A DNA stretch of 64,000 bases from Marsupella aquatica (taxonomy: Eukaryota > Plantae > Marchantiophyta), in assembly GCA_973895155.1 (NCBI GenBank), contig OZ316897.1, forward strand, positions 3,380,211 through 3,444,210. The letters are read 5' to 3'. Position numbers and translations under genes: made by a program. Below, in pieces: positions 1 through 64,000 of the stretch. The notes below the pieces were generated by a model. The model did not search any database. It was not told the DNA's origin and saw only the letters and a list, made by a program, of their open reading frames with translations. Within the stretch, counting starts at the first letter, position 1. Every line of letters begins with the position of its first letter.

Positions 1-173
1 TTGCCTCTCCCTCCCCCTTCTCCCCTCCCCCTCTCCAGATGTGGGCCCAGGATAGAGGGTCGTGGATGCGTGATTCTGTGGGGAGGGAATGCAGGCTTGC
101 AGGTTGGGATTTTGGCAACTTCAACCGTTACGAATGGCCACAATATGTTCATGCCTGGTTTACTATTTGTGAA

Positions 174-1740
174 GTAGTTGGTGGACCCCCTAGCTATTTT
201 GCTTAGCAAGACTCAAGTAGGAGGAAACAAGGGCCACTATGTGCAAGGAGGAGAAAGAGACAAAGCAGATAGAGAGAGACAGAGAGATGATTAGGCGCAT
301 TACTACTAGCCAGTGCCTTGCTTTTGAGAGGCATAGAGAGCAATTTGAAATTTGAAAGGGTTCAGATCTCTAGATCACATCTCGTGATCCTAAATGAGTG
401 TCAACTATCTTCTTTGCAATAGTTTTGGATTAACCCAAGACTATAGGATGGCTTCAATCGATGCAAATATTTGCCCTTTCTCAATACTCAATTCATTACA
501 TACATTAAATCATCACTCAGATTGATCCTCTCCTCTATTTTGGATTTTCCTGGAAAATGAAGCATCTAGACTGTTTTACTTTCCATTCAATGCTTTGCCC
601 AGAATCATCCCCGGAATTATCCATCCATCCCGTGTTCAAAAGAAAATATATGGGATACAACCTTCTGATCTTGCTTTGAGTGGAGCTCAAAGTGGTTTGT
701 ATTCAGAGAATTACAATAATGAAGCTCATATAGGTTTATGACACTGGTGAATCGAGGACGTACTGTTGCGGAAAGTTGCGAGCTGTCTTAATGTTAAACA
801 TGGCTCAAGCTTAGAAGACCTCTGGTCCTTGAAACCTTGACAATTTTGTGGTGACACAAGCTCAGCCATGGGGATCAATGCATGGCCAGCTTTGTGATCA
901 AGTATAATTAAGAAGACTTTGAATACCTTCAAGCAGTCGCAGATTTTGTATTTACATGACTTTGCAGATTTTGCATTTACATAATTTCACTGCAGTCTTG
1001 TAAACAAATTGTAGTCAAGTACAGACTAGTGCTAGTGAGTCCGGTCTTCCCTTGGTTCTCACAATACTAAACATGAGAAGCGAGTGCCATTAGCCAGTTT
1101 TGCACTGAAACTACCCAAAGATTTTTGAGTTTGAAATGGTTTATGCAAATCACCAAAGGAATCTGGTCATGATGGCATTTATCAACCGGAGATAAGTGGG
1201 CATATGGAGAAGTTACCTAGCTTGCCAACTACTGGGCAGCTATTAGACTTCTTCTTGTCTTTATCGTCTTTGGATTTACCCCCATCGACCCCAAGACAAA
1301 CCAACGCCAATTGAAGACAAGTACAAGTACATTTTCAGGATAATCCAAATAGGTTAGATTATTCTCTGTATGTGTGAAAAACTAGACAATATTTGGGTAG
1401 TTACATAACTACCTTTCCTTTTTACAAGATCACTGTTTCATTATTGTTAAACACTCTTGTATGTAATAAAAAAGAATTATTTTACTTCTACAAAATAACT
1501 AAAGTAACTAAACCGGTTACTTGCTAAAAACAATTCATCTAGTCCTTTGTGTTTTTGTTTTCTCTATGCCTTGTTTTTACTGTGCGGCGACCAAGAATTT
1601 TCTTCCAAATTGGCACAAACAAGAAGGTAGCAGTTATTTTGATTCCCAATAAAGACTAGTGGTGTTTGGTGCACGTCACCATGACATGGTGTGCTGTGGT
1701 GCCTGGAATTTTGGAAAGGACCCCTCATGGCAGTCCGTAA
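174..1740. mobile_element. Non-autonomous TSD-less DNA element, copy 1 (same family as 55489-56325)
   Basis: Left end GTAGTTGGTGGACCCCCTAGCTA resembles TTAGTTCGTGGACCCCTTGGCTA at 55489. The right ~240 bp (1500-1740, ending GCTGTGGTGCCTGGAATTTTGGAAAGGACCCCTCATGGCAGTCCGTAA) is homologous to 56085-56325. Flanks rejoin as TGTGAA|CTAGT. No transposase ORF. Confidence 0.7.
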
Positions 1741-2857
1741 CTAGTGATGGAGGAGACTGGGCAGGATTGCATAGTCTAATATGTAGATGTTAGCTAATTG
1801 CAAGTCCCAAATTAGGGGTGTCACATCATGTCTAGTGCCCCACTCACGGCTTGAAGGGGATTGTGGGGGCCATTTCAGTTTTTTCCTCTCTCTGAGATGG
1901 AATCATAGTTGTGGGTTTGCAAGAACCGCCTGCACTTCACTTTTACAAAACTTTGGGGACACATTTTATGTCAAAGTTTCTGGATCCCTCATGGACATGC
2001 AATAGCAGGGCCTGTGTTTTGTTGACATGGAAGATTTCTTCTGCCAAAGTTTTAGACCACCTCTTGTCATTGTTTTTTCTTTTGTCCATTGGTCCATTTC
2101 TATATTCAGGCATTGCATTCCCTGGGACCCAACAAGGAGTGACTACCATGCCCTCCCAACACCATAGCATGAAGATCCATCATTGATTGAAAGAATTTGA
2201 CGAGCATTCTGATCTTCTCTGGTGACATCACACATCTCCTCCCTTGAAATCCACAAGTTGCGGCCCATTTCTGCTGTCGCTCTGCCCCCCCCCCCCCCCC
2301 CCCCCCTCTGCCCCCTCTCTCAAAGTGGATGTAGTTGGCTTTACATGAGGCTAAGAGCTGTTCTCCAGCAAGGTATAATTTTGCCCCTGTTTACTAACCT
2401 TAGACAGCAAATGGCTGCCATGGTCTTCTCAAGCCCCCTTAAGATGACCTATATCAGCAGGGTTTCTTTTAAGTGGAAAGAGGGGAAAACCCAAAACTTG
2501 TATTCCACAAGGGAGATAGTTGGAATGAAATCACCATCAACCACATAACACAACACTTTAAATAGCAAAGAGGCCCTGAACCCCAGCTATCTGATAAGTA
2601 GATTTTTGGAAGGACCCAAACCTGAAAGTTTTTTCCAAAAATCCTGAAAGCTTTCAAAATGAAAGCAGCCTGGGGTAGCCATAAGTATATCCTGCTGTAA
2701 ATTCCTTTGTAAGACTATAAGGATGGTAGCTACCCATAGGAGGAGAATGACTACATACATTTCACACATGTGATTTGTTAAAATTGAGTCGTTACTTGTC
2801 GTCTATGGCACTCTGTCCACAATGAAGACTGGATCTGCAATACCACTGGTGGAGAAT

Positions 2858-2930
2858 TGCTTGTGTTTGCCTACTAATAGTAATTCTATATATCTGCTTG
2901 TGTTTGCCTACTAATAGTAATTCTATATAT
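2858..2930. repeat. Tandem duplication, ~38-bp unit x2
   Basis: TGCTTGTGTTTGCCTACTAATAGTAATTCTATATA occurs twice in tandem. Confidence 0.85.
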
Positions 2931-3329
2931 AAGTCTCTACCTGTTCGACACATATTGTGGAAGGCTTGCTTCTCTGGATATTGATACCTGAGCTTTGTCC
3001 ATCCTCAATAAGATTATGAGATGTAATCAGGAAGGATCCAAGGAGCTCTATCAGTATCCAAAGAATCAAGCCTTACAGAGTTTGTGTCAAACAAGGGAAA
3101 ACTCATAGAGGACTTCTGTAGACCAAAAAAAGCAACTCTCCACATGTGGTGTTGCGGATCATGTCTTCCTTGTGGACAAATGTCATAGACAACAACTAAC
3201 AATTCTATTGGAGAAATCCAGTGTGAGGCTTTTTGTAATCATAGTTACATGTGTTATCTTAAACCTGCCCTGAACCTACATGTAGTGTGTTGATGGGGCA
3301 TAGATCCATGTCATAATCATTGGATGTTA

Positions 3330-3680
3330 TGTTACGTACAGTACTCAAAGAAACATTGTATGCAACATCCAACAAAACACACAAGTAGTTGACACAAGAG
3401 ATATATGGTTCACCTCTCTAGAGGCTACATCCATAGGAAAATACAAGATAGCTTTACTTAGCACTATGCCTTTCGCTCATACTGAGTCTCCATGGACTAA
3501 GAGCTCTCTTAATCTTAGATGACTTTGTAATAATGAGCCTAAGTTTCACTCAGTCACATGCTAAGTCTCCTAGTGAATATTTGAATGAATATAGTAGTGG
3601 CCTACCATAGATAATTTACTAAATTATAACATGTTTGTGTGGGGTACAACCCATTGGGTCACACTCAGAAAGCCTCAACA
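3330..3680 (-). mobile_element. Degenerate solo LTR (Ty1/copia-type)
   Basis: GACACAAGAGATATATGGTTCACCTC...GGCTACATCCATAGGAAA...AGCTTTACT is shared with the LTRs at 23165, 53782 and 55224. Ends CTCAACA at 3680. Left boundary approximate. Confidence 0.6.
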
Positions 3681-4097
3681 AACAAAGCAATACTAGCCCA
3701 AATTACTCTAGCTGGGCAGGAAACCTTCTTTGTACCAAGACTCCTCATGCCCAACCCTATCTGCAAGCATAGTATATTCCCATAGAAACTACGTTTTATG
3801 GCTTCACTCTATGGAGTAGATCATGAGCCACAGACTTTGGTCGTGAATTATGGTATAGATCTGTGCCCCACCTGTCAAATTGGAACCCATTTTTTAAGCC
3901 TACTTTTGAAAAATTTCTTGAATGAAAGACCTAATGTTTGGACCACCCAAGGTGGTCTAAAATTATAGAAGAAATAAGCACTCCAAGACAGTCAGCATTT
4001 TCTTGGATCCAGATCTTGCCGTGTAGGAGCACTAGACACCATACCTGAATGTGCCCTGGGTTCTTGGAAAGCCAACCGCAGGCATTTCCACTCATTA

Positions 4098-4322
4098 TTC
4101 TGTCCAGATTTAATCTAAAAATCAAGAAAAAGAAGCCCCATTGGCCCCCCTACTTCTTCTAAAGCCACCCTGAGCGAGCACTTGATTTATATGCTTGCTT
4201 CAGTAGATGGGTTACAATCACTATTCTGCCCAGATTTAATCTAAAAGTAAATATAGAGAAGCCTCATTGGGCCCCCTATTCCTTGTAAAGCCACCCTGAG
4301 CACTTGATTTATACGGCTTGCT
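4098..4322. repeat. Tandem duplication, ~126-bp unit x2
   Basis: TTCTG(T/C)CCAGATTTAATCTAAAA...GAAGCC(C/T)CATTGG...TAAAGCCACCCTGAGC...ACTTGATTTATA occurs twice. Confidence 0.8.
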
Positions 4323-6295
4323 CTAGTTGGTCCTAAAGCATGTCTGATTATTCTCCTGCTCTATGGTCTGGAAGCTCTCACAAGCCCATTATGATACCAT
4401 GTGAAGTAAATTTCAATACAACTAGTTTGTTTTGGAGCAGTTGGACTGGGAATCATTTTGGGTCGTGCTCATGAACTCCTCCAAATAGGCTCTTCTCCAG
4501 TGTCTAAGAGCCCTTATCAGAGGATGGAGGATAATTTCAATTGATATAAAGCAAAAAAAAAACAAATATTTTATATTTGACCACATACAGGCCTCGGCTA
4601 AGAAAATTCTCTTGTTTCTTGCTTTTATGTAGAATAACTTTAACTGATGTAAAGCATCCTAGTATAAGCAACTTCATACTATGACGAGTCTAAGTATATA
4701 TTCAAGCTGTCAAATAACAAAACAAAAACTAAATCAGGGCAAGAATGTGTTACTGTTGCATTATTTTCTGGAATTAAATATTTGCCAAAATCTAGCGCAA
4801 ATTGGGATGGCACTATGGTATACCCATAACAGTTGTTGGCTTAGAACCTGGATTCATGCCCTCTCCGATGCTAGATGGCTGGCTAGGTCCACTCTAAGCC
4901 CAAGACAAAGGCCCTTGTGATGTTTTTGCGTTGGTGCTGCAGCTCGTACTTGTGGTCCCAACTGCTTCTCAGGTCCAATGTGTTCTCTTGCGTGCTGGTC
5001 TTTCCCGGGAGCTTGATTTAATACATTTGGTGCACTGTCACCTTTTCAAAACACAAAAACCAGGTCTTAAGAAAAAAAAAAAAAAACTTCCACTGTCACT
5101 TGAGGTGACAGTGGAAGTTTGCTTTCATAGAGAATCTAAATAGACAGGTATTTAGATTCTCCGTGTCCATGCACTTTTGACTGAGTCTATCCCATGTGTG
5201 CCTCCTAGGTCAACAATCCATTTGTGTTTGTGGGGCCTTTTTTTGGAGCTATAGGGGGTTTATCTACTCAGGTGTGGTCACGGGGTGACGGGGGTGAGAA
5301 AACAGCAACACAAGAGTATATACTTAATGTGGTGGTAACCATCTGTTGGGAGTTGGGATCAGCATTTTTTTTAGTGGCAAAAATTCATGATTCCACCCAT
5401 CAAAACGCTTTGCCACTTCTGGCAAATATTTACCAGGTTTTCTGTATCCCACTAGCAAGTTTCCCACCTAGGCACAGGTCCCATCAGTTAGAATCTAAAG
5501 ATCATCCTTAAATTTAGGGAGATTTAAAGGTAAGAAAACAATTCTGGGAAATCCAGTAAATACTACTCCTAGCATCTTCTCCTTCACACAGTCTGACATT
5601 TGCACAGGCATTTGCCATACCGGAAAAAAGATAAACCTTAAAGATACTGTGGTGTGATACCATGTCGCAATGATGGTGTTCTTGACCTGGGATGGGCTGA
5701 TCTTGTCTTGTCTAGGGCAAGAGTTTGTGCGCTACAGGATGTGGTCCTTGCAAATCCTACTAGGAAGAGCCATGTTACAGTTTGTACCCATCTGCCGGGC
5801 CAAGCTGTAGCCAAGGCAACCTGGCTCAAAGAGCAGGCATATGCTTCTGACCATGCTAGCTACTGCCTTGGGGTTTGTTTTACCCAATTTATTTTGAGGT
5901 CTTTGGGGCTCTCACCTATCTTTGACAGTTTCTTGCAAGCATGTACCATCTTTGTGTAGAGTAGCTACCGTACCCCCCATTTTCTGTCCTGGGTACGTTC
6001 TTTACAAAGGCATACTACAGATTGAGCCATTACCTATTCTTGAGAGGGCAGAGGGTGTTGGTTTGAGGGACTCTGAACATTGATATCACTCTTTTACTCT
6101 TTGCGACCCTCCTATGAGGTTTAATTTGGAGCTTTACCCTTGTAGGTTTTAGTTCCTTTGAGTTTCTGTAGAATCTTGGGCTTTTTGGCTTTGAATTTCA
6201 TTGTCTGAGGGTTTTCTTTTGTCTTTATTGGGTCTCCTACCTTTGGATCCTATCTCCCATTTGGCTCATTGTATATGATAAGATGTTTTTATCAG

Positions 6296-6456
6296 GAGGT
6301 ATTTGCTTGATAGGACCCCAAAATGAAAAGAGTTAATTGATAGGACCCCTGAGGTCTTGGGTAAGTTGATTCAATGTCTCTCAAGGTCAATCAACAATCT
6401 GGATCTCTCAGGGTGTTATAAAATCACACTTTTCATTTTGGGGTCAAATAACTCTC
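6296..6456. mobile_element. MITE with long imperfect TIRs (Mutator-like); related to 52260-52436 and ~22605-22671
   Basis: GAGGTATTTGCTTGATAGGACCCCAAAATGAAAAG is inverted relative to CTTTTCATTTTGGGGTCAAATAACTCTC. Flanks are TTATCAG and TTATCCG. Confidence 0.6.
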
Positions 6457-7307
6457 TTATCCGAGACCATAATACTTTTCCCAACAAACGTTTTCCTTTT
6501 CTGCTTTATTTTTCCTAGCAAATAATGTTATCCCCCGTGTAAGCGGTACAATATTGTGAACGTGGTACAGTAACGTTACAAACAGCTCATGTTAATTGAA
6601 GACATCGTAAATAATACTTACGGAGTAGTACGGACGGACTGCTGAAAAGTCCAGTCACTCATCATACGCTTCAAACTAGAATCTTTAAAGTACGGTGAGT
6701 ACCGTACAATGGCCAACTTTGCGGAAAGTAGCAGTAGAATGGCGGTATTTGATGTCGGGGTGCGTGCTTAGTCGTAACACGTGACGTTTCTCACACCGTT
6801 CGATTCGGAACTTGGTGACGTGTCATGTTCGTCATCGTTAGATTCGTAGTCAGATAGGGATATTCTGTAAATAGAATCTCGAGTTGTACCATGCTATGGG
6901 CAAAGTGAAGCAGGACGAGAGGTGTTATCTGTTTGAAATAGGGGCCAGCTAGATACTATCCGGTTCGACTTACGTAAGGAGGAAGAGAAGTTCGCGACAT
7001 TTCATGCTATGGGAAAAAAGGATCAGTCCTTCCAGATACTATCCGGGTCTGGTGATGCAAGCTATTTGACTCCGCTGGTCTATGTCCCTATAACGCCCCT
7101 TTGGGGGTTCGTGTGGGGTCCTCGAGTTTCATGCTGTGAAGGGTATCCCAATTCCCTAATGACTCGGTGAATGGGGGGGCTTTGACCAAGCGATAGGATC
7201 AGCGGAGTGCGAAATTCCACGAAGGGACTCTTTTATAGTCTATTGTGTGTATGTATGGTATAACGGCATAATACCTAAGTTGCATTTGAGTGGAAGAGTC
7301 AAAACAA

Positions 7308-8003
7308 TCAAATAGTCAATTGGGATGACAACCCTCTTCGTTTTTGTAACTTGAAAAATCGTGGTTTCTTCTGTTGGTGGGTGCTTTCTAGCTTGTGTTC
7401 TTGGGCCAGTTTGACCGCCTGGCTGGTAGGGGTTCTCTTCCCCCACCCTGAAAAACAATAATTGAAACGGAGAGTTTTGTAGTAAGACAGAAAGTCAGAA
7501 GAGAGGACAATGCTAAATAAAATGCCCCACAAGTAACTCCAAGAAGAAAAATCACCAAGCATAGGAGAAGAGCGACAGAACCTGAGATAGATCTACGACC
7601 CTTACTTACTCCATATTAGATGCCCCGGTGTAGCCTCCAGGTGTTCAGTGTTCCCATACAATGCCAGGGGCCAACTGGCAGACTTCAGTGACTTGGATAT
7701 CAGTCCAATGGAATTTGAGGGCACATTTGGGGGCCTATGGCACACAGAGTAGGGCTCTAAGCTTCTTTGCAATCCAAGCCTGACAAGGTAAAAAAGTAAT
7801 GAAGATGAAGCAGACTTAAAAAAATCTTTGGCCATGGATAAGTTGACGTGTGAATCGAGGGGTGAAGAGAACCCTTAGGAACTTTTGCATTGTTTTCCAC
7901 CATCCAGAAAAGAGCACTTCACCGTGTCAGTGCAATCCATGATATCATAGCACGCAAGTGACACCTTCTTGTTTTGGAGTGACACGTCTCAGAGCATGTT
8001 TCT
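7308..8003 (-). pseudogene. Decayed intron-containing gene or transposon ORF of unknown family
   Basis: Minus-strand acceptors (CTTTCAG near 8003, CTTGTCAG near 7780, TTTTTCAG at 7448) and donor GA|GTAAGT at 7609 delimit exon-like segments. These read KHALRRVTPKQEGVTCVL*YHGLH*HGEVLFSGWWK and AWIAKKLRALLCVP*APK...WEH*TPGGYTGASNME|VGKRTP. The stops are TGA/TAG, consistent with C-to-T decay of CGA/CAG. Confidence 0.35.
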
Positions 8004-10477
8004 GAAAGTGGTAGCAATTATTGAGCATAATGGGGCCGCAATTATGTTAAAAGTGTTCCTCCCTTTTCTTGTAACTTGAGGATCAATTCTCCTGAACTTT
8101 AAGTTCTTTTGTGATAGGCCTTTTAGTTGCCACTCACACAACATTTGACTCACTAGAGTGTGCTTATGATCAATATGTGTTAATCCAAGCTTGAGAAGGG
8201 CGTGTGCCTACCCAAGCTAGAGGGGGTGGCCTCAATCGAATGAAAGCTTTTACCACAGATAGCAGCAAATTTATTTGTTAGACTGACAATTATCCCAGAT
8301 TGCCCAAAAACGGGTTTTCGTTATTTGCCAACTACAGAATCTCTTGAGCCTGTTTCTTTAGACTGTACACCCCCTCCAAACCAATGCTTCATATTCTCAA
8401 CTGAAGGGCAGTGTTTATGTGGATTGTACCTCATAGGCTGTCTCATAGGCTTCTGCTTCCATTTGCTCCCATGTAATGCCCTCAGATCCTTTCACTGGGG
8501 CCTATTGATTGGCTGAGAAAGGCCTGCCAATTGGCCAAATAAGCTTGGACTACCAAACCAAGTAGCTTTTGCTAGATACAGTAGGTGACTGATGAGTCAC
8601 AAAAGCCAGCTTTAATGGAACAGGAAAGGTAGTCGGATAAGAATGAAAGGCCTGCTTGCAAATTCAACAATATAGGTGTGCTGCATGTGATGGTATATTT
8701 ATCAAGCGTTTCTTTTCAGGTGTTTCTAGGTTCTCCCCAAGAACTGGATTCGCCCCTCCTACAAATAGGTCGTTTCTGGCCTTCACAAAAAGGTTCAAAT
8801 TATCAGTTGGGAGCATTATTGGAGCACCCTATTCAGACAAAACCTAAAGCCGGCATGGACCTAGGAGTTTGACAAAAGTTCCGCATGGACTGCAAACAAA
8901 CTTTATTGTAACTCAGATAGTATTTTTCATTTGTAAAAAACAACCACACTTTGTTTCGTCAAAAAGTGATCTGGTCCATCCGAGGTTCATGGACTGCTAA
9001 TCCGAACATTAATTTCAGGATGACCCAAAACCTTCACGAGAAATTAATTTCCCAAAACCTTCACGAGAGAAAGTGGGCTTGAGGTCTTGAAAAAGCTTCC
9101 TTCCCTGATGGCGTAAAAATATACTTTTCAAAATCATTACTGTAGTTGCATCAAAGGAACTGGATCATTTTGAAGGATCCAGTTCCTTTTTGGCCGGGGA
9201 AAAAGGGATTTTCCACGTGGAATCATATCTGCCTTTGTTGCCCTTTGAGCACATGGTCTGTTCCTTATCATTTAGAAAGGGTGCCTTTATGCATTTCTGA
9301 GGTCTACTTGCCTAATTGTTTATTTGTTTCTTGAACAGGTCTTTCCAACTCCCAGGTTTTCACTTGCACCAGATTTGACCAGGCTTGGTTGTGTTCTTCT
9401 CAATCCACATCCTGAATGTGTTTCATTTCCTTTCTTTTTTAGACCACCACTGGCCATATAAAAAGAGGAGTGTCAAAAACTTCTCACTTTTTCATGTTCC
9501 TCTCCTCTACCCTGAAACTTTGCTCCACAATTTTGGGAAAGAGTACTAAAAATGGTGCAATCTATCTAGCCACATTTTTGTCAGTTTAAATGGGAAAGCC
9601 ATTTGATCTCTTTCCTCTTTCCATTTTACATGAGCTCCAACCCAACTTCTTTTGCCTGGGCATCAAAGTGTAAATTCTCATAGGCTCTGAATATAATGTC
9701 AATCACATGTGAGTACTAATACATGTAAAACTCAAAATTGCATGACAAGGTACGATTCTTGATTAGCTGAAACATTCTCATGTGATTCAGAGACTCTTTG
9801 AAGAGCTAATTATAGTTGCTACTAGAGTTTAGTTACTCATTGTTTGACCGTCTCCTTGGACTACTGACCATGGCAGTCAGCACGCTACTCTGTTTCCAGT
9901 TCTTAGAATGTTGTGCCCATGTGGGCTATGCAGTAATGCACCTGTTCGTTTGATATAATCCACACCCCCCCACCCCTTCGAACACCTAAAGAAAGAGAAA
10001 AGGAGACTTTCACCTACAAGTTGGGATTGAAATTGAAAACTGGAGAACCAATTTCTGAAACAGGGTCAACAAAGTACAAGGGAGATACGTCAGGGAGAAG
10101 ACCAAAGAAAATTCAAGACTACTTCAACGGTCTACAAACCTAATCCATAACTTGAGTCATAGAATTTGAATATATGATGAGATATGTGATGAGAAGACCT
10201 GCATGTGATCAAAACACTTAAAAAAGGCTTGCATGTGAATACGCACTAGCCTAGCTATTTCCGTATTGACCAAATGACTGTGAGATGCCAGATTGAAGGG
10301 CAATGACAAACTAAATAGCACAACCCCAATTTTCATGTTTAGCCGTTAGTGGCACCACTAGACCAAAACAAATGTCTGTTATTCCAATATCTCACGTTTC
10401 CATGGAGAGTTGGTAGTAGTGAACCCTTTCATTGGATACAACTACAATTTACCGTTGGATTTCATTGGTCTACTTGG

Positions 10478-10853
10478 AGCCTTGTCCCTTTCCTTTGTAG
10501 CCCTGTAATTAAGTGTTAGAACTTTTAAGTACATTTGTAACTAAAGATGTTTGAATTTATAATATTACTATTATATTTTTATATTTATACAAATGTTATG
10601 GTTTGTTATCTGGATAACAAGCCTTGTCCTTTTCCTTTGTCGCCTCGTAGTTAAGTGTTATAACTCTTAAGTACATTACAACTAAAGATGTTTGAATATT
10701 ATCACTTTTTTTTTATATTGATACAAATGTTATGGTTTCTTATATGGATGGCAAGCTCACTAGGGGAATTGTCAATTTTGTTAATACAAAAACATGACAA
10801 TATTATAAATTCAAACATCTTGTACTTAAAAGTTGTAACACTTAATTACGGGG
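10478..10853. repeat. AT-rich MITE-like foldback with one arm tandemly duplicated
   Basis: A ~140-bp unit (GCCTTGTCC...TAAGTGTTA...AAGATGTTTGAAT...ATACAAATGTTATGGTTT) occurs at 10478 and 10621. An inverted partial copy (AAATTCAAACATCTT...AACACTTAATTAC) lies at ~10799-10853. Confidence 0.65.
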
Positions 10854-12866
10854 AAAGGATTCGTGTAGTTAGTGTGAGTTGACTAAACGCTGAAGTGTGG
10901 TCAATCAGGATAATCATGATTAACGGTGTAGAATTCGTGTAATTAGTGTGAGTGTAGTCAATCATGATTAACTGTGTTTGCTGGAGTTTACGGCGCGACT
11001 AATCCTGGTTTTCGCCTCGGGGGACTGTAGGAGACTAGGAGGAGTAGGAGCCCTCTCTCCGCTTTCTTCGTTGGCCGCATTCGCTACCGGGTCGATGAAA
11101 GTAGAGAATTCCGGAGCGCGGCAGTTGCGTAGAATGCGTTCCGTGGCGGAGGTCATCTCCGCCATTGGCGCGCGCGACCCTCTTTTACTCCACTACTCTC
11201 TTCCTCCGCCCTTCGCATCCGTTCGGCGAGCACGTCCGCTCTCGTCGGCCACTTTTCATCGCTCGATAGATCGCTTCTCGAGTCCCGAGTCTCCTCTAGT
11301 CGACGACCTGCTCGAGTCCTCCCCTCCCCCTCCTCTCCGTCACTGCGCCTCGGTACTAGTGTACTAGCTCGACGTTGAGTGTTTCCTCTCCCGACATTAT
11401 TACAGGATTGGCACTGTTGATCACTCGGCCTGTCTTGTGGTGCTCTGTCTGCCAGACAGCCGTGGCTGTCACACATTCGTGGTGGCTTGCTAGCTCGCTC
11501 ATTCGGTCATCGATTTGCTCACTATCTTGCGCATTTAGCTCTTCCACCACCACGTCTGCACGGCGCGTAGAGGAAGAGCGCGCTCTCTTTCGAAAACTGG
11601 TCAACGGGGAAGGAACAGGGTGGTTGGAGGGATGGATCGTTGATGGATCGTCGGGATAGGATGGATGAGGGAAATTGATTTCCGGTTTCTGATTGATTTG
11701 ATTGCGGAAGCTGTGAGCAGATCGCTACAGCAGCTCAAAATTCGTTTTCATGAAATTGTTTTGTCTGATAGCGACTTCCAGTATTTCGCGGCCATTTCGG
11801 TGCTGTTCGTTTCCAGTGGCAGCATCAGCAGCAGTAGCTTATTCTTCGCCAGGATGACGATCGTCATGGTGTCGAGAGAGGAGGTACTATGGATTGGTGA
11901 TTATACTTGAGATTTTCTCGTCCCTCAGCTCGCTTTTCCCTGTCAGTTTGTCTGTCTCTCCATGTCTCTTCATGTCCCTAACTCCTGTGTTGGAGATGCC
12001 ATGCATAAGCTCGGCATACTTATCGACGTGAACCTGTTGAGAACATGTTCACTGCGTACTAGTGGAAGAATTAGCGTGCTAATGAATGAGCTTAGATCTC
12101 TGGAGGTGAGCAGATTGGGAATCTGTCTGTTCACGCGCAGTAGTAGTCGAAGAATTGGTTCCGTTAATGCGATAGCTTCGCACAGCTGGCTTTATATTCG
12201 ATGAACGATTTTCCTCTCTCTTGGTGCTGATGCTGATGCTCTTGCGAGCGAATTGCTCTGATTGTTGTTGTCCAATTGCTGCGACTCACGTATCCTTTCT
12301 ATGTGCAGGGTAAGTACTAAGTAGCTACCGCCGCTGGTTAAAATTAAGGGATTAGGAGGCTTCCTCTGTCGGGTCTCGCTCCACTTCAAAATCCGATTTG
12401 GTTTGTGCTGTTTAACGATGATGTCGATGGAGTTGGAATTACGGATTGGGAAGAAAACCGTAGTAGGGAGGTGGAGGACAGGAAGGGGTGTCAGTACTGT
12501 AGCGTTTTAGTAGTGCGAGGAAGTCAAATTCGTCAAGGGCCAACTTCTTCTGGAAAGTGCGGGGCCTGGGTTATCCAAACAGGAGTGGAAATCAAGGTCA
12601 GTGCGTGCTCGCATTGCAATCGACGCACGAGTGAAGACAAGTGAAGATAGAATTCGGATATTGGAGGTATGGAGATGACATCCGAGGGGTAAATCATGGT
12701 CGAGCAGAAGCTCCTGTTCGCTCGATAGACATTTAGTGCGGTATGAGAGCTGCAGCATTGTTTAAAAATCTGTTTACTCAAAGGAGGAGCTGATTGTTTG
12801 ATTGTCAGACCGCTGGTACAGTGAGGTACGAAATTCCCTCTCGGCTGCTGCAAAGATAGAGGAAGA

Positions 12867-14396
12867 ATGAGCACCGGGGCTGTTCCGCCGGTCTTGTTGT
12901 CACCGCCAAAAGGAGGGGGTGGAGGAAAGAGCGCGTCCGCATTCAGTCCGGCGGTGGTGGCCATCATTGCCGTGCTCGGCTCGGCCTTTCTGATCGTGAG
13001 CTACTACCGCATTTTCGCGAAGCTCTGCACGCGATGGCAAACCAGACGCGCCGTCCGAACGGAGCTCCAGAGCCAGATCAACGCGGGCGGCGTCGACATG
13101 GACGCCAACCCGTCCACACCCGCGCGTGGACTGGACGAAGCGCTTATCAAGAAAATTCCCATTTTCGAGTACATACGAGGGGACGGATTCACCGCCGAGA
13201 CCGAATGCCCCGTCTGCCTCATGGAATTCGCCGATAAGCAGGAGCTCCGAATGCTCCCGAAGTGCGCCCACGCCTTCCACCTCGCATGCATCGATACTTG
13301 GCTGAGCAGCCACTCTAATTGCCCTCTCTGCAGGGCTAACGTTTTCACGGAGCAGGTGATGAACCAGTATCCCCATCCTCTATCCCCGCCACAGCTCAAC
13401 TTCTTCGGCACCCCGCCGGATGGAGGATATTCTCCAGCCGATTACTCCATGGGTGAGTATGGCAGCCGATTCAATGGTCACGGGCGATCTCCGCAGCCCA
13501 CCCTGAGAGGGCTCCTTAACTTCGAGGATCACCAGCAGATGCAGCCTCCGATAATGTGGTCCGAATCAGGAAGAGCAGACGAGCCCGGAGAGGATTCCTT
13601 GCGGCTCTACGACGCCCGGGAATTCGGCGGCGATTCCTCAGCTCGGCACCATGTGTTGGTGATTCCAGGGTCTGGGAGTTTAGGCAGCGCCCCTCCCAGC
13701 ACTGAGCTGCCCGGCGGGGAGAAAGACATCGTCACGCGCACGACCAGTTTCAAGGAGCTGCAGAGGAGCCGATCGAAGGGAGACGGTGACCACAATAAAT
13801 GGCACCTCCATTCGGCTCGCCGGTCGGCCAGGCGGAATCCCTTCTCGAGCATGCGGTCCTTCTCGATGGGAACCTCTCGGAGGCTCGTCAATGCGCTGGA
13901 GTTCCTGGACCTGGATGGAATGCGGAGCAGCAGCAGCGGCAATGGTAAAGGTGGTGACAAGCTCTATAGCCCGTACGAGTATGGAATCACGGAGACGCCT
14001 GATTACGAACCCCGTGCCTGTGTCCTCACCGTGACACCGGCCGATTTTCCGTCCCCCTCAGGAGACCGAGACAGAGACGTAGAAATAGGACCAGCAGGAC
14101 GAGTCGCTGGAGCAGCAGGGTCTAGCTCCGAGACCGAGAAGAAGGATTCGTTACGGTCTTCGCTCAATTCACATGATAACAACTCGTTCGGAGACTTGAC
14201 AGACTCAACGGGAGCGGCGCTGAAGATCTCGTCGGGTCGGCAGGACAAAGGCAGGTCGATGTCCTTCCGGAGCACATTTAGCGTGAAGAGATCTCTCTCC
14301 GGAGGTATTAACATGTTCTCACTCAGATACCCGGGGAAGAGCAACCGTGTCGCCTCCTCCACTTCCTTTGATTCCAAGGAGTTCAATGAACAGTGA
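12867..14396 (+). CDS. ATL: ATL-family RING-H2 E3 ubiquitin ligase, single coding exon, 509 aa
   Basis: N-terminal TM helix (AVVAIIAVLGSAFLIVSYY), GLD motif (GLDEALIKKIP) and RING-H2 CPVCLMEF...LPKCAHAFHLACIDTWLSSHSNCPLCR, followed by a long Ser/Arg-rich tail (RSFSMG, KRSLS). Confidence 0.95.
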   Translation: MSTGAVPPVLLSPPKGGGGGKSASAFSPAVVAIIAVLGSAFLIVSYYRIFAKLCTRWQTRRAVRTELQSQINAGGVDMDANPSTPARGLDEALIKKIPIFEYIRGDGFTAETECPVCLMEFADKQELRMLPKCAHAFHLACIDTWLSSHSNCPLCRANVFTEQVMNQYPHPLSPPQLNFFGTPPDGGYSPADYSMGEYGSRFNGHGRSPQPTLRGLLNFEDHQQMQPPIMWSESGRADEPGEDSLRLYDAREFGGDSSARHHVLVIPGSGSLGSAPPSTELPGGEKDIVTRTTSFKELQRSRSKGDGDHNKWHLHSARRSARRNPFSSMRSFSMGTSRRLVNALEFLDLDGMRSSSSGNGKGGDKLYSPYEYGITETPDYEPRACVLTVTPADFPSPSGDRDRDVEIGPAGRVAGAAGSSSETEKKDSLRSSLNSHDNNSFGDLTDSTGAALKISSGRQDKGRSMSFRSTFSVKRSLSGGINMFSLRYPGKSNRVASSTSFDSKEFNEQ

Positions 14397-14654
14397 GGTA
14401 GGTGTATTGTAAGAGGCTCGGTGATCTTGATCTTGTGGGGATTCTGCGGATCACTGGAATTTAGAAGGCTGGAGGACATGTTATGGCCTCCTGTAGGTTG
14501 ATAGTTGAGAGTTCTAGGGATAACTTTCTGGAGTTCTAACCTCGAGGAGACCATCGCCTCCGATATAGGAAGATGTGTCTACGGAGAAGACTCGAGCAAA
14601 AACCGTCGACAAATGTCGAATACTGGCGTTACGATCGATGATGCAGACGACATT

Positions 14655-15020
14655 TTTGGTACAATTGAAAGTTTCAGATGTAAATTAAGAAATCATCTCC
14701 ACCGCTAAGGAGTTGAACCAGCATCTCGAGAGGTATTTGGTGGGAGTTCTGATGACATTTTCATGTAGCTCTTTGATCATTTAGGCAGGTCCTAGAGAGT
14801 TGTGTTCTACCACCTCCAATTCCTGTTATCATATTGCATGTATGGAACTTCTTTGTACAATTGAAAGCTTCAGATGTAAATTAAGAAATCATCTCCACTG
14901 CCAGGGAGTTGAACCAGCATCTCGAGAGACCATTTTCATGTCGGCCTTTGATCAATTAGGGGAGGCCGTAGAGAGTTCGTGTTGGACCTGCAATTCCTGT
15001 GATTTGATGGCATGCATGGA
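14655..15020. repeat. ~197-bp tandem duplication downstream of the ATL stop
   Basis: GTACAATTGAAAG(T/C)TTCAGATGTAAATTAAGAAATCATCTCCAC...GGAGTTGAACCAGCATCTCGAGAG at ~14659 and ~14856. Confidence 0.8.
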
Positions 15021-16280
15021 ACTTTTGATTCGTGGGGATCGAGCGATACAGGCTTTTTGCTCTCGTTGAACAACAGTAGGTAGTATATCGGCTGAGAAAT
15101 CTCTCCCGGTTCATAGTGACCGCTGAGCTCCCAGTGTGTCTGCAAATGAAATGTATCTGTCATGTTTGCCACTTGAACTAGTGTGAAGATCCTTCTTCCC
15201 GTCATGAAACCAGCGAGTTGAATTGACAAAGCTCTTACTGGGTAGTTTCCTCCACGACCATGATGTAGGTGCAGTATGCCCTTTAATCACTTAGGCAACA
15301 GGAATAATTGGGAGAATGAGGATGTTGGGAAATGCGGATTCAGACCGTACACACGATCCAAGGGATGAATGGAATGCGCAATTTATTCCAGATCATCAGG
15401 GGAAACTCTTCTTTTGTCTCCCAAATACGTCGTCTACAGGCGACAACCGAGCGTGGTAGCCTTTCTTTCGTAGCACCTCCTCCTACCTTCTCGATGAGGC
15501 AAGTCAACAGCTGGCATTGCATCGGATATTATCATGCCATCGAAGATTGCAAAGCGTCTAATGTTGCTTCAAGAGCCCTCAAAAGCATTTCCTCATCAGT
15601 CACGGGACTAATCTGGAAGCGGCACAAAGTTAAGTTGTGCGAAGAGGATTTGATTATGTGTTCGAACGATTGGCGTTGTTGTAGCGATCGTTCTGTAACA
15701 TATACATGTAGTCTTCAGGGTTCCAAAAATTAGGGTCAGTAGTGACAGATCGAACGCTAGCGAGTGCCACTGAAGCTAGCATTCCAACATTTACATGTCG
15801 TAGTCAATGCTCCATGAACTCGGGTGAATGTGAACAGATCGAATGCTTGTGAGTGCCACTGAATGTAAACAGGTGAACACGAGGAAGGCGTGATACTAGT
15901 CAGTCACTCTTGTTTGGTCGTGGTCAAGCCACCTGCAGGGTGATGGGCTATGGGCTTGCCTTAGCTCTGTCGGCCCAACGATCTGCCTGAATGTTCATTT
16001 TGCTAGCCTTGGAAATAGTCGACGAGGATAATGAACTGTTTCAGTTGGCCATTGGAGGCCTCCAGCGGCTACGATACTGAATGATTCATCATGATGGGGG
16101 CCGTACTGTTTTCTCTTAGCAGAAAATCATGATGGCCAGTGGTGACGTGTGTCACATGAAAGCTTGATCTTGTGTTCCGAAATTGCGAACTCAAGAAGGT
16201 TGTAGACACCCTACTTTACGGACTTATCATCCGTCTACTGAAATCAAGTACACTGCTGACCGACATACAATCTATAGTAT

Positions 16281-16830
16281 AATATGCCGTAGAAGCTTAG
16301 TTTACGCTTCATGACTTAATCTGTACAATAATTTGCATGGCGGTAGAAGTTTAGTCTAGTTCATGACTTATAATCTAATATGCCATAGAAGCTTAGTTTA
16401 CGCTTCATGACTTAATCTGTACAATAATTTGCATGGCGGTAGAAGTTTGGTCTAGTTCATGACTTATAATCTAATATGCCATAGAAAGCTTAGTTTACGC
16501 TCCATGACTTAATCTGTACAATAATTTGCATGGCGATAGAAGTTTAGTCTAGTTCACGACTTATAATCTATAGTATAATAGTATAATTTACATCAGAAGT
16601 CTAATCTGTCTTGAACGCAAATGGGGAAGAACACTTAGTAGTCTCTCCCCAGAGTAGTCTAATCTGGTTCGTGACTTCATCTATAGTACAATTTACGATG
16701 AAAGTATTGTCTAGTTCATGAGTTAATCTATACTACAATTTGTGATAGAAGTTTACTATAGCTTAATGAATATATAATTTGTAATAGAAGTTTAGTCTAG
16801 TTCAAGACGTAATATAACTTATGATAGAAG
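16281..16830. repeat. Minisatellite: 96-bp unit x3 (dimer of ~48-bp subunits) plus degenerate monomers
   Basis: AATATGCC starts recur at 16281, 16377 and 16473. Each unit has two TAGAAG(C/T)TTAGT...TTCATGACTTA subunits. Diverged monomers continue to ~16830. Confidence 0.9.
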
Positions 16831-18683
16831 TCGACAGTAGTCTACCGGTCATCATTTACTTCGTTGATTGAATCCATAGACCATAGTTTCTTTTGTAATA
16901 GAAAATTTTGATTACTCCTTAGTGCTACTTGGCAGAGTGAATCCATAGACCATGACTCCTCCTGAAAGTCTAAAACTTTGATTACTCCATAGTGACACCA
17001 TACGCCATAATAGCTTAGATATACATACATATTACGATTGTGGAGAATGAAGGGCATGGAGAATTTGGGTGATGGGAGACATTCCTATGCATAAAAGGGG
17101 GCTAGTAACAAGAAAAGACGGAGGCAGCTCCCGCCCTTACACCTTTTGGGGTTGCCAAAGGTACAAGATCTGACTGACTTGGCAAGAAAGGAAACTGGGC
17201 CTTCATCCTGGCATAGTGTCACATTGTTAACTACACCATCTGGGGCCTTTCTTTACGAGTAAGGAATGTATTTGAGGACCCTGATCTGCAGAAATTGATC
17301 TAAGACTGTTCTAAAAGAATTGCTATTGAATTTCACTCCTTTCATCTTGTGACATTAAATGGATTTTTTCCGTGGGATCTCAATTACCTCTGGTAGAGAA
17401 GCTGTCCTTGGAACTAATTCATTACATCTTTGCTACTTTGTAGCCTTGTTTGTCATCGATAATGATGCTTTGGCATTAGAGTTGCCAATGGAACGCAAGG
17501 TCTGAAATTATTTTCTCACGACGTAAATTTAGCCCCATATCCACAGTTGGTGCAAGGATTAAGATCTATCAAAATGTCATGAGCTCGGTGGAATCACCTC
17601 AGAGGGAGTTGGAATCGCCTCAGAGGGACTCCCCTGAGAGGATTCAGCTGGAGGCCTGCAAAATTTCAACAATACACGAAATGAACATTCAAAGGTAGTC
17701 TGGTTGACTGGTTCCAACTGCCAACTTGTTAGGAAACTCATTTATTAAGTATAATACACTATACTATAGTCATGACTAAACATAAAAGTTGTGTACTATG
17801 CATCTAGTGACTCATGTGCTTCTTTGCAGGCTTGCAGCATTCCCTTCGCACTGTAATCTCTGTCAGGTGACTGCCGAATACAAGGCGTGCACTTGCTTAA
17901 TGTATTGACTCGTTCACTTGGGACAACGCAGTTTCCAGGGAACCTAGCTTTAGATCTGTCTGGTCATGTAATGACTGTAGTGCACCTCGAATATGGGGAA
18001 ACGAAAAATAAAACGCGTCCTTGGATGCGTCGGCTTCCCATCTATCATGCAATCGTGCACGTAGGCTGGCACATGGAAGTTTCCTTGAACAGTTCTCAGA
18101 CGTGGGTACTCTAAAACCTTTGCACGATTCAAGTGAGGTATAGCTTGGTTACTCGACACGTGCTTACAATTTGGGTTAATTCGACGAGGACCAAAACAAT
18201 AGACAACCATCTGCCTATGAAGCCTAGAAGAGTTGTTTAGTTGGTATAGGGCTAGACCGCTCAAGTAAAACTTAATGGCCATTCTAACCACATCTTAGCA
18301 GTAAACCGTGGAGTGGAGGGCTTGGCAGTGATTCCAGAGAATAAGAAAGGGCGGTATTTTGGAGAGACAAAGACATTCATGAGCTTAAATGGCAAATTTC
18401 CAAAATAGATTCATGCTCCAGGCCATGCCCACATTTTAACACAAAGCACGTGCATGCATTGAGATCTGGAGGATGGGAAAGAACGCAATTAAGCATAATT
18501 ATGGCACGGCACCACTTAGCCCTATACAGTAGATATACAATTTCGTACCTACTTCTCGTAGGATTATCGTCAATCTAAGCCATACTTTACTCCGGCAACT
18601 CAGAGATATAAGAGACATCTACATGCCTGTGCTCAACTTCCTAGGATACTATTTCCCTGCAGTTATTGAACGGTTTGCGAGGC

Positions 18684-21600
18684 TTACACGCCAAGAAGCT
18701 TCTTGATGTCACCCTGCAACAATAGACATACACGTTCAATGACATGGGCCTGGTGGAAGGCCTAAAAGGGCCCGCATATCGTCCTGCAAGTGTACCATGC
18801 AAGGGAAAGGTTTTGTACACAAACAACATGTGACTGCCTTTCAAACCAAAATGCCAGGAAGCAAAGTAGGTTGTGTTCGAAATAAGAGCTAAAAACAGCT
18901 GCATACTTTTCACCCAGAAGACAGATTTCTAAAATGAATGGGAAAACATGAGTACGTGAAAGTACTAACAAAGCAAAGTGTCTCGTGAGAGCGAAGTTAC
19001 CTCAATTTTCTTGGGACCAGTGGTGGGTGCGTATCTCTCCACAACAACACCATCCTGATTAACCAGAAACTTGCCAAAATTCCACTTGATGTTATCACCA
19101 AGGATTCCCCCACCTTTGCTTTTCTTCAAAAACTGATAGAGAGGAGCTGTGTTTGGCCCATTTACGTCAACCTGTGGCGCAGATATGCACAGGGGTCTGT
19201 CAAATTCAGATCAACATGGTACCAGGGTCATCAAAGCGTAGAAGCGTGCGCTAAATTACACTGCAACCACTCTGTACAAATAAGAATCTGCCGATCTTCA
19301 TGTACTACGGCAGATCTGACACTGATTAGTGAAGGCGAGCAACGGACCTTGTCAAAGATAGGAAATTCTGCCTTGTACCTACTACAAGCAAATTCCTTGA
19401 TTTGCTCGTTCGAACCAGGTTCCTGACCACCGAACTGATTGCAAGGAAAAGCTAGAACCTCAAGACCTGCGCTGGGAGAAACAATGAAGGTCAGATGGGA
19501 TCATAAATGGATTGCCAAAAGTAATGGAGATTGGGAAGTCGTTACTCGGAAGTCAAGAATGTCAATACTTTTTTCTTTGGACACGATGCTTAAAAGGTTC
19601 CAAGTACTCAAGGTGCCTATCCTAAGATCTCAGAACTCAACTGGCCCTCGGTGTTTAAGCACGTACCAGCTTGTTTCAGGTCAGTATAAATCTGAGTCAG
19701 CTCCGTGTAATTGCCCTGGGTCAAGCCACTGGATACAGATGAAGGCCACCATTGTCTTAGCATACGCACGGACAGCTAATTCAGAAGCGATTATGATCAG
19801 CTGAACAGTAATTCGAAAATGAGACGAGAGCGAACTAATGAAAAAGGCTATTGCAACCAAGCCAATTTCTAATAGAATGGGTGTGAATGAGATCACTACC
19901 ATGCAGATGCTACGTTGACAATGAGGAGAACCTTTCCCTTGTACGCGCTCAAATCCACATCTTCACCATTGATGTCCTGCGTTACAATAGACATAACGTC
20001 AGTTGGGACATTCAGCCACCCACATCCAAAAAACAAACTCGAAACTACAGCATTTCAATCCCAAATTCTTATCGAACGCGCTCCGGAACGAATTTCAATG
20101 CTGACGACGCCATGACGGAGCAGTTGTGCAGCGCTAACAAGCTGAGACAGAATACGCACAGTTAAGAAGCTGAGACGGAATGCGCAGTGTTAACAAGCTC
20201 ATAACACGAATTCGTGAGACTGTTGCAATGGAATCAACGAGACAACAGAGGAAAACCCACTCGAATTGGCGACAGGCCCTTAACGATACTTCAGTCTCCC
20301 ATTCACAAGAACGCCGCTATCCTAAATTGTGATCAATGAGTATTGCAATATACATTACATCACACGTAGCCATATCAAGCATTTTAAGAGCGTCTACAAG
20401 CCACACCGCACGTTCAATGAAAGCTTCCTGACTCCGACAATGGCTAACAAAAAATCGTTTGCATCGCCTGTCACGACCTGATAGGTGCTTTCAGGCAATA
20501 GAGAGGCTTAAAAACATTGTTTGATTTGCCAAAAAAGCTTCCAGAGGCAAACGGTTCTCTCGGACGACGTTGACGGTGGAATGCAATACTTATTTCCAAA
20601 CCATTGCGAACAGATTGTCATCTATCCTGTACAGTTGGGCACCCAATAAATCGTCTACTAGGCTGGGAGACAACGGTACAGTCATAGCTGGACTTTAAGG
20701 AAAACTGTTGTACGAGTTTCCCTAATTCGACTGCAGTATCCAGACCATGCGGTGGATTCTTGAGTATGATTCCATTCATCGAACGATGGTATACGATATT
20801 GTTTTCTTTAGCCATATTCCTCTGCATCCACAATCACCTCGACACTGGATGTAAAGGCAACCAGATTCTTCTATGTCCCATCACATAACCATTAACCCTT
20901 GGTCTGAATTCGCGAGGTACTTTCTAAATGGCGCAGGGATACTCAACAACGCTCTCCAATTAACCTAACAAGAAGGTAAATGATGCACTTCAATCCCAAC
21001 TGCCAGCTGCGCCTCTGAGAAGAAAGAGGAGGCGAAGTGCTACTCGTCTGTCTCGGGGCTCCGTCACGGTAAAATTCAAAGGCCTAAAATTCGAAGGAAA
21101 CACAGATGTACTCCACAAAACAGAATAATCCCGGTAGTGCCACGAAAAGGCAAGACAAGACAAGGCACGGATAACAACAATTCCCAATCCGACAACGAGC
21201 CATGGCGCAAATTGGAGGAAACATTTCTCTATTCACACACCTTGACGGTGAAATCGTGTACGCTCTTGGCTTCCGTTGGCGCCGTGGCGGATGAGGCGTT
21301 CGTCGTCATCGGAGCGCGGCGTGCAATACCAGCAGCAGCCGGGGCGGGGCTCGCAAATGCTGAAGAGAGAAATCCTCGCCCTCCTCCGCCAGAGGCAATC
21401 GAAACCGAGGCGCCAGACCGACACGAGAAAGACGCCGACGCAGAAATGGCGGACAAACTCCCACTCCCAGGAAACAGGCGCGCGGAGTACAACGAGATCG
21501 CTGGAGCAGCACCGCCACAGCCAGCGACAGACGAAGTTGAAAAAGAAGAAGAAGAAGAAGAAGACGAAGCGAAGCTCAAGCCCCACGAGAGATGACCATG

Positions 21601-21720
21601 GCTGCTGCACGAAGCCGTGGTGTTGCAGTTGTTCGAAGACGAGAAGAGAGGGGAGAACGCGAGCAGAGCGCCCATGCGCGAGGGCGTCTTGACGAGCGGA
21701 GTGGCTACGTGAGACGCCAT
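18684..21720 (-). CDS. GPX: Glutathione peroxidase-like (thioredoxin-type, PHGPX family), ~312 aa with long N-terminal transit peptide
   Basis: Exons 21720-21241, 19976-19900, 19728-19667, 19466-19348, 19171-19001, 18713-18684, all GT-AG and frame-consistent (939 nt). Motifs: [52 protein letters not shown]. Confidence 0.95.
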
Positions 21721-22085
21721 GCCGTCGTGTACGAAGCAGCCAGCAACCTTTTCCGTGACAATTGACGAACCGGGCAACGGGACTAAACAATACTTGCTGC
21801 TGCTGCTGCTGCTGCTCTGTGTCAATCGACGGGATTCAATAATGGTGTGGAAATGTGGCTCAGGTTCAGCAATGCGCAGAGGAATCGTTCAGTCAATCAG
21901 TCAATCAGTCGACTCGACTCGCCTCGCCTCGCCTCTGGATGCTCTCGTGCGAAAACAGACAGATATCTCGTGTCTACCATAATCCTCTGGAGCAGGTTTT
22001 AAGTTAAATCCTGGACCAGTTCTCTTCGAGGTATTTTATTTGCTTTGTGCCCAATCAAACCAAACTTTTCTCCCCAGCCAAACCC

Positions 22086-22220
22086 CATGAGCTTTTGGGT
22101 ACATTCATTTAGACCCAGCTTTTGGGTAATTTTATTTAGGCTGAGCCTAATGAGCTTTTGGGTACATTGCTTTTGGGTACATTCATTTAGGCTGAGCTTT
22201 TGGGTGCGTTTATTTAGGCC
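22086..22220. repeat. Short degenerate tandem repeat (~25 bp)
   Basis: GAGCTTTTGGGTACATTCATTTAG-like unit about 5 times, upstream of GPX. Confidence 0.7.
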
Positions 22221-23164
22221 TAAGTTTCATGTGGACGGCCTTCACAATGCGGCCCTAAGCTGGACGGATAGTTTTGGAAAAAGGAGTATCTATTCAATCT
22301 TTTTTTCCCCCTGGTCTCATGTGTGCTGACTGTCTGAATTTTTCGCTCATCTTTGCTGTTGGGTACCCTCCCTGTAGGAGCATTGTGAAGAGGATTTCGG
22401 TTATCTTTCCAATGCAAAGACTAGAATCTGAATGGGCCAGAAGGTATGATACCTTTGCCCTGCCTGATGAGGGGCTTATGGCATCAAAGCTTAAAGTGAA
22501 TAATATGCTAACAAGTTTTATTTTGAGGGTCACATTGTGAAGGACCGCTCACATGCAAGTTGGGCCTTTATTTCTGTTGATTTGAGACTATCAAGTGTCA
22601 AGTGTCTGGATCTCTCAAGGGCCCCATCAACTAACACTTTTCATTCTGGGGGTCCATCAACCATATACCTCATTGGCCTCCACTTATATGGAAAGTGGTT
22701 GAAACTAGAGTCCACCGCCATTTTGATTCAAAGTCAAGGTGAGTTAGTATTTGATCTCGACATCAACTTGGTATCAGTTGGCCAGTTAAAATGGCCAAAT
22801 ATAGGGGTGAGATGGCTTTCAATGCAAACATTTTGATTCACATTCACAATGAGTCAATGTTTAATTGACATCCACATCAACTAGTGGGTGTTCAATACCT
22901 AGATGAAACTGTGTTTAGGCCTCCCATAGATGTTTTCCCCTCCATTCCCTAGAGTTCAGAATAATGGACTGACCTGGAGTGAAGGAGGAGACTCTAGCTT
23001 TGTCCAATAGGAGGGGTGAAAATAACTCACCTGGCAATTTCTGGTTTAAGCAACTTGTTGGCAAAGTTTATTGAGATGGAAGAGTGATAGCCCAGTTTTG
23101 CAAGGCTCAATTACTCAGAAAAACCCTACATATATGGTATTTTTTGGGTTAAGCAACTTCTCAT

Positions 23165-23430
23165 TGTTGAGCAAAATTACCCTTATTCATAAGACAACAT
23201 CCATAGAAAACACAAAAGTAGTCAACACAGGAGATATGTGGTTCACCTCACCATAGATTACATCCACGGGAACACACAAGAGAGCTTGACTGAACTCTAA
23301 GTCCGTCGGCCATACCAAAGCTTTGCAAACTCAACTCTTCATATTTCCCAACTGGCTCTATAACCATAAGTCTAAGTTGCATTCATTAACTACATCATGC
23401 TTGTGTAAGTAGTAGTTGAATATCTAATGG
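23165..23430 (-). mobile_element. Degenerate solo LTR (copia-type) between divergent GPX and FBA
   Basis: Starts TGTTGAGC. Contains GTAGTCAACACAGGAGATATGTGGTTCACCTC...TACATCCACGGGAACACACAAGAGAGCTT, matching the other LTR copies. Right end approximate. Confidence 0.65.
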
Positions 23431-23580
23431 TAACCAAGGACCTGAGGCTCAGAAATTGGGACCCAAGGGGCTATTCCTGTCCAGTGTGAACATTGTTGCA
23501 AAACTTAGAGGTCCATTCTGGCTTCATTTTCAAATTATGTACTCCATTCAAGTAGCACTAGCTTGATTATCCATTCCTTG

Positions 23581-23660
23581 AACTTAAATCCTTGAATGTT
23601 AATAGAGATGAGGAGACCAAACTTAAATCCTTGAATGTAAATAGAGATGAGGAGACCAAC
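23581..23660. repeat. 39-bp tandem duplication
   Basis: AACTTAAATCCTTGAATGT(T/A)AATAGAGATGAGGAGACCA twice. Confidence 0.85.
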
Positions 23661-24231
23661 AAAATCCTTGCACAACACACTATTCTCCATTTGGTGTTCA
23701 TCTTTGCCCCATCCATATTTTTTGTTTGCACACGCAGTTAGAGGTAGACTATATATAGGTTTCACTCTAGACAATAAGCTCTAGAAGTAGGTTTAGATTA
23801 TTCAATTCATTTTGTTGAATTCCGTTCCATTAACAAAGAAAATGCCAAAAAACATTGAGCCCACCCTCTCATTAGCGTGGGACGAAACTCTTTGTGGCTC
23901 TGGATCTCGTACATGGCGATAACGTGACAATGGCCGTCGGATCCCTCATCGAACGGCAATTCGAGGCGCCTGGGAGCTCCCGCGGCTCTCCTTCACAAAC
24001 TCTTCGTTTGGACAGCATCGTCTCGTCCCCCTGCCTCTGCTCTGTCCATCCGCCCGTCAGCAGCACAACGGAATCGCCGATGTTTCTCCGCGTTTGATTT
24101 GACTCTGCGGTGATTCTCGGCATTCCAGTGTTCGTCACTCGATTCCCACTCTTGCGAGCTCTTTGTGCAGCGCAGCGGTGAAGAATTGCGTCCCCGCTTC
24201 CAGGGAAATTGAACTTTGGGCGCTCTGATTA

Positions 24232-27200
24232 ATGGCAGCTATGGCGGTGAGCAACCGGATTGAGCTCGGATCCGTGTCCTGCATCACATTGGCGGCAGGG
24301 CCATCCGCAGTGGCCGGTGAGTTTGAATTGGATGGTGTTGCACTTGTTGTGTGACGTGCAATCGATGGGGTTTCGGAACGCATGATGTTTGGTGAATACT
24401 TTTGGGGAATGAAAACAAATGATGTTTGGTGTCAATGAATGAGAACTGGTGACAGACGATGAGCACGGTGTCCTCTTCGGCTTAATTGCGGTTGTCTGAG
24501 TCAGTCCTTTCAGTTTTCGTATCTTCAGTAGTGGTCGTCGACGTTTCCATGAGAACTTCAATTTGCCCTGATACAGTAGTATATCAAAGTGTTGCTGCCT
24601 CGCCTTCCTCTCTACAACAATAATTAATGTGATGAATTTGTTCTTCTGAGTACAAAATTGCAATGCTTTTGTGGGATCAATGGCGATGCATAGTGAGGAT
24701 TGAGCTGCTGACCTCGTTACAATTGCAAGTACCTCCGAGACTACGTTGCATTTCCTTCCCTGGCTACTCGGTTCCTTCTCCAGCCTAGACAAATGCTTTT
24801 GTGAAAGCAATGGCGATGGTGAGGATTGAGATGTTGACCTCGTCATTACAACTTCAATTAGCTCGCTGCCCACTCTTTTCCTTCTCTAGCCTAGACAATG
24901 CTTTTGCAGTGGCGATGGTGAGGATTGCGATGTTCACCTCGTTCTAAACAATTGCAGTTAGTTCCCAGATCACATTGCATTTCCTTCCCTGCCACTCTTT
25001 TCCTTCGTCAGCCTAGACTAACTGCAGCGGTATATCCATGTTAGTGATACTTGAATCCTGTGGCCACGGCTGAATTTGACGCTTGGTCTGCACGTAATCG
25101 GTTCGAGAGATGGACCCGATTTTTTATTTTGTCGTCAAAATCGCTGCTCGTTGTCCGTTCGCTGGCTTCTCAGTCAGCTTTGCTCCTGATCAATTAAGTC
25201 CGTTGCCTTGAAGATACGATGCTAAGCTCTGACTGCTGCTTCAGCTTTCTCTGCTCGGCTCTTCAATTCTCCCCAGACAGACCATCATTTCTGTTTCGAA
25301 TAACCACATCGAAATTCGGTTGCGAGACTTAGGCAAGATCCAAATTTCGGGTCGGGAGCGTGTGCTTAGGATGACTGTTTGACACAACGGAAGTAGAAGT
25401 GAAATAGAAAATTTCGGTGTTCCTTTCAAAATGACGAGAGCAAGACCGAAATGGCGATTCTGTTCGAGACGACTGAAGTAAGAGCTTAGTTTCGGTATCA
25501 TGCAATGTGAAGGGAATTTCGGTTTGGTTTCGTTCAAAATGACGACAGCAAAGACCGAAATTTCGGTTCAGTTCCTTTGAGGTTATCAATATCAGAGCAG
25601 AAAATTGGTCCCGTGCAAGGTGGACGAGAGAAGACCGGAATTCTACTTTGGTTGAAATGACCGAAGTAAGACTTGAGTCTCTGTCTAGTGCAAAATGCAC
25701 CAAGAGAAGACCCAACCTTCGGTTCGGTGATTGTGACAGGACGAAATTCCAATTTCGCGCCCGATGACCACAGCAAGACCCTCATGCCAGTTCCTTGCAG
25801 GATGTCCCACTTCAGGGTATAATTGTGGCCCTCTGCAACAGGACGTCAAGAAGACCGAAATATCGTTTGCAATAGAAAATGGAAACAAGAACAGTTTGAA
25901 GTAATCTCAGTTGTTTTGCACAATGACCCGAAATTACAATACCGTCGCCATTGTGGGCGAGAATGTCCTTCGCCACAGTCTTTGGTGACATAATCAAGAG
26001 CAAAAATTCATCTTTTCTCTCTGATGACTATGACTGAAATTTCTTGGGAATTTTTTCAAATATCAGCCCTTTTGCCGCTTATGAGCATGCACGTGCTTTC
26101 ATAGGCTAGCACCGTGAGCGGGAGACCTTTCGAGCTATTTCTCCAGGAATTCTATGGTTTCCATAAACAGTGACTGCTGGATGTTTACTTGGTGAGAAAC
26201 TCTAGGAAGTGCTTTGATGTAGCGGGTTATTTCACTACTGGGTGGCGCTTCAGAGATTGTCACTAATAATAGTACCATTTGACTGTACATAAGCGGATTG
26301 GTGGAACTCATCCATCCTTGATGTGTTTGGTTCGGCTCCTCTGAACTGCAGGCAGAACACAGCAGGCGACAGCAAGGATCAGCAGTGGATTTTTGGGAAC
26401 TGGGTCTCTGTCCGCCGGCAAGAATGCATCTGCTCAATTCCTACCGCAGAACAGGAAGGGCTCCCGAACTGCGGCGCACAGAGGAGTGGTTGTCATGACA
26501 TCACAGTTCGAGAAGACGAATCCATACGCAGACGAGCTTAAGAGAACTGCAGCTTTCATAGCTCAGCCCGGAAAAGGAATTCTTGCATCCGACGAAAGCA
26601 ATGCTACAACCGGGAAAAGGTGAGTCGAAACACGCGTATCTATGAGCAAAGCTTGCGACGTGTAGACGCTCATAGATTTCTGAGAAAAGATAAACTCTAG
26701 CTTCAGCTACCGCTAGAAGCAATGACGAACTATATGGTTACAACAACCTGATGTGGTTCAGATGCTAGAGGACGACCGTTCTTCCGGAATAAATGACACT
26801 AATTAACTGACCCCAAATATGGTCGAGCAGGTTGGCGACTGTTGCTCTCGACAACACGGAGACCAATCGACAAGCTTGGCGAGAACTTCTCTATTCTGCT
26901 CCTGGCCTTGGCAATGTAAGCTCGTCTCCACTTCTTGAAGGGGCGATGCTGTTAGAATTATGAATTGTGTTTGTCATAGGTTCCTGATGTCAGTAGGAAT
27001 ATAGTAAATTTGGCGTATCAAAGCAGGTTCTAGAATGGTTTAAGAATGAGTCAGTGTTAGATATTCGATCAGTTCCTTCGTGAGGCAGCTAAAGGCTGTC
27101 CTGGGTTCAACGTAATATCAAACCTTGCACTTGTCCAGGTTGAAACCACATTCCTTTGATGCGTGGAAAGGAGATCTTTCTTCTGACAAGCTACCTTCTG

Positions 27201-29856
27201 CTATGCAGTACATTAGTGGAACAATCATGTTCGATGAGACACTGTTCCAGTCATCACGAGCAGGAGTACCGTTTGTTGACATTCTGAAAAAACAGGGTAT
27301 CCTACCTGGAATTAAGGTTGACACTGGTCTACAGCCCATTGACGGTACTGATGGCGAGACCGCCACACAGGGCCTTGATGGCCTGGCCGAAAGGGCGCAA
27401 CGGTAAACTGCTCTTTCTGTTCTACCTACACCAGAGTGTTGAGACATCTTAGGTCGGAAGACTTTATACGACGTTTCCATCCAAGCCTGAAGATATATTG
27501 TTGTGCTTTGTCTCTTTTCTCAGGTACTATAAACAGGGAGCTCGTTTTGCTAAATGGCGAGCAGTGATTAAGGTGGATTCTGAGACACACCCATCTTCCA
27601 CAGCGATCTTGGAGAATGCACATGGTCTTGCCCGATATGCACAAATTTGCCAGGTACATGGCCTCCTCTTCAGTTCCTTACTGATCTTATGGATCGATTA
27701 ACTTAGCAACCACAAACCTGAAGAGTGTGGGGCTGTATTGTTGCTGAAAGGCAAAGACATGGTCTGTTCACTCTTTGCAGGCCAATGGGTTGGTTCCAAT
27801 CGTGGAACCTGAGGTGACTTTGGGCGAGGGTGACTACAGGTGATTAAAATTTTCTACTATTACACTCTTGAATGATCTTTAAAGAGAATGTCATTTTCTT
27901 TCGAGGAGGAAGTACCGGCAACAATCAATCCGATATGTGTAAGCTAACTATTTCCGAATTCTCATGGGTGCAGTATTGAAAGAACTGCTTACATCTCGGA
28001 GAAAGTCAACTCTCACGTGTTCCGCCTTCTCAATGAATACAAGTAAGGAAACAGTGCTTCACGCATTTAAAGTTTCTTAATGGTAGGAAATCTGAATAGG
28101 ACGTTCGCTACTTGTGAATCTCATTGTTGAGCAATATACGAGATCTTTGTTTTGAGGAAGTCGCGGTTTTTGTCTTTGTTTGACAAACAGTGTCATATTG
28201 GAGGGCATCTTGCTGAAACCCAATATGATCCTCCCCGGTATGTCAAGACATAAAACTTGATGATTTCTTTTACAAAACATATATATTATTGGTATATACT
28301 AGTGAATCAGGAACTTGGTTGGTAGCGGAGCTGGAGTGGAGTGAGGTCTATGCAAGAACAGGGTAATGAGGTTTTAGTATTTCACATCAAAATGTCGTAG
28401 TCATTCGACCATTCTCAAGTGCAACTATGTGCATGTTGTAGGCTTGGATGTGCCAACTCCAGCACCAGAAGATGTAGCTAAGTACACAGTCCGAACTATG
28501 CTCAGAACAGTCCCGGGTGCTGTGCCTGGTATGTATACCTCGCTTATGACGCATGTTTCTTTGTTTCACTAATTGCTCATCAACAACATCCAGAATGTTT
28601 TTCCGTAAATGTGAAATTCACTTTCCTATGAGCAGGGCCCGTGTAACCACTGGCAGTAGCATTAGCTAAATGTTGTTCGTGCGACTAATCTCCAATTCTT
28701 TCTCTTGCTACAAACGACAGGGTACCCAGTGACATTATGCACTCTTTAGCTCTACTGGATTGTAACAAGTGCTTTATATCTCATCCAGGTATTCATTTTC
28801 TCTCTGGAGGAATGAGCGAAGAAGAGGCCACCCTCAACTTACAGGCACTACAGGTTCAACCTACATTTCCCTATAACTTCGTACAGTATAAGATAGGAGG
28901 GATGCAGTTCGGTTTCGCTTAAAAGCAGCAGGTTGTACCTGTACCTTCTCTTGAACAGGAAACTTATGCAGGAAACTAATGAAGAGAAGCGGTTTTATTA
29001 TTATCCTGTTGCATACGATTATACTTCTTGCTAAATGTTGACTTTTCTGTCTCGTGCAGGCATATGGACCAACTCCATGGTCGCTGACCTTCTCTTATGG
29101 GCGGGCACTTCAATCCAGCACCCTTAAAATGTGGTCTGGAAAGGTCTGTCGTCTCTACTGAATCTTTTGTCCGCAAAACACAGCTAACTTCCAACTAAAA
29201 CCAACGAAGTCAGAGCTCACTTTGGATGTCTTTGCTGTCACTTACCGTGCTGTCTCCTGTTTATGTTTCAAGCTGATTGGTATTTGAATCTGTGCAAAGA
29301 GTCGAATGGACTAAGTGACTCAACGAACGAATGTAGAGTGTGTTAAGTTCTGGGCAAGTATATTTTGGAACCTGTCAACTGAAATGGCCGGTCTTTCCTA
29401 GAAATGTTTTGACTCAGTAGAATTAGTAACTTTGTCCAGGAAGTGTGATCCTGGTAGGCAGAGGTAGGTTACTAAGAGCGTTCCTCGAGGAACTCCAGCT
29501 CGTTGCCCAGCACTTTGGCAAGATGTGATGTTTAACTAATTTCTTATTCGCACAGGAGGAGAACTGGGATGCAGCCCAGGCGAGGCTTGTGGCTCTTGCC
29601 AAAGCAAATTCTGAAGCGCAGGTATTACTTCTCGCTATCGTGATTACAGAGTAATCTGAGAAACCTTTTCTCACATCGAGAAGATATGCTTGCAGTATTT
29701 TTTATGCTTGGCTGGTCCTCGGGTCTTTCTTTTCCCAGAGTGGAACTTACGTAGTCATTTATTGTCTGGCAGCTTGGAAAGTACACCGGACCACACCCAT
29801 CTCCAGGTGGAACGCGCATTCTTCAACAGCTGCGACTAGGCGGAGCAGGGAAATAG
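24232..29856 (+). CDS. FBA: Class I fructose-bisphosphate aldolase, plastid-targeted, divergent C-terminus, ~440 aa
   Basis: Exons 24232-24316, 26352-26619, 26831-26915, 27209-27402, 27524-27653, 27781-27839, 27974-28042, 28191-28237, 28442-28528, 28789-28853, 29060-29143, 29556-29621, 29773-29856 (1323 nt, in frame). Motifs: [34 protein letters not shown] (Schiff-base Lys), [13 protein letters not shown]. Exon 1 is inferred from a phase-1 match. Confidence 0.92.
24660..25020. repeat. Three diverged copies of a ~115-130-bp unit in FBA intron 1
   Basis: AATGCTTTTG...GGCGATG...TGAGGATTG...ACCTCGT...CCTTC...AGCCTAGAC recurs three times. Confidence 0.7.
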
Positions 29857-31121
29857 AGAAGTTGCAAGACGTATTGTACAGTAATGGTTAGAAATATTCA
29901 TTACAGTCATTCTAATTTATTTGTAAAGTAAACTGGTTTTCAAGCCATGGTTCCTGTGGTTAAATTGTAGAGAAGACTGTGCTTTTATGGCGTCCTGAAG
30001 TATTTGCACTCTAGCATCACTGAATGGAAGATATTTGAAAATAGACCAAACTATGCTATGCTAACTTGACATGGTAGTAGTCCCTCAGCATCATTGGGGT
30101 TTGATGCTGGTCTTAGCTGCAAGGTTGTTAAGATAGTCAGGCAGATTCCTTGCAATTGAATTTCCAAGTTTAAGGGACCCCGTCAAGCCGCATATAAGCC
30201 CTTATTGAACAATCATTGGGAAAAGAAATGTTTGAGCAGTGTCTGGTGAGGATTGCGTCAAAATCCTGCGGTAGCATAATCAGCATATTTCATGCGTAGC
30301 ACCACGAGAAAGAAAATGGCACAACCAAAACTATATTTCCCCTACTCCAGACCAGGGTATCAACAGCGCATTTGTAGACATTCTAAAGCTTTCCAAATTT
30401 CTCTTCGTAGGAGAAACGACCGGAGCTCTGTCTACAGGGTCTATTATACTACAGTGACCTCAATGTTGAAGGTCAGAATGCAAAAGATATATTGTACATA
30501 ATCAGTCAGAGTGGCCAGGATGGCGTCCAGGCTATTGCAAAAGGATGAATACATTGTTTTTTCCAGTCCCGTCTTCATCTTGCCACACAGAATAATTGAG
30601 TTCCATAAACGATGATGAAGAGGGCAAAGGAAAAGATCTAATCATGATTCGCCATGATAAGCACCTCAGATGTGAAGCACAACAATTTCTACTCAGTGTC
30701 CTTTCCATGAAGGTCTGCGTCCCAATTTTCTATTTCCTTTTCTTTGGCTGGTGCAACCTTCCACTTTATGTTCCTTTGCCTTAGTCGGGAAGCTTTTATA
30801 CAATTCACTTCATTCAATTCTCAAACCTTCAAATACTTTAGGGCATTGCAAATGAACCGTCCAATTCAGGCTGAAGATATAAAGGGTGGTTCAAATCTGG
30901 ACTCTCTTGTTGTCTTCAATTCATAATCATTCCTTGAGCTTGCTGAGAGAGTTTTTCTGGCGAAAGAACAGCAAATGCCATGTCAGAAATAATTCTAGTA
31001 ATTAGGACCCTTTTTACTCATTATGACGATGGAATTGATGGATGGCTATTAACTTATCTCGTGGCTTTAAATGCAGATTTTACTTCTGGAGACCGAAACA
31101 AATTCAGAGAAAGTCTGATTT

Positions 31122-33382
31122 TTACGAAGTTTGTATTCTCGTAACAATGTAACTAGAGTAATGGCAAGAAGCTACGCTGTGGACATCGATATTGCTGCCT
31201 TGCCCTTGTCCATTTATTGGTGGAATCATTGTTGAAGGAAGTACCTTCTCTTGATCTTCTGCCCTTTTTTTACAAAATTTGCTTCCCCAACTCATAGCTG
31301 CCAAAATAGCCACTAATGCCCCAGCAAAAGCCACCTTCCTATGCGGACTATTGCCTGGTTGAGAGTCTCCACAACTGATCTCAGGTTCAGAACAAAGTAC
31401 ATTCTCACATGATTTGTGAGAGTCTTCGACAAATGACTTCGTTTGCAATACAGGGCTCCCACGTGTTGATGGGCTTATCGGTAAGACTTCGTCCAGCAGT
31501 GTAGCTTCAGGCAAAATGGTCCCAGCTTGATCCTCCAAGAGCACTTCCTCTATCATACTACTTGTGCGACCACCGTGGGCAGTGCTGTGCGCATCATCTG
31601 AGATGCATCGCACATGGCTAGAGCTTGCCTGAGGTGGGCATTGGCATAATAACGCCTTGAGCCCATACTGGTGGTCATCTCTAGTCTCTGAAGATGTAGA
31701 AGCCGCTACAACAATCAATAACAATGCATTATCCCAAAACATGAGAAACACAGACAAGTCCTAGTACCCGCAAGGAATCTCTCAGGAATGCAGTACAAGC
31801 CTACATCCTCAAGAAAATGGACGATGGCAAAATTTTCAGAGTCATTTGCAGTATGTACCTGTGCTAGAAGGAGGAGCTTGATGGTTAGAGTATCGCAGCA
31901 CAAGACAAATTTCGCCAACATTCTTGTCATTGGGATCCTTCATTTGAATCCATTGCACTCTAGTTCCACTATAAAGCAAATCGTGAACTGAAATAGCTGC
32001 TTTTCCAACCAGTGACTCGCTGTCGAGTAACAGGTCAGAGTTTATCACAGATACCTGATACACAAACCACAATTTCGAATCCTTTGAATGTCAAGTCTCC
32101 ATCACTGTATTGCGAAGACCTTGACCTTTTCCAAGAACAGTACACTGTCCCAGTAGAGAAGCTTATACACGAAAAACCATGTACAATCACAAAGGGAAGT
32201 AATTCATTGAATGTTGCATTTGAGAAGCTGACTCAGTCAAAGGTGAGGAACTTCACACAATTGAAATATTGAAGACAAATTTGAGTCGCAGAGTGTGAGT
32301 CACAAATTTCATTTGATAAAAGAAACAAGATCAACCTCCTTTTATGTTGCAAGGGGCCCAAGCCTTTGAATTTCCCCCTACAATGGCAATTTTCACTATC
32401 TTTGTAATCGATCTGAAGCAATTTTCATCACGACTTTGAAGGTAGAAATCTCAAGTCCAGGCTTACCCATAGTTGTGAATCTTCAGAAGGGACGGCAAGG
32501 TTGAAGTCTGCAAGCCAACTAGGAGAAAGAGTATCCTTCAACGTATCTGTCCGGACCTGTCACTTGAGATTCAAGCTTTAAATCAATTTTCGCGTCAGAC
32601 ATTACAGTGGCTGTGGGTGAAATGAGTATTCAACAAAGGATTCAGTGGGACTGGAATAACTAGGGCAACTAGGGCCTTGTTCTCCTAGGTGAGCGTAATT
32701 GGAGCTTTGGCTTGTCCACAAAACTTTCAGCTAAGTGTTGCCACAAAAAAAGCCTGCGTTCATTCGGATGGACATGAAGTGCTCATTTCGATGTGAAACG
32801 GCAATACAGAGTGCTGCTTGCAATCTCTAGTTCCTTTAATTGTTGTTTCCAGAAATCAATGGCAAGAATCTCTAAAATAAGAGCAACTGAAGCTGAAATT
32901 AGATAGAATTTTGACGTAAATTGTAAAGCTGGTCTCAATAGCAGCTCAAAGTTTCCAATCAGAATTTTGAAATTGAAGGTAAAAAACATATTTTTTAATT
33001 TCCACATTAGGCCCTCGCAGTTTGCTCTCACAGAATTCCGGGTTCGCCTTAATGATCTTATCGTGATCGATTCTCTCTATCTTTCAAGATCGGATATAAA
33101 CTAAGAATTCTGTCTACCTTGCAATGTGAAAGTGGTGATCAAACAAACCTTTTGCTCTCCGATCTGAAGCTCAACACTAGGACGAAATGTTTTTCCATCT
33201 CCACCTGCTTCAAAATTTCTACCTTCAACAACAGAGATTTGAAGGTAACCAATCCCTCCCGTCCCATCTTCAACCCCAACAACATTGTCCTTGTCAATGT
33301 CCACACGATTTCCCATGATCCTCTCTATTGAATCCCCGAAAATTTGAGAAGGAAAGCTACCTATGCCCTCCCCATCAGCCAT
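31122..33382 (-). CDS. C2-domain protein with C-terminal hydrophobic anchor, ~367 aa (3' end uncertain)
   Basis: Exons 33382-33149, 32556-32467, 32054-31859, 31705-31122. C2 fold: GYLQISVVEGRNF...PSVELQIGEQKVRT...SPSW...F...LVGKAAISV...W...GEICLVLRY. Hydrophobic segment KVAFAGALVAILAAMSWG is followed by KFCKKR. An alternative donor at 31244 and a small last exon near 30956 are possible. Confidence 0.75.
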
Positions 33383-34282
33383 GTCTCGATTCGAGGTCAA
33401 CAGATTTGCTACGACAAATAGTCAAATTTAAAACAATAAGGTGATGTTGGTAGCGACTTGTCGAGATTGGCAGGCGAATCTCTCTTTCAGTCAGCAAGCG
33501 TCAAGAAGTATTTTAGGAACTCATGAAATCTTCTTTCCCAACCCATTCACGGAGAACATCCAAAGACATCTTTTCAGATCTCCTCCTGAATATTTCTCAA
33601 AATGATAGCCTCCACATTCCCTGCAAATTTCCAGATCATGATAGTTTTAAATCTACACATACTAAGGATACTCCTCGTTTTGGAGCCATCTAATGGACAA
33701 AACATTGGTAGATTTACAAAAACTAATCGTTGCGCTAAGATTGTTGTCACTCTCAGGTTACTCATGAGTGAGAGGAGAATATGTACAATTTGAAGCCTAA
33801 TCCACCATAAACTCGAGCCAAAGCGATTCTATTTGGACTAGTCAGATTTTCGTCGTCCACTGTCTTAATTGAGAATGAAAGTGGTCAAGTAGATCACCCC
33901 TACTCGCCAAGTCATCACATAATTGTACAATATCATTGTTGGAAGCTTTTGTTGGAGACTCATTGTTGGAAGCTTTTGTTGTTCCAACTCATTGTTAAGA
34001 GATTACACATGGTTGATTCAAGATTTCGTTCAGTGCACGAAGCACTGTTTGAGTTTTCTATAATGGAAGAAAATATGCAAAACACAAGATGAGATTTCAA
34101 GTTGCCTTTATATGGAGTGAGAGGCCTGGAAAATCTATGCTTGTTTACAAGTTTTACAAGGCCAGTGAACAATACTATGCCAAGAAAAATATAAATTATG
34201 ATCAATTACACTACGTAAATAAATGGAGGTGCGAGTCAGTCTGTGCATCCTTGTGGTACTATTGAATGTAAAGGAGGAGTTT

Positions 34283-34699
34283 GGCTAAGAGGTTTTAACT
34301 ACAATGCCACTAAAAGAGATAAGTAATTAATTACAATACTGCCACAGTTTTTGTCCATGGTTACATTGGTTAACTTGACTTCCATGTGTTGCATACTGAT
34401 TGTGTGGAATTTTTGTCCGGACTGTTTCTCATTGCCATTGTTGAAATTTATAAGAGTAGTTTATAAGAGTAGTCTAGTGACCAGACTGCCAAGGGATTGA
34501 CTCTATGCTGACAATTGTCTCATACAGGATGAAGTTAGATCCATGGTTAACTTTTGTCTATCTTTGGTCGTCTGTATTATAAAACCGTGGCACTACAACA
34601 AATTTAGCCAAAATCGTGGGAATGTTACAGTCAAAATTGTGGCAACTTTATAATTACGCACATCTTTAGTGCCATTGTACTTAATAGTTGCTTTGGCTA
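34283..34699. mobile_element. MITE-like foldback element
   Basis: TACAATGCCACTAAAAG...TGCCACAGTTTT near the left end is inverted relative to AAAATTGTGGCA...CTTTAGTGCCATTGTA near the right end. Confidence 0.6.
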
Positions 34700-37337
34700 A
34701 ATCTACTTTACTCTAGGAAAGGTGTAACAGAAACACCACTTTAAGTAGCCAGAGAATTGCAGCGATAGCCTCAAGGGTTTTATAGCCTTAGTTGCTTACA
34801 TACTTTTGAGGTACATTTATTACAAGGACAGCAATGATGGTCATATAATGGTCTTATACCTCGACATGATAACCTACGGAGTAGAGGATATTGAGTCGAC
34901 ATACCCATACAAAATATGACTGAAACTATGATGGACCATTTGCAAGCGGCATGGATCACTATTAGATATACTTTTTATTCAGATAGTATAACATTTTGGG
35001 TGTACACAAATGTTTGGTACAAAAAAAAAACCAAAAAAAAAAGTTTGGTACACCATTGTCTTTCTAGGTGTCAAATGGACAAATGTTGTAGTCCATCCAA
35101 TGATAACTTCTGGGGAAAACATCCTCTCCAAAAGGGAGAAAAAAATAAAATTGATATCCTGGAAATTAGTATAGAACCAGATAGTACGTACTACCTTATG
35201 GCCAAAAAACAATCGATGGCCTAAACTATATTCGCCATTCTTTTCTCGATCTTCACTCGTCACAAATTTTTTTATGGGGCTTCTGTGCATATTTCTTGTG
35301 AAACTTTGAAATAGCAGTTACTCCCACAAATCATGCAGACTGCCCTCAGCTTCGTTGTTTTTTGCACTTTGTCAATGCATAAGAACAGAGTGCTACATAA
35401 ATCTACAATGGTAGCATATATTTTGGAAGCTTTTGTCACTTTACTCAGGTGTAATGGCTGTAAATGTTTCTCTCAGCTGTCTCACAATTTTATTTTAGAA
35501 TGAAGTGTCTAAATTGACATGCACACCTGGCTTCACTCGACTAATGAGAATTTGACCATTAAACTTAGGTGGGAATTATTTCTCTTTTGCACAGATAATA
35601 GATTTTTTTTTTTTACTTGAATCTTGAATACGAGTATCGTCATTTTCTCTCTCGATGAATTTTTTGCATGAATGTAAAGTTAAGAATTAGAAATTGAATT
35701 TCTTTCATTTGTCCTTTGTCATTTACTCAAAGTTACACTTCACTTCTTTAGAACTAAAAAAATTCATTTTCCATATCCTTTCCCTCCAAGCCTATTGAGT
35801 TTGTTGGCTCCATAGCTCATTAGATGGTGTTTTCTTGGATCATACCTTTTATGGGCGTTTCAGATAGCAGTACGGTAGCATCTTCGTATTCCGGTATTTA
35901 TACCTAGCTACGATCATTTCATGCATGGGTACCCGCAGAGGATAAGAAGATTCCAAGAAGATGCTGAATCTGAGCCGTCCATTAATTCTATCGATGGTCA
36001 AGATATTTCTGCAGCCCCTGAGGAATAATAATTGGCCATGACTGTCGGGGCACTTTCAGTGTACCCACCGTATATGTTTTGGTACGGGGCTGATGCCCTG
36101 GTCAGGTAACGCGACGGCTGACGTCATGTTTCCAACCGTAACCGAACGAGGCATTGAATGTCCATCATTTCAGTCACGGCTGTTTGTTGTACGCATTATA
36201 CTGATCTCTTTCTAAGTGCACAGTCCGGGAAGAAGCCTTTAGTAGGGTTTGCCACTTGGAGTTCGCATTTCTCGATTACAATAGGGTGTCTCGTCACTTG
36301 GAATTCACATTTCTCGATTATAGTAGGGTATCTCAAAGTTTCTAAATTAGGGATGATGACATTAGATCCTAGAGGGGTGTTGTTCATTTTTTCAAAAGGT
36401 TCTGGAAAGGTCTGTTTTCCCCACTAGCCTCTATAGTGACTGGTGGGAATGCCATAAGACCAATTTTGATGGCAACAAAATTATGTACTAGGAGTTTAGT
36501 AGTCCGTAACTTTGTGTGACAGTAACCCATAACTAGGGAGTCAAGGCCCATCAAAGTTTCAGCTTGGAGACACCCTAATGGGCAAGAATAAAATTGTTAT
36601 CATGCAACTGTCTATATTTATATTATGCATAATTTAAAAAGAAAACATCTATTCTACCTTAATAGTCATGCATACAACCTTATGCGCGTTTTGCACTTAT
36701 GTATCTGTCCTCTAATGAAGCCTTCTTTGTACTTACAAAAGTCCAAAAACACACTGCAAAGTGGTACGAAAAAGAAAGACAATAGGGACACCTTGCAGTT
36801 ATCCAGAGTTTTCAATCCTGGAGTGTACACTTGGAAAGTGGTCACACTAGAAGGGCTACAGGACGACAAAGGCCACGACATCCGATATGCAGCCGCTACA
36901 AGGTTTGATCCCCGAACAGCCTCTTTGAGTCTTTGGGAACAACCTTGGGAACACCCTTGGGAACAACCTGGAGTCCTGGAGTTGCCAGGCTGGGGTACAG
37001 TACAGGACCGGACCGCATGGTACATGATTTTGTTTAGAAGAGTCTCGGAGGGAAGGGGTCATGGTACAGTACCAATAATCGAGGACTGTGGTTAGCAGCT
37101 GTAGTTAACCAGTGACGGTCAACATTTTCACTGTCCAGTACTTCATCACTAACAAGTACTGTACTGAAAGCCGTCCCCCCTGGGACCCGACATCGGCCCC
37201 ACCCGCTTGGTGCAACTGGCATTGGGAGTCGCAAACGCCAAAGCATTTGCAGGCCCACACCAAAAACGTTTTCCCGGCCTCTTCCAGTACAAATAACATC
37301 TTGGTAAGTGCAATCTTGCTTTGTGACATTTCAATAT

Positions 37338-37568
37338 AAATGCAAATTTCACTGATATAGCACTTACTAAGTACTACTAAGTGCAATGTTGACTTAGAAA
37401 TTGCAGTTACTAAGCAAATGCAACTATTTCAATAGTCAGTGTAAGTATTGCACTTATTGGGGTTTGCGATATATTCAAGAATGGCATTTACGAGGACTGT
37501 GATAAACGCAAAGTCTTCAATAGGTTGCACTTATCAATACCTGCAATGTAGTGAATTTATTTCATTTG
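37338..37568. mobile_element. AT-rich foldback / MITE-like element
   Basis: AAATGCAAATTTCACT...TAAGTGCAA is inverted relative to TTGCACTTA...AGTGAATTTATTTCATTT. Confidence 0.45.
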
Positions 37569-38359
37569 CTAGAAAGCTCAAAAACTCAAAAGCTATCTCA
37601 CCCTATATTTGATCACTTAACTGGCCAACTCACCTCCTATTGGATAGCTCTATTGATCAATTCAAATGTCCAAGAAGTGCAAGAATATCAAAATAAAGCT
37701 ATCATGGACAACTAGATTTGCCAAAATGCTCCCATGGATTCTTGCAAACTTGGATGGACTGCATCTTATTCACAATGTCACATGTAATATTCTTAATTAA
37801 TCCTGGTTTGCATTCCTTCTATCTGGGGGTCTATGGGAGCATCATAGTCACAAGAAGACACTACCAATCCCTGTTGTGTGTTATTATTGCTATATTCATC
37901 CTTGAGACACTACCAATCCCTGTTGTGTGATATTGTTGCATTTATTCATCAGTTGCAAAATTGCAATGTTAGAGAAGAGTGCATAATTTCTATATGGATT
38001 GCAGGATTGTCAATATGTAACCATTTTTAAAGGTACTTGCTATTCCCATAATCTCTTTCCTGAAAGTAATGTTTTTAACAATAATCTCACACTATAATGG
38101 AGGTTGAGAAGAGGTTCTAGTCTGACTATGCTTCAAGAAACTATGATTCAAGAAGCCGAGAAAAGCATCCAGTCAGGTTTTCCTCTCTTTTTGGTCAATG
38201 TTTCAAGAAAATTCAGAAAAGCTGTCCATTCACCCACGGTCAGGTTTCCTCACTTTTTAGCCACAAGACCAAACCTCCATAAACCTAGACAAGAACGAGA
38301 GCGGGTTGAGGGGAGCGATAATTAACCCAATCCTTACACTTACGGAGGGCTTATTATTA

Positions 38360-38760
38360 GTTAGGGTGGGGCCCCACCGTCCCCGTGAAAAACCCTCCGC
38401 GAATGGCGACCTCGTAAAACAGCCAGGACCAATCTCACTATCTGAGGTTCATCGGCTGTCACAAGACCGGGAGCAGCGCTCGGTAGTCGGTACCGTGGAA
38501 CTAGGAAGTGAACGCCCGCGCCTGACCAGACCGGACCTAATCAGGCCCAGTTTAGTAGTTTACCGTACCTCTACGTACCTCGCGCTTTCTTTCTTCCAGA
38601 GAACCGGTCACGGTGGGCCCCACAGGCCAAAGCGCCCTGGCGCCTGGGTCTGATACTGTATTATTGTATTATTATTTGTCGATGCCTACCCGGGATTTAC
38701 CCGGGTCGGGGGGGCGTGTGAGTCATCCCCGTCCGCGTCCCGTGCCGCCTCCCACTCCCG
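38360..38760 (+). promoter_or_regulatory. Probable promoter of the LRR-RLK with TCP site-II-like palindromes
   Basis: GTGGGGCCCCAC (~38367), AGGCCCA (~38543) and GTGGGCCCCAC (~38613) in a CpG-rich stretch, followed by a CT-rich leader start at ~38770. Confidence 0.45.
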
Positions 38761-40765
38761 CGGCCCGCTCCTCAATCCCTCTCGTTCCCTCTCGTTCTCG
38801 CTCGTGCTGCACTACTCGTGTGTTTCCTGTTCCGTTTCTCTCACAATTGAACGCTTTGAGACGAAACGAAATATGAACAGTAGGAGTAGAGTGGTGCAAT
38901 AGCTCTCGTTCTGGCTCGTGCTGCAGGTGGTGGTTTGCCTGCTTTCTTGTTTCCTCGAAAATGAACTTCATGCTTCAAGAGATGAACAGTGGGGCTATCG
39001 CTCTCGTTCTCGTTCTCGCTCGTGCTGCAGGTTGTTTGCTGCTCTGATCAGAATGAGTGCGTTTGGCTGCTTCCTTGTTTGTTTCCTCGAAATTCAACTG
39101 CATACTTCGAAAGATGAACAGTGATGTAGTAATGCAGAGGGAGGGAGCCAGAGAGGGTGGTCCGCATGGGGGACGGAACCTTTGGGAATGAGGCAGGCAA
39201 GCGGTGAGTTTGCCTGCCTTCTTGTCGGAGCGAGCTCCAACGTTGTTGTTGTTTGATCGCATGCATTCTCTCGAGCTCTCGATGCTGTTCGAGGCGCTGC
39301 TTGGTTTCCCTGACATTCGATCGTCGGTGCCCGGGAGACGTGGGGATCACGCGAGCAGGGCAGCTCTAGATAGTGTCGTAGGCTCTACTTCCTTTCTGAT
39401 GGTACCCCGCAGACACGGATGATGGAGCGTTATGCTCTGTCTAGCTGAGCTCCCAGGCCCCGCCGTAGCTTACTGCTGCTCCTGCGGCTCACACTGGAGT
39501 AAATTTTGCGCCAGAGGCTAAACAATACTTTTGTGTTCCGTTCGAGAGCATAGCACGCGCAGGTGCTGATATTCTGGAATCCAAGTTCATTTACTTGGCG
39601 AGGACCGCAGCGACCTTTATTCCCTTGAGCAGCAGCTTTAGATACTAGTGTCCCAGGCTTTCCTTCCTTTCTTCGCATCAGAACTCCGTCGTCGCTCTGC
39701 ATGGAGAAATGGAGCTCAGCAGCGCGCGGACAGGGGTGATGAAGCAGTGGGATAAATCTCTCGTCAGCTCCTTCCTGGCACCTGTTCTCCTGCGGCTGTC
39801 TATGTTCTCAAACGCGGGTCCCATCATCCGCCAGGCTAAATAAAATTCTGCATTCGTTCGATAGGAGGGGTTGGCTGTCTTTACGCTAACGTTCACTCTT
39901 CTACCTGGGAAAAATAAAGTGTACTTTTCGTTTGGAAGCAGAAACTCGGCTGCCTGTATTCTTGAAGAGTGCATCTCGAGGTCGTTCATCCGTGTGGGCA
40001 AGTTTTTTTCCCTGCAATTCGTTTGAAGCATGTAAGTCGGCTGCTGATATCCTTGAACAGCCTGGATCTCAAGTTCGTTGATCCGGCGGGGTGTTTTTTT
40101 CGTTTGTTTCGCTTGGAAGCATGCGAGCCGATTCGAGTTGCATGGTGCGCCAATGCTCGGCAAGTATCTGTGCTCCTGCCTTGCACTACTGGTCGTCCAA
40201 TGAAGTTCGACCCGCAGTAGCATGTTTCTTCGTTTTTCTTTCTATTCTTGAGATGCCAATGGTGTCGTTAGTTCGGCTTTCCTGGCGTCATCGTTGCCTT
40301 CGCTAAATTTTTCATGACGCGAAGCAGCAATATTTGGATACTCGCGCTAGCTCTTCGGCCTGCATTCTCTCAATGCTGTGAAGGTGCCGCATTGCGAATT
40401 GGCTCCAATAAAGTGTCGCGTATTTCTCCTTTCGAGCGTGAGCTTCTTACTGGAAGTTCTTGTTCTTCTTCTCCTGGAGCATTTCCAGAAGCTCTCCTGG
40501 TAGCCCTCGTTATTTCGACCTGCTCCAAAGCTCCTCTGTGGTGCAGTAAGGGGTCACATTCCATGCTGCGTTATTCTCTCAGTCGAGCCGGAGATGATGG
40601 GGCGCGGTGGAAGAAAGGCCCGCGCACAGAAGGCTGGGTGTAAAAGAAGAGTTGAGAAGAGGTGATGGTCAGGTGAAGAACATGGACGAGCATTGGCGTC
40701 AGACGCGAGGCGCCTCACCGGTGGAGGAGAGACAGAGGAGGGTGGGTAAAGAATCAGAGGTGAAA

Positions 40766-43700
40766 ATGAGAATGATGACGAATTCGTGGAAGTTTCTCTT
40801 GTTCGTCATTTCGGGTGTAACCCTGTTGATGCCGATGGCTGCGACGACCACCAACGAGACGATTTTAGATGTCAACGCCTTGTTGGATTTCCGGAGCAAA
40901 ATCGAGGATCCCGGGGGAAAATTGAGCAGTTGGAGTGCCAGTACTTCACCCTGCGGCTGGGCTGGAGTGGTCTGCAACGTGGTGGGTAATGTGGTCTATC
41001 TTCAACTCAGCAATCTTGGTTTGAGAGGTACAATCTCCCCCTCTATTGGCAATATCACACGCTTAACGGAGCTCGACCTTTCCAACAACTTTTTCAGCGG
41101 ACCAATACCAGATTCTCTCAGCAACCTTATGCACCTGGCAAACTTTACTGTTGTCAACAACTCTCTCAGTAACACCATCCCGGATTCTCTTGGTAGCTCG
41201 GGAAGTCTTATGCACTTAGATCTGTCGTTAAATTTGTTGTCGGGAAGTATTCCTTCAGCAATCTGTCAATCCACTGGTCTCAACGTTATTTCATTGACAA
41301 ACAATACGTTGATAGGCAGTATATCTCCGAATATTAGCTATTGTCAGTCTCTTCAGAGATTATTCCTCGGTAGCAATTCACTGACTGGGAAGATTCCTGA
41401 TGAAATTGGACAGCTCGCAAGCCTCGTCAGTCTAGACTTGTCCAGCAACAACCTTGGAGGATATATTCCCGCTACGTTCAGCCAAAGCACTCTGACGTAC
41501 TTAAGCCTAGCAGGCAACGAGTTACAAGGCGTAATTCCATCCCAGCTCGGCAATATTGGAGGTCTCAGGAGGCTGCTACTGAATAATAACAAGCTTGTTG
41601 GCCCCATTCCTCCTTCTCTGGGCAACATAACTAATCTCGAAGTTCTTGACCTTAGTGAGAATGAGTTATCGGAGCAGATTCCACCTGATCTTGGGAACCT
41701 ATCTATGTTGACGACTCTCTCGTTGAGGGCAAATCGCCTCTCCGGCAGTATTCCATCGGCTCTTCAAGGCTGCTTGTCGTTGCTTGATCTTGAACTGGCG
41801 GAGAATAACCTGACGGGAGATATTCCACCAGAGATCGGTGGCATTTCTCGTCTCACATACGGCCTTAACCTCAGCTTCAACAGATTGAATGGGTCCATAC
41901 CACAGGAGCTTGGCCAGCTACAGAATCTAGTTGCGCTTGACCTCTCTTACAACCAACTCGAGGGGCATATTCCCTCAACATTGGGCAACATGCGAAGTCT
42001 CATTTTCGTCAACCTCGCGTACAACGAATTGACCGGGAGCTTGCCCAGTTTTCGGCAGGGCACAGTAAACGCAACCGACTTCGAAAGCAACGCGGGCCTC
42101 TGCGGTTCGCCCCTGCCACCCTGCGACCAGTCAGGAAATCCGATCGTAGGCCGCAACAAAGTCCACATCTGGGTGCCTATAGTATCTGGAACAGGTGCGG
42201 TTTTGATATTCTTGGTCATCGGCATTGCCGCATTTTTCTACTGGAGATTGCAGTGTGGCTACGCTCCAACAGAAACTGAACCCAAGCCTCCTTACGCCGA
42301 GGGATGTCTGTTCGTCGACGACGAGAAACCTCTTGCATTCAGTTTTGAGGAGGTTGTGGACGCCACGCAGCTCATTTCTGTTGCTGCACCGGTTGGGAAA
42401 GGGCGGTACAGCACCGTCTACGGAGTGGTCATGCACAGTGGCCAACAAATTGCTGTGAAGAAGCTGAAAATTGACACGGAAAACTCATCTTTGACCCGGA
42501 GGATTACCTCCGAGCTTCACAAAATCGACAAGATGCGGCACCCGAACCTTCTGAGACTGCTGGGTTACGTTTTACAAGGTGACTCGTTGCTTCTCCTTTA
42601 TCATTTTTGCCCCAACGGCAGTCTCGGGGAGTGGCTGCACAGAAAGCCAGAGTCTGTCCTCGAGTGGAGCACCAGGTACAATATTGCCTTAGGAGCGGCT
42701 CAGGGCCTTGCGTTCTTGCACAACAACGTGCATCCACCCTTCATGCATCGGGATGTGAACAGCAACAACATCCTTTTGGATGCTTCTTTCGAACCGTTGC
42801 TGGGGGATGTGGGATTGGCGAAACTATACGATCCATCGAAGGAGACGGAGAGCATGACTGCTGTCGCTGGCTCCTTCGGCTACATTCCTCCAGGTAAATA
42901 TCTCCCTGGAATCCTAATGAATTTTTTCCTGCTAGATTTCAGACTTCTACGATTTTCGTCGTCGAATGTCTTTTGCAGGTGCTTCTACTGTAATCATCAC
43001 AACAATCCCCAAATCGAGCCTGCGAAAGCGATCTCAGTAGTGTATATCTGTGTCTTCTGCTCGGACCTTTTTTGTCCTCGATGGAGTAAATCGTTCGGGG
43101 TGTAGGAGTCATGCAACCTGCATTGCTCCAAAATCAGCACTCCTACGCTCTCCACGTTTTGTAATATCTTCTTTTCAAGGATCCAACCTCATTCTGACAA
43201 CTTACTATTCCTGGAAATATGTTTTCTCTACATAATCAGATGATCAACAGAATATCCAAAAAAATTGCATACATGTCTGAGGAGTGAGGTTTTTCCGTAT
43301 GCAAGCGAGGCGGCACTTTCTGTGTTTATCGAGCCTTCCCGCGTTTTGTTCTAGTGGTGTACCAACTCTCCTTGAAACTTTCGCCGGATCAGCAGGATTT
43401 TGATTGCAAACCGAGAGTTTTGAATCCAGCGTTGAGTTTTCTGAGAAGAATAAAGCGTATACCAACTATTTCGTTTGGCTCACCTCTGCAGAGTATGCTT
43501 ACACCATGCGAGTAACGGAGAAAAGCAACGTTTACAGCTTTGGCGTGGTACTGTTGGAGATGCTATCAGGCAAGCAACCAGTGGACCCGAGTTTTGGAGA
43601 AGGTTGTGATTTAGTGTCGTGGGTACACACCGCCTCTCAAAGAAAAGAGACACCCGAGCAACTTCTTGATGCTACAGTTTCGACTGCGTCATTTCCTGTG

Positions 43701-43856
43701 CGCCAGGAAATGCTGAGAGTCCTCAACATTGCTAAGCTCTGCACGAGCACTTTACCCGCAGAACGGCCAAGAATGAAGGTCGTGGTCGAATTGCTTCAAA
43801 AATCGAAAGCAGTAGATGTGCTGCCCTTATCAATAGAAAGCGCAGAAGCGATGTAA
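40766..43856 (+). CDS. PXC3: LRR receptor-like kinase, PXC3/At2g41820-like, ~830 aa
   Basis: Exons 40766-42893 and 43492-43856 (intron in GYIPP|EYAY). Signal peptide, LRRNT (CGWAGVVC), about 15 LRRs, NAGLCGSPL cap, TM helix and kinase domain. The C-terminus GEGCDLVSWVHTASQRKETPEQLLDATVSTASF resembles my recollection of the At2g41820 clade. An in-frame ATG at 40682 is an alternative start. Confidence 0.88.
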
Positions 43857-44638
43857 TCTCTGCACAATATGGCAATGCTGTTGGCACGTCCAGTTTGTCC
43901 ACCGAGCGGACAGCGCAGCTCCAGGTCTCTATCCTTTCCTTACGGGTGGAAAAGCTCCTGCTCCCGCCAATTTTTCTGAGGATGGAAACTGGGAAAGTTC
44001 CTCGGGATACCGTAAATGTTCGGAACCACCATCCATTGGAGTCGAAGCATTTCTGCTGCCGTGTCTCCTCCCCCAGCATAGAAACCATTGCCTGATTAAG
44101 AGAATTGCCTTATTTTAGGTAAGGTGTAGATGTTTTGAATCGAAGCCGAGAGGAACAGTGGAGGACATTGCAGTGTCAACCAGGTGTAACATTGGATTTT
44201 TCGACTTGTTGGTCAAACTGAGTCCATCTTGAAAATACTGAGTGGAAGCATGCGTACTTTGGCAGAGATCCACATTGTCTGCTGGACGATCGATCTTCAA
44301 TCCATGGAACTCGAAACTGGATTTTGCTATGGTCTTTGTACGGTCCTAAACCAAAACAAACCACCAAGACATGCAATTCCCGAGTACCAGGTGTTCTTCT
44401 CTGCACAGCATCTAAACAATGCTAAGAAAAATACGTGAGTCCTTAGTACCAGGTGCGGTCGTCTAGCCAGCATCTTGTTGACGGTGGGATACACCTCTGC
44501 CCATCCTTAGCAAGCAATCGGTGCCTTTTAACAAACCGGATTGTTCAAGTCCGAGATGGATGACTCCGTCCTGTGGTAAACCCTATAGTCTCGCGAGACA
44601 GACGAACAAAATGCTTCCGCTCAATATTGTGACACTTT

Positions 44639-44653
44639 CCCTAAACCCTAAAC
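44639..44653 (+). repeat. Short interstitial telomeric motif (CCCTAAA)2C
   Basis: CCCTAAACCCTAAAC between the convergent 3' ends of the RLK and TOP6B. Confidence 0.6.
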
Positions 44654-45029
44654 ATCGGACAGATGCCGTTTTAGCGTATTTTTTTATATAAAATTTCTTC
44701 TTCAGAACGAATGCCCAGAATAATATCCTCCGTGAACGCCAGCAAAGGTGATTGATGAAAGATCATCCAAATTCGCTCTGGAAACTGACCGACAGTTTCC
44801 ATTGAACTGAGTATACATCCGCACAGTAGCCCTTATCGAACAACCCACTGTGTCGCTTAAGGCACATACTGACGAAGCCTGCCAAAGACGAGGGCGTGAA
44901 CAAGTGGTGACATCTAGAGATAGCCACATCCCCGGAATGCCAACGGGATTACCAATTTGCAAAATAATGCACAGCCTCCTCAATGCCACCCTGCCCAAAT
45001 GGCTCACTGGAATTACTGTGTAAAATAAA

Positions 45030-48000
45030 CTAGAAGCCAGAAAACAGTTTGATCACACAGACAGGACTGTGTAGTTCTATTGCAACTGATCTCATAGGAT
45101 CTGAAGTTCTAAGATAAATCCCTTCTCGAGCCGTATCAACCATTCCAGTTTGGATTGCATATTCAAGTGCCATCTCTGCATCCACCTGGCAACCACAACA
45201 GATTGACTAATCAAGGTTAAGGTAAGGTTCGAAACTGCACCTCTACTTCACAATTCACCTACCACTCGAGAATTGCAAGAACTCAAGGTATGACAAGAAA
45301 TTCCAAGAGTTGCTAGACTCGGATTGCACAATCATGCAAAGGAACTTTTCCATTTGCTGTCCAAAACCAACACTACGTTAATTGGCCACAGAAAACCTAC
45401 ATGGAATGCAAACAACAACGGATGAAAAACTGTGTATGAAAAGAAGTTTACCTGCTCCACATGCTGCGTAAGTTTTTGCTTCAAAGTGCCCTCTGTGATT
45501 TCCTCTCGGACTACTTTGTGAAGCATATCTTGGTACTCATCTCCATACCGAGCCCTCTTACTTTTTGGACCCTCTGATATGATCGAAAGGACATCATATA
45601 TTGCCCGGGAAACGTCTGGGATATACCTGGACACAATTACTAGCTGTAGTCAGTTTTCTCGAAGACCTTGCAGCAAAACTTGAACGAAGGCTAAGAGCTA
45701 GACAATCTTCTCGAAACCCTCTTGACTTGTGTGTCTCCGAAGAGAGATTGTCAAGCTTTGCTCCCAAGTCTCATGTGGAACCCTTCTGACTTCCAGTTTA
45801 TTAGATCACTCATCAAGGCTTAGGGTGCCTCAATCTGGCCATTACCATGCATAATAGGGTTGTATTAGCTCGTATTGATATGAAAGGTGACAACTTACTT
45901 GGCAAGACTACGCTTCCGCAATTGGCGATCACGGGCTTGCTGTTGACGAACAATTTTGGCTTTGAGCTGTATACAGCATTGCTGAAGGGCAGACTGCACG
46001 CCCAACCAACCGAGAATGCTTCATAAGCGGTCACCTTTCACATTGCCACATAATCAGATGAAATGAACGGTGGACGAGAGGTGATAATATTTGAACACAG
46101 AAGACAACGACAATGGTGCAAGGAACAAACCTTCACTGCGGAGGCCATTTCTGTGACATCGTCTCCAATATACTCTTTCCCTGTACCCTTGAAGGGAATC
46201 TTGGTGCTAACAATACTTACAAACACACCAACTTTTTCTTGTATGTGATTAATTTTGTAGCTGCTCCAGCTGCCACAATACATGAAGCAAGACTTTGTAT
46301 GAAAGAGCTAATAGTAGCAGGACCACATGCATCTAGAAGCTTAAATTCTAATTAGTTGTTGAATTGAAGAGGAAACTACAGTGGAATCACGATAAAGGAG
46401 AGTAGACATTTTATCACGATGAAGCGACTTCTTGGGGTTCTTGACATCCCGGCTTGCCCTACAGTATAGTGAAATTTCAAAAGGAGGACCGACTTATTCC
46501 TGCAGTGTGATCAATGTAAATTTTTATAACTAACTTGCAAAGAAACTTACTTGATGCGTTTCATAGCAGTTCTTGTGGCCACATCACCTCCAGCTTCAAA
46601 CAGCAAAGGAATTCGGTTGGCAAATCGGAACACATTAACACCCTGCTCAATGAAATACTAGTCAGAGACAGCCTTGCTTGGCTATTCATTGACCAGATTC
46701 TGGGAGCCTAACACTTCCTACCTTCACATCTCTAAGGTTCTGGGAAGAGTATCTGAGACAAATTATACAAAGACTTGATGGTAAAGTAACGAAGAATTCG
46801 CCTTCACTGGTCAGTTCTACAAGGAATCGCGACATATAAGCATTGCCAGTTGACTCTTAAGGCATCAACTTTTCTGTACATCAACTGCCATACAATAGTG
46901 AGCAGTTACATCGTTGGGCAACATAGGAGCAATTGCACTTGTCATTCACATATCCGGCTGATGAGTATCAGGGAGTCTGTTAAAACATACCGGCTTCACA
47001 TCTTTTCCACCCAAGCTGACTCCAGCTTCCACAAGGAATGGGTGCCCTTCAAAGACTTGCGTACTGCCCAGCATAAAAGAACAGAACCCTAAAATTACTC
47101 AAGGATGCGAAATATCTTACATATAATCTTTCAAGCTAACCGCAGTTGAGACTTAGTTCAAAGCAACTCAGACGCTTGCTACCTACAAATGTAAACCCCA
47201 CGGTTTGGTGGTAAAAATCATGAAAAACAATCACATGCAAAGCTCATATTTTTCGTAGTGTCAAGCAGCCAATCTCTAGTGTCCAATTAGCAAAAGGAGA
47301 CAACTTTTGGTCACTGGATAGACCTGACCGGCCACTTTCACAGTCCTCCAAGCCAGGAAATAATTAAACTTTTGACTCATTGTCTAGCAACTCTAGATCG
47401 CCGTTGGCTCCGTAGACAGTAGCCGCTCAATTTCACAGATACCAAAGAAAATCACCTGCCCTCATAGGTTGCCACCATGTCTGGATGTAACTCCTTCATG
47501 ATACCAAGCCGAAGATTGTACTCTCCGGCCGGACTCAGGCACTGCAACATTTGGTAGAGCTTCAGTCAGAACACTGAAATGCCAGGGCGGTATCTTATCT
47601 TATCTTAGGATATATCAACATAGCAGTAGAGAATAGTGTAACTGCTCGAATTTGAGAAACTGGATGCGAGTGCTTGAATGGTTATCCCCAGCAGAAATCG
47701 AAGTTGTAAACAATGACATAAACCCAAACCCCAACAGTCAAATGAAAGGTCAACTCTCTAGATACTATGCTCACTTGCAGCGAAACATTTTCGTCAAAAA
47801 TCTCAAATTACTTACATCACCACTGGGATCTTCAAACTTCGCTTGGCGAAATAGCTGCTGAATGGAAAGAATTTGCTGAGGTGTGAGAGACTTCACTGAC
47901 ATTTTTGGTGAGAATTCTGGGCCCAACTCGTCTGTACACGGATACACTATAATTAGATCTCCAATGCACAGAGAGTTGTAGTAATTCTTCCAGTGAAGCC

Positions 48001-51000
48001 TGAAGTTCCACGGCACAGAAGATCCTGTAAAAAAAACCAGACTACGTACATACCAATTAGCCGTTTTGCCAGAGCCTTGCTAATGCCAACGAACTCTTGC
48101 TCAAGGAATTGGTCAAATCTAGGTTTTATCGTTTCCGCAATCAATCGTTTGATGAGCAGCAAGTCGACAGCTGAAGGATGGAATTTGGTTTCCAGAGGAG
48201 CTGCAGGCATGACATTTGTTCTTCGAGCAAATCGTATGGTGACGTTCTTGCTGGATGAGGAAAGGGGAAACATTAGGGGCCACAACAGTGCGGATAAACT
48301 GTTCTACCAACCTATCAAAAATTAGTTTGAGTCAATCATTCCAGCGAAACACCCTAACAAAATTGGGCTCACTCTGATGTTGGCGCAATGTAACGGAAAA
48401 CGAACTGAGCATAAGGTGTGATAACCGCCATCTGCCGCATATAATTGATGATTTTGGACTGCTCAGACGCCCGTGTTCATGGATTGACAGACATCCCAGT
48501 AAGATCAGATAATGGAGAATTGTCACTGATTCCCTGATCAAAATTTATGAGAGAACATGTTGCAACTCAATATCAGCATATCTTAACTTTCCACAGTATG
48601 AACAAATATGGAAGATTGAAAGTCTCATAGCTTCAAAGCCAACTCCAAGTTTTTTGCCAGAGCCCAGCGCTAATGTACCTCACAATTACTTCAGACTCTC
48701 AAGCCATCTGCAGAGGAAACGGTGCACATTTCTAACGGCTAAAAGCATCTCAAAGCGGCAGTTCAACGCTGAAATGAACTCACACGGTAGGTGGTCCAGT
48801 TGCCTGCAATAGTGACTTGCAGCTCTGCACCGCGCCAACCATCGGGATTTGGCCGCTTCTCATGTTTATGGACGTTGGGAATATTCCTTCGAAAGGCAGG
48901 GCAAGAAAAAATTAGACACTCTCATGAATATTTTGAAAGGAAATATGCTCTTTCTGAATACAAAGAAATGCATACTTTTAAAAAATACTCACTTATTGAT
49001 GTCAATATCTAGATGACAATATGATACAAAATTCTGGCCCTTTGTGGCACTCCAGATATCAATAGGTTGGCCCGTACTCATCTTGGACCAAATTAGGGCC
49101 TGCAATCACAGGCAATGTTTGATGACCCAAAATGTGATACATTCTTCGAGACAGTCCAACTTTCTTTTGTTGCAACTCGTATGAATTCAAAACTTCAGGA
49201 CACCAACGTGATACTTCTAAGGTTTGTGGTAAGCTGTTAACGTGAGCGCCAAATATGAGTAGAAGCCAATCCGAGACAATTTTCGGGCTCAGGTTCACAA
49301 ACAAGACAACTCTCACAGGAGAGAAAATTAAACTACATCAGCTGAATTGTAGAACATGACGTTTTCGACCATTTCTACAAGACAGCTACAGAAGTCACAT
49401 CTATCAAGACCTCCAATAAGCCAGCGAATGAAAACTTTGGAGCTATATTATACTAACTAATATCTTACCATCTTGGCGCCCAATCCAAATTTTCCCCGAG
49501 TCTGTTTCAGACCGTACTTTGTTCCAGATAACACTGCATCATCCAACCCGTCGCCAACACATTAATCCTTGGACACCTCTCTAACCGATGGGCGATCAAT
49601 TACTGCCTAGTTTAGAAGCCAGGGATAACTCACTGAGATTTACAAATAATTTCTACAAGAAACTAACCTCGACCAAGCATATTTGGAATGTCATCGTGCG
49701 GCATACCTTTGCCATTGTCCTGCATGACCGAATACATACACATGGTTTCTAGACGGCAATAAAGTCATGATGTAATAAAAAGAATAGTATCCTCAAAACC
49801 TACCATCTTTCAAAAGAAGCAGGGCATGCATCCAAAGTAAGAGAAAGCAGTTACAATACGCACCTTGCAGGTGACCTTGAAAACAGGTGTATCACGCCCT
49901 TTCTTGAATTCAAGACCCTCTTTAATTTTCTTTCCTGCCGCGATAGCTTTAGCCTGCTTTTCTTGATCTTTGGCCTCCTTTGCCAAACGTTTCTACAGTA
50001 CACAAGCCAACCACAATATGAATCATAACCTTACTGGTCGATCAAAAAATAGCTAACTCTGCTCAAACATCAAGGTAAGCCGTCCTACGCAAATAAGGGT
50101 TTGTAAAAATTCAGTCTAATATTGTTTTCTTTGTTGATCTGCCGTCGATTTCTATTTCAAAACTCAGCTGAAACTTACGCGCATCAACGTCATGGCACAC
50201 AGTTATCGTTCCTGATAGGCTCATTACACGATTTTCTCGAGATCGACAGGACAAGATTGGCAGTCAACAGAGACCAATGGTGTAAGATACCTCTTTTGCT
50301 TTCTCAGTTTCGTAGTCATCATACAGCTTTTCATCTTTACGCTCCAACGCTTTGATCCCAAAGACTTCATCGGCTTTGGCTTTGGTATACTCTTCGCTAA
50401 CACAATCGACACGGATTTGAAGGATTGTCAGCGGCTTTCACTAATAACAATGTCCAACAGGATCTGCAAAGTTTACTTTAGAAAACTGCGCCAAAACGTG
50501 GTCCTTGCTACCAGCAGCTTGCAGCCACTGGAGGAACACAAAGTCAGTTCCTCCAAGAGGAAAGCAGCACATAGCTAATGATCCATAAATAATGCTGTTG
50601 ATAAAATGAGCAGCCGAGAGGATCAGAAGCCACCACAGTCATATCAAGCTTCGATAATTATGGAGCGTTGGTGCATAAAACGGAAATTAAAGATATTGCT
50701 GAAAATGCAGAGCACTCAGTTCAGACATGCTTTCGACATGTGAAGTGCGACACGGAAATCACAGGATGATCGATACGATCTAGGCACCATGCTCAAAACT
50801 TAAGATGCAGTCCTTTAAGGAACAATTTTATATCAATTCTACAAACTAGTTGCAGAAAAAGTAGCACATACAGAATTCTGCAGGAACAGCAGCTCAAGGA
50901 AAACGTTGTTCCTCACATTGTGACTTCAATAGCGGGTAGCTCAGCAATACTTTCTGCCGAATCGAGAGCATTCTCCACCAGTTCACGTACCGTGGTGTAA

Positions 51001-51974
51001 AGGCTTTTACCCGGCTGAAGTTTCAACAAACATTGTGTAGACTCAGCAACCAAAACAAGAGAGTTGATATCAAGCGTAGTCTAAACAATTTGGTCGGCCA
51101 TACATGGTCAACATTTTGTTGTACGACTGACGGTAGAGTTAAGATGCTTCTTCAGCAGCGGGCACTGTCATCAACTGATACAGTATGTTGGATGATGATG
51201 ACGAAACCCAAATGTGACCAGATTGACGACTCAGCAATCATTTCAGCAAGGAAACTTCGGAATTAAAGGCTAATATTTCCAAGGCTATAGCTAGATGTCA
51301 CTTTGATTCTTGCAATAGGTGATTTCTATGCAACATAAAGCACAAGAGACAGGATTACGGAATTTACATTGTCAAATCCCGCGATATTCTTGTTTTCTGA
51401 GAAAAATTCGGCGGGAGATTCTGCAAGAGCAACCAGTTGTTTCCGTAAGACTATATTTCATTTATTTCACCTACCTCAGCGAAAGCAATTCGATCTCAGG
51501 ACGCTAAAATAACCTTATCTTAGCATGTACCTTTCTATCTAAACGGGAGCACATATAACTTTCTTCACTCCCGGTCTGACATTTCTCTTTCTGTGTGATA
51601 ACTTTTCGAATGGATTTAAGCTTGGAATGAAAGAAATGCAATCATACTAGGCAGTACACAAATCAGCCCGAATCTCAGATTTGCTTACAAGAGAACGACA
51701 ATTGCCAATTCATTCGCGTTTCTCAGCCTCTACTTCGCAAACCGCTCACAAAATTTACGCAGAAAATGACAATGGAAGAGAAACGACAGACTAAACAAAC
51801 AATTAACCAAAATACTTGTCACGACAAGCAATGGCTCCGAGAGAAAACGAAACGTCGGTCATTGAAACAAGCTTGAGGACTGGCACACTTACTCTGCTTC
51901 AGATTTGCATCTCTTGCGCTCCCTCCTTTGCCTTCCTTCGCCTTGGCGCCCTTGGCGCCTTCCGCCTTCGACAT
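45030..51974 (-). CDS. TOP6B: DNA topoisomerase VI subunit B, 669 aa
   Basis: 19 exons: 51974-51893, 51420-51368, 51014-50917, 50396-50291, 49992-49864, 49719-49668, 49533-49469, 49099-48993, 48886-48784, 48458-48373, 48250-48054, 47931-47816, 47541-47456, 47063-46991, 46642-46551, 46269-46131, 45993-45899, 45626-45452, 45185-45030 (2010 nt). GHKL motifs RELVENALD, DNGKGM, RGKFGLGAK. Transducer motifs FRFANRIPL, STKIPFKGTGKEY. Confidence 0.97.
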
Positions 51975-52259
51975 CTCTGCGCACGCTTTTGAAATCCGCT
52001 GTGTCTTTCTCTGGACTGCTTTCCTAAGAAATTGCTGTACACGGCGTGACGGGCCCGGTTGCCCCCCGCAATCGGCTCCTGGGCCTCTCGGTACCAAAAG
52101 AGTACTAGTGTGGAGCGTCTCAAACCAGATCAGTCCTATTCCCGGAGGTTTCTGTGACCCAAATGTTTTGGGTCTGGTCGGTCACCAAAAATACTACAGT
52201 ATGTTCCCGCAAAGGTAATTCACCTCCCTCCGCACCAAAACTTGCTTCGTGAAATATAG

Positions 52260-52436
52260 AGAGATATGCTTAGTATACCCCCTTTTGGGAAAAGTTTACT
52301 TAATCAACTCCCTGGATACTTTTCCCCAATCTGGACCATTGAAGGACCTTTTGATCTCAAATCTGGACCGTTGATAGACCTCGGGGGGTCAATCAAGTAA
52401 CAAGTTTCATTTTGGGGTTATCAAGCAAATAACTCT
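52260..52436. mobile_element. MITE (Mutator-like) ~290 bp upstream of the TOP6B start
   Basis: AGAGATATGCTT...CCCC is inverted relative to GGGGTTATCAAGCAAATAACTCT. Flanks GAAATATAG and GCAATATAT resemble a degenerate 9-bp TSD. Similar to 6296-6456. Confidence 0.55.
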
Positions 52437-53267
52437 GCAATATATGTTGCCCTTCAAGAAATACAGTAGTTTGTGCCCTTCAAGAATTGCAAAGTAACCT
52501 TTCTGAAATTGTCGGGCCCAGCTGAAACCCATCTTCGTACCCGAAACTTTGTAGATTAAGTTGGTCCTAAAGTTGGATTTTGGTCTAAGTTACAAATGTA
52601 GATTTCTTAGAATGACTGACCGGAAAAAATTGGGAGAGAGCAAGTTTGAGACGCCCTAATATACCGGTTTGTGGGGGAGCAGGGAGAGGAGGTCGCCCTC
52701 AGGATGGGAATGGTATTTTTGTTTATTTACTGTTGTTTGGGTGTTAAGGTGTTTGTGTATCTAAAACGTTAAAAACATAATTTTGAAATCACTAGGTTGT
52801 GGTTGGACTTTATGTGACCATTGTCTTGCATCTCTATGCAATGCATGGGTTGTTGAACACCATCACAACAACTTTACCTTGCCTTGACATATTTTTCTCG
52901 TCTCACATTTTTTCTCACATTGACATTTTTATCTCACCACAACCATTTTTTTCACCCTCAACATGTTTTCTATCCTTGATATTTTATTCTGTCCTTGACA
53001 TCTTTTCTCACCTGATGTGACATCTTTCCCTCGCCTCCACACCTTTTCTCACCTCAACATCTTATCTTTTTCTCACCACAACATCTTTCCTCATCTTTAC
53101 ATCTTTTTATCAGCTTGTCATGTTTTCTCTCCTCGACATTTTGACCTTGACTTATTTTCCTCACCTCAACATCGGTTTTCTTGTCAACATATTTTTCTCA
53201 CCACACGATCTTTTGTGCAAACTTTTGTCTTAATGTCATCTTTTTCACATAACAATATATGTTCTCT

Positions 53268-53770
53268 TAACGACATCTTGGGCACCGCGACGTCTCTTTT
53301 CTTAAGGACACCTTGGGTGTCACAACATCTTTTTTCTATCTTGGGTGCTACTACACCTTTTCTTAGTGACATCTTGGGCGACATGACATCTCTTTTCTTA
53401 AGGGCATCTTGGGTGCTATGACATCTTGGGTGACACAATATTATTTCTTAAGGACATCTTGGGTGCCACAACACCTTTTTTCTTAACAAAATCTTGGGTG
53501 ACACAATATTTTTTCTTAAGGACATCTTGGGTGCCATGACACCTTTTTTTCTTAACAAAATCTTGGGTGACACAATATTTTTTCTTAACTACATCTTGGG
53601 CGACACCACATTTTTTTTCTTAATGGCAAGTTGGGCGACACAAGATCTTTTTTCTTAAAAACATCTTAGGCAACATGACATTTTTTTCCTTAACGACACC
53701 TTGGGCAACACGACATCTTTTTTTCTTAACGACGTCTTGGGGGACACAACATCTTCTTTCACAACATCTT
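53268..53770. repeat. Minisatellite, ~31-34-bp unit x about 15
   Basis: Consensus CTTAA(C/G)GACATCTTGGG(T/C)G(A/C)CAC(A/G)ACATCTTTTTT, contiguous with no unique spacers. Confidence 0.9.
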
Positions 53771-53781
53771 TTGTGCAACGC

Positions 53782-54072
53782 TGTTGGGGATAATCCTTAT
53801 CCCGAGACACCATGCACATGTAAACACCATACAAAGTAGTCGACACAGCGAGTACTGATTCACCTCACGACCGAGGCTATGTCCACGGGAAAGCAAGAGA
53901 CCTTTACTTCTCTCTTGCTCCACTCCAACAATGAACTGAAGATCCACCAGGGGCTGACATTAGCCCTGGTTATATACAACATGCATCACTACTAACCTCA
54001 GCTAAGTCCTAACCTGAGTTAGCCTAACTGCGGTTAGCCCTAGAGTCACAAGACTAAGAGCAATACTCAACA
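53782..54072 (-). mobile_element. Solo LTR (copia-type), 291 bp
   Basis: TGTTG...CAACA termini. 5-bp flanks AACGC and AATGC (TSD with one CpG transition). Internal motif shared with the other LTR copies. Confidence 0.85.
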
Positions 54073-55223
54073 AATGCACGGGTATTGAGTTAATCCTATA
54101 CATGAAACATCCATGGAAAGTTCTTGACTCGAAACTTTTGTTTGATTGTTTATAAGGGCCTATTTCTTATATATGTTGTGGTACCATGGGAATCAAGTAT
54201 ATAAGCAAGGCATTCAAATTGCATACGAGAAAATGGATGTGTCAAGACATGCTCTGTTTGGAAGTATTCTAGGGTACTTTCTTTTCTAGATTCAAAGATA
54301 CTGATAATTATTGTGACTTACACTATTTTAGGGACAAAAAGTGTCACCCGGACTACTAGAGAGTACAACTAGCTAATTCCAATGACACTAGTAACACTAT
54401 TTTCCATCATGACACTATTGTTGGGATAAATCTAGACCAAATGAGACAGCTTCAACACGTGTGAATAATATCCACAAACTCCACATTGAAAGTAAGTGGT
54501 TCACCCTTCTCGACTACTTCCACGGCCATGAGAGAAAATTAGTGATACAAAATGATTACATCTGCCATAGCCAATGTGCTAGAGCTTATTCTCTCGCCCT
54601 CTCACCCTTTTTCTTGAAGAGTGAACCTTCAAGTGCAAGCACAAGTGTGTGTGTGTTCCTATTGGGTACACCCCTCCCATGGTTTATGGCAATCTGGAAC
54701 TCAAACAAATTCCATCCTAGTTTGTTGAAGTCTAACTAGTTCTATGAAAATAAATAGGTTACATTAGAAGCATGACCTAACACTTTAACACTAATTCTGA
54801 TGAGGATGTAATCTCTTATCAAATTCCCCTTTGTTACTCCAGCCTACATTATGTGCTTTCCTCAGTAGATATACCAGGTTTTGAGTTTGGTGCTCAATAG
54901 AGTTTTGGTTTTTATTTCCTTTGTTGAACACTGGTGGGCATTTAGGCTCTTTTCTCATCCCAGGAAAGCTTTGGGATCTTTATTGGATAGTTTGCCGCTG
55001 GTTATCCCGTCTCTGGGATTAACACTTTTTGTTCTTTGGTAGTCTTACAAATGTCTTACAAGATTTCCTTTTTGGATGTAAGTAATATCATGTCTTAGAC
55101 ATGGTACTGATGCAAAACTTATGCATGACTACCGCTTTTCTAGTAGGGGGTTTCAAATATAGGGTCGCGGGTTATTTTTCTGGAACGCTATTGTAGATTG
55201 TAACATAGTCCGCGGGTTTCTTT

Positions 55224-56404
55224 TGTTATATATTGCTCTAGTCTTGTGACTCGTGAGCTAACCACAGTTAATCTAACTTGGGTTAGGACTTAGCAAATGT
55301 TAGCGGTTGTGCGATTGTGCATATAGCCAGGGCTGAAGCCAGACCCTGGTGGAACTTAGGCTCATGGTTACGGAGCTAGTTGAGAGATAGGGAGAGCTTG
55401 TGCTGTGGATGCTTGGTATGGCCGGTCGGCCTAGAGTGCAGTAAAGCTCTTGTGTGTTCCCGTGGACGTAGCCTCATCTGGAGGTGAATTAGTTCGTGGA
55501 CCCCTTGGCTAATAAAATCAGGGGGGAAGAGTCAATCTGAGCCGTCTCCATTTCTTATTTTCGGAAATCTCGTCCGTCCATCATAATGGCCAATCTATGG
55601 CTCAAAAGAAAGATCGCAAATAGATCTATGGATGGGTTCTGTCCGTTTTGCAAATGGGTTAATATTTTTCAAATGAAAAATTAAACAAATCCAAGCCTTC
55701 CTAGTAGTCGATTTTGTTGATTTTACGATCTTTGCTGTCCATTTTGTAATGCCTCTAGAAATCTTATTCATCCATGTTAGAAGGCGATCTAGGGTGCAAA
55801 AGAAAGATCTCCATGAGATCTACGACTGGGTATTTTTTGTTTTGAGAATGAGTAAATAGTTTTGAGTATAAAATTTGATGAACTTTCAAGATTCCAGTCA
55901 TTCCTCCTCTCCGATCCTAGGTTTCTATGTGCTCTTCCCAGCATTAATGGCCGTACAATACGAGAGGTCCTTACATACCGGGAGTTGTGGTTTAACAAGG
56001 AAGTTATCAAGTTAGTTATTAGTCATTATTTATTATATGAAAAATACTTTTTATAAATCTTTGAATTTAAGTTTTAAAATTAGAAATGTAACTAAAATGG
56101 TTACATAGTGACAATTTTAACCGTCTTGCTCTTTGCATTTCCAATGTTTTTATTTTTCTTTTTACGGCACGACGTCCCAAAATTTACACCCAAATTGACA
56201 CAAACACGAATGAAAACTATAAGTTTGATTCACAAAATCGACGAGTCTTGTTTGTTGCGGTTGTTGTTGATGTGGCACGCTGTGGTGCCAGGAATTTTGG
56301 AAGGGACCTCTAGTGGGGTCCGTAACCACGTATCTCTCTGTGTCGACTCTTGTGCGTTGGATGGTTCATGGGCTTGCCGTTGTGAATGTCATTTATGCTC
56401 AACA
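55224..56404 (+). mobile_element. Solo LTR (copia-type) interrupted by a nested 837-bp element
   Basis: TGTTA...CAACA termini with perfect TCTTT TSD (55219-55223 and 56405-56409). LTR halves 55224-55488 and 56326-56404 rejoin as GAGGTGAA|CCACGTATCTC, the motif seen intact at ~3400 and ~23235. Inverted homologue of 53782-54072. Confidence 0.88.
55489..56325. mobile_element. Non-autonomous TSD-less DNA element, copy 2
   Basis: Boundaries fixed by the split LTR. Ends are TTAGTTCGTGGACCCC and GGACCTCTAGTGGGGTCCGTAA (terminal hairpin plus subterminal inverted repeat). Only AA is shared between the two junctions. Confidence 0.82.
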
Positions 56405-56961
56405 TCTTTTGCAGCTGCTGGTATAACTCCAATTTTTTTAGGGGTTGTACTGCACCCACAAGTCCGGCCCTTAACATGCGGCCCATATTTCTGACGCAAA
56501 TTGAAGTCCTTGAAACCCTCTGAATAGGATAATGTCCTGGTTAGAGGGCATTATGAGATATAATGTCAGTAACTAGGACATTAATGTGCGTAAAAACTTG
56601 AGTGATTTTTTGGTAACAAACAAGAAAAATTGAATCTTTGAATAGAAAATCCAAGCGAAAGGGCCTGCAATTGGCCAAAGGCATGAAAGAAGTTAAAAAC
56701 AGATCTAGTGATTTTGATAAAAATTATTATGTTATTTTATTTGGTAACACTATATTTGGGTTTTAAGTTTCTTCTTTTTGTGATACTTCACATAATGTCC
56801 TCTTCAAAAGAAATGAGATTGTATGGGTAAAAAAACAAAAAAGAGATTATATGAGAATTTAATACAATCAAAGATACAAAGAAAAAAATCACAAAAGTAT
56901 TTATGCATGCAAGATTGGGTTCTGGCTGCGATTTCGAAATAGCAGACGGTTCCGACAATAA

Positions 56962-57334
56962 GGGCCGTCTTGCATGTAGATGGTCCTTCAAAAAATGGCC
57001 TTTCAGACAAATGGTGGCAGCCCCTGAGTGAACAAAACTGCCCCTGACTTGATGGCACTAAACTAGGACTTGGAAGGGCAAGGCATGCAAACCTTGCAGC
57101 CCTTCACAGTCCCGACCTTTGATCTGCACATATGACAATGACAGCCTCAATCCCCTCTATTGCTCCCGGTGAACTAAGCGGCACATAACAACAGAGGTGG
57201 ACATGAGCCCCTCAGCACATCCAACACGTAACACAGGGGAGGATCGAGTTGTTAAACCAAATCCCTGATTCTGTGTAAGTTTCGCTTTGTGAAAGACCTC
57301 ATTCTTGAGGGCCGATGTACATGCAAAACGGCCC
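56962..57334. mobile_element. Tourist (PIF/Harbinger) MITE
   Basis: ~50-bp TIRs GGGCCGTCTTGCATGTAGAT... and ...ATGTACATGCAAAACGGCCC, flanked by TAA on both sides. Confidence 0.85.
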
Positions 57335-58913
57335 TAAGAGTCGACTGGAAACTGTCAAAGGCAAATCCCATGGCAGGGCTGTGCGGGCCACCTAAAGGAA
57401 GTGCCGCACAGTTTTCATCCCACGTCCGAAACCGAGACCAATGCCTATATTTGAGACCCCCTATTTATTTTGCTTTCTAATTTGAGGATACGGCACCCGT
57501 ACCATTACAAGTGGTACTGCTGAACCTCGGACCGTACCCAGATCCGGTCCAGACTGACCGGAGGCTATCTGACCGCGGTTAAAGCAGACACTTTATCCGA
57601 CCACAACGTATGGTACGGGACAATGGCGTAGCTTATGAGTGTATGTACCGCAACGAGCCGGCCAATCGACGAAATGGCAGAGCTGTTGTGCGCAATCAGA
57701 GAGCGAGGATTTACACTTTGCACACAATGCGAAGACGGATCTTCGTGACCACGGGAATCGCGGAGACCAGCATCCCTGCGAATGAAATATACAGTAAATT
57801 GCAGAGCGGATTGACGAAAGAAAAATACCGGGACGCGGGACTGATTTAACGGCATTGTCAGCCCACGGAATGCGAAAGTTCGGAATTGATTGTGTGTGGA
57901 CGTCGGACAGGAGGACCGGGCGAAGACAGGGCAGGAGAGGACGGGACCACGGGACGACGGGAGAGGGAGGGGTGGCCATTTCCGGGATGGGGTTCGATGA
58001 TGATGAGGAGGATTTCTGCGTGCATGCCGCAAGTTGTGCACCACTACTACTGCGATTCCTCAGGGTGTAGCTGTGTGCGTCGATCGTTCGACAAGGTGGA
58101 AGAGAGGAAGGGATCACTCATCGCTGTTGCAATTGGTGGTGGTGGTGCTGATTTAAGCGGGAAGTACTGTGCGAGGGCGAGAGCATTTGGTGGTTCGCAG
58201 ATTTGCCGGACGACGAAATCAGTGGTCCGGCGTGAGTGAGTAAGTGAGTGAGTGAGGTCAGGTGGCAGTGGCGAGGGGACGACTGATCCACGACCTCATT
58301 GTGATAGGTTTTCGCTATTGCAATTTGGAGCGGATGTGTGGAAGCCCTGGTGGGTCGGCAGAAGAGCGAAGAAGAAGGAATGTGTGCGGATGGGAATGGC
58401 CGTGTGCTTGGGGGTGGGAGGATAATGGTGGCGGTGGTGGTGGAGCTTACGTGCGCATATTTTTGGCAGCTTAATCTGAATTTGACACGTATTCCGTCAG
58501 TGAACCCTAATTCCCTCTTGAGAAGAGGTACTAGAGGGCCCGCATGAAATGCTGTGCTGATATGCGTGTGAAGTTGGTGAACGACTCTTCATTTCGGCTG
58601 ACTACCTTCTGGACAGTCTACGACTGTATATTCCCAACGCTAGTATCGTTTTTAAAATTGGCTCTGCAGTAGAGTGTTCGTTTTTTTCGATGTGAACTTC
58701 GTCAGCCAGCGCAGGAGAAGTGACGGTCTTCGCCGTGATGATTCTTGGCGTAATGGATCGATCCGAAATTATCTTCGGTACTGGATAAATAGACGAAAAG
58801 AAACATTGGTCAGTATTCAATGACAGAGTCACTTGAGTCGGGTGGGAACACATATAAGGCGCTCGGGCCGCTGCCGAACATTTTCACAAGGACGCCGGTG
58901 TTGAGAACGTGAA

Positions 58914-61900
58914 ATGCAGATGGGAGGGATGTCCGGTGTTGCGCTTCCGAGCGGAAGCGACGGTGCTTCAACATCGAGTGCGCAGGCAGCCTCCATGACG
59001 ACCAAAGGAGGTGTGTCAACGTCGTCTATTCAAGCAGCTTCGCTTGCAACCAGAGGTGGCGCATCAACCTCTGGAGGCCAAGTTTTCCCCCTACCATCTC
59101 GGGTAGGCATATCGACATCAACTTTCGTAGTTGCTACCAATGCACCCCAAGTAGTTGCATCGACTTCTGGCTTTCAAGGAGCTGTGAATCCGTCTCGACA
59201 GCGCTTCCATGTAGAACTCAAGGACGGAGAAACCAATGTAGTGTCGTGGAAGAAGCTGGTCAAAGACGCACAGAAGAGTGCGTTGACAGTAGCCTTGGAG
59301 GCCCCTGCTGGTGCTAATCCCGCCCTCGAAGCTCGTATTGCTCCTGAGGTACGCTTACGTGCTTGGATTTCTCGTATTATCCTGAGATAATAGTAGTCGG
59401 ATGTTGTGGTTTGATGTCATGTTCCTCCCTTACACGGAGTGCTGAGACGTATCAGTAGCTGTACGGCACCCGCATCAACTCGCATAATTTGTCCGTGTGT
59501 TGAGCTCGATAACTTTGTAGTCGAAATATCAAGGGCCCTCGCAAGAAGGCTTGCGTTGATTATACCCTATCTTGATACTTCGAAGTTTAACGGAGCGATT
59601 CACTATGTAGCGCTACTGAACGTGTAAGGGTAGATGAGTTGTGTTTTGCATTAACTTCTACGAGAGTCAGACAGGTATGATGAAAGCTGACGAGAGAATA
59701 TGGAATAGTAAATTGAATGGCAAGTAGACGTGTCAGTCATTTGAATCTTTAGTGGAACACAAAGTAATCCACCCATGGATTAGATACTCTGCTGAATTTT
59801 TATCAGAATTTCAAGCATATGGGAGCCTGACATTTGAAAAATGGCCTTTTCACAGCGTGCAGGACTGGCGCAGCCCACCGTAGCAGCCATCCAAGACCCT
59901 CTTCCGGCTCCTACGAATCGATTTAGCTCGGTGATCGAGAAAATTGAACGACTGTATAAAGTTGGTCCTTGTACCATCCATGAATGTCCAGAATGAAAAT
60001 TGTCTGAATGTTGCTGCTGTACCGCATTCGTCTAACATAGTTATCACCCGTCGTTTGATGGCATCGCGATTCAATCATCTGATATTAGCGAGGTCTGTTT
60101 TTCTCGGTGGTGCAGGGAGTGGACAGTGAAGAGGAGGATGGTTATGCTTCTATGGATGAATCTCAGTATGATTCCGGGGATGGTTTTATTGATGATACGG
60201 AGCTGGTACGGTTGGGCCAACAATCTTCCCGTGTCAAAGATTTCGTGTCCTTTAGTGTTGTCTAGAACGCCGAAGTTTCTGCAGTTGATACTCGACCTTT
60301 TCTGTGCGAAGGCTTCGTTGATTTTCCGCTGGACATTATGTGCGCATGTTTCAAGCACTTGACCTTTTATGCCTATGTACCAATACATAGTGCAATCAAG
60401 CTCTGGCTTCTACAATTGCGTTGAATTGAGAATTCTGTTTTCAATAGCACCCGGTGGGTGCTCCACATTGGTGTTGCTTACATTTTTTTCTGTCTTATTT
60501 CGTAGGATGAATACTTTTCGGTTGACAAGGCAAAAACTAAACACACTGGGTTTTTCGTCAACAGAGGAAAGCTGGAAAAACTGTACGTACGATTTCTCTC
60601 TTGACTGAATTGTCCTTCTCCCTTGCCGAGTCCCTTACGTCCCATCGCTAGACCTTTAGGTGCTGATTATGACATGGTCAGTTCGTGTCGTCTGAAAGGT
60701 TGAACTATGTGTTTTATCAGCGACGAATCACCTCCTCCACAGCTTCCACCTCCACCTCCAACTGAGCAGGTCCCAAGAAAGAGAAAACGTAACATTGCAA
60801 AACTTTCAAGTGAGATAGTTGCTGGGGAATTTGCAAAGAAGAGAGTAAACATTGGTCTGCGACTAAAGGATGCTGCGAGAAAAACGCCTGTACCTGTAAC
60901 TCATGCAGTAGAGGCAAACCCTTCGTTTCGTACCAAGACTTCGGAGCAGTCTGTAATACCCAAACCACAGAAGAGGCTGCAACCAATTCTAGATGAAAGA
61001 GACAGCAATGTGGATCACGCTGCACGAATAAATTCGGATTGCACCTCAAAAGAGAATGTACCGGATTCTGACAAAGGTGAAGATTTCACGGAGGACTCTG
61101 ATAGTAAGATCCAGGCTACATTAGTCGAGGTTTCAGATGACGAGAACGATCTAGTGGAAGTGTTGAGACCAAATGGTGATACCAAGGACAGAGGTGGCGC
61201 AGATGTTTCCGTGCCCAACAACAGGCCCTCGATTACGGTAATTGAAAGCGCCGTAGCTTCTGCACATGAGAGAAATAATGCAATTAAATCAGTCGACGAC
61301 TCCGTTGAAGAGAAACCCAGCAAAGATGATTCAAGGGAGACTGCAGGGTTTACAGCTCTACCAAAAATCAGAAAGAATCAACTGCTGCTGAAGGAGGACG
61401 AGTTGAAGGAGCCAGAGGGGAGTGGAAAGACTTTGTCGGCAAGTGTGGTAGGTTTTGCAACTTTCTACGGTTTAGAATGGGCTCTTCATGAGAAACTTCC
61501 GAACCTTCATCGAAATGTTTGTTTCTAATCCACTGTGATTACCCGTGTTTTCTAATGCACCTCACCTTTGACAGGCAATTTGGTTGCTGGCTGCCCCTTG
61601 CCCGGAAGTAGAGGAGGATCGAATTTTTTGTGTTTTACCGCTTATCGTTTCCTGTGCCTGTTTGCTTCACGTTCTTTTCTCTCTTCTCAGGGCTATCATG
61701 TGGCCTATACTGGGACAATCTTTTTGATCCTGTCGTGTTCTGTTGTTTGTAAAAGACCTCATCGCCAGGAAATAAGGAAGTTAGCCCCAAAAAGGTTGCA
61801 GGCTGGCCGAAGGGCACAGTTTTGGAGAGGGCCATTAACGATCTAGAGAAAGGCGTCACTGAAGGTAGTTGGTTTCGACAGTCCTTTGGTCCTGGTTTTG

Positions 61901-63695
61901 CATTCAAATGGATGGTCCACCCTCAAGGAAATTGTGAATGAATGTCATGCATTTTAAATTGAACCCTGAATTTACATATGTCAGTCTGTTATAGATATCT
62001 CATATGCTCCTATCTGTAAGATATTGCTGCAAGTAAAACTTTTTTGCATCTCTTTTAAGCCATCCCTCAAAGGAAGGACATGCAAGAACCATAAAGGTTT
62101 TGAATTCATGAAGACCTTGGAATAGGAAGATGTACGGCAATACTACAACCCTAGGAGAAGCTAGGATTGTTCATTATCATCTCTAATCTGCTCAGCTTAG
62201 CGGAGGAGCGTGTGTATAACATGGATCCTCTATGTGGCTCTATACAGCATTCCCTCTCACAGGAGATAGACAAGAAGCGATAGAGAAAGCCGAGTCTGCA
62301 GGGAAGAGCAAGAGGCTCCCTAGAGAAGTCAAGCAGAAGCTTGCAAAGGTTGCACGTTTGGCGGTACGTCCGTACTTCTCAGTTGAGCTCTAAGCATATC
62401 ATTTCCCGACTTCTTCCTGAGTCATAGGATTTAGCTGCATCGCGAAATAGGACGTCTGGAACTCAACGTTGCCGGACTTTGTTCTGATGGACCAAAAAAA
62501 CAGGCGCTCTAGAAAGAATGGACCTTATGCTCTAATGCACTATTTTTGTACTTTAGTTGAAGCTCAATCTGTTCTAGGAGCTGCACGTGAGGGCGGAATT
62601 TTAGATTGGACCCTGGTTTTGGTTTCTGCTTATATATAGCATTGGTTAGCTGTCTTTTGTTATTGTCAGGATGGGGAGCACCTGTAAAAGATGGGTCATT
62701 TTTGGACTTATGAACGTGCGGTTACTTGTTTATGGTGATCTGTGAAACAGGCGAAGAAGGGTAAAATCCCTGATGAATTTATAGAACGCCTGATGAATAT
62801 AATTGGACATGTTATGCGACTCAAGACTCTAAAAGTAAGATTCAAAATCTGTGCGAGTTGTTCCTTACAGCATGAAGCACTCCTTGTCAAAAGACCTGTT
62901 ATGGTGGTTGAATCCTCACTCTTGAAAATTAAAGGTGGTGAACCCCCGCCTTGAGCAGTCTGAGTGCAACATACTCTCACTCTACGACTTTCACTTGCAG
63001 AGAAACTTGAAATCGATGGTTGAAATGGGGTTGAATGCGAAGCAAGCTAAGGATGTTAGACTGCAAGACATGAAACGTGAAGTTACAGAACTAGTGAAAT
63101 CTAAAGTTGCTACTTTTCGAGCCTTGGTGAGTATGACTGTGACATGAAGAAGAGTAAATCCTATATATGTTGTTGAAACTATTTTGTTCTGAAATATTTT
63201 TGTGCAGGGCTCATATTCAGATCTTCTAGGAAATTCTCTTGGGGTACATATTAGTCACGTACTGAATAAATGAACCCAGATTTGGTTGTATCTTTCGTTA
63301 TTGAATCCTCCTATTTATGGAGGGTATGCACCATGAAGCTATATAAGTGTGGCCAGAGCTATTGTGTGCATATATGCTTTGATTGGTCAGTTGTCGTGAA
63401 CCCATGTATGTCAGTGAACGTCGTTCTACTGATTGAGATCATAAGGGCCCTTGTTCCGGTGGTGTGAACCGCGATAGTTGAGATTAAACAGTGGAGGGTA
63501 CCTTTCAAGAAGTCGTTTTTAAGGTTCTACCCCGAACATGCTTTGGTTATACAGGACGCTGAGCAGCCGGATGGCTCCTCAGATGATATCCAAGCAACCC
63601 CAGGCTCAATGGAAAGAGGTCCTCCCAATGGACGGTTCAAGTGGGATGAGGCCACTGAAGATCGCATTTGTGATCTCTATGACCACTATCTAGAG
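58914..63695 (+). CDS. UBN: Ubinuclein (HIRA histone chaperone complex subunit), partial; continues beyond the window
   Basis: Exons 58914-59348, 59856-59960, 60116-60205, 60506-60582, 60721-61447, 61756-61864, 62248-62363, 62751-62834, 63001-63126, 63555-63695. Motifs: RQRFHVELKDGETNVVSWKKL, NRFSSVIEKIERLY, HRD/HUN domain YDSGDGFIDDTELDEYF...GFFVNRGKLE, KRLPREVKQKLAKVARLA, FKWDEATEDRICDLY. Confidence 0.93.
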
Positions 63696-64000
63696 GTAAG
63701 AGTCCTTTCGTCAAGTTTCCTAGATGCCGTTGACAGCGGCCTTTCGATTCTCTTTGGGTTTGTACAATGCGGGTTCATTTGTTTTGGGAGGAAAATTTCG
63801 TTCCAGACTCATTGTTTCCAGATTTAGAGAGTAATTTAAAGATGGACGTTTGGCCCTTCGGGTGGAGGAAGTCAGCAGGGAGGTATTGACAACCCAAATC
63901 TGCTTTTCTTGCAAACCTTAGCCCAACTTTATGTAATGTCAGATTTGAGAAGTGCGAAGCACTCTCAGGACCTAAAGAAACAGAGAACTGTTGTATTGAC

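Follow-up and report, generated by a model that had tools for sequence, protein, structure and literature searches.

Transposons that neither duplicate their target nor end in inverted repeats are the hardest to delimit, and their ends and targets are usually guessed from where alignments stop. The IS200/IS605 elements of prokaryotes, which use a Y1 HUH enzyme and move by ‘peel and paste’, insert 3′ of a tetra- or pentanucleotide that lies outside the element. Replitrons are HUH transposons with a helicase-less Y1 Rep that occur in liverworts; most families make no duplication, the right end holds a palindrome, non-autonomous derivatives measure about 0.9 kb, and the hallmark of the group is a direct terminal repeat of 5–11 bp (Craig 2023, PMC10288648). 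Replitron-1 inserts 3′ of RG and has a right end that reads ...AGG, and Craig cautioned that the target of a site-specific element aligns between copies and could mimic a terminus, an ambiguity raised as unresolved (PMC10288648). [quoted passage not shown] Elements of the Helitron2/Helentron group (HLE2) have subterminal inverted repeats of about 11–15 nt, with the 5′ arm 2–4 nt and the 3′ arm 20–60 nt from the terminus, then a stem–loop, and they use a T^T target (PMC4067079, PMC5148889, PMC11417382).

Here we describe two copies of a non-coding element in the liverwort Marsupella aquatica. Both lie in the window analysed, a stretch of 64,000 nucleotides of contig OZ316897.1, and one is nested in a repeated long terminal repeat (LTR). 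Because this nested insertion provides an exact empty site and copy 2 occupies the same six-base target, the ends of the element and its target can be fixed from sequence alone. The core observation, an insertion without target-site duplication at an exactly known empty site, is real, and it is strengthened by copy 2 at the same target. The element itself is a lead and not a demonstrated new class.

The sequence-only reading of this locus had described an 837-bp insert that splits a solo LTR with intact TG...CA ends and an intact TCTTT duplication, and that description is borne out (Table 1). When the insert is removed, the two halves of the LTR align straight across the junction to three sister LTRs on the minus strand (54072–53782 and the fragments 23381–23209 and 3549–3376), two of which share the ...CAACA 3′ end of the host LTR. 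The uninterrupted site reads GAGGTGAA(C/T)CA in all three, which confirms the claim that the empty site can be reconstructed exactly. The sister at 54072–53782 (minus strand) is itself a second complete solo LTR of 291 bp, with TGTT...AACA ends and 5-bp flanks that are nearly the same (GCATT/GCGTT). Its orientation is opposite to that of the host LTR, which lies 1.1 kb downstream, and its GTGAATCA site carries no insert.

Table 1 Features of the two copies, the host LTR and the unoccupied sister sites, in window positions
Feature	Position	Strand	Remarks
Copy 1, 837 bp, non-coding	55489–56325	+	Boundaries may shift by 1–2 nt (AA ambiguity)
Copy 2, 1567 bp, non-coding	174–1740	+	Between GTGAA (169–173) and C (1741)
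Conserved 5′ end, 23 nt	55489–55511	+	19/23 identical to copy 2 at 174–196
Conserved 3′ block, about 261 nt	56065–56325	+	67% identity to copy 2; 45/57 in the final 57 alignment columns
3′ terminus GTAA	56322–56325	+	GTCC before and host C after, in both copies
Internal direct repeat of copy 1, about 106–119 bp	55564–55682 and 55758–55875	+	About 70% identity
Terminal hairpin GGACCTC-TAGT-GGGGTCC	56304–56321	+	4 nt from the 3′ end; weak; copy 2 keeps GGAC/GTCC only
6-bp hairpin TGGCAC-GCTGTG-GTGCCA	56273–56290	+	Copy 1 only; in copy 2 the 5′ arm is mutated and the 3′ arm sequence conserved
Conserved perfect 7-bp palindrome ATGTAAC-N7-GTTACAT (copy 1)	56086–56106	+	
Palindrome in copy 2, AAGTAAC-N7-GTTACTT	1502–1522		
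Host solo LTR, 344 bp	55224–56404 including the insert		TG...CA ends; starts TGTTAT, ends CTCAACA
TCTTT target-site duplication of the host LTR, 5 bp	55219–55223 (left) and 56405–56409 (right)	+ (left)	
Host LTR, left part	55224–55488	+	Starts TGTTAT, ends ...GGAGGTGAA; aligns to sister LTRs, all minus strand
Host LTR, right part	56326–56404	+	Starts CCACGTATC, ends ...CTCAACA
GTGAA, LTR bases directly 5′ of the insert	55484–55488	+	Proposed target/nick motif; three sister LTRs have it uninterrupted; GTGAA also borders copy 2
Unoccupied site GAGGTGAACCA in sister LTR	3406–3416	-	
Unoccupied site GAGGTGAACCA in sister LTR	23239–23249	-	
Unoccupied site GAGGTGAATCA in neighbouring solo LTR (54072–53782)	53856–53866	-	

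Since the three sister LTRs carry the site uninterrupted, the insertion of copy 1 added 0–2 bp. The dinucleotide AA ends both the left flank and the insert, so the register of copy 1 is ambiguous by 0–2 nt, and from this copy alone ‘no duplication’ cannot be told apart from a duplication of 1–2 bp (A or AA); by our own arithmetic, a 2-nt ambiguity is expected by chance in about 16% of junctions. The junction sequences agree with those quoted earlier, AA being the only bases shared, which corresponds to a duplication of 0–2 bp.

Similarity between copy 1 and copy 2 starts exactly 5 nt before the left boundary defined by the LTR and ends 1 nt past the right boundary, and both read GTGAA^(T/G)TAGTT...GTCCGTAA^C (carets mark junctions). 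The copies have the same orientation, each directly 3′ of GTGAA and 5′ of C. The sequence that they have in common is confined to 23 nt at the left end and ~261 nt at the right end; their interiors are unrelated, and their outer flanks are random with respect to each other, with 9/35 identities upstream and 14/39 downstream. Conservation extends over the block from GCTGTGGTGCC through GGAATTTTGGAA to GGACC and over the terminal GTCCGTAA. In addition, the direct motif GGACCYC occurs in both copies at +10..16 from the left end and at about -22..-16 from the right end. Both copies are old, with 67–79% identity in the shared block. Copy 2 lacks the internal direct repeat of copy 1, whose two units start 194 bp apart.

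Two independent copies thus have common ends and unrelated flanks, which shows that the element is mobile and upholds the earlier view of copy 1 as a non-autonomous mobile element. These observations also bear on an origin without transposition, by segmental duplication or by templated filler DNA from double-strand-break repair, which would fit the 2-nt junction microhomology and the presence of two copies only. Such an origin fails, because both boundaries coincide to the nucleotide at two loci with unrelated flanks while the interiors differ; moreover, the LTR empty site establishes the boundaries of one copy independently. We therefore consider it extremely improbable.

GTGAA has a frequency of 0.00135 per position in the window, and at this rarity the probability of meeting GTGAA plus C a second time by chance is about 3 in 10,000 (our own arithmetic). 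Because the three sister LTRs identify GTGAA as host DNA, the simplest reading is that GTGAA^C is a specific, oriented target. The opposite assignment, in which GTGAA is the left end of the element itself and GTAAC is the target, is much less likely, since it requires a 1-nt deletion in the host LTR relative to all three sisters.

A paralogue of the joined flanks of copy 2, which would represent its empty site, was not found within the window. The host DNA that follows copy 2 (1741–1752, CTAGTGATGGAG) resembles the 5′ end of the element (GTAGTTGGTGGAC) at 9/12 positions with one gap. This likeness could be due to chance, to a target preference or to the stub of a second copy in head-to-tail arrangement; the 3′ flank of copy 1 has no similar sequence. 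BLAST, an nhmmer profile of the 3′ block and mismatch-tolerant motif searches detected only copies 1 and 2 in the window. On the minus strand at 22619–22663, two tandem near-matches to the 5′ end of the element, TGGTTGATGGACCCC and TAGTTGATGGGGCCC, lie 30 bp apart; no 3′ end was found near them, and such matches are expected by chance at 2–3 mismatches. These near-matches and another at 36502 were rejected as further copies, being without a partner end and within chance.

The sequence-only reading had further characterized the element as hairpin-ended, with the GGGGTCC arm of the terminal hairpin doubling as the inverted complement of GGACCCC near the left end. Neither feature exceeds chance or is conserved between the copies. 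The terminal hairpin has five contiguous Watson–Crick pairs in copy 1 (seven if T.G is allowed) and four pairs in copy 2, and a stem at least as long is present in 9% of random 30-nt windows of this sequence, on which ground we rejected it as a classifying hallmark. When the last 84 nt of copy 1 were folded as single-stranded DNA, z was -2.1; the same stretch of copy 2 gave +0.7. The GGACCCC/GGGGTCC complement between the ends shortens from 7 nt in copy 1 to 4 nt in copy 2, and we calculate by our own arithmetic that 7 nt are expected by chance in about 3–4% of end pairs. As the hairpins and the end complement are weak or lost in copy 2, they cannot carry a classification.

The terminal hairpin and the end complement are less well conserved than a 7-bp palindrome that lies about 220 nt from the 3′ end. 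This palindrome differs between the copies by one compensatory pair, T-A in copy 1 and A-T in copy 2, and its stem holds GTAAC, the pentamer of the 3′ junction (GTAA^C). Each copy has exactly two plus-strand GTAAC sites, one in the palindrome and one at the 3′ junction, which are 234 nt apart in copy 1 and 233 nt apart in copy 2. Seen in two sequences, this pattern is suggestive rather than conclusive.

Integration is precise: the target is not duplicated, save perhaps for the ambiguous AA. The right end of the element, CGTAA, is similar to the GTGAA target. The two ends are asymmetric, 23 nucleotides being conserved on the left against about 261 on the right, and they do not form inverted repeats. 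Given the precise integration in one orientation, the target on the 5′ side, the target-like right end, the asymmetric, non-inverted ends and the unrelated interiors, a combination that follows the logic of HUH/Rep single-strand transposases, we propose nicking 3′ of GT(G)AA, a rule also obeyed by Replitron-1 and IS200/IS605. Copies 1 and 2 would then be decayed non-autonomous members of one copy-and-paste (or peel-and-paste) DNA transposon family, moved in trans by an HUH/Rep-type single-strand nickase. This enzyme would make three single-strand nicks, each 3′ of GT(G)AA: at the left junction, at the right terminus and in the target. It would then join the released strand into the target, and host replication or repair would complete the second strand. 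Its recognition sites would probably be the best-conserved parts of the element: the last ~55 nt, GGACCYC near both ends and the 7-bp GTAAC palindrome. We give an even chance to this reading, in which the transposon is non-autonomous, specific for both site and orientation, and mobilized by a nickase of the HUH Rep type acting as just described. Against it stand the presence of only two copies, both old, in a window whose 35 longest open reading frames include no transposase; the lack of relatives among the metagenome, prokaryotic and viral contigs scanned; the hairpins expected of HUH substrates, which are weak or not conserved at the termini; and termini that, as fixed by the empty site, have no direct repeat and do not match those of Helitrons. 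In addition, the junctions are explained just as well by a 2-bp duplication of AA or by a crossover core of 2 bp.

The crossover core would belong to a site-specific recombinase acting through a circular intermediate, either an IS607-like serine recombinase or a Crypton-type tyrosine recombinase, with GTGAAC as part of the target. Serine recombinases of the IS607 kind need only a 2-bp identical crossover core, and in both copies the junctions are ambiguous by exactly this length (AA); the lack of duplication, the lack of inverted repeats and the specific oriented target also agree with this mechanism. Tyrosine recombinases normally need 6–8 bp of overlap identity, for which the shared sequence is short: AA are the only bases identical at both junctions, or GT.AA if an indel is allowed. 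The 35 longest open reading frames (ORFs) of the window contain no recombinase gene, and we are aware of no description of Cryptons or IS607-like elements from land plants. We judge a recombinase to be unlikely.

A 2-bp AA duplication would instead make the element a relic of a DDE cut-and-paste transposon, with KTAGTT...GTCCGT as the element proper and with inverted repeats that are very short or eroded. AA...AA flanks both copies, and TTA plus GGAC(CCC) is inverted at both ends if a 5-nt indel is allowed. DDE elements and MITEs carry terminal inverted repeats and a target-site duplication of fixed length. However, we found no inverted repeat of at least 10 nt joining the termini, nor any complementarity between the first 8 nt and the last 8 nt. 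Any duplication would be AA, of 2 bp at the most, whereas TA (Tc1/mariner) is the only common 2-bp duplication of which we know. The strong asymmetry of the conserved ends also speaks against a DDE relic, and the conserved GTG before AA and the conserved C after it exceed what a 2-bp duplication would account for. An ordinary DDE cut-and-paste family is unlikely because there is no regular duplication and there are no terminal inverted repeats, and we regard the relic as distinctly improbable. The original suggestion of a non-autonomous, non-DDE family that fits no described group perfectly accordingly stands in part: the lack of a regular duplication and of terminal inverted repeats supports it, as do termini unlike those of Helitron1 and Helitron2, but the hairpin and asymmetric inverted repeat on which a Helentron affinity had been based are not conserved.

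Coding content was assessed in both copies and in the window as a whole, which is nuclear DNA of a land plant. The ORFs of copies 1 and 2 gave no Pfam match, and of the 35 longest ORFs of the window, those with a match belonged solely to a RING-H2 gene and an LRR receptor kinase; none encoded a transposase, Rep, helicase, recombinase or reverse transcriptase. The former is an intronless ORF of 509 aa for an ATL-like RING-H2 E3 ligase (12867–14396), whose best relatives are a sequence in a public sequencing-run assembly (74%) and proteins of the leafy liverwort Calypogeia fissa (73%) and of Marchantia (46%), which assigns the window to a leafy liverwort; the latter, an LRR receptor-like kinase gene at 40607–43856, extends over at least two ORFs. 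Neither copy matched an Rfam family above noise, and an origin from an RNA gene or a SINE is therefore rejected. Exact-pattern scans of metagenome contigs gave 0 and then 25 matches, and the 25 were dismissed as chance matches, since neither BLAST nor nhmmer showed similarity beyond the pattern; the scans of contigs from prokaryotic genomes and of viral contigs returned 0 matches.

These searches also bear on a derivation from a sequence-specific non-LTR retrotransposon with a restriction-like endonuclease, a non-autonomous derivative of which could enter a blunt or near-blunt cut through target-primed reverse transcription. Such an element would have a specific oriented target, a defined 3′ end and a long conserved 3′ region, and would change its target little or not at all, all of which is seen here. 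However, no poly(A) or simple-repeat tail is seen on the element, both copies keep an identical 5′ terminus, and the two targets, with no more than 6 bp in common, do not represent a conserved multicopy gene. A reverse-transcriptase remnant was found neither in the ORFs of the two copies nor among the 35 longest ORFs of the window. A retrotransposon origin thus appears very unlikely.

Under the HUH nickase reading, the element can be compared with each of the described HUH groups. It resembles IS200/IS605 in the absence of duplication, in its single orientation, in its insertion 3′ of a specific 4–5-nt target and in a right end formed by a related short motif. Unlike the element, whose left end has no conserved hairpin, IS200/IS605 members are prokaryotic and have well-formed subterminal hairpins at both ends, and we know of no TnpA in plants.

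The likeness to Helitron1 consists in the absence of duplication and inverted repeats, in a short 5′ and a longer 3′ conserved end around heterogeneous interiors, in a small GC-rich hairpin near the 3′ end (copy 1) and in a host A on the 5′ side. Unrelated interiors between a short conserved 5′ end and a long conserved 3′ end are likewise the arrangement of non-autonomous Helitrons of the FoHeliNA1 type. The termini differ. In place of 5′-TC, the plus strand starts with TTAG in copy 1 and GTAG in copy 2, and the minus strand with TTAC in both. The plus strand ends in GTAA and not in CTRR, with a hairpin that is 4 nt, rather than 10–12 nt, from the end and that decays in copy 2. On the minus strand, the 3′ end is CTAA^T in copy 1 and CTAC^T in copy 2, again not that of Helitron1, and the only stem there has 5 bp and a 13–14-nt loop, in copy 1. 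The insertion site is GTGAA^C rather than A^T, with A^C, A^A or G^A as the possible registers and no duplication.

Similarity to Helitron2/Helentron elements and their HINE/DINE-1 derivatives lies in the GGACCCC...GAGGTCC palindrome, 4 nt from the 5′ end of the minus strand, with a partial inverted partner near the other end. This inverted repeat is shorter than those of HLE2 elements, at 7 nt in copy 1 and only 4 nt in copy 2, and its partner is 10 nt from the terminus with no stem–loop after it. Insertion at T^T is possible on the minus strand, through the AA/TT ambiguity only. The long conserved end would furthermore be the 5′ end, the reverse of the usual HLE2 pattern (PMC4067079, PMC5148889, PMC11417382). 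Most likely, the element was mobilized by an HUH enzyme as a non-canonical variant. Within the HUH reading, the chances are about even between a Replitron-type partner (helicase-less Y1 Rep) and a non-canonical Helitron-type partner.

Like Replitrons, the element shows no inverted repeats and no duplication, an oriented insertion 3′ of a short target that resembles its right end, a palindrome in the right end (the terminal hairpin itself being weak), short non-autonomous copies and a liverwort host. The pairing of the GTGAA target with the CGTAA right end parallels that of RG with ...AGG in Replitron-1. It is unlike Replitrons in that the termini fixed by the empty site have no 5–11-bp direct repeat, the left GTGAA being host flank and the right terminus GTAA; only GGACCYC recurs, 10–22 nt inside both ends, and the two copies, being non-coding, offer no Rep gene to link with the element. 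An alignment between the copies without the LTR empty site would have taken GTGAA for a terminus of the element, exactly as Craig cautioned. A more specific proposal, possible though rather doubtful, is that the element belongs to a Replitron-type or unclassified HUH-type family with a sequence-specific target of 5–6 nt, in which the apparent left ‘terminal direct repeat’ GTGAA would be the host target matched to GTAA. If so, the paralogous LTR empty site would show the first true end of such an element outside Chlamydomonas and would yield, for a plant Rep transposase, a definite rule for the nick site together with oligonucleotide substrates. If the ends are found to be linked to a Rep gene, they would reveal directly how a plant HUH transposase chooses its target and would serve as a test case for Replitron termini; if they are not, the element would be one more small, dead, unclassified repeat family. 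The Replitron comparison is at least as good as any other, and under it the element would be a new member or variant of that group rather than a new class.
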